Shown here in pieces: positions 1-64,000 of a DNA stretch of 64,000 nucleotides. The stretch comes from Lingula anatina (Eukaryota; Animalia; Brachiopoda). The notes under the pieces are model-generated. The model worked only from the letters and a program-made list of their open reading frames with translations. It was not told the DNA's origin and made no database searches. A program made the position numbers and the translations under genes. Each line of letters starts with the position of its first letter. The first letter of the stretch is position 1. The stretch is from contig CM120641.1 in the NCBI GenBank assembly GCA_051362555.1, forward strand, positions 31,502,401 to 31,566,400, given 5' to 3'.

Positions 1-1583
1 TCCCCCAACTGGCAATATTAGACTTCTGATTTTCAAGGGCAGTAAACGTTTTAAAGTAGTTTTGTCTCTGTATCTAATATTAATTTCACTTGTAAGCCTA
101 GCTTATAAATATTATAATATTCAGTTTTTTTAGTTTTATGTCTCAAATAAAAACAACTTCCGACATTTATATTTCAATATTTTTTATTGGCTGAATTTAT
201 TTTTTATCTTATTTCACTAATTAGAAAAAAAAAAAAGATAAACATAAAACGCCCTAAGCTGGACTTTTAGGAAATGACCAAACAAAATCCATCAAACGGC
301 CCTACTGTTAGAGATCTCAGTAATTTATTGGTAGACATATTGTCCACAGCTGCCGCAAGCTTAAAATTTCTTTCCTGGAAAGTAGATGATGTAAAGAATA
401 GTACTTTTCTCAAGATAGAACTCAGTCTCATGTTTTCCAAATGTGTCCGGAATCTAATCCGCGAAGCAGGCGACCACTGTACCCCTAAACCACAGAGACG
501 TACACTTAAGCTATAGGCATGACGAGATGGGCCTCAAACTCTCTATCCCCCCCTCGACCCACCCTCAGTAATACCACCCTGGTAGTCATACACTTTTCTA
601 CAAGTGTGTGCAAACATTTCCTTTATTTCGAAAAAGTTGCAAATACAAATTTTATGAAAAGTAACAATCTGCAGATTCGTTTAAATTACACATCTCGTTC
701 CCATGGCTTGCTACTTACAGATGCCTGTGATGAGTTTAATTACTGGCTAAGAGACAGTAGTTTGACATGTTCAGTAACATATGATCAATGTATTCTACGT
801 AAGGATTATTAAACATGTATTTTTCGAAATAGAATATATATTTTCTTTACTTAGACTTAAGAAATAAGCATTAAAATGTGCAGTACAATACAAATCACTT
901 CTCACATATACATATCTCAAAAACATATGCATACATACATATCTGTATACCTACCATGCCACTTTATTGCGTGTAACTTCTGTATAAAATAAATACATAT
1001 AAAGACAAGCAAATAATTATTTTTTAGTTCAGAAAACATTTGATGTCCCTGGATTATGAATGCCCTCCATTTTTTGATTTTCTGTAAATGTATTATTTTA
1101 CCTGAGAAATTAGTAGATTTTTTTATCATCATTTCTGAAAATAATATCTGATGCATAAATCTGAACATTGGCTTCCTTTTCTTCCCTAATCCAGTTTTCG
1201 AGTTTTTCACAACATCAATATGATATGTATATTATATTTCATTCTAAAGAATTAAACGCATTAGACTTCACTTGATTTCGATTGACGTAAAGTTTAGTAG
1301 GTGTGCCAGATATCTAAGCTGCTTAATCTGAACTAAAACTTAGTGAGAATTCCCTCGGAGATGGGTGGATCCTGCTAGATTGATCTAGGTATGGGAATGG
1401 GTCTAAGTTAATCTACTGGTTAATACTTGTATTTGATGAACTAGGAAGGTGGGCTCTCAGGCTGCTTTTCTGTTCATGAATCTGGAAAAATTTCACAATA
1501 TTCCTTCAGAAGATACCCATTGCTTTAATTGATCAATATGTCTTGAAATAAAAATATTATTACACTGTAAAAGAATATGTTAA

Positions 1584-2217
1584 AGTCATAATAACTCTTC
1601 GTTTTGGCCAAAAATTGGATTTTCCTGGAGTAAACGGCAATTTTCCTGTACTCACCAATGGTCAGCGACCCCATTCCTGCATTCAAAGTTAATCCAGGGT
1701 TTTTTTCCCAAACGTACGGTTTTTTGTTAAGATCTCTTAAGTGATTTTAACTGACGGAGCCCTCTCTAACATAGCATATCGAGCGGGGTTTTCTGATGAC
1801 CTACTTAAAACCGCAGGAAAAGCAGACAACAACAACACTTTATTGCAATAAAATAAGATTCATACGATATAATCGTCTTAATTGCTCAAATTCACAACGT
1901 GTGCAGTTCTGGGCTTTTCATTATCCGACACACTGTACAAAAACTCGCAACTTATGTCTGAGGATTGTGTCAAGCGCCTGTGTTATTTTGGTCTCGACTG
2001 CACGCAAGAATCCGCGTGATGTGCCAAAATCCTTGGCAACGAATGCCTTGATGACCGGGAAAAAAGGCACCGAAAGCCCTATTGACAAGCACAGTTTTTA
2101 GTTTTACTACAATAACAGCCGTTTTAGTGGTGAAATGCAATATAATATATTTCCGTGTGTTGTTTAGAATGTATTTCTTGCGGAATTTTGAATCTCAAAG
2201 GAAGAGTTATTATTGCT
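1584..2217. mobile_element. Non-autonomous Kolobok-like DNA transposon (short copy)
   Basis: TIRs AGTCATAATAACTCTT / AAGAGTTATTATTGCT; TTAA on both sides (1580-1583, 2218-2221). Same ends as the copy at 56661-61758. Purine-purine termini plus TTAA TSD fit Kolobok. Confidence 0.75.
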
Positions 2218-2353
2218 TTAAATACCCAACTGCAGGAATCATTTTAGTAAGCAAAACATGACACTTTTATATATTGTCCACTACACAGATGATGGAACTA
2301 CTGCTGATATAGGTCTTTAATTGTTTTGGTAAAAATAAATAAATAAATAAATA

Positions 2354-3897
2354 AACTAGAGGATCAGAGAGGCGATACCGCCTCCGGATATTGTACCACC
2401 AGCTGGAGTAAGCGCATTCGTATGGAAACCAAAAACAAACAGGAACAACTACCAGTGTTGTGTTTGACAAGCTCTTCAAACTGCAATAAACAAGACAAGA
2501 AATATGCCCCCTCCCACAAAATAAAAAAAAAACAAAAAATGCACAACTTTTGTAAAAATCGTCTGATCAAGCCGATTTTCAAGACAATAGGCTTGTCAGT
2601 TTTCTTTAAAATGCACTATCAGTGTTGCATATATATATTGAAAGAAAGAAATAAGCCTATCTCTGCCAGTTTTGGAAATGTAAGGGACAGAAAATTTACA
2701 AAGTTCAGTTCATGGTGAAAAGTAGGTCAAAGGTCAATTCCAAGGTCACAGTTAGATTGCCAGTATATGACTTCCTTCCTATTCAAGTTCAATAGTAACT
2801 ATGGGTGTATACTTTTGGAGTATTTCACATTTTATTTTCACCACTGAATATTGCTCAGTTGTGCTTTTTGATAGAGCGCAACTCAATTTAAATGTGACAG
2901 TTAGATGTCCAGCATATGACTTCCTATTCAAGTTCAAAAGTGATCTCTGTCAGTATTGGAAATAAAAGGGATGGAAAAATTGCAAAGTTCAGTGCATGGT
3001 GAAAAGTAGGTCAAAGGTCAATTTCAAGGTCACAGTTAGATTGCCAGTATATGACTTCCTTCCTATTCAAGTTCAATAGTAGCTATGGGTGTATCTCAGC
3101 TACTTTTGGAGTATTTCACATTTTATTTTCACCACTGAATATTGCTCAGTTTTGCTTTTTGATATAGTGCAACTCCTTGACCGTATCGCAAACAAAAAAA
3201 ATGGACACCACCTCCAGTATTGCACTTGATAAGCTCTACATAATGCAAGAAACAAGAGGTCTCTAGCATTTACGGTTCCAGAATTATCGCGAGTTTTAAG
3301 TTTCGGCATCTTATGGCCATTTCTCCCATGAAAATGCACCGATTGACCCCAAACTCTCAAAGATGAAAGGAGGCCCTACTTGCATCCCCTCACTATAATA
3401 TGAGTGCTAAACTCTGTGTTGTTTCTGAAATTCAGCACAAATAAAAGTTTTTTTTGCAAAAAATTCCCATTTTTAGAATATTTTGGCCTGTTTGACCTTG
3501 AAAAAAAGGTCAAAGGTCAAATCCGAAGGCATATTTGAAATCCTCATATGTGACTTTCGGTCAGACTTCTATACTAATTTTTCCCATAATTCCTTCCGTT
3601 TAGGAGATATATAGCATTGAATTTTCAAAAAATTTGACAAGGGTGCATTTCATCGAGTGTCACGCCCAAGTGAATGCACCGACTGAGACAAAAAAACCAG
3701 GGGGTTCAAGTTGAGATTATATGTGACCTAAATCCAAGAGATGGGGACACAGGTCCATGTGGTCTAGGAGGAGAATAGCGGTAACGGTGACTTGTATCCC
3801 ACGCCACCCTGCGGAGCTTATGGAGCCGGTGGAGCCGTACGATACGGGTCGGGACTAAAACCATGAGTACCGCCAGTGTACACGCTGGTGGTACTAA
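2354..3897 (+). mobile_element. Helentron-associated interspersed element (HINE/DINE-like), family A
   Basis: Starts AACTAGAGGATCAGAGAGGCG in an A-run, contains repeated core units (GGTCAAAGGTCA) and ends in a terminal hairpin GTACCGCCAGTGTACACGCTGGTGGTAC followed by A-rich DNA. Reverse-complement copy at 53213-55411. Confidence 0.65.
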
Positions 3898-4375
3898 TAA
3901 AACCACAGGGAGCAGTTTTAGCTCAGCTGTCAGCTGTGGTACCATATGGTCTGGAGTTTGTCTGTTACCGTGATCTCCATGACAACAGTGCCAGATGATC
4001 AACGATGGCGCCCAGAGTCTCAGTAACCACCCATTATTTCTGGTCCTCGCTCACTTCTTCCACAAGAAATGTGCCAAAATTCTGAAATGAAAAAATCAAC
4101 TAAAAAACAAATCTTACATTGATCGTAGATTTGCAGGGACTCTTGTTGAGTGCAAACAGCTAAAGTGAATGACAATGCCTCCTCTTGTTTCCAACATACT
4201 TCCAAAATCAGCAGCTGTTTTGTATTCTATTCAATGCCTGCAGAGGCGCTTCAGTCAATTAAGCTGATTGCACTTTGCGAGAGTCTAGGCACAGAGTTGG
4301 ATCACTCTAAGTTGACCTATGGTGTCTGTGAGAATGAGCCCATAGAGATGAGAATATATACACACAAATACACAC

Positions 4376-4490
4376 TCAAATATCTTCTACGCTATATGAA
4401 GCAGATTCATCTATAGGCAAGAGAGGTGACACAAGAATTCTAAATTCTTTGAAAAAATCAGATATTTTCACCTCAACAGGTATGGTCTGT
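4376..4490 (-). other. Candidate terminal coding exon (unknown gene)
   Basis: Pyrimidine-rich tract and TAG acceptor, then open frame QTIPVEVKISDFFKEFRILVSPLLPIDESASYSVEDI ending in TGA. No homology recognised. Confidence 0.3.
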
Positions 4491-4975
4491 CTATAATAGA
4501 AATGAATTTTTGTTTTTCATTGTTCCAAATCTTATTTTTTGCTTTCTGGCCAGTCATCAATACTACTTTGTCTGTATTCTTTCAATATTTGAATCTATCA
4601 ACTAAACACAACCATTCATTAACACTGGCAGTTTGAGTAAACAATCATCATATTGTAACGTGAGGGGTCCGGTCGCTCGACCGCGACACCCGAGCGCGAC
4701 GTGGGAACTTAGATGTTTCGTATGGGAAAGTATATCCCTGTCCTTCAGAAATAAAGAGGCAGATTTGTGTTTCAAAAATAGTGTTTATTAATTGCAAAAA
4801 TCGACCATAAAATTCTCAAGTCAGAATATCACATGACTTATAGTCCTAAGAGTCTATGAAACTGAGACTATGGTGACACGTGCAGAAGAGTCAATATCCT
4901 GGATGGAGTTGGGTAGCATGCGTCGACATCGAACATCTCGTAGGTGGAGTAAGGTAACTGGACTGGTAACATGGC

Positions 4976-5375
4976 GATCGAAGGACGACTTCGTTCGGAG
5001 GAAGGTAGCATGCGATGACATCTGGAATAGTAACACAGCGAAGGACAACTTCGTTTGGAGGAAGGTAGCGTGGGACGACATCTTGAATAGTAACACAGCG
5101 AAGGACAGCTTTGTTTGGAGGAAGGTAGCGTGGGACGACATCTGGAATAGTAACACGGCGAAGGATGACTTCTGGAGGAAGGTAGCGTGCAACGACATCT
5201 GGAATAGTAACACGGCGAAGGACGACTTCTGGAGGAAGGTAGCGTGCGACGACATCTGGAATAGTAACACAGCGAAGGACAACTTCGTTTGGAGGAAGGT
5301 AGCGTGGGACGACATCTGGAATAGTAACACGGCGAAGGACGACTTCTGGAGGAAGGTAGCGTGCGACGACATCTG
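4976..5375. repeat. 57/60-bp minisatellite (~7 units) inside the solo LTR
   Basis: Repeats of GCGAAGGACGACTTC(GTT)TGGAGGAAGGTAGCGTGCGACGACATCTGGAATAGTAACACG; explains the overlapping repetitive ORFs at 4854-5454. Confidence 0.95.
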
Positions 5376-5635
5376 ACTTCTCTTCGTTTCTGCTCGGTTT
5401 CAGCTGGCTGAATATCAAACCCGACGATTCCGGACGGACAACTAAAGGCAACAAAATAAAATCATCTCCATCTCGGAGGAAACTTCATCTCCATCTCGGA
5501 GGAAACCACTGCGCACTTGGACTGGAACATCATCAACAGTTCCAAGCTGACGTCTGCGCTTCACCAATGGCGCCCCGGACCCGTACGGCATTTCACCCAG
5601 GGATGAGATGTGCACTTCTCTTCGCCATCATATAG

Positions 5636-6062
5636 GGATAACCTGTAAAGATAACTTAAGATAACCTAGGAGGATAACCTAAGATAACATGTTCTCTTAC
5701 AGAGAGAACCCATTAAGATAACCTGTGAAGATAACTTAGGATAACCCTGTAGTGAAATTTAAGATAACCTAGGAGGATAACCTAAGATAACATGTTCTCT
5801 TACAGAGAGAACCCATTAAGATAACCTGTGAAGATAACTTAGGATAACCCTGTAATGATAACTTAAGATAACCTAGAAGATAACCCAAAATAACATGTTC
5901 TCCTACAGAGAGAACCCATTAAGATAACCTGTGAAGATAACTTAGGATAACCCTGTAGTGAAATTTAAGATAACCTAGGAAGATAACCTAAGATAACATG
6001 TTCTCCTACAGAGACAACCCATTAAGATAACCTGTGAAGATAACTTAGGATAACGTGTTCTC
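5636..6062. repeat. ~102-bp tandem repeat (~4 units) built from GATAAC sub-repeats
   Basis: Unit AGATAACCTGTGAAGATAACTTAGGATAACCC...GAGAACCCATTA recurs at about 5716, 5818 and 5921. Confidence 0.9.
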
Positions 6063-7280
6063 TTAGAAATAAAACGGAGAAAGTAATCACAACTCAACTT
6101 AACTACTTGCACAAAGAGTGCACAATAATACAAGCGGGTGATTAGTAATGAAAACAATTAATCTAAGGCAGGGGGAAGGGTAAGCTACGGGAAGGATCTA
6201 ACTGAGAACGTACTACAATATAGCAACTACTAATAGCAACTGGAAAAATTAAGATTATTTAAATTAAAATCTATTCTAAATTACATAAAGCTGTGCTTAA
6301 TGCAAGACGGGTAACCCCCGCAGGGGCACCCTACTAAATAAAAAAAAAATCTAACACACTGGCGCTAGCTGTCTTGAAGAAATTTCAACGAGAGAACTAT
6401 CAGATTCGAATCGCCCCGCTCTTTAGCTCTGCGGCCCTATTTATAGACTCGTCTCGTTACGTCATCACTCGACGCGGTCAAAGGTCAGGGTCGTGACCTA
6501 ACAGCATGGCCGCTCAGCATGGAAGTGTGGCCAGCGTGTGCATTAGAATTTTGGATTATTTTTACCCTTTTTTATGGATTACAATGAAAGACTAAACTAC
6601 GGAGTTCGTTTGGATAAACACTAAGACATATGGCTCTGAGGAAAACGAAGTTTTAGGTAGGATTAGTGAAAGATAACTATAAAAAAAAAATAAAAACTGG
6701 TCATAGCAGACGATCGTGCAGCCTGTGTTTACATTACGTCTAATGATTTCTTATTGCGGATTCGTAGCCTCACTGACCCCAATTGTTACAATATTTACAT
6801 AAAACCCAAATAGGTTATATAATATTGATTCATATAATATTAATTCATGTAATAGGAGAAAAAATTATCTATTAGTATATCAACCTTTAGACATAGCAAA
6901 TATTAAGACTGGGTTCCCATATACTTAGATCAATCTAACAGGATTGATTCATCTCCAAAGGTTTTCTCGCTCATTGCTTTCAGCTTAAGTGGCTTAATTA
7001 GATGTCTGACACACCTACTGAACCTGCTAAATGATAATTAATTACCCCCTAGCAGGTTCAGTAGGCATGACAGACATCTAGTGAAATAATGTATATCATT
7101 TAGAAATTATGGTAATAACTCGGAAGTTTAGCCATTCTTTGGATCTTTTTCTATAACTGAAGACAATTTAAAGGCTGTGCAATGGAATTGCCATTTTAAA
7201 GCAGGAATTCTTCTAAGCTAGTTTCATATAGTGATAAAACAACAGGCAGTGCATATTGTTTTTACAAACTCATGACTCAC

Positions 7281-7380
7281 CTGCATAAACACCTTACCAG
7301 TGTTGACATTATCTAGGTCTTTGAACTCTGTGCTAAAGAAGATCATCACACAGCCCTTCTTTATATCCACACAATGATAC
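7281..7380 (-). pseudogene. ARPC2: Isolated, diverged exon resembling Arp2/3 complex 34-kDa subunit (ARPC2)
   Basis: Bounded by ctgtag and gtgagt. Translates YHCVDIKKGCVMIFFSTEFKDLDNVNTGKVFMQ, against ARPC2 recalled as [31 protein letters not shown]. No other ARPC2 exons recognised in the window. Confidence 0.65.
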
Positions 7381-7669
7381 CTACAGATTTTATACCAATT
7401 CTTGAATTAATCATTGTTTTCATTTAAATTAGTAAAAATAAATAAATAAATAAATAAGAAAAAAAAATTTGGGAAAATTATTCAATAATTTATCTATATA
7501 TAATTTTTTTAATCATTATCAACTGCCTCAATAAATAAATGGAATAACTATTTCACAATTTTTCGGAAAGATCTCATTTCTATACACTAACATTTAAAAA
7601 TGTTTAGCTGACAGTGAGAAGTTATCAGTCTTACAGAGACATTATGCAATTTTGTATTTGCCTACTGCT

Positions 7670-8042
7670 TCCCATAATACAACAGTAATTGTTGATGTCA
7701 CAATGTTCAATGTATTCCCATAATACAACAGCAATCGTTGATGTCACAATGTTCAATGTCTTCCCATAATACAACAGCAATTGTTGATGTCACAATGTTC
7801 AATGTCTTCCCATAATACAACAGCAATTGTTGATGTCACAATGTTCAATGTCTTCCCATAATACAACAGCAATTGTTGATGTCACAATGTTCAATGTCTT
7901 CCCATAATACAACAGCAATTGTTGATGTCACAATGTTCAGTCTTCCCATAATACAACAACAATTGTTGATGTCACAATGTTCAATGTCTTCCCATAATAC
8001 AACAACAATTGTTGATGTCACAATGTTCAGTGTCTTCCCATA
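7670..8042. repeat. 46-bp minisatellite (~8 units)
   Basis: Unit CCCATAATACAACAGCAATTGTTGATGTCACAATGTTCAATGTCTT; related array at 34620-35070. Confidence 0.95.
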
Positions 8043-8609
8043 TACCAATTGGCAATCCTCGGCTGACTCCACAAGCTCCATACAAACCTCGGACAAGATA
8101 AGTGTAGGAATATGCATCAAATTGGTACATTTCTCTGCTGGAACTGCCTTTCAATCAACCAGGGCCTATACACCAGAGGGACAAGTTCCCTAAAATCCAA
8201 TTTTTGGGCAGTATTGTAAAAACTAATCAGATAAAATGAAATTGCACATTGTCTCTGAGCTATTCAAACCTGATCCTAAACTGCAACTAGTCTTCGCATG
8301 TGTCATTTGGGCATGGGACTGAAAGTAGTTCATTTTCCAATATTCAAAGCATGCTATGGATGCCATCCCATCATGTCCGAGGTTATTGTGGAGTGCGTGA
8401 GACATCCCAAGTAGTTCTGAATGCGCATAAAACACCAGCATTTGTTGATGTCACAATGTTCAATGTCTTCCCATAATACATAAGCACTTGCTGTTGTTTA
8501 AATTCTCAATAAATTTCCAACAACAAGAAATACCAAATTGAACACAATATGAGGCAAAGTTCTATCTGGTATTATAAGGTGGTAAAGTGACCAAAATGAT
8601 TTTCTTACC

Positions 8610-8827
8610 TGTCCTCCCTCATATCCTTGACACATTCTACAGTGGTTAAAAGCTCTGAGCTGGTTTGGGCAGCCACACTTTGTAAAGCACATCAGATAAC
8701 AGTACTGTAGTATGGGGTGACTAGATGAAGCTGCAATCTTACTGTATAGCTCATCTTACAGTGTATCATATAAGTCCATCTTCCCCTGTTTCAACAATAT
8801 ACCCAGTAACACATCCTTTTCCATACA
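8610..8827 (-). pseudogene. Candidate pseudo-exon
   Basis: Acceptor tttag and donor CAG|gtaag. Best frame CMEKDVLLGILLKQGKMDLYDTL*DELYSKI... has one internal stop. Boundaries accurate to about 1 nt; product not recognised. Confidence 0.35.
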
Positions 8828-11229
8828 CTAAAATTCAAAGAAATAAAACAATTAAAACTTACTTGCATTTGTCATTTGAAAGAAAATAAAACTACAGAGC
8901 AAAGCTGATAAATATACAGTTTCAAAACAAAAGGCCTAACAGTTTTCAGTGCTGCATATATGCTGAAAAAAAAAAACAACATAACTTTTGAAACAAGGCA
9001 GCAAAGCTGTCAAATGTACAGACAAAAACCAGAAAATAAAAACGCAGAAAAAGGATACTGTCAATTTTGATGCACTGATGTATTATGCTTACTGTAACTG
9101 CATAACCAACATCAAATTCTAATTCTGCATAACAGTGGATTAGGATGAAGGTAAAATGTGTTACAAGCATTAGACCGAGTTCCCATACCTAGATCAATCT
9201 AACAGGATCAATCCAACTTCAAGGGGTTGCTCACTAAATTGCTTTCAGCTTAAGCGGCTTAGGATTCTGGCATGCCAGTTTCCGTAGGCGTGACAGATAG
9301 CTAAGCCACTTACATATATATATAAGTTAAAAAATACAGAAAATGTTACAAGTAACAGTACAGGGCTCCTGGTGGATGGGAGTGATAAGTCACATCTTGA
9401 AAATGCCAGTTTGAAAAATTAAAAATTAAAGAAAAAATTACAAAAATATTCCACTAAAGCTGCCATTCAGTCTAGCTGCATAACCATGATAAGAATCATC
9501 CAACAAACAGTGTAAACAACTCACAGAAATATAATATATTTTGTTTTACCACAAAAAGGGCAGTAATAGCTATTATTCTGATGTCTGAACTTGTCATCAG
9601 ACCATGTGACCTACATAGGTGGCTATACTTATTTCTTAAGAGATTATAAAAAAAACAACACTTTTTAGAAAAAAAATTAATTATTTGCCAAAAATGAACA
9701 TTTATTATCCCTTTAACTGCAAAGTCAAGTTGCAAATATTGCACAACAGGTAGTATCAATAAAAGTGAACTGTTACATACCCTTGGAAGTCCCACACTGA
9801 AAATGCCAGTAGGTAAAAGATAAAAATTTCAAAAATATATACAACAGAATAACATTGTCAATAAGATTACAGTTTCAGGACCATATGTGAGAGTTCAAAT
9901 TCACATAATGAAAATCCCAATATGTGAAAAATGATGACAGTGCATAAAATAATATTACACAATGTTTAAAGACATAAAAACCAACACAACTGCTAATGTG
10001 GAAAAACAAAATACACAGGGCTTCTGGTGGATGACAGTTGAAAGTGTCATCTTGAAGATGCTAGTGCTTGAAAAAAAATTAAAAGAAAATGTAAAATAAA
10101 ACATAACAAAAAATACCAATAAAGCTGCTATTCAAACTTTTAATCTAGCTGTACAATTACTAACATGATATGAATAACAGTATTGAGTTAGAGAATAATA
10201 AGGCACTGTTATTCATCTTTAGCATTAATGTAAGCATTACACAAAATTTTTTTTTTGTAAACTTATTTTCAATATTAAATAACATTTACCTGCATAATAA
10301 TCATCGATTCCTAATTATGTGACACAGTTAAGAGTGCTTAACCTATGGGACTTTACAATGAAATCTCAATGTGTGTTTATGTAATCTCATTTAATGGCCA
10401 CTTGAAAATTAATTAAGCAAATTGTTTTATAACCCTGAAATAACTTAAAAATTAATTAAGGAAATTACTTTATAACCCTGAATTAACTGCCTACTATCCA
10501 TATACATTTATTGCACCAAATAGCACTCTACTGCATTGCTTTCAAAACAGAAAACAGTTACAATGGTTTTCCAACACAAGCTGCACTTCAGTCTTTTCAG
10601 TAAGGTTGATTATAATAAGTAACATGGTTTTCCCTTAATCGCTATCCTGGCAGCAGTGTCCAAAATAGGGTTTTCTTCAACTTTCATGCAATAATTTATA
10701 TAACATAATACTTAACAGCAATAAACCATCAATTTTTTTATAAAAAAATAAAAGTATCATGGATATTCAGAAAATGTAATATGGAAAGGTCTCCAAGGAC
10801 ATGGAAGTTCAGAGTCACACTTTCAAAATGCCAAAATGTTAACAAGAGATAACTGTACTGAAATGATTTTCTTTCCATTTTCAACACCTTTTTTACATAA
10901 AACAATAATCAATTTACTGTCATTTTTAAATGATCAACTATGAAAATTGTTGACATAGGAAAAATATCAATAGAAAAATTTATAATGTCCAATTTGCTCC
11001 ATTTGGAGATTCTGAACATAGTGAATGATTGAATCTGACGAACTGCAATGATGAGTTCCTTTCCATTTTTGATACTTTATTACACAATGCACGATAATAG
11101 GTTTACTGTCATTTTTATATAATCAACTAACAATATTGTTAAGAAGCAGAAAATGTTAAAACAACACTTTTACATATCCAATTAGTTCCGTAATGAGACT
11201 GTTAACATGCTTAAGAATTAAATCTGAAG

Positions 11230-12230
11230 AAAAACCACTTATATACAAAAAGGCTAATAACTTCATCAAAACTTAACTGATCAAGCTTATTTTCAAACTT
11301 GATCTGTATACTGGTCAGATTGATCACTCCTGTGAGTTGCAAGACAAAAGGCTGATTGGTTTTCCTTAAAATGCGTTATCAGTGTTGCATGTATGCTGAA
11401 TAAAGGAAAAAAAACAGCATTACTTTTGTAAAAATAGTCCAATCACGCCAATTTTCGAACTTGACCTGCGTATTATGGATATTCACCAGTTCTGTAAATT
11501 TCAATCCAAAAGGAAAAACATTTTTACACTTATCATGTTATCGGTGTTATAAAAGTGCTGAAAAAATTGAAAAAAAAAAAAAAAAAAAAAAACAGGATAA
11601 CTTCCATAAAAATTGCCCGATCATGCTGATTTTCAAACTTGACCTGCGTATTATGAATATTCATTAGTTCTGTAAGTTTCAAGCCAAAAGAAAAAACAGT
11701 TTTCCACTTATTGTGTTATCGGTGCTGCATATATGCTGAAAAAAGTGAAAAAAACAGCAAAAATTCCCTAACAATGATCCGATCATGCTGATTTTCAAAC
11801 TTGACCTGCGTATTATGAATATTCATCAGTTCTGCAAGTTTCAAGCCAAAAGGTAAATTAGTTTTCCACTTATCGTGTTATCGGTGCTGCATATATGCTG
11901 AAAAAAGTGAAAAAACAGCATAAATTCCCGAAAAATGATGCCGATTTTCAAACTTGACCTGCGTATTATGAATATTCATCAGTTCTGTAAGTTTCAAGCC
12001 AAAAGGTAAATGGTTTTCCACTTATTGTGTTATCGGTGCTGCATATATGCTGAAAAAAGTGAAAAAACAGCATAAATTCCCTAAAAATGACCCAATCATG
12101 CCGATTTTCGAACTTGACCTGCGTATTATAAATATTCATCAGTTCTGTAAGTTTCAAGCCAAAAGGTAAGATGGTTTCCACTTATCGTGTTATCGGTGCT
12201 GCATATATGCTGAAAAAAGTGAAACAAGGC
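11230..12230 (+). repeat. Tandem array of ~160-bp HINE core units (family B)
   Basis: CTTGACCTGCGTATT recurs at about 11460, 11638, 11800, 11953 and 12113. Confidence 0.85.
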
Positions 12231-12814
12231 AGCAAAGCTGTCAAATGTACAGACAAAAAGCAGACAATAACAATGCACAAAACAGGCTACTGTCAATTCT
12301 GATGCAAAAGTACCTGTACATTATGCTTAACTGCAAATTCAACATCAAATTTTAATTATGCTCAACAGGTAATACCAATGTAAGTGAAATGTGTAACAAG
12401 CGTGAGGCTTCAGGCCCATGGGAGTTTAAGTTCACACTTTGAAAATGCCAGAATGAGAGAAATGAAAATTTCACATAAAACTGCTTAAATTCAATAATAA
12501 ATGATAACCCATTTGAGCTGGCTTTCTTATTTGAACTGCATGCCAATCCTACAAATCATACTTGTAAGTTGAAAATAATAATAAGTAACACAGTTTTCTT
12601 TTCATAATGTTTGTAGTAGCAGTGCAAAAAGATTTTTGTCAATTTTGATGTAACATTACATAATAAATTACAGAATAATTATCAACAATTTTTGATTATT
12701 GACTATAAATAGCATGGACATGTAAAAAATTTGATTACCATTTGGCTTCATGTCCATGGGAGCTTCAAGTCCCACAGTGAATATGCCAACATGATAAAAA
12801 TGAATATTTCACTA

Positions 12815-12928
12815 TAAATAAGTACACTGCACTATTTGTCGTTAAGCGTTTATTGGTCCAACTTGACAATGATCGCTATCTGAAACAGAAGGTAAATTAC
12901 ATAAATCTACATAAATAATTATCCTATA
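12815..12928 (-). repeat. 3' LTR (114 bp)
   Basis: 113/114 identical to 18074-18187; minus-strand AATAAA at 12849-12854. Confidence 0.95.
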
Positions 12929-12937
12929 TCTCCCCCC
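12929..12937 (-). promoter_or_regulatory. Polypurine tract
   Basis: GGGGGGAGA on the minus strand abuts the 3' LTR start TATAGG. Confidence 0.85.
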
Positions 12938-13114
12938 AAGTCTTTAGGTTCACTGATAACCAAAGTCAGTAGAAAGACTGAAATGTTTCAATGATCCATG
13001 AGAGGTCACTAGTGTATGAAAACAAGTAAACTACAAAGTAACAGTTAAACTGATTATGCAAACGACAACAGGAACAGCAAACATTGGTGTGCAACTACAC
13101 AGGAGTTCAAATGT

Positions 13115-14605
13115 TTATGACAGCTCATTGTCTTTTTGCCAAGCTGGGGGTCGAGTGGCACGAGTGGAGTGTCTAGGTTGATCCATGGTAAGAGGCTGGG
13201 ACATTCCAGGTTGACTATCCACTATCCTGGGGCGTGGAGGGGTACAAACACGTGTGCTAACACTGACTGGCCTAGGTGGGGATGCATTCCCCAAAGGTAA
13301 AAGACGGCGCTTTGGGGTGATGGTCCCTTTGGATGGCGTATCTGTGGCGGGTGAGGGTGTGTTGAACAGTTGAGGTATGGGTGGTGCAGTCAATGATGGC
13401 GGGGTTTCACACTGCGTTTGTGTGTCATGAGAGTGTGGGGTAGCCTTGGCCTTAGGTGATGCAGGTAGGCCAGGGATTTCTTCCTTGCGTTCCTCCTGAT
13501 CAGTGGCAACCTTGGCAGGGAGTGTTGGAGGAGAGCCAGGGATTTCCTTCCTTGTCTCCTGATCAGCTGCAAGTTTGGCAAGTGGTGGGGTAACATGCGG
13601 AAGCTGAAGATCACGGTCTATGGTCTGGATAGGTGTGGGTTGCAGGACAGGGGTGTAACGCCGGAGGAATTTCCTGTTCCGTAATGTGACTCGTCCCGAG
13701 CCATCTACTCTCACAACATATTGATCGAACTGCCGTACTTCAACCACGGTCCCAGTCTTGTCCCATTTCAGGGGGTGAGGGCCTGTCTGATTCTGGATTC
13801 GGACACGATCCCCTACTGCAAGGGGTGCAAGTCTCTTGGTGTGCTCCGTAAGGCGTTCTGCCATCTTCATATGGCGATTTCTGAGCGCTTCCTCCCTAGC
13901 CTTAAGGGTCTCTTGCCAAGTGGTGTGTGGTTTATATCTCCCTGGTGGAATGGGGATGAAATCACGGATGGGGTGCCCAAAGACGCACATTGCCGGTGAG
14001 AGTTTGGTGTCTCTGTCCGGGGTGTTCCTGTACTGAAGCATAGCACGCTGAAAGCTGTCCGTGTCCAGGTCACCATTAGGGCTGGTATTGTCTGTGATGA
14101 GGCGTTTTACTGTTTTAACCCCAACTTCAGCACGGCAGTTACTATGGGGAAAGGCTACTGATGACATACGATGATGTACACCCCAATCAGAAAGAAACTT
14201 CTTGGTGGCAGTTGATGTGAACTCCGGTCCCCCATCTGAGGATAGCTCATCGGCTATGCCAAAGGTGACAAAGGTCCGTCGAAGAGAAGCTATCAGGCCA
14301 GCCGCTCTTTGGGATGCTCTCTCCACAATCGGCCAGTTGGAATACCGATCAACAATGACAAGATAGTTATTACCCATGTAGTGGAAGTAGTCAGCACAGA
14401 CACACTGGAATGGGTAGTCAGGATATATCAATGGTGTCGGAGGTGCACTCGGTTGGGAGGGGGTCATGCGGTTGCAGTGGTTGCAACCTGTTCTGGTGGA
14501 TATTATATCAGGTGTAATGCCAGGCCAGAAGATTGAGGACTCGGCTCTGGTTATCATAGAGGAGATCCCCTGATGGGCACTGTGCAATGTAGAGAGGACG
14601 TCTTG
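13115..14605 (-). CDS. pol: Integrase part of pol (downstream of the frameshift)
   Basis: Zinc-binding HSAHQG...CNHC; catalytic D (ADYF), D (SDGGPEF) and E (NCRAE); GPY/F-like module RVRIQ...[11 protein letters not shown]...RNRKFLR; Pro/Thr-rich tail with no chromodomain seen. Confidence 0.93.
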
Positions 14606-17600
14606 CTTAATGCAGGTGGGATGACTACACGGTCTCTATACAACACAACTCCGTCGATTGTGCTGAGGTCCTCCTTGAACTGATAATACTCGCGAAGCTT
14701 GATGGGGAACTCTTGGCGGCTCTCTGGCAGACCTGAGGTTATTAAGTCTGCTAGCATAGCCATATCTGCATCACTTGTGGTTGCTGTGCGTACTCTGTCC
14801 CAGGTCACTGATTTCAAGGTGATGGATGCCAGAGAGGATGTAAGTGCAGAGATCATGTTTTCCTCCATGGGGATGTGATTGGGGGCAGGGGATCGGATTT
14901 GAGACAGAGGGTGATGTTGGCTGACAGTAGCAACGTCGTCAGGGAGTGGGAGCTTATCTGGATCTCCTGTGGGATGACGAGATACGCAATCTGCAGCAAG
15001 GTGTTTGACCCCACGTATATGTACCATCTGGAAACGGTATCTGAGGGTCTTCTCCTTCAAGTTTCTTAGGCGGGGGTTGTTGATATCATCAAGGGACCTG
15101 CCGCTAAAGACCTTCAGTAATGGCTTGTGGTCAACTGCAATGATGAGGTCATGACATCCAAGGACAAAGTACCTTGTTTTGTTCAGAGCATCAGCAACAG
15201 CTAGGGCTTCACCCTCGATGGGGGCATATCGCGATTCAGCAGAGTGGGTGAAACGGCTGCCTACAAGAGTAATCTTCCATCCAGATGGGCAGCAGAATGG
15301 TCGGATAGGCTGGCAAGAGCAATGCTTCTGTAGGAGCCAGAACCCAATTCCATTTTTGGACCAGTCAGTTGCAAGGCATGTGGGCCTGGACTTGTCAAAT
15401 ATTCGGACCCCCTCTTCAATTTCCTTGGAGATGACAGCCTTGGATTCTTCGAAGAGACTGTTGAGATCCTCGTCCCATCTGAAGGGGGTTCCAGGTTGAA
15501 GAAGACATCTAAAGGGAAGCATTTTGTCTGCCATGCTGAAGGCATATGATACCTGGTTGACCAAACCAAACCATGATCGCACATCAGTAATGTTTCGAGG
15601 GGTGGGAAAGTCCAAGATGGCCTGAAGGTACTTGGAACTGGGCTTGACACTGTCCAGGGTAATGTCAAATCCTGCAAATTCCACCTCATCTTGTGCAAAG
15701 ACAAACTTCTCTGGGTTCAGAGTGATGCCATGTCTACCACAGATGTCTAACCACTCTACGGCTTTGAAGAAACTCCCCTCTATTGAGCTGGACCAAAGTA
15801 GGACATCATCGACACATTTGGTTTTGTTGGTGATGTGCGAGACAATTTCGTCATATCTCCTGGTGTACCCATCACCTGAAGCAATGTACCCTTGGGGAGC
15901 AACCTTGTATCGGTATCTGCCCCAGGGTGTGATAAACGTTGTAAGATGGCGATCCTCCTCACGAATGGGTACACTGTGATATCCATTCCAAGCATCTAGA
16001 ACTGTCTTTTTCTTGCCTTGGGGCACAGCCCTGGCTTGGTGAAAAGGAGAAGGGGTGTGGTGGGTCTCTCGTGTAGCATGTGCATTCAGAGCCTGTAGAT
16101 CAACTGTGCGGCGTAGCCTGCCATTGTTCTTCGCACATACAACCATGCGGTGGCACCAGGTGACTGGCTCGCCAATTGGGACTGGTTCGATGACCCCTAG
16201 TCTGACATCTTGGTCAAGTCCTGCTTTCACTTCTTCCTGCCAGTGAAGTGGGACTGGTATTGGAGTGTGATAGGCTACTGGTGCAGCAGAAGGGTCTACC
16301 ATCAATTTCATTGGCGGGCTGTCCATGAGGGGCAAGGGCTGATGATCACATGTATTAAACGTACTGGACCTGTAATAGTCCAGAAGGTATTCCTTCAGTC
16401 GCCCACAATTCTGTTCTGTCGCAGGGAAAGGCAGCTTCGTTGGAGGCGGGGGAGGTGGTTGACGATTGGGGCAAGTGCATGTGTGTTGGGCATCAGCGCC
16501 ACGTGCTGTAAGGGTAATGTCAGGGAACACGGAAGCACACTGCGACATGTGATATGCACCCACAGTCGGGAAGGTCTTTGGTATGATGCCAAGTGCAATA
16601 CATGCCTCCCTGCTGATAAAGAGCTTGTCAGAGCTGTCGGTGACATAAGTCATCTGTCTTGTTTCCACCAGTTTGCCAGATGGGCCCTTCCCAGCATAGC
16701 GAAGTATAGTTGCTCCAAGAATGTTGATGCCATTGTTGACAGCAGTGTGCATCTTCATAGTGACTGGGATCAGGTCCTGTCGCTTCAGGCCTAGACGTTG
16801 GATTACCTTAATGCCAGCAAGGCAGCTCTGACAACCAGTGTCAGCCATTGATGGATGTTCTATTGGTGTTCTATTGGCTGAGGATAGAAGGCTGAAGCCT
16901 AGCTCTCTGTAATCATCTGCACAGACCGTGATTCTGAGGTTGACGAACGGTTGTGGTTTGGAAGCTCTTCGCACCCACGTGTCATTCAATTGATCATAGA
17001 TATGATGATCTAAAGCAATGGCCCTGCCTTTCGTATGTTGTGTTGTGATGGTGACAGAGCAGAGCGATTCAAAGACGGCGCCTTCATAGTCATCTGCCTC
17101 ATGACAGGAAGTAGTCTTCTGGCTCGGCTTGGGTTTGTCTTTGCTACGGCACACTATTTCAAGGTGGTGGTATCGTGTGCAGGTCTGGCATTTGTGCCCA
17201 AAGGCGGGGCAATCTCTCTTACGAATGCGTAGAGGAGCAGCCTTGCCATGGCCAGTTTTCCCGCAGTAGCCACAGGGGTCCTGGGGTGGTTTTTCGGCAG
17301 GGGTGGGGGTCTCTTTTTTCTTGCGATGGTAAGTGCTACCGATGGCCTCAGCTGCTTGGGATTCTTGTAAGCGTGATGCGGAGCGCTTCCCTGCTTCTTT
17401 TGCTTCCACAAATTGGAGGACTTCCTCCAATGTCATGTCCTGGTTCTTATCCCCTAAAAGGTCTATTTGGATCTCAGAGTCTGCTAATCCACGGGTTAGA
17501 ACATCACGGGTCATCTCCTCCATGTAGCTTACAGCAGTGTTGCAACTGGGGCATGAGACAGAAAATTTGCACACTCCTGCCTGGCCTTTTAGACGGGCTC

Positions 17601-18048
17601 CATAGTTGCGGACAGGTTCATCTCTGTCTTGGCGCATGTTCTGTAGTGTCACTCTAGCCACCATTGTGTTCTCTGTGCGTACAGCTAATGCTTTGATTGC
17701 GGCCATCACCTCATCAACGGATTTGTTTGCAAGGCTTCCACCTGCTGTCCTAGTTAGGTCTTTTCGCAAGGGGTCATCACAACATTCCAGCAATTGGATA
17801 ACCCTGTCTTTGCCAGCTATCTTTGTTGCATCGGCATATTCTGTCCATCTGGACTGAAAGTATGACCACTCTTCACTGGTACCGCAGGCTGATATCGTGG
17901 GCCGCTTGACTTTCTCCACTTTGGCTGCAGTAACAGGAGCGTTGGTATGAACAGAGCTGTGTGTGGTGAGTAGGGCTGCTACGATAGTGGCATCAAGGTC
18001 ATCTGTGGTGTAGTCACAGCCTTCTATTGGGCACTGGACCGCCGGCAT
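14606..18048 (-). CDS. gag-pol: Gag-protease-RT-RNase H polyprotein
   Basis: Two Cys/His knuckles (CGYCGKTGH...C; [14 protein letters not shown]), protease ADTG, RT motifs LDAWNGY, YKVAPQG and CVDD, RNase H TDWS...IEGEAL...VDHKPL...ADCVSR. Confidence 0.95.
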
Positions 18049-18062
18049 GTTGTCAGGTATGG

Positions 18063-18073
18063 GATAGCGATCA
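18063..18073 (-). promoter_or_regulatory. Primer-binding site complementary to the element's own LTR (putative self-priming)
   Basis: TGATCGCTATC directly after the 5' LTR; exact complement GATAGCGATCA at 18139-18129 on the minus strand. Lacks the TGG start expected for pairing with tRNA CCA. Confidence 0.8.
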
Positions 18074-18187
18074 TAAATAAGTACACTGCACTATTTGTCG
18101 TTAAGCGTTTATTGGTCCAACTTGACAATGATCGCTATCTGAAACAGAAGGTAAATTACATAAGTCTACATAAATAATTATCCTATA
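18074..18187 (-). repeat. 5' LTR (114 bp)
   Basis: Minus strand reads TATAGGATAA...CTTCTGTTTCAGATAGCGATCA...AATAAA...CTTATTTA. Confidence 0.95.
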
Positions 18188-18844
18188 CACTAAAATGTAT
18201 AACTTCCAGAAAAAGAAGCCAATTAGACTGCTTTTCCAACTCAGGCTGCATTTTAGTCCTTTGTTTCTTTTTTGAAAGTTTGACAATCATAAGTAACATG
18301 GTTTTCCCATAATGGTCATCATGGCAGCAGCACCCAAAATTGTGTTTTCTTCTATTTTAATGCAATATTACGTAATGCTTAACAGCATAATGACCATCAG
18401 TTTTTAATAATAAAAGATCCATATCATGGATTTTCAGAAAATGTGATTTGCATGGGTCTTCAAGCTCGTGGAGGTTCTTAAGTCACACCTTGAAAATGCC
18501 AATATGTGAAAAATTAAATTTTCACAAAAAACTGATTAACTGCCAAAAAAATTTACCAAATAGACTGCATTGCCTACTGAAGCTTTATTTAAGTCCCATG
18601 TTTCTTCCTGTAAGTTTGAGAACAGTAAGTGACATGGTTTTCCTTAAATGGTCATCATGGGAGCAGTGTCCAAAATAGGGGTGTCTTCAAATTTTGATGC
18701 AATATTACATAATGTTTAACAGGATAATTACCATCAATTTTTAATAATAAAATATTAGTATCATGGATATTCAGAAAATGTTCCTAGCAAAGGTCTTCAG
18801 GCCCAAGGAACTTCAAAGTCACACCTTGAAAATGCCAAAATGTA

Positions 18845-20225
18845 GACAAGACAGCACTGTCCTGAAATGTGTTTTTTTCCATTTTTAACAATTTTTTAAC
18901 ATATAACAAAATTAACAATTTACTGCCATTTATATATGATCAACTAAGAAAATTGATGAGATGGGAAAAATATCAATAGAACAGTGTTTAATGTCCAATT
19001 TCCTCCATTCTGAGTTTCTGAACATAGTGAATGAATGAATCTGACAAACTGCAATGATATGAGTTTATTTCCATTTTTGAAACTCTATTATACAATACAT
19101 GATAACAAGTTTACCATCATTTTTACATAATCAACTAACAATGTTGTAAAGATGTAGGAAATGTCAAACACTTTTACGAATCTTATTAGTTAAATAATGA
19201 GACTGTTAACATGCCGAAGAATTGAATCTGAGGAAATGTGAAAAAACAGCATAACGTATAAAATAATGGCCTGATTATGCTGATTTTCGAACTTGACCTG
19301 CGTTTTAGTAAGATTAATTACTCCTGTGAGTTTCATGACAACAGGTCTATCGGTTTTTCTTGAAATGTGTTAACAGTGTTGCACATATGCTGAAAAGTGA
19401 AAAAAAAAACAGACAACTACTAAAATAGTGGCCCGATCATGCCCATTTTCGAACTTGATCTGCGTTTTAGTAAGATTGATTACTTCTGTGAGTTTCATGA
19501 CAACAGGCCTATCGGTTTTCCTTGAAATGTGTTAACAGTGTTGCACATATGCTAAAAAGTGAAAAAACAGCATAAATTCTACAATAATGGCCCGATCATG
19601 CTGATTTTCGAACTTGACCTGCGTTTTATGAATATTAGTCAGCTCTGTAAATATAAAGCCAAAAAGTAAAACTGTCTTCCACTTATGGTGTTAACGCTGA
19701 AAGTGCACGGCGACGGCGACATGATCGGCGACGGCGACGACAGACGCAGGTGATGGCAATATGTACAGACACATCTGTGTCTGTACATAAAAACAGCATA
19801 AATTCCCTAAAATTGACCTGATCATGCTGATTTTCGAACTTGACCTGCGTATTATAAATACTCATCAGTTCTGTAAGTTTCAAACCAAAAGAAAAAACAG
19901 TTTTCCACTTATCGTGTTATCGGTAAAAGTGCACGGCGATGGCGACAGCGACGGCGACGATGGCGACAACAGACGCAGATGACGGCTATATGTACAGACA
20001 CATCTATGTCTGTACATAAAAATGGCCTCATCATGCTGACCTGCATTTTATGAATAGTCATCAATTCTATAAGTTTAAAGCCAAAAGGTAAATCTGTTTT
20101 TTACTTATCATGTTATCACTGAAAGTGCACGGCAACGATAGCGACCATGGCAACAACAGCGATGACAGCAACGGCAGATGCAGGTAACAGCTGTATGTAC
20201 AGACAAAACTGTGTCTGTATATAAA
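18845..20225 (+). mobile_element. Cluster of HINE family B units
   Basis: Core units followed by a GGCGAC-type microsatellite and the palindrome TGTACAGACACATCTGTGTCTGTACA plus A-run, three times (ending near 19790, 20017 and 20222). Confidence 0.65.
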
Positions 20226-21329
20226 AAGCAGAAAATGATGCATAAAAAGGTTATGGATGTTAGGAATATGTAGCTGGCATAATGCCCATGAGAATGCAAA
20301 TTCACAAACTGAAATATGCCAGAATGAGAAAAATGAAAGTTTCAGACAAGAAAAATTCCAATCAAGCTGGTTTTCCAATTTGAGCTGTATATCAGTTGTA
20401 AGAATCATTCTTGTAAGTTAGAAAGTAACAGCTTTCCTTGTTGTTGTTGACAATTTCCTTACAATATCATATAATGATTAACAGCATAATCATCACCAAT
20501 TTTTAATTATCTACTTGGACATTGAGAGAGTGTAACTACCATACAGCTTCATGCCTCAGAGTTCCAAGTCCCACATTGAAAATGCCAATATGTGAAAAAT
20601 GAAAATTCAACAAAAAACTGCATTAGTGGGTATTCGAGAAAAAGAATCCAATGTAGCTGATTTTCTAATTCAAGCTGTAATTTACTAGTAGTCCTATTGT
20701 AAGTTAATTTTGGAACATTACTTAATATGGCATTTAAGAAATTCTAAGTTATTAGTTTGCAGCTAGTATTAATTATCCACAAGGCAGACATGCTGAAAAC
20801 TTTTCAAAATGGCCGGACATTTGGACCGTCAGTAATACAAAAGTAGTCAAAAGTAATACAAGGTACTTCATTGTTATACATTATACAAGGTATCCAACTG
20901 TAACTTATCTGGATTGAAAGAAAACAGCAGAAATATAGCGTAATAATCAAAGGTTGTTGAAATGTACCAATTATAAAGTCCAATTTAGGAATCTAATCTG
21001 GAAGGTCATAAATGACACTATGAAGGTAAAACTTTTGGCATTCATTTTCAGGATAATGGGGCTATTACAGGGCAAAAGAGTCCCAAATTTATACATTTGT
21101 ATTTTATTCATTTAGTAAATTATTATTCTATTTTATCTTATCTTATAAATACTCTTTTTCAACTTCCAGGTTGATACCAGTAATGACAGCTGCAGTATAC
21201 TAAGTGCTGATGGCTTCCATGTCATACCTGTCAACCTGCCATTTCATACCTAATGGGAAACAATGTTTATACATGCACTAGTGTATTAATCAGTGAAGCT
21301 AATCCTCAGTTACATGCATCTTATATACA

Positions 21330-21530
21330 CCTTACCATCTTATATTGGACAAATAACAGAAATTGACTCGAACAATTTTACTGTGCATGCATGGTAAGTT
21401 TTTAACAAAATGTGGCAAGTCCAATAATATGTTTAAGTGGCCAACAACAAAAGATGAAAACTGGATAAGTTTTGAAAAGATTATCCAGAAACTACCTGAT
21501 CCACCCTATTCTTCTTGGAAGAGCAAATGA
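21330..21530 (+). pseudogene. Degraded DNA-transposon protein C-terminus
   Basis: Broken frames YIGQITEIDSNNFTV and KCGKSNNMFKWPTTKDENWISFEKIIQKLPDP resemble an FKWP..D..W tail recalled from invertebrate transposon proteins. Confidence 0.35.
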
Positions 21531-24224
21531 TGTTTTACAATACCACCAGACATTTTGAACGGTTTAAATGATGGCATAATTTAGACTACAGTTTTACCTA
21601 ACCTTCATTGCTAAGATAATTAAATAAACTCTTATTTTGGTAAAATATAGAATGTGAATTCTACAGATACAGCAATCAACATATCAGCAATGAAATGTAT
21701 CCAGTAGTGCTAAATGTATTTATGTAGTCCTTCAAAAGTAAGCAAAACACCCACTGTAACCATTTGCTGATTTGCATAAACATGTTTTATTAATTTTGCT
21801 ATCTTATCATGTGACATTTGTCATATCTGTAATACTACAAATCCCGAATTCAGCTTCTAAAGTTTACTTTTAACTTTAAAAAATTAAAACAAATACCATT
21901 GCTGTTGACCTAACCTCTATTACCAAATTGTTCATTTTTCATTTGAACATTGGATATGTGTGTGCTGATTGATCTATGTTCATATTACAATAAATGGATA
22001 GCACTTTGTTCATAAACAACTAGTATGATATAAAAGCAAGTCTGTTCCCAGTGATTTCTAAAATCATATTTAAATTGGAATACCTCAGGCTTTGTATTTA
22101 TAGAAAACATGTGACTTATTACCAAAGGGTTTGCACCACATTTTCTATAATTGAAGAGAAATGTTAAATTGGAAACAATATTTTTGAATACATACCAAAT
22201 CTTGGTAATTGAATCACAAATGGAACCTATGACCTATAACCTTATTTAGATGTTGCCTAACCTCCATAACAAAAAAAAAAATATTGTATTATGTTTACAC
22301 GTGCATATTTCTAGAAATACAGTAATAGTGTGGGTTTAGATTATTCTACTACTTTCTGAATACCTCTTCATTAAAATAATATAAAAAGTTTCACAGTTTT
22401 GCAAAGTTCATATTTCTGCATTTCTCATTTTGGAATTGTACCCTATTTTCTGGAATGACCGAGATGCTGTGAAATGTTAGCACTGTTCATCACCTCCCCT
22501 TCTCTTTATATTATAACAGCAAACTTTTTATCCAATTACATCTAGCTCAGCATGCACTCCTAATTTATATACTTTAATTTACTATAAATAGATGTTGTGA
22601 CACAATAAGAAATAAAAATTGTTTTAAACTTATCAAGGAAATTGTCACAACCACTTCAAAAACATTATGCTTAACCTCGAAGCCATGAAATACCCAAAAG
22701 CTCATGTTACCGTACTAGGATTAAGAATGTGTACATTTACCCCGTGGACCATTTGAAGATTACACTGCGATTAATGCGGTGGAAAATACAATAGAGAGAG
22801 TGTATAATGATAGGGTCGCTAAACGATTGTTGATGGCATATAGTAACTAGCCTAATCCCCTGGTCGCCTGGGTAGCCACGCCCCCTTAGAGTACTTATGT
22901 AAACAAACAGTCTCCCGTAGCGAACTATCCTTTTGTTCAACAGCTTCGCGCGTGCAGCTGATTATGTATGTAGTGACACTATAGCTAACTGCATATAAAT
23001 TTGTGCTAGATGTTATTTGATTCATTCTGCTGTGTCGGATGTTGTGGATCAGCCCACTGGTTCGTTGACTTATGTTTTTCTGAAGATTGGTGGTGCAGAT
23101 TTTGAGTGCTTAATTATTTACCCTCCTTCTAACAAGAGAAAGGGGAAGGGAGACAAAAAGAGAGAGTGTCAAATGAAACGGGTAATGAGTAATACATTAC
23201 ATTAAATAAAGGGACTCGCGGTGGAAGAAACGATAGACTGTTTTGCATCAAGGTATGCCATTATAATCCGACATAGCCCATAACATGATCCATAACATGA
23301 CTCATTGTTGTATGCCTTATATTTGTGCCGACTTATATTTTACTCTCGTTCATTTCGTGAAACTATTTCCTTGAATAAAATTTTGCCTGTATAAATTAAC
23401 TTTGTGACATGAAGTAATTAATAAAACGCGCCTGTTGAAAAGGGGGCTTTTCGTAACTAATAAAGGTTCACTATTCAGAAAAATATCGTCGCCGTTCGTC
23501 GCCGCTACCTTCAGGAAAGCGTACCCTCCGCGTGGATCACCGGCATTTTTGATTATCTGACAAATTAGGGCAATTTACGTTTTAGCTAATAATTCTGATT
23601 TTACTAATATTTTGGACTAAATTCGATGTCAGATTCATAGCAATGACGGAGAGCCGCCAGAGTAACTGTTTAATTTTCTAAACTAATCAAACTAGAACGC
23701 GTGGCGATAAAATGTGTCGCTAGATCTTGTAAACACTCAGCGAAATGCACCTAGTGACTATATTCAACGTGCCGTCACTTAATTGCTTTCTCGATTTCAT
23801 TAATTGATGATAGTAATTGCAGATAACAAGGAAGAGGAAATACTGAAGACAAAACAACGTCGGGTCTTTGTGTGACTTTCTCCCTAAACACTTTTTATGT
23901 TGCTGTCAAAGAAAAAGGAGTCTAGATAGCGATTATTTAAACCACTGCTGCTGCTTTTGCAGGTAGACTTCCTCGTTTGTCATTTAAATGCTCCCCTCCC
24001 CCAGCAGACTCAACTTGATGCATGTACGTCTTGGTAGCTATAGTACAGATCTTGGTTCAAGTAATGAAAAGTTTAAGCACAAAACGATAATTTGAGGCTA
24101 TTTTTTCATTCAAGACAAAATAAAGTATCTATGGTGTGCGACAATAGGGACTTTACAAAGCTTAATTTGTCCTTAAATATATATTCCAGTAGCATAGGCG
24201 AGCGACGTAATTGTAACCTCAACT

Positions 24225-26310
24225 CTTGGACCTAAATAGAGAAGGACATGAAACGCGGCATTTTCCTTTGAAGCTATGTGCGTTCGGGTAAACATTCGCC
24301 CATTGTCTCAGATAAGCTGTTTTGATAGGTCCACGGGAGCCTGAACGACTTATTATCAAGGTAGCGCGCTCTGTGCCTCATTGAAATTCTTTTGTTCTAT
24401 TGCATGAATAACGCAATTTCTCGCGGTCCCTCGTGGTTGCTATGATACAGCATTGCCTCCATCTTGCAGTTGCTAGCACATAGACTTGCGCCAACACGTG
24501 GAAATTTGTTTCGGGTTTTCAGTATCATTTCTTGTTGCCTCATTAAAACGGGCTCTGGTCTTTGTCTATACTTGTTATCATTCCCAAGATTGTATTGATA
24601 TATGTCGAGCTGATATATAACTTGTTTAAAAGCATGATGACTAGTAAAGCCAGGTAGGTGCCATCCAAATGCATCTGATAATAAGATAACGCAATGTAGC
24701 AAGCCAATTACAGAGGTGAGACTTAAATCACAAAAATGATCGCGATCCACTTTTATTACCATTACCCAAGTATATATATAATCATGAAGTTTGCATGTGT
24801 ACATGTCCACATTTATACTTTAATTAAAAGACCAATGAGGGTGTCTGTCCATCGTCTCTATGCTGTTTAGGGACTCCAATTTAAAAATGAAAAACTATTA
24901 ATTATCATTCTCAAACTGAAGCAGACCATCGCCGGTAATGTGTAAATATATATACTTCAGAGCAGTGTTAATGTCAAATTTGATAAAAGAATATTAAAAG
25001 GCCCACAGGTGCGTTTTTGTGCGTAACGAATGTGTTTGTGGCGCCGTATTGCAATGAGAGCCCATATTGAAAGTTAAAAAAATAATTATTATTATTCTCA
25101 GACTGGAGCATATCGTAGCCGGTAATGTGTAAATATATATATACTTCAGAGCAGTGTTAATGTCAACTTTGATAAAACAATATTAAAAGGCCCACAGATG
25201 CACTTTTGTGCGTAACGAATGTGTGTGTGGTGCCGTATTGCAATGAGAGCCCATATTGGAGGTTAAAAAAATAATAATTATCATTCTCAGACTGGAGCAG
25301 ACCATAGCCGGTAATGTGTAAATATATTTATACTTCAAAGCAGTGTTAATGTTAACTTTGATAAAAGAATATTATAAGGCCCACCGGTGCGTTTTTGTGC
25401 GTAACGAATGCATGTGTGGTGCCATATTGCAATGAGAGCCCATATTGAAAGTTAAAAAAATAATAATTTTCATTCTCAGACTGGAACAGACCGTAGCCGG
25501 TAATGTGTAAAATTATATATACTTCAGAGCAGTGTTAATGTCAACTTTGATAAAAGAATATTAAAAGGCCCCCAGGTGCGCTTTTTTTGCGTCAAGAATG
25601 CGTGTGTGTTGCCCTATTGCAACGAGAGCCCATATTGAAAGTTAAAAATTTTAATTATCATTACATAATTCGGGCTCACTTAAGCAAGTAACATTAACCT
25701 ATTCATATAGTACACAGCAGTGTAAATGCCACCTTTATCTAAACCGTACGTAAAAAATACCAGACCTAAAACGATGTCAGCGAGTTGAATAAATCGGAGA
25801 GGAATTGCGTCATTTTAATTCAAGACACGATTGAAGGTTTCATTATTGCCGCGTCTCAGGCTAATTTCTCACATAGAGAGAAAAGTTTGACACTAGAAAT
25901 ATTTTCCAATCGGATCATAGCTGAAAACAAGTATACTACACTACAATTGTACAATTATGAATGCTCATTTTACGACAACAAACAAGATTGCCTTTACCAC
26001 ATAGGGCATTTTGAATTCCTCCATGAACAAACATATCAAATTCTCACATAGTTTCCAAATTGATAGAACAAATTGTACTTATACTTAATCTCTATAAGTT
26101 TATTGTCCCATCCACCTGAAGGATTGACTCACGTTATCGCGAACTACCTGCCCAAATGACACAAAAACTCATCGACAACTGCGATATGCTCGCTACCTGT
26201 ACGGCAGGTCATGTGATCCGAACGCACATCGTTTCGCGAAGAGCTCGCGCTAAGCCGATTATCCTTTGATCTAGCTCAGCGTTTCATGTCCTTCTCTTAT
26301 TATGTCCATG
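24225..26310. mobile_element. Non-autonomous P-superfamily-like DNA transposon
   Basis: About 32-bp imperfect TIRs (CTTGGACCTAAATAGAGAAGGACATGAAACGC / GCGTTTCATGTCCTTCTCTTATTATGTCCATG) and 7-bp TSD CTCAACT (24218-24224, 26311-26317). Confidence 0.7.
24900..25662. repeat. ~188-bp tandem repeat, 4 units, inside the P-like element
   Basis: CATTCTCAGACTGGAGCAGACC...GCCGGTAATGTGTAAA...GAGAGCCCATATTG recurs four times. Confidence 0.92.
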
Positions 26311-29300
26311 CTCAACTTGAGGTTTCCTCGATGAAAGCGGAGTACAAAAATTAACTTTTTCAAATATCGATTACAACATGCTGTACAATGATATTGAGAC
26401 TAAAGGGTTTAATGGACTTCTTTGCCTTAAAAGCAATTCATTTCAAAATTAAAAGAAACAGTTTTTTCGGGGAGCGCGGGTAGACAGTTTACGTCAGGTG
26501 ATTCGTTAAAGTCGAGGAGTGTTTCACTATCAAATGCGTAAATCATATATGTCATAAAATACTATAAGAAAGTTTTTTGTTACGATCTGCAACATTTATA
26601 TAGCAGGGCGAAGTTAAAGCCAGAGGTAAATAGAACCTAATACCGTAATCCTCCTCGTCCATTTATTTAAATCGTATCAAAACGTTTGATACACAATGTT
26701 CATTAAATTCATAATTTTGGCGATTTATTAAAACCATATTGGTACATAAAAGTTTAAGATTAGCATAAGTTAAGCAACAACCAGTATGAAGAACAACACC
26801 CTTTTTAAATGAGGCAAGACACCCTCTTCACACTGATTATAACCTTGAGAAAGACATTATGCAACTTAAGGCAAAGGAGTTATGCAAAGTTCTTTCAACT
26901 CGTGTGTGAATACAACACATTCTTTGTCACTTTTACAAGACAATGGAGGCGAGCAAGTAGAGTAATTACAATATACAATAAAAAGGACATTAGTATAGAA
27001 AGTTTACTTCGGGTCAGCCCTTTGCTTCTTCGAATGAAAGAGATAGATATCGCGCCGCGACTCCCTTTATTAAACCTTCGTGTGTTTGTGTAAAAGTGTG
27101 AAAGACAGGCAACGGTCTTTAGTCGCTGTTGATATTGTTCGCAATTAATATTGAAGTATAACTCCTTCGCCTGCATGTAAACGTGTTACTTTTCCTCATG
27201 TTCTCTATATTTCTTTTAGGTGGTTGAGACAATGGGATGAGATCGATAAAAGTAAAGGTTGATCTAAACAATTAGATGCGAATTTTGTGAAATGACTTAT
27301 TAAGTGATGTGCACGTACCTAGCATGTTTAAATTCTTGAATTTCTAATTTGTTAAATCTTTCATACACGGCCTCATATATGTATTACTCTCAGGCCTTCG
27401 ATATTATTGTGTTACACGGGACTCCTGGAAACCTGAAGCACAGGTCTACGGAGTCTTGTTATCCTTTATGCAGTTTTATGGCTGGGATGAACACTGCGAA
27501 GTAGAAACAGGCTTTACTTAGCTTTACTTGATGCACGACAGTTTAAACAAAATCAGTCTGCAAGGCTTGCTTTGATTTGGCGTTAACCTTACACTGGTTT
27601 TAAAAGAACAAATATAAATATGTTCGATGGATTAAATGCCGGCTTCGTTATATTTTAACTAAATGCGTTCATTTGCACAGTTACACAGATAATATTTTTA
27701 AGTTGTCTGTCGTTCAGCACGCATTATAGGCGAGTAGCTAAATAGTGACGGTGATCAATCCAAGCTCAATCTTGGCAAGTATCGTTTACAAAATAGATCA
27801 TGTTGAATAAACTTAATTACGCTTTAATAAATAATCAACACACGGTTCGGTTATTGTCACTTGAAAGCTTTCGATCAAAGACGTTCAATGGAATCACAAA
27901 TCATTTGACGATTAAAAAATGGACATGTTCAAGGGGCAGTTTTTGTTTCAGCTAAAGGGACTTCAGGTTCAGGTAGAGGGTTCAGTTACGTGTTTCATCG
28001 GATGATAGCATCACGCCCTAGGTCTAAGCGAGTTGAATAGAAGCTTTTTATCCAAACATCCTATTCCTAACTACTGAGTTAGGACAAAGGTCTAGTAACA
28101 TGCACTGTGCAATAACTATTAATGGATCAGATGCATACTTGATTGTTTTTCCTCTGGTGTCGCACGTATGCATCCTTTCTTGAGTAATCTAAAACAAGTC
28201 GCTAGTGTACCATGTTTCTCACTGTAGCAAAATATGTTCGAATGGTGTTTCTGTATAGGCATACTTTAAGCTTGTTCAGGAGATAATAACAGTCGGGTTT
28301 AACAATAGATAGCGAGCTATAGTAAGACCCCCTCCTCTTTAACTGATGATTTACACTTTTAATTGACCGTACTTTCGTATATTGTATGATCATACAGCCA
28401 GACTTCCCCCTGTTGCACGTTGTAGTTGGATTGTCATTGCGCCTATGTCAATGCACCTCATTTAATTTCAATATTATAATATAAGCATAATATAAGTAAT
28501 ATGTTATTTCCTTATTCCTCTTTCATTATCATTCATGTTTTATAAATACTTGAACACTTGAATGCAGATGTTTCAAATTAAAACGTAAGTTCATAAATAA
28601 ATTATACATTTATAAATTAATGCAATAGGAATTTTTTGAGACAGATTGATGCTGACGCTCATGCATTTCAACCAAACAAACAATAATTAGTTCAATTTTT
28701 GACTGCGGAAATTTCATATAGGATGAAATAACTGATAACAAATTTAACTAACTTTGTTAGCAACATTAAAAACCAGCTGCGCGTGCCAAACTAGAGAACA
28801 AAAGGACAGTTCGCTTCGCGTGGCACGCCTTAGCATGGGTTTAGCCTCTTCAAGCTATAATCCTTTCGCCGCAACAAACAATAGGGACCTTCTGGCTGAT
28901 GTATCCTGCTGTTAATTACACCTAGTTACAGCGGATTGTCACGCTCGCGCTGGGCCACAGAAACCGGCGTCATGGGGTTCACTCGTATTAAGTATTGTGT
29001 TATTCCACCTAAGCTATTGTGTTTGTGCGTTCGAATTTTTGAAGGGATTTATACGGCCCTCCATTGTTTGTCCGCCCCCTTCTATTCACAAGATAGGGAT
29101 TAAAACATTTCGAACGTTGTTACACCGGTGTACAACGGAAACAAAATTATTCCGACCACTGTAGTCTGAATGAAGTGAAAACAATGATTTAAAAAAATGG
29201 GAAGGACCTAAGTGCAAGTGTAATCTCTGCAATGCCATGGTTAATGATAAATTTGCACTGAAATGATGATGTCTCAATGTAAACTTAATTAATTACCCAC

Positions 29301-30483
29301 TATAATCATGTATCATACTATGTCAGCTGCTAGGCCTCATTTTCCTGTTGTAATTTCAATCAACAGAAGTATTTAGAAACAACAGTAGTAAACACTGTAT
29401 CATTATTTAATTTATGGTGACAAGCTGTATTTCAGTCCTACCATTCTTTTCTGTAGGTTTGAGAATTGTAAGTATCTGGTTTACTTTAAATTGCCATTAC
29501 TGCGGCAGTGCCCAAAATAGGGTTTTCTTCAAGTTCGATGCAATACTACATACATAATGCTTATAATCACCACCAATTTTAATGTTGTACTGCACATGAT
29601 AGGTATTTAGAAATGAGACTAGCAAAAGTCTTCAGGCCCATTGAAGTTCAAAGGCATACTTTGAAAATACCATGATGAAAAAAAATTGAATTTTCCATAC
29701 ACACAAATACACACACATACACACAAACTCCTTTAATTACAAGAAAAAAAAAAAGTACAGGTATACAATCAGACTGGTTTTAAAATGCCAGTTGTATCGA
29801 AGTCATAAAATTTTCAGTATTGAAAGTTTAAAGACAGGCAATTTTTTTCCATGAAATAGGGTATCTGCATTGCATATTACATATATGTACTGGTAAGAAT
29901 AATATATACTGAAAAAAAAAACATAACTTTAAAAAAAACTCTGATGAAGCTGGTTTTGAAATCCAACCTGTATCTTAGTCACATTTGTCAGTCCTATAAG
30001 TTTTTATGAAAGGTGTTATCTTTATGCCATATACTATATGCTAAAAAATAAAACAAAAAGCACATAAATTCAAGAAAAATGGTCCCATCAAGCCAATTTC
30101 CAGACTCATCCTGTATATTGATACTATTGATCAGTCCTTCAGTCCTGCAAGTTTGAAGACAACAAGCCTGCCAATTTTCCTTGAAATGTGTTATCTGTAT
30201 AGCAAAAATTACAGTGGCAGATTTAGAGGGAGGGGCCAGGGGGGTCCTGAACCCCCCCCCCTTTACGATTTCTGGTCTCCTCTTGAAATTAGAATTTTGA
30301 CTAGCTGAATCATAGTTCTAAATGATGGCACCGTTCGCCCTCTAAAATACCAGAATTTTTCAGGGCCCTCTGAAGAGCCCTAAACCCCGTGCCAAGTGTG
30401 TGTGTGTGTATACGTTCTGCCAGTTTGAAGACAACAGATCTAACAGTTTTCAACTTATTGACAATGAAAGTGCACAACTAAAA

Positions 30484-33400
30484 CAACAAGACAGCAATGT
30501 TCTGAAATGTTTTTTTTTCCATTTTTAACAATTTTTTTAACATAAAACAAAATTAACAGGTTACTGCCATTTTTATACGATCAACTAAGAAAATTGATGA
30601 GATGGGAAAAATATCAATACAACAGTGTTAAATGTCCAATTTCCTCCATTCTGAGATTCTGAACATAGTGAATGATTGAATCTGACAAACTGCAATGATA
30701 TGAGTTTATTTCCATTTTTAACACTTTATTACACAATACACGATAACAAGTTTACCATCATTTTTACATAATCAACTAATAATGTTGTAAAGATGCAGGA
30801 AATGTCAACCAAACACTTTTACATATCTTATTAGTTAAATAATGAGACTGTTAACATGCCTAAGAATTGAATCTGAGGAAATGTGAAACAAGACAGCACT
30901 GTTCTGACATGGGTTTATTTCCATTTTTAACACTTTTTTTAACATAAAACAAAATAAACAGTTTACTGCAATTTTTATATGATCAACTAAGAAAATTGAT
31001 GAGTTGGGAAAAATATCAATAAAACAGTGTTAAATGTCCAATTTCCTCCATTCTGAGATTCTGAACATAGTGAATGATTGAATCTGACAAACTGCAATGA
31101 TATGAGTTTATTTCCATTTTTAACACTTTATTACACAATACACGATAACAAGTTTACCATCATTTTTACATAATCAACTAACAATGTTGTAAAGATGCAG
31201 GAAATGTCAAACAAACACTTTTACTTATCTTATTAGTTCAATAATGAGACTGTTAACATGCCTAAGAGTTGAATCTGAGGAAATGTGAAAAAACAGCATA
31301 ACTTCTAAAATAATGGCCCGATTATGCTGATTTTCGAACTCAACCTGCGTTTTAGTAAGATTGACCACTCCTGTGAGTTTAATGACAATTGGCCAATCTA
31401 TTTTTCTTATATTGTGTTTACAGTGTTGCATATATGCTGAAAAATGAAAAAACAGCATAACTACTAAAATAGTGGCCCGATCATGCCCATTTTCGAACTT
31501 GACCTGTGTTTTAGTAAGATTGATTACTCCTGTGAGTTTAATGACAATTGGCCAATCTATTTTTATGTACAGACACAGATGTGTCTGTACATATTGCCAT
31601 CACCTGCGTCTGTTGTCGCCGTCGCCGATGCCGTCGCCGTGCACTTTCCTTGTAAACACGATAAGTGGAAGGCAGTTTTACTTTTTGGCTTTATATTTAC
31701 AGAGCTGATGAATATTCATAAAACGCAGGTCAAGTTCGAAAATCAGCATGATCGGGCCATTATTGTAGAAGTTATGCCGTTTTTTCACTTTTCAGCATAT
31801 ATGCAACCTTGTAAACACATTTTAAGGAAAACCGTTAGGCCTGTTGTCATGACACTCACAGGAATAATCAATCTTACTAAAACGCAGGTTGAGTTCGAAA
31901 ATCAGCATAATCGGGGCATTATTTTAGAAGTTATGCTGTTTTTTCACATTTCCTCAGATTTCCTCAGATTTAATTCTTAGGCATGTTAATAGCCTTATTA
32001 TTTAAGTAATAAGATACGTAAAAGTGTTTGTTTGACATTTCCTGCATCTTTACAACATTGTTAGTTGATTATGTAAAAATGATGGTAAACTTGTTATCGT
32101 GTATTGTGTAATAAAGTGTCAAAAATGGAAATAAACTCATATCATTGCAGTTTGTCAGATTCAATCATTCACTATGTTCAGAATCTCAGAATGGAAGAAA
32201 TTGGACATTTAACACTGTTCTATTGATATTTTTCACATCTCATCAATTTTCTTAGTTGATCTTATAAAAATGGCAGTAACCTATTAATTTTGTTTTATGT
32301 TAAAAAAGTGTTAAAAAATGGAAATAAACCCATTTCAGAACAGTGCAGTCTTGTTTACATTTTGGCATTTTGAAGGTGTGACTTTGAAGTTCCATCGGCC
32401 TAAAAACCTTTGTTAGTCACGTTTACTATTTGTCCATGATACTAATATTTTATTATTAAAAATTGATGATCATTATGCTGTTAAACATTATGTAATATTG
32501 CATCAAAATTTGAAAAAAAACTATTTTGGGCACTGCTCCCATGATGACCATTTAAGAAAAACCATGTCACTTACTGTTCTCAAACAGTACAGTTAATATG
32601 TACAGATGTGTCTGTACATATTACCATCACCTGCGTCTGTCGTCGCCGTCGTTGCCGTCACTGTCGCTGTCGCCATGCACTTTCATTGTAAACAGGATAA
32701 GTGGAAGGCAGTTTTACTTTTTGGCTGTATATTTACAGAGCTGATGAATATTCATAAAATGCAGGTCAAGTTCGAAAATCGGCATGATCGGGCCACTATT
32801 TTAGTAGTTATGCTTTTTTTTTTCACTTTTCAGCATATATGCAACACTGTAAACACAATATAAGAAAAACAGATAGGCCAATTGTCATTAAACTCACAGG
32901 AGTGGTCATTCCTGCTAAAACGCAGGTTGAGTTCAAAAATCAGCATAATCGGGCCATTATTTTAAAGAAATGCAGTTTTTTCACATTTCCTCAGATTTAA
33001 TTCTTAGGCATGTAAACAGTTTCATTATTGAACTAATAAGATACGTAAAAGTGTTTGTTTGGCATTTCCTGCAATTTTACAACATTATTAGTTGATTATG
33101 TAAAAATGATGGTAAACTTGTTATCGTGTATTGTGTAATAAAGTTTCAAAAATGGAAATAAACTCATATCATTGCAGTTTGTCAGATTCAATCATTCACT
33201 ATGTTCAGAATCTCAGAATGGAAGAGATTGGACATTTAACACTGCTCTGTTGATATTTTTCCCATCTCATCAGTTTTCTTAGTTTATCATATAAAAACGG
33301 CAGAAAACTGATAATTTTGTTTTATGTTAAAAATTGTTAAAAATGGAAAAAAAAAAAACATTTCAGAACAGTGCTGTCTCGTTTACATTTTGGTATTTTC

Positions 33401-34033
33401 AAGTTGTGACTTTGAAGTTCCATGGGCCTGAAGACCTTTGCTAGTCACATTTTCTGAATATCCATAATACTAATATTTTATTATTAAAGTTGATGGTCAT
33501 TATGCTGTTAAACATTATGTAATATTGCATCAAAATTTGAAAAAAAAAACTATTTTGGGCACTGCTCCCATGATGACCATTTAAGAAAAACCATGTCATT
33601 TACTGTTCTCAAACTTACAGGAAAGAAACATGGGACTAAAATACAGCTTCAGTAGGAAATACAGTCTGTTTGGTAATTCTTGCTGCCAGTTAAACAGTTA
33701 TTTTGTGAAAATTTAATTTTTCACATATTGGCATTTTCAAGGTGTGACTTTGAAGTTCCACGGGCTTGAAGACCCATGCTAGTCACATTTTCTGAAAATC
33801 CATGATACGTATATTTTATTATTAAAATTGAGTTATTATGCTGTTAACCATTATGTAATATTGCATCAGAATAGAAGAAAACACAATTTTGGGTGCTGCT
33901 GCCATGATGACCATTATGGGAAAACCATGTTACTTATGATTGCCAAACTTTCAAAAAAGAAATACAGGACTAAAATGCAGTCTGAGTTGGAAAAGCAGTC
34001 TAAGGAACTTCTTTTTCTGGAAGTTATACATTT
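30484..34033. repeat. Direct and inverted duplications of the 18190-19790 repeat block
   Basis: 30484-31560 is a direct match, with an internal ~403-bp tandem duplication. 31563-32590 and 32605-34033 are reverse complements. Confidence 0.85.
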
Positions 34034-34619
34034 TCAAAGTGTAAACTTGTCACATATTTTAATTACATTGGTATTACCTGTTGATGATAATTAAAATTTG
34101 ATGTTGAATTTGCAGTTTAACATAATGTATTTTTGCATCAGAATTGACAGTAGCCTATTTTGTGCATAGTTATTTCCTGTTTTTTGTCTGTACATTTGAC
34201 AGCTTTGCTGCCTTGTTCTTATATTGTGTTTACAGGGTTGCATATATGCTGAAAAGTGAAAAAACAGCATAACTTCTACAATAATGGCCGGATCATGCTG
34301 ATTTTCGAACTTGACCTGCGTTTTATGAATATTCATCAGCTCTGTAAATATAAAGCCAAAAAGTAAAACTGCCCTCCACTTATCGTGTTTACAAGGAAAG
34401 TGCATCGGCATCGGCATCGGCGACGACAGACGCAGGTGATGGCAATATGTACAGACACATCTGTGTCTGTACATAAAAATGTTGGGGACAACAACAACAG
34501 ATGCAGGTGATGGCTACATATACAGGCACAGTGTGTCTGTACATAAAACAGTAAAAATATTACAATATGATTGATAAACAATATGATTGAATAATATACT
34601 AAGCAAGTGAAAAAAGCAA

Positions 34620-35070
34620 TGTATTCTCAATAATCTAACACCAGTTGCTGATGTCACAATGTTCAATCTCTTACCAAAATACAGCAGCAGCTGTTGATGT
34701 TGAAATGCTCAATGTATTCCCATAATGCAACTGCAATTGTTGATGTCACAATGCTCAATGTATTCACATAATGCAACTGCAATTGTTGATGTCACAATGC
34801 TAAAATGTATTCCCATAATGCAACTGCAATTGTTGATGTCACAATGCTCAATGTATTCCCATAATGCAACTGCAAATGTTGATGTCACAATGCTCAATGT
34901 ATTCCAATAATGTAACCACAATTGTTGATGTCACAATGTTGATGTCAGAATACTAAATGTATTCCCATAATGCAACTGCAATTGTTGATGTCACAATGCT
35001 CAATGTATTCCCATAATGCAACTGCAACTGCTGATGTCACACTCAATGTATTCCCACAATGCAACTGCAA
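34620..35070. repeat. 46-bp minisatellite, variant of 7670-8042
   Basis: Unit CCCATAATGCAACTGCAATTGTTGATGTCACAATGCTCAATGTATT. Confidence 0.92.
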
Positions 35071-37169
35071 CTGGTTGAATTGAACCGAGATTAAATTACT
35101 GTGGCCCTGCAGAAACGATGCGTGGGGAGGCATTTAAGAGGTGGAGAGACTATAACAGGATGAAGCGGTGTTCCTTTCATGTAGGTCCGCCATATTTAGG
35201 TCATGGCCTGGCTAACACTGGGCTCTTCTCGTTCTGAATGGTCCCTATGTATAATACAACAGCAAGTTAGCAACAGTTGAAATCACAATTTCCAATGTCT
35301 TTCCATTATAAAACAGCAATTATTGTTATTTAAATGTTCATTCTTTTAACACAACAAGAGAAACCAATGTGAGGCAAAGTTCTATCTGGTGTTATGCAGT
35401 GGTAAAGTTACCAAAATGATTTTCTTCGATCCCTCATAACTTTGACCCATTCTTTGTATGTATGTTGCATTATATGTTGTGTAATGTACGTATATGACAA
35501 ACATAGGATATATGAAATGCAGAGGTTTAATTAGCAAGAACCAAGTTCAAAGAAGAGATATTTGATTTTTGTTTGAGAAAGTATGACATTGCTTAACTGA
35601 ATGCCAAGCATTATGAAAACAAGGCAGCAAAGCTGTTAAATATACTGTCATACATGTAAAGCAGATAATAATAATTCAACAATGTACAAAACAGGTTTGT
35701 TGTCAATTTTTATGTAATATTACTTTGTTTGCCAGCAAAATCACAATCACTTTTCCATAATGTGCACAAGTAAATAAAGGGATAACCATGCTTATACCAC
35801 ACTAGACAATGGTTCACCTATCCTTTCCAACATGTAAAGTTACACGGTTGTCCACTGAGACTACAACACACTTTAAGGTGATGCCAGATGCAAAACAAAG
35901 ACAAACCCATCCCTATATGATAATGAAAAACTATCATAAATCAATCACTTCTGTCAAAAACTCATAAAATTTCACCGACCAGAAATTAACATGTTAATGA
36001 AAGCCCAAAGCAGCCTAGAGAGATTGCAATTGTCTTTTGAGGAATAAAAATATCCTACGGTACAGTTCACTAGGACTTCGATTCACCTTTGGGTTAAATC
36101 AGATTATACTGTCAACCTCTTTTAAAGATCAGAACTGAATGAGGAAAGATGTTTAAAGGATATACAGACTGAAACATTGACTTAGGGCAATTTTCAAATA
36201 CCTACAGTGTGCAAGACTTTATATGCTGTAATAAACATTTTATAATAAGTTTGACATTTCAGCACCTTTTACAAAATTTATATCAATTTATTGAAAATAA
36301 GACATTATTTTTAGATAAGGAATATGAATTTACCTCTTTTTGCAGAGCAAACAATGGATTCAACACATCTGCATCAATCATTTTGTCACAAACATCAACG
36401 CTGTCATTTAGAGTCAACTTCCAGAAAATTATGAAGCAGATTTGAAAAAAAAGTTTATCTTAACAATCATATCATTTTTTAAAAGCAAATAACTTCTCCA
36501 TTTACAAATATTTGTTGATAAGGCAATAAATATAAATCAAACAAGATCAAATTTAAGTCCTCTGTAAAAAGAAATCAAAGTTTTTCTTATTAACAAAATA
36601 TGTGTACATTTGTAGGATAACTGAAGAAAAGAAAATGATATTCTTACATCAAAACATTAAAATATAATCATGTCACACGTTCCGAACTATAACATCTATT
36701 CCAAGACCTGGATGCTGTCATTAGGTGTTAACTGTGGCTATCTATCTGGACACTGTCCACAGGCATGTGAGAATACAGCTACATGTGTTAGTGTACTGGT
36801 TAAAATTTTTATTATTTTTTTCACCAAAATAAAAGAATGCATTTCAAAAGTAAACAGTTCTGCCGACCTAGAACTGAATATGTAGATTTCAAAACATGGA
36901 AAAGTGGTTCAGGGAAAAAAATATTTTCTGTTCCTCTGCGTACACTGATTTTTACATCCTATCTGCACAGATTCCCAGAGCGAACTTTTAGACATAACAG
37001 AAATCTGGTGACAGAAATCCCATGCCTGAACCCAGAAAGATACTGATGATAGATAAACATAGCATTGATACCAAATAGATTTATATATAATAATATCAAT
37101 ATAACCCACTGACAGTGACACTGACCACTGCATCGAGTTCACTGCTGACCACATCTCTAATCAGTTTAC

Positions 37170-37400
37170 CTGAGTGTCCCTGGTACGGTCTTCCGCGAGC
37201 TGAGGGAAAGTATATAATGTTAGGCCACAACACTCTCTCCGCTGAAAACTGACGTGGTTGGAAATGTGTGTGTTGGTTAACCCACCCCGGCTACTGTGTG
37301 CACGTATCCGGTATCGTTGTCGGGTCTTATGCTGCCACAGTGCGCTGGATTCTCTGCGTTTCCCGGGAGCGGAAGAGTTAACGCGGTCAGCGCCATTTTA
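37170..37400 (-). promoter_or_regulatory. CpG-rich candidate promoter and first exon
   Basis: Local GC/CpG island, YY1-like AAAATGGCG at 37399-37391 and donor CAG|GTAAAC at 37170/37169. The ATG frame stops after 39 codons. Confidence 0.45.
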
Positions 37401-38349
37401 GGGAGAGGCAGATAAAATATAAAGATATCATACTATCTATAAAATTGTACTTATTTTTTAGCTTTTCTTAAATTTGCAGCATATTCTGCTTTCAGTTATT
37501 CTAGGCATTCCAAATATTTTTGGTTATTTGACCTCACTCTCTCTTCATCCTCCCCCTAAAATGTTCCACGTTAGTAAAAAATCAATAATCGTATGGGAGA
37601 ATAACACAGGCAATTGACCTACTTCACCAGTCAGCGCTATTTTACTACTTTTATGACTTGGGAGAGATTACGTCATACACGTCTGGCATATGTTGTTTTT
37701 ATGATTATATAATTAATAAATTACACATATTGATAAAATATCTATAAATATGTCAGTAAAAAAGGAACATTGCTTTTGAAAAATAATGAAAAAATATGTA
37801 AAGGACCCAACATAAGATAAAAACTTCATTTTTCTCATATATGCAAATTAGATTGTCTTTAGTAATAAAGCTGACAGGAAGTGATGCTCAAACCAGAGAT
37901 TTCAAAGGTGGTGATCTTGATTAATCTATATTTTGGTATTTAATCAATTTGATAATATTAATAATAGTAAAATATAATTGAAGCTACCAAATCAAGTATT
38001 CCTCAAGAGTTTTTTTTTTCTAATTACGAACCAATGCTCTACTCGCTCCTGGCAGGGAATCCGATATAATTCCTTGCTCCTGGTATGAATTTAGTAACAG
38101 CCAGAAGGGCCTGAGAGTACGCCCCCCTCCCCCCATGCGGTCTACATTTGTAAAGGTATGCCCTATCCAGACAACATTTACCTTCTACACACTGTAATTT
38201 TATTTATATCTATTCTATATCCTTTTTCCTTTTTATGAATGAACGATTCCTAATACTGAGGTGCTTATAAAAAGTAATTGCTATATATCTTTATTGAGTT
38301 GCGATTGGAAAAATTAGAGTTGTTTACATCAACATTTCTAAGCGTCCCA

Positions 38350-38522
38350 ATAAAGAGAAAACGTGGCTGGCCAAGGTTTGGATGGAAAACCAACATACAA
38401 ATGGACAAGAAAAAGTTTAACAGAGGCCACGAGGACGGCAGTTGATAGAAAGAAGTAGAGGGGCTTGGTCCATGGAGTGTGCCGACATTCTTCGATATGG
38501 GGAGGATCGGGATGATGATTAT
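38350..38522 (+). mobile_element. RTE-like LINE 3' end fragment
   Basis: Degenerate KRKRG.PR.GW...AVDRKK.RGLV followed by a GAT-repeat tail. Confidence 0.4.
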
Positions 38523-39221
38523 CACATCATAGTGAGAATGTGTGTGTGGGAGGGGGGCAAATTTTTTTTTTTTTTTTGTCTACTAAAAGGAGTGGGCCCA
38601 AAAATTAAGCCATTCATTTAGGGTGGGTCACAAGCTAACCAAGTTTTATTTTTGGCGCCTACATGTACTATGTAATTGCACACAGGGGCGGATCCAGGAT
38701 TGTTTAAGGGCTGGGGGAGGGGTCCCGGATGCGAAGCGCCCCCTCCCAAATCTTGGCGTTGGGTTCGGGGCTCGCTGAAGGGGCCCAAAATTTTTTGGTA
38801 TTTTAGAAAGCGAACGGTGCCATTTGATACGGTTTAGAACTGATTCAGCTAGTCAAAATTCTAATTTCATGTGTCACGTGGATATATTTTTTATTTTTTA
38901 CAAATAGTTTGAAGACAACTTCCATCTTTTGTCCCATTTCTATTTAATCGTAGCCTAATATAAAGTAAGAAAAATAGGTGTTGACTCACCAAAAGTTGAA
39001 AGCAGCCAACAGTTATTAAAAACAAAGGTAATGTATGTATCGACGAATATTAAACTCTGTATGACAATCTAAAAAAAAATTCCGACGTAAAAACAAACAT
39101 GCGTGCATGTATGACGTCTCACGCACTCACATAGTTGCGCCGACGGACAACAAACAACAACAATAACAACATCACGCACAACATTTTTTTTTTTCCAAAT
39201 AGATGTCGGTTTAACAGATTT

Positions 39222-39292
39222 TGCATCGAACAGGAATCAAACCCAGACTGCCCGCGTGGCAGGCGAGCATTATCCCATTGAACCTAGCTTGC
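39222..39292 (-). pseudogene. tRNA-Gly(GCC) pseudogene
   Basis: 71 nt GCAAGCTAGGTTCAATGGGATAATGCTCGCCTGCCACGCGGGCAGTCTGGGTTTGATTCCTGTTCGATGCA. Anticodon arm intact; acceptor stem and B box (GTTTGA) mutated. Confidence 0.8.
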
Positions 39293-39670
39293 TTCTAAGA
39301 CGCCAGTTCGTACGGATGGCCCTGCTCCCCCCTCCCCTCCCCAATAAATCTTTCCGTGATGCTCGCAAACCTTCGTGCAAGTTTAAGTGCTATGTTCTGT
39401 ATTTTGAATGAGTTACCGACATCAGCTTCATTTTAATTGGCAATCTACACCTCCGTTTACATTGTTAGATATACCTGTATCTTCTGCAACTCATACGTGT
39501 GTGATAAGTTTAATAACTGACACAGAGATATTAGTTTAGATATATGTATTCTACATAAGGGACATATAAAATGTGTGTCTGTTAAAACAAAATTAAATTT
39601 CCTCAAAATAATTGTTCGTCCAGGTGTCTTGGAGACAGCTTTTGCAGTTTAATTTTTATGTAGAAATAGC

Positions 39671-39671
<1 letters not shown>

Positions 39672-39750
<79 letters not shown>
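39672..39750. repeat. (CT)n microsatellite
   Basis: Pure dinucleotide run. Confidence 0.98.
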
Positions 39751-39754
<4 letters not shown>

Positions 39755-40278
39755 AATACATGTAGCTACGGAGTAATATTTTGATAGAGGTAAAAAAAAA
39801 AGATGAAGCAAGTAAATCCAACATTTGTCTTCATCATGATTCCAAGACTTTCATATTCTCCGAAATCACATTCATCGGCAAAAGTTTACTCAGTTTTCAT
39901 AATTATTCCAGACCTTTTACTATGGACCAGCGAGTAGGCCACTTTCTTGGCTTAACTCATTTAACCTTTAAAGGGATGATATTCAGGGAAGTTTAAGAAG
40001 AATGACCCTTTCTAAAAGCTATAGATATAGCCGTGTGAGTATTTAGGAGTGACCTTCTGTGCCAGCAGAAAATCTAACATTTGCCTATACAAATCTCAGG
40101 AAAGGTTGCCATAGTTACTGTAGATGCACAGGGAATAAGTGTAGTCTGTCTGTGAGGCGGCGGATGTCGGTGACTTTATTGTTCTTGCATGCGAGTGCGT
40201 ATGCGAGAGAGTATTTATTAAATGTACATGAACTTTGTAGCTAAGATCTAATATCCGTTTATTAGATCTTAGTTTGTA

Positions 40279-40531
40279 GTTACCTCCGCCAAGGAGGTTA
40301 TGTTTTCACCCCTGTCTGTCTGTCTGTTTGTTTGTTTGTTTGTTTGTCATCAACATAACTCAAAAAGTTATGGACCGATTTTGATGAAATTTTCAGGGTA
40401 GGTCAGAAATGGATTAACTTAGAAGTGATTAGTTTTTGGTGGTGATCCGGATCAACAATCAATCAATAATCAATAATAATCAAATATAGTTGCCTTGGTG
40501 GAGGTCTGCGCTCTCGGAGTGCTTTTCTAGT
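40279..40531. mobile_element. Short HINE/pearl-like element
   Basis: TTACCTCCGCCAAGGAGGT start, internal CTGT/TTGT microsatellite, sub-terminal inverted repeat CCTTGGTGGAGGT, and TTCTAGTT end. Confidence 0.7.
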
Positions 40532-40793
40532 TTAGTATGGAATTCAGGGGCGGATCCAGGATTATTTGAAATGGGTCCGGTTTTTAGGAATGACAGGCAG
40601 CGGATGCGAAGCCGATCCTCGCCCCCCCATACCCTTAGCGTGGGGTCTGGGCCTACTGAAGGGCCCCTAAAAATTTTGGTATTTCAAAAAGCGAACGGTG
40701 CCATTTGGTACAGTTTATACTATGATTCAGCTAGTCAAAATTCTAATTTCAAGAGGGGATCGTTGGTGTAATTTTTTTTCAGAAATCGAAGAT

Positions 40794-40824
<31 letters not shown>

Positions 40825-41255
40825 GGGGAGGGGTCAGGACCCCCACTGACACCCCCCTAAATTCAGGAAACATATATGTAACTGCATGTTTCTATTCGGC
40901 TGCAGATTTTTGTTTTTTTCTGCAACCCAAATGCAGTAAATTACCAGTTGATTTTGTCTTTTTAACTAAGAGCATATTCATTTATCTGATTTCTGAAAAT
41001 TAATCGCATGATTTACATTTCTCATTTTTATTGCAGACTAAACAGTTATCTGAAAATTAACTTTCTGTGAACACATGAAATGAATAATCAAGAAAATTCA
41101 GATGCAACACTCGTGATAAACATATTCGGTTAAAATATAAACATGGTTGTCGTGAGGTACCAGCTAACATCACTGTGAGTTCCAGTTTTTCTCGAAATAG
41201 AATGTACCTCGACGAAGAGAGAAGACACTCATCGTGTCATAAAAACCTATAAGTA

Positions 41256-42229
41256 GGGGAGACCGGGTAAGTTGGCCCCCTGTCAATTTATGAAAAAGTA
41301 ACTACGAGGTAAAAAAAGTTGGCCACACTCTTGTAAAGTGACTGTAACCTACAATGCTAAGGAAGTGTCGGGCATTAAAAAGTTTTACTTAAGAGGTGAG
41401 TCGAAATAAACGATTTTTGCACCTAAAAATAATTTTGTTTAAGAGGTTTAAAAATCTATTTTCGTATGCTTTCGATCGAATGTAATATATGTATAGGGCA
41501 TCAAACTGAAGCTCATTGTTTCAAGTTTCACAGAGATGTATTATCGTTTCTCATTCTATGTGCACCCGGGGCTAGTTTGCCCCCGTGGCTCGGGGCAAGT
41601 TGGACCCTCGTATTACCCACAAATCTTTACGACAGAGCTAGAGACCATTGTTGAAACAAACTTAATGGTTTAAAACTGAAGTTGTTACTTTCTTTTAAAA
41701 TGAAAATTTATTATTCGTTTTCATTCATTAAAAGCCTGCTTTATACCATTATTAATTTATTCTTAATTAAACAAAACAAATTTTATTGATAGATATTTTG
41801 GTTCTTGCAACACTTACCCCCCCCCCCCCCCCCCCCCACAGCGTGACGTACGGAAACCTCAATAAATCTGCCTCGTTTGAACTATTTATTTATCAAAGAC
41901 TCTCAAAAATCAATTTCATAAATTTAAAAATGTATAAAATGTATTTCAAGGCATTTATATGGGATACGTCATTATCGTATAGGGAGCCAACTTGCCCCGA
42001 CCCTGGGGCCAACTTGCCCCGTGGCGGGGCAAGTTGGCCCCCCTGACGTCAACTGCGTTTTTTGTCAAATTGTGAGCCATCTGGCATTATATTTGAAAAA
42101 TATTGACGTTGGATACGTAGCTTAGTTCATGGGGCTTACTTTGAAACCGGTTTTGTTACTGTCACTCATTCCTAGTTGGCACTACAAGGCCAAAAGCGTC
42201 TAATTGGGCCAACTAACCCCGGTCTCCCC
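41256..42229. mobile_element. Non-autonomous TA-target DNA transposon (Tc1/mariner-pogo-like MITE)
   Basis: TIRs GGGGAGACCGGGTAAGTTGGCCC / GGGCCAACTAACCCCGGTCTCCCC flanked by TA; internal GGGGCAAGTTGG repeats. Confidence 0.75.
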
Positions 42230-43713
42230 TATTTCACAGTTGACGTATTAACAATCACTCGAGGATCTAAGACTCTGTGTTGAAAGAGGAAGAGTGACAT
42301 AGGATAAAATGTGTCTCTTTTCGCTCGGCAAATGTAAAACAGTGTAGTATGACACAAATAAAAAACACACTGTGTCTAGCGCTATGGTATTATACATGTA
42401 CATTGCAAGTAATACTTCTTATTACAGATTTATGAACAACTTCATTCTACATTTGTCTTCTGTTTTTTCTGATCGGTAGATGAGGAACCAAAGTGCCAAG
42501 AGACATGCATTAAAAAACTTTAACGATATTCTTTATTGAGAAAATGGTTAAAAACCGTTGATTTAATGGCATACTTCATGTACATATTTACAGCTGCCAC
42601 GAGCTTGTCACATCATAGCACATTTCCATGAAATCTGTGGTTGTCGTCACAGCCATGTTGAGACAGGACAGAAGCCAAAATATACCGCGTGTAAAAATTG
42701 TTTTTAGTAGATGTCAAATTTAGTAGAGTAACTTACTTTACAATTACTTATAATATCATTTTACTTTGATCAGAATAGCTAGAAGTGCAAAAGTGCAAAT
42801 GTGCGTGGAAGAGGGGTGGGATTGGGAAAATGTGTATTTCAGAAGTTATAGGTATAAAGGGAGGGGCACGTGGCCCCCTCCCTCTTAGATCCACTGAATA
42901 AGTGACCAAATCATAAAAATCCCTCTTACAAGTAATACTACGTTTGAAAGATTCATGAAAAAATTTATATTACAATTTCAACAATCCGTATCAGTAGATG
43001 AGGAAAACCGTTTAACAAGATATTTTAGGTAAATGGTTAAAATCGGTTATTATGGCCTACTATATGCGGCTTGTCACATCTAGCACATTTCCATCAATTT
43101 TGTGGAAGACGTCACAACCATGTTGAGACAAGACAAACGTCAGAATATTACCGCGTATAAAAAGTAGTTTTTACATATGGACCGGGCCCCCTATGTCAAA
43201 ATATCATTTCTCGGGGAAATAAAATACATGCATGGCTTTAAATTCTTATATAAGATAAAATTGTGTAAAAAGTGTTGTACTGGCATGTCAAATAATCATG
43301 TAATTTATGATATGTGTTGAAAACGTGTATTGACCGCTTGAAATGAGTGGAGGATTGGAGAGTTGTAATAAACCAGTGCCAATTTAGTCCCTTCGGTTTC
43401 TGTCCTCGCCACTTCACCTAACCCCAGCAGCTGAAGTCGCAAAAACAACGGCACTGTGAGGGCGTTTTGAACTACATGCATTTTATCCACGCTTTACTGC
43501 AGTAAAATAAACCAACAACATAGTTACAAGAGCGAAGTAGCGGTTTGTTTGTTAAGTAAGATAGTAATATTTTTGTTAAAAGTTATATTTTTCTTTCCCA
43601 TCCACTTATCTTATTAACACAGGTCCTTGCTAACATTTAGTCCCGCAAAAATTAAACCACTTACCTCAACCACAACACGAATGTCGCCTTTAATGAAGAT
43701 GAATTAGTATCGT

Positions 43714-43744
<31 letters not shown>

Positions 43745-46482
43745 TTTTTTAATTTATTTGCAGAAAGTCTTTGACGATAAAAGAACCTGTCAATATTCCA
43801 CTCACAATGCAGAAAAACATTTATTCTTCCTTCTTCCACGCACAAACTGGGGCACAAAGTTGAACTAATTTTGAAATGACCCAGCGCTACCTCCAGAATA
43901 ACGTCAAATGTCATATTTCTTTACTTGAATCTGTTTTTAAATTGGTTTCTTTTGCTAAATTCTTCTTTTTACAAAATAGTTTTTAATCTAGATTGTCGTA
44001 TTAGAGACGCTGAAGGGTTCAAAAAGAGACCTAGTTTTGGAAACATGTTCCACATATTCTCTTGAAATATTTTGCAATTTAATTACTAACTTCAGATTTT
44101 AGCGCTCTCATTTGGCGTACTCACTGTTTCACAGAGTATTCACAGTGCGCGATGATTGACGTTTGTTTATATAATCTGCCAATCAAACTGTTATAACCTG
44201 AAGCAACTATAAAAACTAACTGAATTTGATTGGCACCTTGTCAATCAAAGGGTGTAGGAAGCTTGAACTAAACGTGTTCGACGACTATAGTGATCCACTG
44301 TGTAATGATTGTGATTGATGTTTGTTTATATAACCTGCCAATCAAGCTGTTATTACTTGACAGCAGCTATCAAAACTAATGAATTTGATTGGCATCTTGT
44401 CAATCAAAGGACATAGGGGTTTTTACATGTTCGGAGAGAAGAGTGTAGTAATTGTGTTTGACCTTTATTAAAAAAAACCTGTCATTCATAGTCGTGTGCG
44501 CTTCACAGCTTCCATCAAAGCTGAATTAGCCTGTTTGAATTTGATTCATACCTGTCTATAACAATACGTCGTAACATTCTGGAGGTAGGGGGCATTTTAT
44601 TTTCTTTTCTTTTTGCAGCGTTAAAAAACGCCAGGTTCTTTATTTCAACCGAGAGACTGAACTTTAACAACGTGAAAGAATCCCGGGTTCTTCCACAGGC
44701 GTTTTTAAATGTACTAAAATCAGTTGTCATTCTTTTTCTGGATATGATGTAAAATGACTATACATGAATTAACGTTGTTGACGATGTTTGTTGCTCCATA
44801 ATCCTTTCTTTGGTGCTCGTACGAAATCTGAACTTCGTATACGAACTGAACATAATACTTTTTTAGGATCATTTTTAAAAAACGGATGGTATAAAAAGTA
44901 AAACCTTGTCATTTTTTTCATGAACTACGGAGAGAAAAGGCCGAGATAATGATGTTAGTGACCAGGTAAAATTAAAAACTACCGGTTTTGTTCGTTCCTT
45001 ATAAAGGGCCGAGACAACAAGTAGCCCGTCTTTGTATATTGACAGGAGCGTGCGTGAAAACTGTTGTTTTCAAATAAACTACACAATAAGATAAAACTGC
45101 CAAATTAAAACTAAAACAAGTTTATGCAATGAATAAACAATCTTTCGAGCGTCTTTCGAGCTTTAATCTGCTATATATTGCTAGTACTTCATAAGTATAA
45201 AAACTCCAGATTTCAATAACGTGTGAAAATAAATAAACTAATAGTGGAATAAATCGGTCTGGTTTAATCAAAGACTTGAAATTCTTGGTTTAATTTATTG
45301 AATTTGTTCGTTCAATATTTTATACTGTATTTCATCAGATTGGTAAAAAATCTTTTCATTATACACGTATATAAAATGGATGCTACGCCGTAAAAGAATT
45401 AATATTTGATCGAATATTTACTTGAAAACATACTTTTTTATCTAATTTATTTTATTCTATTTTTAAATTAACAAAATTAATTCAGCATTAACAACAGCAT
45501 CTTTGTTTTGCCTCATCAAGCACATTCTGTGAATTTTTGTCCGAAGGCGCATATATTAATGTAAAAGATTTGTTATTGTTCTTATATTCTTATTGTTCAA
45601 CCTCTCTCTCTTCATTTATTATAAACTATTTTAATATCCATATACGTAAGAATGATTTAGAATTTACTCAATAGGGAATCAGAAACTGATACAGGCTTGA
45701 TATAAAAAGTCGTTCCATTTATTATTGAACTGGGTCTTTTAATGGTTTACAGTAACGCGTCTTCTCATGAACGGAGCAATTTTTGTAGAGAGCAATACTC
45801 CATACGCTGTCTACTATATACTATATATAGACTAGTCCCGCCTAGGTTTGTAAATTTTATTCATACAAGGCAGTCTATCTTCCATTTTAAAGACCAATAT
45901 TTGATTTACATGACATAATCACAACATCAATGGCTTATTTCAAAATATATTGGGGGAAGGCCTCCTCCTCACACACATACTGCTGCCCAGGGCAGTCGGA
46001 GCGCGGGCTATAAAAAGAATGGTGTTTTTAAAGCCCCCTGCCCACTTTTTTCACGTCAACACAGGAAGGGACAGGCTGGTTCTTATATTTCTTCTTCTCT
46101 TTCTTCTTCTTCTTTTTTCTTTGTAGGATCGCAAACTAGTCGAAAGTTAACACTTTTTGAGACGTTTCCTGCCGTGCGTAAGCACAACCAGTACAACGTA
46201 TGAATTTTGTGCTAGCCGTCACAATGAGACTATATAAGACCGCAGCTCAGGCAAAACACTGCAGCCTGAGCAGTGGCTGGTTTAGGGGGGGTTCAGGGGG
46301 GTCCTGCCCCCCCCCCCTTCAGTTCCTGGATATTAAACCACACCAATACTCCTCTCTTTATATTAGAATTTTGACTAGCTTAATCCAAGCAGTTATAACA
46401 GTTATAAGTAGCAAATGGCTCCGTTCGCCCTCTAACATAGGTACCCTTCAGCGGGCCCCGAACCCCACGTCAAAGGGGATGG

Positions 46483-46983
46483 CAGGGCCGTAGCCTCCGG
46501 GGGGGCAGGGGGGCAGCTGCCCCCCCCCCCCCCCCTGGAAATTGGGGTGTAAAAAAAAAAAAATAATCGCAAAGGTAAAAAAAAAATAATTGCAAAGTTG
46601 GTATCAATTCTGTGAGAAAAGGCACTCATGGCCACTACACAATCATTCAAAATCTGTTTACAAAGGTGTACTGTTTTTAGCCAACTTAGTTCATGCCAAA
46701 AAGCTCACCCTCCCTGAGGGAGCTATCCCCCAGGCCAATTGGCGTGTTGTGTTGAAAAAAATGACTGTACTTATGGCAAAATGAACCCACAATTTACGAC
46801 TTCTGATTGACCAATAAATAACAGTTAAAATGCACCAGAATGCAGTATTATACATACAGTTTTGAAAAATTTTCCACACCGTGGGAGGGGGACACCCCCT
46901 TCCACACCCTCCCCCCTCGGGGGCTTTGCCCCCTCGTGTCCGCTTACTGCCCCCCTTGGCTTTTTGCTCAGCCTACGGCCCTG
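46483..46983. mobile_element. MITE with CAGGGCCGTAG TIRs
   Basis: CAGGGCCGTAG...CTACGGCCCTG with GATGG on both sides; abuts another MITE starting near 46271. Confidence 0.65.
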
Positions 46984-47497
46984 GATGGAGGAGGGGGCGA
47001 GGGTCGGCTTCGCATCTGAGGCCTGTCATCCATAAAGTAAACTGTTACCATTTGTGCATGATAACTGGTTATTCACTGGTACATGGAAATATTGGCAAGT
47101 GTGACCGCCCATCGCACAATCCCAGCAGTCGAGTTAAAACTGGCGGCGAATGAACATGTGTTCGAATTTTACATTCTTTCCTCCCATTCCTAACCTGGCA
47201 TGGTTGGTCAACTTTGCTCAGGTGTAGATAAGGTGAGCTGAAAACTTCTTTTTCAGACAGCTCTCAGACGTTCATCATGTGAGATTTTTTTCTCTGATGA
47301 TCAAATCTTAAGCTAGGTTAATTGTCACCTCACCAGTGAGAAAAATAGACCGAAATACAAGTAGTGTGTTTCGCCAGCTAGTGATAATATACATATTTTT
47401 AACTACTCAAAGAAAGAGTTCCCTTGCATTCTCCCGCTCAAATTTATACTTCTGGGGGCCGTGGCTCTCTTCGACGTTTTCATCTTCGACAGCTTTA

Positions 47498-47732
47498 CAG
47501 GGGCGGATCCAGGGTTATTTGAAGGTGGGGGTCCGCGGATGCGAAATCAGCCCCCCCCCCTCTACATGACGTGAAGGGACCCAAAACTTTTGGTATTTTT
47601 AGAGGGCGAACGGTGCCATTTGGTATTTGATACGGTTTAGCACTGTAAATCAGCTAGTCAATATTCTAAATCCAATAGGGGAATATTAGTGTGATTTTTT
47701 TCAGAACCCTCCCCCCTCCAAATCCGCCACTG
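47498..47732. mobile_element. GGCGGATCC-type MITE (family also at ~30212, 38683, 40545 and 46271)
   Basis: CAGGGGCGGATCC...AAATCCGCCACTG termini; shared core GCGAACGGTGCCATTTG...CAGCTAGTCAA. Confidence 0.7.
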
Positions 47733-48414
47733 CTTTTACTAACACTACCCGCAGATCTTTTAGCTCTACCACCCATTTTAACCACAGAGCATACAAATTA
47801 ACCAGCACTACCCGAGCGGATGAATGTTAGTGCTATAGGTTTTGCTTTGTTGGTGCTAAATAATTGTGTGGTGCGTTGGCAAATCCGTGGGTTTTGTGGT
47901 TAATATGGGCGTTAGTGCTAAAGATTTGCAGCTAGTGTCAGTAAATGCCTTATCCGTTTATAAGGCCTGGAAATCCCATACAAAATTTTATTGAAACTGC
48001 TGCCATAAATGATAGAGTTGACATAGAGTTAACATAGAGTTAAAACCTTATCTTCCCAAAGCAATTTCTTTGATGTATAATTAAAAAAAGCTTCAAATGT
48101 TCTTATTCATCATGGTCTTTAGATAATCTTAGAGATCAAATATCTATCCAGGTATCAGGACGCCCCCCCCCCGGACAATCCCCCTGTAATGAATATAATA
48201 ATGAAAATGAAAATGTCATATTGAGAAAAATTATAAATGCCTGCTTTTAATAAAATTCTGTCTCTAGGTGGTGGGTAGGCAGATAACCTCACTCTTTCGG
48301 GTATCCTTTTGATGAAATTACTGGAAGTTTTAATTGTTTTACCACTGCCCCAGACAGAAATAAACAAGCTCCGAAATTTATATATATCATCTTTTTTTCT
48401 AATTTAATTTTTGC

Positions 48415-48707
48415 CCCCCATCCACGGCCTTCTCCACATCCCTTCCCCTCCCCACGGCCTTCTCCACGTCCCTGCCCCTCCCCACGGCCTTCTTCACGTC
48501 CCTGCCCCTCCCTGCAGCCTTCTCCACGTCCCTGCCCCTCCCCACGGCTTTCTCCACGTCCCTGCCCCTCCCCACGGCCTCCCACGTTCCTGCCCCTCCC
48601 CACGACCTTCTCCACATCCCTGCCCCTCCCTGCAGCCTTCTCCACGTCCCTGCCCCTCCCCACGACCTTCTCCACATCCCTGCCCCTCCCCACGGCCTTC
48701 TCCACGT
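48415..48707. repeat. 30-bp GC-rich minisatellite (~10 units)
   Basis: CCCACGGCCTTCTCCACGTCCCTGCCCCTC repeats. Confidence 0.95.
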
Positions 48708-48790
48708 GAGGTACATAGTTGTATATTCCATTTATACTAGGTGAGTACAGCTGTGTGTACCATGAACGGAGACAGTTCGGCTATTGCCTG

Positions 48791-48837
<47 letters not shown>

Positions 48838-50224
48838 TATTAACGCCAAATTCTATAAAAATTTCTTAATTTTCTCAAGCAGGTATTTTTTTTTTTGTTT
48901 GTTTTTTAATTTAGGAAAATGTAACGATTGGCTAGAGAGCCGATTGTTCTCGTCTGCTGAACGTTATTGATATTTGATGGCCTTGTTATAGCTCTCCAGG
49001 CTCCACCCATAGTTCAGAAATGACCTAGAACATTGAGGGCCACATTCTGTCTTCCTTTTCTTATCTAACCAAATTAAATCAAGACAATATCTAATTGAGA
49101 GGTAGAATGGGGTTTAATAATTCTGCCAAACTGCCGTACACTAGTCCTTGGAGGGTGTCAACTACCAGAGTATAGAACTCAAACAAGACAGATATAGGGC
49201 CTACATATAGGCCTACCGTTTGCAAAAAACTTCCTTCCTTTTAAATAATGAACAATGCTTATAAAATCAAATTCATTTCAACCAATATATCATCAATTTA
49301 TATTTGAACTTAAAATCAAAAGATCTAGACTCTTGGCCGAAATATCTTGAACTGTGATGCGCCTGATGAGCCCCGATTCTTCTCCGATATATAGTGTGTT
49401 AGTTGTGACAGATATGTTGATTGCGTTTTCACTGCGGGTCTTTTTTTTTTTCATCAACAGACTTGTTCTTTCGGATCGGAATACTATTTTCAAGCATTTC
49501 GCACGTTATGGAATATATCTTGGATTATTTACTACGTAACAAAATGCCATCTTCTCCCATTCAATCGCCACTGGCACCTCGCCTTACATTTTCAAAGATT
49601 CAGTGAAGATTTTTCGGGATTGGACAGCGCGGAATACATGTAGTTTTGCAAGTTAACACAATCGAAAAGGAGTGCAATTTAGTTTATTGGGTAAGTATAA
49701 AGACTATTGCTTCCCTTTTGATTAATGCTCTAAGACTTCTGGTTTGTGATAACAGATAAATCTTATCTGCATACGTGTCTTTCATTCTGTTTCTACAAAA
49801 TCATAGATCTAATCAACACAAAACGGTGTTCATTCATCTAAGTTTTCCTGAAATTAAAGTCGTCTGGGAGACATTCATATGGGCTTGTTGTGTACATGTC
49901 GACTCTCCCGGATAATCTGGGAGTCTCCCGGATACAGAACGAATCTCCCCGTCACCCGTACATGTAACCAAATCTCCCGGATAAAAGCGACTTTTACAAA
50001 TTTTCACCACTGTCAGCTAACGCCCTGTCGATTTATTTTCAGAGTAGTTGGGTGATCTTTTGAAAACTTCATAGTTTGAGAAAGCCCCCCCCCCCCCCCA
50101 CTGAGCATTTGATCACAACGGCACCAGCAGCCCCCCCCCTCCTCTTATTCAGCAAAATTTTAGAATCTCCAGATTTTAGATTTTTAGAGGTGGGCATCTC
50201 TGTTATTTGACACCTGGCAGGATC

Positions 50225-50329
<105 letters not shown>

Positions 50330-51249
50330 AGTGGAAAAGTAGGAAATCACATGCCTAGAAAACTTTGATTATGTCTGGTTTTCTTAGAATGTGTTTCCAT
50401 AGTAACAAAGCTCCCATGGATACCCATCTGTTGCTGCATGATTGTCAAATATAGCCTTATGGGCTATTTTAAAATTTTTGAATGAAATTTTAGAAATTTT
50501 GTAAAATTGCTGTAATGTAAAACTTATAACACTGTTTTATATCTCAATAAGATTGTTCATAACTGCAAAAAAAAAAAAAAAGCTTATTAAAAAAAAAGTA
50601 CAAGTGAAAAGCTGAAAATATAGCCACAATGTCATGAGTGTAACACTGTGTAGCTGCAATTGATTCAAATTTTTTAAAGTCACATTATTTAAAAACTGCC
50701 CATGGTATTTGTTCAACTTATTGCTTATAGTTAAATAAGTTCTCCACCGGATCTAACCCTCCCCCCCCAATGAATTTACCTGGGGTAAGGAGCAATTTTC
50801 TCCTGCTCAATAACTGCTGCTTGACCCGTCCTATACTTGGATTCTATGTTTATTCCGTTTTTAGTTTAAACTGACTGGCCAGTAAAATAGCTCATCTACG
50901 GTCACACACATTGCCTAGTTTTCACACAAGAAAATAGGTTGTTGCAGCCCTGTGCCATGTATAATTATAGACCTTGCAAGCTGGCACTGGCTACGTGAAG
51001 AGGCTAAGAAAATAATAATGACACTAGGTATGTGCCAGATAGGTGACTTTTGATATAATTTTTTATTCAATATAACTGTTATATGATGATTCTAAAAAGA
51101 AATTTGACAGAGTCATTGTCTTGTTATTACAAATAGTAATGCAATAGTGAAAATGTCTAGTCTATTCAAAAATTTACTTGGACCTCAGTGAGTCCAGTAG
51201 ATTTTAGGAAACTGGTGGTCCAATTGTCCAGAAAGCTGAAAAGTTTACG

Positions 51250-52560
51250 GCAAAGATTGCACTAATAAAGGAGGGCCTATTTTATTGACAGAAACTACAG
51301 TTTAATTCTCATGGACTGTCTCTTACCCTCTGCTTTTTTGCCTCCATTTTTTGAGACAACTAACAAAATCAAAGTAATTCCTCCTTCTATTTTTATTCTC
51401 ATGAGTTCATCAATATTCTCTGGATTGAGTCTATTTCTTAGTGCAGTTGTAATTAATTTTTTTCCAATCCGCTGTGTGCACTGGATGTGCCAGTGCCAAA
51501 GAGGCTAACATTATGACATTTGGAAATTGATCCTTATGATCAGTAGCTATCAATTCCCAGAGTTTTGCAGTTGAATGCGTTTGGTAACACTTAGTGAGAA
51601 GATCATTTTTTACAATTCTCCATTCCTTCTTCACCTCTTGAGGATCAATAAGGGTCTTGGATACAGATTCCTTTGAATTCTTTGTGTGCATTTTCTCCCC
51701 AAAGTGAGATGTCAGCATTTCCATGGATTCATCCCCCCAACACTGCAGCTCATCCTGGCTGAGTAGAGAAATGGGCTTCATCCCCAAAACACAGAAAGAG
51801 GACATCAGCTCCTGGTCAGGGAATCTGGGAATAATACAATACAGAACTAAATTCTAAGATGCACACAAAGTAAGAACTTCTTTTTAATAAAAGAAAAATT
51901 AAATTATTGATTTAAAAATAATTATACATAAAAATATTTGGCTATAATTGAAAAAGTCATTAAATTTGTTATAAATCAAAGTGAGTACTTAAAAGGAATG
52001 AATAATTGAAGAAAACTCATTCGGTAATCTTTAATGGCACAACTTGTAATGTATTGGTGAAATCAATTAATATTATGTGGGTTTAAAATCAAAATATTAA
52101 TGAAGATTATCAAGCATAGCTTGGATGGAATCCCTTTTAGTAAGCTCAGTCTTGTACTTTGAGTGTGCAACCACATGGTTCACTTTGAAAGTAGCTCCAA
52201 TAAGGTGCTCCTCTAATTGTTTGCTTAAGGTTGGTTGGTCTGGATGCACAGATCCATCTTTTATGACCTTCAAGTCCATTTTGCAGCTATCCACAACTGG
52301 CTGGAAGTCATGTTTAATTTGCATAAATAAATAACAGAAAACTATTTTTGTCAACCTAAAACTGAAAGCTGTACTTCTTGTTTGTTTCAGTATGTTACAC
52401 CAAAAACTTAAAACTTTTGAAAAGTAAGTTAAATCATCAGCACTAAATTTAATAAGTGACATAGTTATCACTAAATAAACTTAAAGAGCCTGACTTTTAC
52501 CTTTACAGTTCCTATGTCAATGTCTTTCATTTGGAAAAATAAACTCAGCTGATGATCAAT
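51250..52560 (-). pseudogene. Degraded hAT transposase (ZNF862-like), C-terminal part
   Basis: FPDQELMSSF...EWRIVK...QFPNVIMLASLALAHPVHTADW matches the hAT dimerisation motif (FP...LP..TA.CER). Stops and frameshifts present; AT-rich intron-like gap at ~51830-52095. Confidence 0.7.
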
Positions 52561-53212
52561 TGTTTGTACCAAGTTTCAGAAACTACACAGACCTAAGCTC
52601 TCATTTTTTGGTGAGGGGTTACAATCAGCGACTCCTTTCATCTTTGGGAGTTTGGGGTCAATCGGTGCATTTTCTTGGGAGAAGCAGTCATTAGATACGG
52701 AAACTGAAAACTCTCTCTAATTCTGGAACCGTAAGTGCTAGAGACCTTTTGTTCTTTGCATTTTTTGTAGAACTTGTCAAGTGTAATACTGGAGGTGGTG
52801 TCCTTTTTTTGTTTTCAACGTGGTTTTTCCATTGCGCTATATAAAAAAATACAATGTTGCAATATTCAGTGGTGAAAATAATATGTGATTTACTCCAAAA
52901 TTAGCAGAGATACGCCCATAGTTACTATTGAACTAAGGAATTTATATACTGGTAATCTAACTGTGACCTTGAAATTAACCATTGACCTACTTTTCATTAT
53001 GAACTACACTTTGCAAGTTTTCCGATCTTCATATCTCCAAAACTGGCAAAGATACACCCATAATTAATACCTTTTGCATTACACGTGATTTGCCTTATTT
53101 TTCGAGCATGGTACATTATTTGTGCCCAATATTCTGCGTGAAACGTGATTCAGGAACTTCTTTGTTCCGCGTTATTGGTATAAATTCATCAGTGTGATTC
53201 GTGAAAACGTTT

Positions 53213-55411
53213 AATTGTACCACCAGCGTTGGCGCTGGCAGTACACATGGTTTTAGTCCCGTCCCGATAGTTCCGCCGGCTCCGCTGCCATGTTACCATT
53301 ACAGCTTCTCCTCCTAGACGGTAAGGGCCTCCGTGCCCATCTCTTGGATTTAGGTCACCTACAATCTCAACTCGTTCCACGTAAAATTTAGGTTTTGTCG
53401 GTATTAGGGTCTAGGTGTGGCACTCATTGCAATGCACCCTTGTCCAAAAATGGCAAAATTAAATGCTAATTATCTACCCTATGGAAGGAATTATGGGAAA
53501 AATTTCTACGGACGGCTGACAGAAAGTCATTTCAAATATGCCCTTGGATTTGACCTTTGACCTTTATTTCAACCAATAATATTGTTGGAAAGTGTTACTC
53601 TTTGGGTCATCTTTCATCTCCGTGAATTTGGGGTCAATCGGTGCATTTTCACGGGAGTAGCAGCCATAAGATACCAAAACTGAAAACTGTTCGGGAACCG
53701 TTAATGCTAGAGACCCATTCTTTTTTGCATTTTGTAGAGCATGTAAAGCTGATGGTGGTTTTTTGTATTCCATACGGTTTTTCGAGTTATGCTGTATCAA
53801 AAAGTACATTTTGGTGGTGAAAGCAAAATGTGCAATACGGTAATGGATAATAAATATTGAACTCCGTGAAAATAAAACATAAGGCTTGGTGAGGCAGACA
53901 ACTTCTGGTCAAAAATGACATTATTTCATGCAATTTGAACATCTGGTACTTCTGAGCACCTCCCATTTGAAGAATTTCAACCAAAATGACCTTTTCTTTA
54001 TTTTAATTAATTTTTTCTGTAGAAAATTTATGGCACATTATTGTAACTCCAAAATTGTAACATTTAGTCCCTTATATCTCCAAAACTGGCAGAGATAGGT
54101 CCATACACACTATTAAAGTTGAATAGGAAGTCACATACTGGCAATTTAACTGTGACCTTGAAATTGACCTTTGACCTACTTTTCACCGTGAACTGAACTT
54201 TGCAACATTTAAGTCCCTTATATCTCCAAAACTGGCAAAGAAATGCCCAAAGTTACTACTGAACTTGAATAGGAAGTCATTAGAGGCAATTTATTGTGAC
54301 CTTAAAATTGATCTTTGACCTACTTTTCACCATGAACTGAACTTTGCAAATTTTGGTTCCCTTTTATCTCCAAAACTCGCAGAGATAGGTCCATAGTTAC
54401 TATTGAACTTGAATAGGAAGTCATATACTGGCAATTTAAGTGTGACCTTGAAATTGACCTTTGGCCTACTTTTCATCATGAATTGAACTTTGCAAATTTT
54501 CATTCCCAGAGATAGGTCCATAGTTACTATTGAACTTGAATAGAAAGTCATATACTGGCAATCTAACTGTGACCTTGAATTTGACCTTTGACCTACTTTT
54601 CATCATGAATTGAACTTTGCAAATTTTGGTTCCCTTTTATCTCCAAAACTGTCAGAGATAGGTCCATAGTTACTATTGAACTTGAATAGGAAGTCATATA
54701 CTGGCAATTTACTGTGACCTTAAAATTGACCTTTGACCTATTTTTTTACCATGAACTGAACTTTGCAAATTTTCATTCCCTTTTATCTCTAAAACTGGTA
54801 GAGATAGGTCCATAGTTACTATTGAACTTGAATAGGAAGTAATACACTGGCAAGCTAACTGTGACCTTGAAATTGACCTTTGACCTACTTTTTAAGATGA
54901 ACTGCTTTTTGCATGTTTTCTGGTCTTTAAATCTGCAAAATTGGCAAAGGTTACATTGGCCCATGGTTACTATTGAACTTGAATAGAAATTCATATGCTA
55001 TGATATTAAAATTGACCTTTGACCTTCTTTTTCACCATGAACTGAGCTTTGTATATTTTTATGCCCCTCATATCTTCAAAACTAGCAGAGATGTACCCAG
55101 TGTTGCCCCTAGGTTTTCTCTTTTGTCAGCATATATGCACCACTGACAACACATTTCAAGGAAAACCAATAGGCCTTTTGTCTAGAGAATTACAGGAGCG
55201 AAAATAGGTCTGCTTGATTGTACCATTTTTAGTTATATTTTTTTGCATATCTTGAGAACTCTTGTTGATTGCATTTTATAGAGCTTGTCAAGCACAAGAC
55301 TGGTGGTGGTGTCCCTTTTTTTTTGGGGGGGGGGGAAGGGTTCCATACAAATGCGCTTACTCCAGCTGGCACAATATTCGGAGGTGGTATCGCCTCTCTG
55401 ATCCTCTAGTT
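53213..55411 (-). mobile_element. HINE family A copy with expanded internal array
   Basis: Reverse complement of the ends of 2354-3897; about 7 core units at 54050-55080; partial extra copy at 52620-53070. Confidence 0.7.
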
Positions 55412-56907
55412 AGCATTAGAGGAATTTGTTCTAGAAAGTTTCGAACTTTGTATCATGATTGTAGGGCGATCATTCACTGGAGATAAATTCAACAAACTCT
55501 TCAAACAAGGCAGGTAGAAAAGTGGCAATGAGAGTAATTCGCTAGGTTCTGGTTCTATTTGTATCACCTTAGTCTCTGTCACGGGAATCCTGACCAGTGA
55601 GAATGGCTGAATAACTCGAGATCTAAGCAGTCGATTCCTGTCATTCAACACACAAAATAAATTATTCTGGGAATGTTATGAATTCTTTGCATTCCTGCAA
55701 GTAAGGCAGTTTTCTATCTTGATGAATGGTGATAGCTTTCAATTCCTCGTGATTGGTGATTGACCTGAATATATCTTCATGATTGGTGATTGACCTGTTT
55801 TAATTCTTCGTGATTGGTGATTAAGGGGGGTGATTATACTGCAAATCTAACTGTGACCCTGAAATTGACCTTTGACCTAATTTTCACCATGAACTGAGCT
55901 TTGCAAATTTTCTATCCCTTATATCTAAAAAACTGGCAATATTTTCACTTTTTTTCAAACTTATTGTTCTTTTTCCAGATGAGCCTTTCCATTAGACACA
56001 AACAACTTTTAAATCCAACTTTATCAAAATTATTAATGTTTAGCTATTTTAGTCTGATAAATTTATCACTTTTTAAAATTTAATTTCCATTTTTTTAAAT
56101 ACATTGTAAATTTCTCTTCCAGGTGACCTTTTCCATACAGTGTGGTGGCTTTTTTGGTGAACTGATTCTTCCTGTCTGGTCATGGCCAATTCCTATAGAA
56201 AAAACAGGCAGCAAAAGACAACAGCAAGAGCAATAGTCTGTTCATCCACATGTACAATAGATGGTATATGACAAGCTTTTAGACATTGTCAAATGGTGTG
56301 CTAAACTCCGATTCCAGAAATTGATTGTAAGGAAGAATCTGCATCTGGTATTGGTAGTAAGGAGAAGTCTTGAATGGGTATATATTGTTTTCCAGAGGAC
56401 AGTTATGGGTAATTTGTCACCTCTTACACAAACAAACTCAAATCATAACATTTGATGTTTAATATGAGGCTAATTAGATGTTGTGAAATTGAAAAAAAAA
56501 AATGAATTCGATAATTCTCACTCTTCTCATACAAATTGTCGATAAGCTACACTTCTATTACACACAGTCAGCTGATAAGCTTATAACAGATTTTCATTGA
56601 TGTTAAGCATGATTTGTACAAATTTCACAAATGTTGGACAAGATTTGTCAAAATCATTAAAGTCATAATAACTCTTCATTTTGGCCAAAAATTGGATTTT
56701 CCTGGAGTAAACGGCAATTTTCCCGTACTTACCAATGGTCAGCGACCCCATTCCTGCATTCAAAGTTAATCCAGGCTTTTTTTCCTAAACGTACGGTTTT
56801 TTGTTAAAGTCTCTTAAGAGATTTTAACTGACAGAGCTCCCTTTGACATCGCATAGTCACTGTTGACCTACTTAAAACTGCGGGAAAAGCAGACAACAAC
56901 AACACTA

Positions 56908-59900
56908 CGGTAAAGCGCCATGAATTTCGAACGGCTCTTGAATTTCGAACGATCTTAAAATCGGCCGTCTGGAGTTTTTTCTGGACCGTGAATTTCGGCC
57001 AGTAAGCAATTTTGCGCGATCTTGATTTCGTGAATTTCGTACACCTTAAAATCGGCCACCGGGCTATTCTCGCGCTTATAAAACAGACATGCTGAAAACT
57101 TTTCAGAACTGCCGGACATTCGGACCGGCAGTGATGAAAACTTTGCCGGACCGAATGGACTTTTGCCGGACCGAAAATGTCCATTCAGTAATGGAAATGT
57201 TGTGTTTGCATAGTAGTACACAGAAGTAACTCTTGTAAATACATATTCAGTAATACTATTAAATAATTTGGACATGTTGTAAATTTAAAAAAAAAAACAA
57301 AAACACACACTTGTGAAGCACTGCTTTATTGTTGTACTCATTTCACAAGTTCCAGGGTTCATACAGGCCTTTAGAAGAGCTTGATTTTGTTTCTTCCTTT
57401 GAAAGTCCTTGAATTTCACACTTAGTCCTTTGTCCTTTAATTCAATAGTGCACGTACGGCTTAAAAAAATTCATCATATATTTCACATCCCTGTCATAAA
57501 TTTAGGTTAATTATAAATTTTATCATGATCAATTTCTCAAAAAAATTAATATTGTTTCAAATTGAAATGAATTTGATAAAAAGTTAAATGAAAAAAACTC
57601 ATTTCCACTGTTCAACAGTAGCAAAATTTGCTCTTGGTCAATTTCTCCTTTCCTTGAAAATAATTTGCAAATTTTGATGCTACACAAACAGTAAAGATTG
57701 TAGTCCGAATGGGAGTGCCAATGCATGAAACATGCTAGCCACTTCACTGTATCTGTCTCATCTGCATGGAAACGAACGGCTTCCTGGTCAGGACTCGACG
57801 ATATCATAATCTAAAATAATAAAAATGTACATGCTGATAATATGAAAACTGTAACTGGTACTGGTAACAGGTATCGCGTTTATGCTTACGGGATATTTAA
57901 AATCTGTGAACCATTATGTTCATACACCACGGATCGAGTTTTTTCGGTAGGTTCGAGGAAGCGACCGAACTGTCAAACTTTTTTTACGTAAAACGTCGCA
58001 ATGCGGAAGGCACTGCCGCGTATTAGCTGAATGCAAACGAAAGTACCCATTAGTTAAATATCGTTACAATCACCATTGATTACGCATAATATTCAGTCCT
58101 ATAATTCTGAAATCGTTTTTACTGAGTGAATCGGGTGACCTCATTTCCATGTAGGCTACTATCAACGCTTTTTTCTCCCTAAAAGAACGAATAACGATGT
58201 ATACGTACCTTCGAAGGTCAGGCGTCATTATCCTTGGTTCCTATATGAATAATTGTTCTTGAGAAAGGAGTCAGGCGTCCAAGTTAAGCAGTAAACATTT
58301 TTTCCTGCATGTTTACATGTGCTTGGCAGCGTGGACCGCCCTCGTGATAGCTGTCTGTGTGTCGCGGCCAATAAACCAATGACGGGGCGCGTAATTATCG
58401 AGAGCAGGGGGATTCCCCATGGGGAAGAACCCATTCGTTTGAGAGAGGGATAATACGATTGGCTAGCGTACTTTGTAAGTGAATGTGACCGAAATGTGGT
58501 CATTTTTACGTGTCACTAGATTAGTAAATGGAAGAAAAAATGATGTGGATTTTATATAATTTTATTTCTGAAGCACATCGAACGCTAACTGTTAATTCAA
58601 AATGGCGGCTCTTAAAACTCTTGTCGGTCCTTTGGACCGACAAAGTACAATATTTTACCGGTCCAGACAAATTTTGCCGGTCATGACCGATCGGACCGAC
58701 AGTTTCAGCATGTCTGATAAAGATCTAACAGTCGGCAATGTTGCCCTAGCGTACCTTTACCTGAGTACTACGTGTGCGGCCCAAGGTGCAAGATAACGAT
58801 CAGTACAGTTAGTTTAGGACGCTAAACAACATCGTCATATCTATTCATTCAGATAACAGGAGAATCTATTAAGAGTTGTACTGTCGGGCTGTTGTTTCTT
58901 TACCGCAGTATTTGGTGTGAGATAGCAATCGGTAGTTTTGCTGAGGCGCACAATAGCATTGTTAACAGTAGAGACTTCAGTAACAGCACAAAAGAGCAAA
59001 ATTAAGAGCTGCAATAAAGATAACCATTATTGCTTTCTTGTCTCGCTCAGATCGTTCACGATCTCCCGCTGACGATCTTCCGGTAATGAAGTCCCTTGAA
59101 ATGTACAAATGAAATGAAAAATATTTTTAAAAATTATAAATTCCAATTGGGAGGGATGGAGGGTTAAAAACAATCGAGAACGATCTCCGGCTGACGCTCT
59201 TCCGCAAACGAAAGCCACTGAACGAGTATGAGCTTTCTCGTTTCACTCGGATTGCGACGCTGACGATACGAAAATTGCGTTTTCGTCTCGCCCTTTGGCT
59301 TACAAGGTCTCTTTAACAAATATGAAAATTGCCTCCTGGTTTCTCTCGGATTGCGAACGATCTCTCGCTGAAAATTTGAAATTTTCCTTTTTGACAATCA
59401 GCTTTGTCAGTTGCCGTGCGTATGGAGGTCCGGAAGGTGTCCCCTTTCACAAATTGGCCTGTAGTTTGCTTAGTGTTTTGTACCGCATGAAGGTCACTCT
59501 TGTCACTGCTGCATACGGCGTGGAATGTGTATCTTAAAGTTCATAGAAACATATTATTGTGTTTTGTAAGCTTTAGGAAGTAGTTTCGTCGTGACTGAAT
59601 ATCAGCGTACACTACAAAGTAGTACCATTCATCTGTGACGCATCATAAAAGCTAGGTACGTCAAATTACTCTAAGAAAATTTCTTACAACGTCCACGGCT
59701 GTCCCGACAAGCCAAGATGTCATTAAAAAAAAGTCGCAAGCCGACTAGCCGTCTTTGAAAATATAGGCTGTCCGGTGATGTCAGCGGCCGTCCAAATGAC
59801 GGCTGGACGGTTCGCTGGGAAAAGCCTTGCTCATAAGGGTATATTTATTTAACTAGGGGCTTACTGACATCACCCAGCTTACATGCGGGTGCATGCCTCC

Positions 59901-61372
59901 CAAAATTATATTAAAGGATAAAATTGTAATATATCTAAGTTTAATTGTTTGTAAATTTTGTAAAAATTGCCCATACCACCCCATTAGTTTGGAGGGTTAT
60001 GCTGGATCAAGTCCGTGTCAAAATTCTTTGAAGCTTTGCAGGAAAAATCAATCTTCCTTTGTTTCTCTGGCTCCTTGTTTAGCCCGATGATCAGATTTAT
60101 CTAGTGCCCCCAGGTCTGCTGGAGCAGCTCTTTGAAAATAACACACAGGTAGATTTTTATCTGAGATAAATATCACGTTCGATACACTCAAGACAAAAGC
60201 TACCTGTGAGCTGAAGGGCACTTTACCCTCTAATTAAGAGGTAAAGCAAGTTGCAGCTAGATGGACGATTAAGATCGGACTTCAGATGGTAACTAGTATT
60301 GTTTACCTCAGTTCTGTGAAAGCAAACGAGAAGGGTGTCAGAACAATGGTGCATATATAAATTATACAGAGAATTTGTACATTCAGGTGACATTAACTTA
60401 TAATGGAAGGGGATTTTCGATAATATTCCTTGAAAAGTACACTAGATTTGTAGAGAATAATATCATGGTTGGCCAAAAAATTATATACACACAGTGTATC
60501 CGTGCGTATGCCTGGTTACGCCCCTGTCGCAAACCAGCAAACCATACCCTGCTGACTACATGAAAATTGCCTTCTAGCATGGACAAAAAGTCCAAGCTTC
60601 TATGCTTGCCCGGATCGCTGACGATCTCTTGCTGATGAATATAGTAACGAAGTCCCTTGAACTAGTGTGGAAATTGGCTTATTGTCAAGGGAAGGCTACG
60701 TATGCGTCGGAGACACCGACCCGCGAACGGCGAGATGAGGACGCATTCGCGCGTAAAGCTCCACCCGACTTTAACGGTAAAGGCAACGAACCTGGTTGCG
60801 GAAGACACTTATCGCAGATGAAGGCTACCTGCAAGTGCGCTATAGACACTGATCGGCTGTCGTCTCGGTTTCAGTGCACCGAAAGGAGCAACGGTAACAA
60901 TAAGCTTCCATAGTAAAGGTTATCTGGCCGTGGCAGACGCTAATCGTCGGCCGTCTCTCCCTCCGTCCACTGAGCGCCAGGATCGTTTTTGAAAAACGAC
61001 ACTTGTTTCTGGCTGCCAGAGTCGCTTTTGAAAAACGACACTACTGATAACGATACTGTTTTGCGGCCCTAGACAACAGTACCGCTCTATCTATGGGCCA
61101 TACACAGTGATCGGGTGAAAGTACGTGTATACCTTTGGTCGCAATTACCGACACTCACACATCATACATTATGGTAACTCTAAATAGATCGTCGGGAGAA
61201 GATAACAGAAGGCCTAGCGACGAACAGACAACTTCCGGTCAAAATTGACAGAATTCCATGAAATTCGAACTTTCGGAAGTTCTGAGCACCTCCATTTCAT
61301 GAATTTCGGCCAGAACGATCTTTTCCCAAATTTAATTATTTTCTACTGTTCGAAATTCATGGCACATTACCG
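56908..61372. mobile_element. TA-target TIR element nested in the Kolobok-like element
   Basis: TIRs CGGTAAAGCGCCATGAATTTCGAAC / GTTCGAAATTCATGGCACATTACCG flanked by TA. Confidence 0.75.
57084..58716. mobile_element. Non-autonomous hAT-like element (third nesting level)
   Basis: TIRs CAGACATGCTGAAA / TTTCAGCATGTCTG and sub-terminal CGGACC repeats; TSD not clean. Orphan left end at ~20784. Confidence 0.65.
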
Positions 61373-61762
61373 TATATAAGATTCATGAGACATATTTGTC
61401 TTTTTGTTAAAAATACATTAATATCCACAATGTGTGCCATTCTGGGCTTTTCGTTATCCGACGCACTGTACAAAAACTCGCAACTTACGTCTGCGTCTGC
61501 ATTAATGCGTTTGGCGCCATATGTTATTTTGGTCTCGAATGAACGCGAGAATCTGCGTGACACCATTACGTCATTAGCAACGAATGCCTTGATGACCAGG
61601 AAGAAAAGCATCGAAAGCCCTATTGACAACCACAGATTTTAGTTTTACTACAATAACGGCCGTTTTAGTGGTAAAATACAATAGAATATATTTCCATGCG
61701 TTGTTTACAATGTATTTCATGCGGAATTTTGAATCTCAAAGGAAGAGTTATTATTGCTTTAA

Positions 61763-64000
61763 CGTTTAACTATTTTATGCCATGAAATTTGCCAGTCTTT
61801 TCAATGAAATTTTCAGTTTTCTCCAAATTATATGCTCTGAAAATATTTTTCCATGAGACACAGTCAGCTGATAGCTTATCACAGATTTTTATTGCAGTTA
61901 TGCATCATCTATCCCAATTTCACAAATATTGGACAAGTCTTTTCAATGTAATTTTCAGTTTTGTCAAATTTATATGTTCTGAAAAAGTCTTTTTCATTGG
62001 ACATTGTCAACAGTTGTGGTTTTCACAGATTTTTATTGTTGTTGAGTATGATTTGTACAAATTTCACAAATATTGGACGAGATTTGTCAAAATTATTAAC
62101 GTTTAACTATTTGAATCATGGAATTTGGAAGTCTTTTTAATGTAATTTTTAGTTTTCTCTAATTTATATGTACTGAAAATATCCTTTTTATAAGACACAG
62201 TCAACTGTTGAGGTTAACTTTATCAAAATGATTAATGTTTAACTATTTTAGTCTGTGAAATTTGTCAATTTTTAAAATTTAATTTTCACTTTTTTCAAAT
62301 TTATTGTTCTTTTTCCAGATGACCTTTTCCATACAGTGTGGTGGCTTTTTTGGTGAACTGATTCTTCCTGTCTGGTCATAGCTAATTCCTATAGAAAAAA
62401 CAGGCATCAAAAGACAACAGCAAGAGCAATGGTCTGTCTCATCCACGTGTACAATAGATGGTATGTGGCAAGCTTTTAGACATTGTCAAATGGTGTGCTA
62501 ATCTCCGATTCCAGAAACCGATTGTAAGGAGGAATCTGCATCTGGTATTGGTAGTAAGGAGAAATCTTGAATGGGTATATATTGTTTTCCAGAGGACAAT
62601 TATGGGTAATTTGTCACCTCTTACACAAACAAACTCGAATCATAACATTTGATGTTTAATATGAGGCTAATTAGATGTTGTGAAATTGAAAAAAAGTTTT
62701 CGATAATTCTCAGTCTTCTCATACAAATTGTCAATAAGCTACACTTCTATTACACACAGTCAGCTGATAAGCTTATAACAGATTTTCATTGATGTTAAGC
62801 ATGATTTGTACAAATTTCACAAATGTTGGACAAGATTTGTCAAAATCATTAACGTTTAACTATTTTATGCCATGAAATTTGCCAGTCTTTTCAATGTAAT
62901 TTTCAGTTTTCTCCAAATTATATGCTCTGAAAATATCTTTTCCATGAGACACAGTCAGCTGCTAAGCTTATCACAGATTTTTATTGCAGTTATGCATCAT
63001 CTATCCCAATTTCACAAATATTGGACTAGATTTGTCAAAATTATTAATATTTAACTATTTTATTCCATGGAATTTGCCAGTGTTTTCAATGTAATTTTCG
63101 GTTTTCTCCAATTCATATGCTCTGAAAAATCTTTTTCATGAGACATAGTCATGTGATGAGCTTATCACAGATTTTTATTGCTGTTATGCATCATCTGTCC
63201 AAATTACACAAATATTGGACAAGATTTGTGAAAATTATTAACGTTTAACTATTTTAAGGCACCGCATTCGACAGTCTTTTCAATGTCATTTTCAGTTTTC
63301 TTTGGACATTGTCAACTGTTGTGGTTTTCACAGATTTTTATTGTTGTTGAGTATGATTTGTACAAATTTCACAAATATTGGACGAGATTTGTCAAAATTA
63401 TTAACGTTTAACTATTTGAATCATGCAATTTGGAAGTCTTTTTAATGTAATTTTTAGTTTTCTCTAATTTATATGTACTGAAAATATCCTTTTTATAAGA
63501 CACAGTCAACTGTTGAGGTTAACTTTATCAAAATAATAAATGTTTAACTATTTTAGTCTGTGGAATTTGTCAATTTTTAAAATTTAATTTTCACTTTTTT
63601 AAAATTTATTGTTCTTTTTCCAGATGACCTTTTCCATACAGTGTGGTGGCTTTTTTGGTGAACTGATTCTTCCTGTCTGGTCATAGCTAATTCCTATAGA
63701 AAAAACAGGCATCAAAAGACAACAGCAAGAGCAATGGTCTGTCTCATCCATGTGTACAATAGATGGTATGTGGCAAGCTTTAAGACATTGTCAAATGGTG
63801 TGTTAACTCCGATTCCAGAAACCGATTGTAAGGAGGAATCTGCATCTGGTATTGGTAGTAAGGAGAAATCTTGAATGGGTATATATTGTTTTCCAGAGGA
63901 CAGTTATGGGTAATTTGTCACCTCTTACACAAACAAACTCAAATCATAACATTTGATGTTTAATATGAGGCTAATTAGATGTTGTGAAATTGAAAAAAAA
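61763..64000. repeat. ~1.3-kb tandem repeat (macrosatellite-like), continuing from 55950-56656
   Basis: GACCTTTTCCATACAGTGTGGTGGC at about 56125, 62321 and 63626; runs off the window end. Confidence 0.9.

Follow-up and report, generated by a model that had tools for sequence, protein, structure and literature searches.

A clade of Ty3/Gypsy retrotransposons, represented here by an element in a 64,000-nt stretch of Lingula anatina DNA (the window), carries a primer binding site (PBS) that pairs with a stretch of its own long terminal repeat (LTR), and since both partners change together from family to family, the group likely primes reverse transcription with its own RNA. At the level of sequence, this signature is real, clade-wide and well supported. 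We consider it very probable that the primer derives in some form from the element itself, and likely, by analogy with Tf1, that the first 11-14 nt of the element's own RNA would serve as primer and be recopied into the PBS. So far, self-priming of this kind has been demonstrated in Tf1 of fission yeast.

The Lingula anatina element and its priming region

The window element is a 5.4-kb Ty3/Gypsy element on the minus strand, with direct LTRs, a polypurine tract, a target duplication and the order protease-RT-RNase H-integrase, and its best relative among solved structures is Ty3 RT. Its features are the following:

18188..18192, minus strand: 5' target-site duplication TAGTG, from the sequence and the both-LTR check
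18074..18187, minus strand: 5' LTR, 114 bp, TA..TA ends
18139..18150, minus strand: pyrimidine tract ending in CAG (A 18140, G 18139), of presumed initiator-like or splice-acceptor-like function, likely near the RNA start
18129..18139, minus strand: putative self-primer arm GATAGCGATCA, from pairing and clade covariation
18124..18128, minus strand: R/U5 stem, 5' side, beginning directly after the primer end, with moderate clade-level support
18108..18113, minus strand: AATAAA poly(A) signal, from the sequence, presumably used
18095..18099, minus strand: R/U5 stem, 3' side (GACAA)
18080..18092, minus strand: U5 terminal hairpin adjoining the PBS
18063..18073, minus strand: PBS position TGATCGCTATC, immediately adjoining the 5' LTR and lacking TGG
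14554..18048, minus strand: gag-protease-RT-RNase H frame from the ATG at 18048 (CCHC knuckle, DTG, CVDD)
13115..14635, minus strand: integrase frame with zinc-binding region, rve core and Pro-rich tail, without a chromodomain
12929..12937, minus strand: polypurine tract
12815..12928, minus strand: 3' LTR with a second arm copy at 12880-12870
12810..12814, minus strand: 3' target-site duplication TAGTG

The two LTRs, of 114 bp each, differ by one mismatch, and a frame break near 14.6 kb parts the gag-RT frame from the integrase frame; as such, the window copy is young but broken, and many relatives have a single ORF of about 1600 aa. In agreement with the earlier note on this DNA, the window ORF has no chromodomain after the integrase, and none was found in 12 full-length relatives (0/12 at E 0.1) or among the precomputed domains of 120 listed matches. 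The ESM Atlas returned generic RT clusters only. The element is inserted in an AT-rich interspersed repeat (18189-18400 and 12430-12810) with an RNA read depth of 340-720. Run X8 contains four reads with a 190-nt gap at 16530-16721 whose ends are not those of a splice, and this gap probably reflects a deleted copy elsewhere in the genome. Two tandem repeats lie further away in the window, namely a 60-bp repeat of about 7 copies at 4837-5484 with open frames on both strands, and a GC-rich 30-bp repeat at 48289-48780 on the minus strand with a frame of 163 aa that encodes a Gly/Arg/Glu repeat.

The minus strand reads TGATCGCTATC at 18073-18063, where the earlier note had placed the PBS, and the complement claimed for it, GATAGCGATCA, is present as a perfect match at 18139-18129, upstream of the AATAAA at 18113-18108, and again at 12880-12870. 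Given that the LTR (18187-18074) is bounded by TA..TA and by the TAGTG duplication, the PBS begins at the first base after the LTR, directly behind it as had been proposed. The duplex measures 12 bp once the last LTR base is counted and 11 bp otherwise, lengths reached in 4/2000 and 8/2000 dinucleotide shuffles of the 139-nt LTR-plus-leader, respectively. The folding z-score was -4.1 for 18139-18063 and only -1.0 for the whole LTR and leader. The two short stems suggested between PBS and arm (18128-18124/18099-18095 and 18092-18088/18084-18080) do exist, but in the window copy they do not go beyond chance (loop z = +0.5); both recur across the clade with moderate strength. No tRNA gene is present within the window.

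Recurrence and covariation of the duplex across the clade

Two protein searches gave 465 and 844 matches, of which the best 120 of each were 55-86% identical and included entries named for Mytilus, Saccostrea, Mercenaria, Batillaria, Elysia, Acropora, Actinostola, Diadema and Palaemon; the host groups among the matches listed are molluscs, cnidarians, an echinoderm and a crustacean. Among viral contigs, one weak match (L001) was found and two scans were empty. Through the gag alignment, 80 metagenome loci (out of 138 confirmed) and 5 loci on genome contigs were obtained, making 86 elements including that of the window. After four loci without a gag start had been left out (L064, L070, L071, L075), 82 elements fell into 45 families at 80% identity, and with three more set aside for having less than 100 nt upstream (L004, L017, L028), the duplex scan covered 79 elements of 43 families. 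Five clade elements (L082-L086) lie in contigs titled as bacterial MAGs, two of them (L082, L083) with both LTRs and target duplications, and the contigs concerned probably represent DNA of animal hosts that ended up in those bins.

In the 300 nt that precede gag, 55/79 elements and 33/43 families carry an inverted match of at least 11 bp without mismatches, compared with 19/1580 shuffles and 0/79 coding stretches. Most families of relatives thus do have the complementarity whose absence the earlier note had counted against its own proposal. Widening the search to 800 nt added L015 (14 bp) and L046 (13 bp), giving 35/43 families, and an 11-bp duplex was absent from 8/43 even at this width: L005 has 9 bp, the arm of L029 lies off its contig, and L049, L055, L057, L066, L067 and L069 are degenerate, deleted or unexplained. 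Nine elements of 4 families with both LTRs have TA..TA ends with a matching 5-bp duplication, and in these the PBS opens with the base that directly follows the LTR; the remaining both-LTR candidates are collapsed, damaged or without a matching duplication. The LTR ends in A in all of the 35 anchored families, as TA in 32 and as GA in 3. A chance complementarity or an artefact of one assembly, for which the 8/2000 shuffles with an 11-bp match leave some room in the window copy, is refuted by these data, as the duplex recurs in the same place with different letters in 35/43 families from many independent assemblies, and the probability that we would still assign to it is negligible.

For the covariation analysis, 35 families whose anchored duplex measures at least 9 bp contributed one representative each, with L018 omitted by hand (its best match is a U3 repeat) and with the anchor of L085 off by 3 nt owing to a mismatch, its true PBS start being TGA. 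The PBS 10-mers are highly diverse, with 32 distinct ones among the 35 families and a mean pairwise identity of 4.7 of 10. Nevertheless, the PBS matches its own LTR at 10/10 positions in 34/35 families, as against 6/1190 comparisons with the LTRs of other families, all six of which involve identical 10-mers, and all four pair types occur at several PBS-arm positions. Relatives' PBS and arm therefore change together, which was the check that the earlier note had proposed, and this cross-family covariation strongly supports, as far as sequence can, its suggestion of self-priming. In a first MAFFT alignment of 12 sequences, 120/120 cells were paired with double changes at 9/10 pairs, and in a second, also of 12 sequences and with a 14-bp primer helix, 98.8% were paired with double changes at 9/14 pairs; 0/500 shuffles reached the covariation score in either alignment, and no slid register came near it. 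The sequences in both alignments were picked for having the duplex and their families are related, so these counts are conditional and the unbiased figures are those of the 79-element scan.

Family 11 appears to have preserved the intermediate steps of such a change. Most of its copies (L021-type) have the old arm and the old PBS, in L022 both LTRs carry a new arm and the PBS is still old, and in L031 both arm and PBS are new, whereas L026 has a changed PBS with an unchanged arm, a state that counts against our reading. The old, half-changed and compensated states are as expected if the PBS is recopied from the primer. Extra copies of the pairing sequence also occur in U3, as a PBS-like copy about 30-45 nt before the arm in L018, L019 and L025 (family 7) and as a partial second arm about 38 nt before the arm in the L021 family (family 11), and in 3' LTR RNA such copies could compete for either primer or PBS.

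The same data bear on the reading that a host tRNA, tRNA fragment or small RNA primes while the role of the LTR arm is confined to shielding the PBS or aiding packaging. Half-tRNA priming does exist in copia lineages according to passages of PMC6317226, and 29/35 of the would-be primers end in CA, as this reading would have it. However, a PBS starting with TGG was seen in 0/35 anchored families, as many as 32 different 10-mers and all four pair types at several positions would have to be accommodated, and the PBS changes even between near-identical copies, something incompatible with a host RNA of fixed sequence. In addition, Rfam gave three matches for 17900-18300, every one far below threshold. 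We therefore regard a host RNA primer as very improbable, and a primer taken from the element itself as the reading that best accounts for the duplex.

The structures beside the duplex are more weakly preserved. A helix of at least 6 bp directly after the primer end was found in 30/35 families, compared with 43% among shuffles; 14/35 families have a U5 hairpin at least as stable as -3 kcal, a level that 15% of shuffles reach, and the loop as a whole folds only weakly better than shuffles (mean z -0.37 over families). When own partners were ranked against cross-family partners, the first stem came in the top tenth in 12/35 families, and the U5 hairpin, weaker than the first stem, in 7/35. A clade-wide LTR-leader duplex of the Tf1 type was not supported, as it was at chance in the 35 families (4-5/35, mean rank 0.52-0.55). 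The leader of the window copy can itself form such a Tf1-like pairing (18050-18055 with 18123-18128, minus strand, -11.4 kcal), one that is not kept in relatives. On the opposite strand of the post-PBS leader, 18053-18062 (plus strand) reads like a splice donor, CAG/GTATGG, which is probably chance.

The proposed priming cycle and the front of the RNA

In analogy to Tf1, we propose that transcription starts at or beside the CAG at 18141-18139 and that the first 11-12 nt of the RNA fold back onto the PBS. A cut behind the conserved CA would then release the primer; the element's RNase H, a domain that is present in the window element, would probably make it, and the R/U5 stem and the U5 hairpin might help cleavage. 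From the 3' end thus released, the RT would continue directly with the final base of U5, and plus-strand synthesis would copy the primer into a new PBS, so that a change in the arm would pass to the PBS in a later round. For Tf1, about half of the cDNA is reported to retain a PBS copy (passages of PMC11042837).

RNA reads over 16400-18400 (three runs, with contigs of one run) reached a depth of about 5 or less within the element and up to 16 in the LTR, a sequence that other copies share; at this element depth no start pile-up is listed, and an RNA contig from a sibling copy bears out 18187 as the edge of the LTR. In 27/35 families there is a YAG whose A precedes the primer end by 11-16 nt, in 17 of them by 14 nt, against a background of 26%. 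The duplex stops exactly at the A of this YAG in 11/27 families, an observation nearly confined to one 12-row clade (10 of 11). From its sequence, the YAG at the start of the arm may be an initiator or a splice acceptor. The TT that follows its AG in 12/24 cases fits the TCAKTY initiator named in the available part of PMC3601003.

If the YAG were instead a 3' acceptor to which a spliced leader or a host exon from further upstream is joined, the self-primer would be the same and only the front of the RNA would be spliced, and the very short U3 (47 nt in the window element) would need no promoter. In comparison with other YAGs of the LTR region, the primer YAG is indeed richer in pyrimidines (0.69 vs 0.49), has fewer upstream AGs (6/24 vs 116/145) and more often carries YTNAY (18/24 vs 71/145), while both CAG and TAG are used and TATAWA is rare (3/24). 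On the other hand, the AG depletion is mostly compositional (9 seen vs 14 expected), the AG itself lies inside the duplex in 11/27 families, a G follows it in only 1/24, and the bases beyond the duplex vary where one leader would make them constant. Spliced leaders are not known in several of the host groups named, which counts further against splicing. A related candidate, an intron inside the LTR that completes the primer, was rejected: in the 27 families no GT donor within the upstream 150 nt extends the duplex (mean gain 1.0 nt for own vs 0.88 for cross-family combinations), which also weakens the case for a spliced front, so the primer does not span a splice junction; the arm is already contiguous in DNA, unlike an intron-split primer. 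Taken together, we find a spliced RNA front unlikely. A bolder proposal, to which we would give a slim chance, is that the clade is animal-wide, invented self-priming apart from the chromoviruses, splices its RNA front at the acceptor of a tiny LTR and rewrites its PBS in each round; if true, neither a tRNA nor a promoter of its own would be needed, and primer and PBS would drift freely together.

It is also conceivable that the same primer sequence is supplied by the 3' R copy or by another RNA, such as a second genome or an R-derived small RNA, instead of by the 5' end in cis. The arm is present in both LTRs, the PBS variant of L026 is identical to the arm found in a different family (L014, L078), a trace that trans priming could leave, and covariation cannot separate cis from trans. 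Yet L026 may be the result of one point change, the duplex ends sharply at the start-like motif and does not run into U3, and 16/35 families have an A[AT]TAAA downstream of the arm, so that the 3' end of the RNA would not fall at the arm. We judge this source of the primer to be quite improbable, and the 5' end of the element's own RNA, acting in cis, remains our preferred primer. A further observation concerns the PBS base next to the duplex, which is a C in 19/35 families and in 14 of the 16 in which the A or G of the YAG closes the duplex. That this C might be a copy of the cap is kept as a lead only, because 10/14 of these cases belong to one 12-row clade; nothing on this idea was found in the literature passages on Tf1 available to us or in titles.

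Relation to Tf1 and to unnamed Gypsy elements

The original self-priming papers are reportedly those of Levin, Lin and Butler. In the available passages, self-priming is described as demonstrated for Tf1 and as predicted for Tf1/sushi, Tcn1 and TAR copia (PMC6317226, PMC4600332, PMC10085805, PMC5341516, PMC6934838, PMC5006619). Tf1, Tf2 (Schizosaccharomyces pombe), Tj1, Tosmo1-3, Tcry1 and Tf1/sushi share with the window clade a PBS after the 5' LTR that pairs with an upstream LTR stretch, and passages of PMC10085805 and PMC4600332 describe for the Tf1/sushi group the same absence of a tRNA site, a similar primer length and, likewise, a stem beside the PBS on the U5 side. Tf1 is stated to need three duplexes around its PBS, the 'pretzel' (passages of PMC10085805), and the likeness of the window clade is thus partial, with the central duplex present, the U5 hairpin in 14/35 families and the leader duplex at chance. 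The two groups differ in that Tf1/sushi chromoviruses have a chromodomain and LTRs ending in ..CA, whereas the window clade has no chromodomain and TA..TA ends, and by eye their RT motifs also differ (KLDL.SAYH, MP[FY]G and Y[LM]DD in Tf1/sushi, DAWNGYH, APQG and CVDD in the window clade). The lack of a chromodomain and the TA ends place the clade outside Tf1/sushi, however Tf1-like its working may be, and the mechanism shown for Tf1 is thus one that we propose for the window clade. A precedent outside Tf1/sushi is the TAR lineage of Ty1/copia (Houba, Osr-1), for which self-priming is predicted from sequence in passages of PMC6317226, as it is for Tcn1, a chromovirus clade close to Tf1/sushi; TAR elements are copia and live in plants, in contrast to the Gypsy elements of animals studied here.

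Self-priming has until now been treated as a hallmark of Tf1/sushi, with the plant TAR copia elements as a predicted second case. Its signature in a large Gypsy clade of marine invertebrates without a chromodomain suggests that tRNA-free priming is commoner than assumed and that self-priming is either ancient or easily re-invented, which bears on the question, raised in passages of PMC3601003, whether the first LTR elements primed themselves. In addition, the natural primer and PBS variants indicate what matters, namely the CA end, pairing over 10-14 bp and the flanking stems, and that the letters of the primer do not. LTR finders that demand TG..CA ends or a tRNA PBS would tend to miss a clade with TA..TA ends and no tRNA site. 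In the literature searched, a scope outside which fall Repbase Reports, most subscription journals and preprint supplements, we found no description of self-priming in this clade; PMC10680173, PMC9873768 and PMC5443660 held nothing on point, and the clade name 'Selfy' had no match.

The description of the element as Mag-like in the earlier note could not be upheld. The Mag lineage (Mag, SURL, Jule, Steamer), as far as the available sources describe it, likewise consists of non-chromodomain Ty3/Gypsy elements with short LTRs that are common in marine invertebrates, but the LTRs of Mag A and Mag C run TGT..ACA (Table 3 in the available part of PMC3601003) as opposed to TA..TA, and the RT motifs differ by eye from those of Mag, SURL, Jule and Steamer. 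Within the available part of the RT alignment in PMC8220671, the motifs of Tf1, sushi, Maggy, Mag, SURL, Cigr1 and Gmr1 also differ by eye from those of the window clade, and all 17 entries with AWNG are unnamed elements of those authors, with no named reference among them. One of the 16 unnamed mollusc clades of PMC6238403 may be the window clade; no matching sequences were found in the portion of its supplements available.

Eleven elements of Lamellibrachia luymesi (LLGY5, 6, 14, 25, 32, 58, 85, 107, 112, 115 and 135) have the same RT motifs, TA..TA ends, a 5-bp duplication, LTRs of 117-191 bp and a length of 5.1-5.6 kb (available part of PMC8220671), and on these sequence features they very likely belong to the same clade as the window element. 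The available part of that paper contains no treatment of the PBS or priming of LLGY elements that we could find, and, over the 21 of 24 places covered, it gives TA..TA ends for these 11 of the 17 AWNG entries. A sister group in the same part of PMC8220671 (LLGY23, 74, 100 and 120) has PQGF instead of PQGY and is not among the TATA-motif rows seen; its LTRs may have other ends, and its PBS type would help to date the origin of self-priming.
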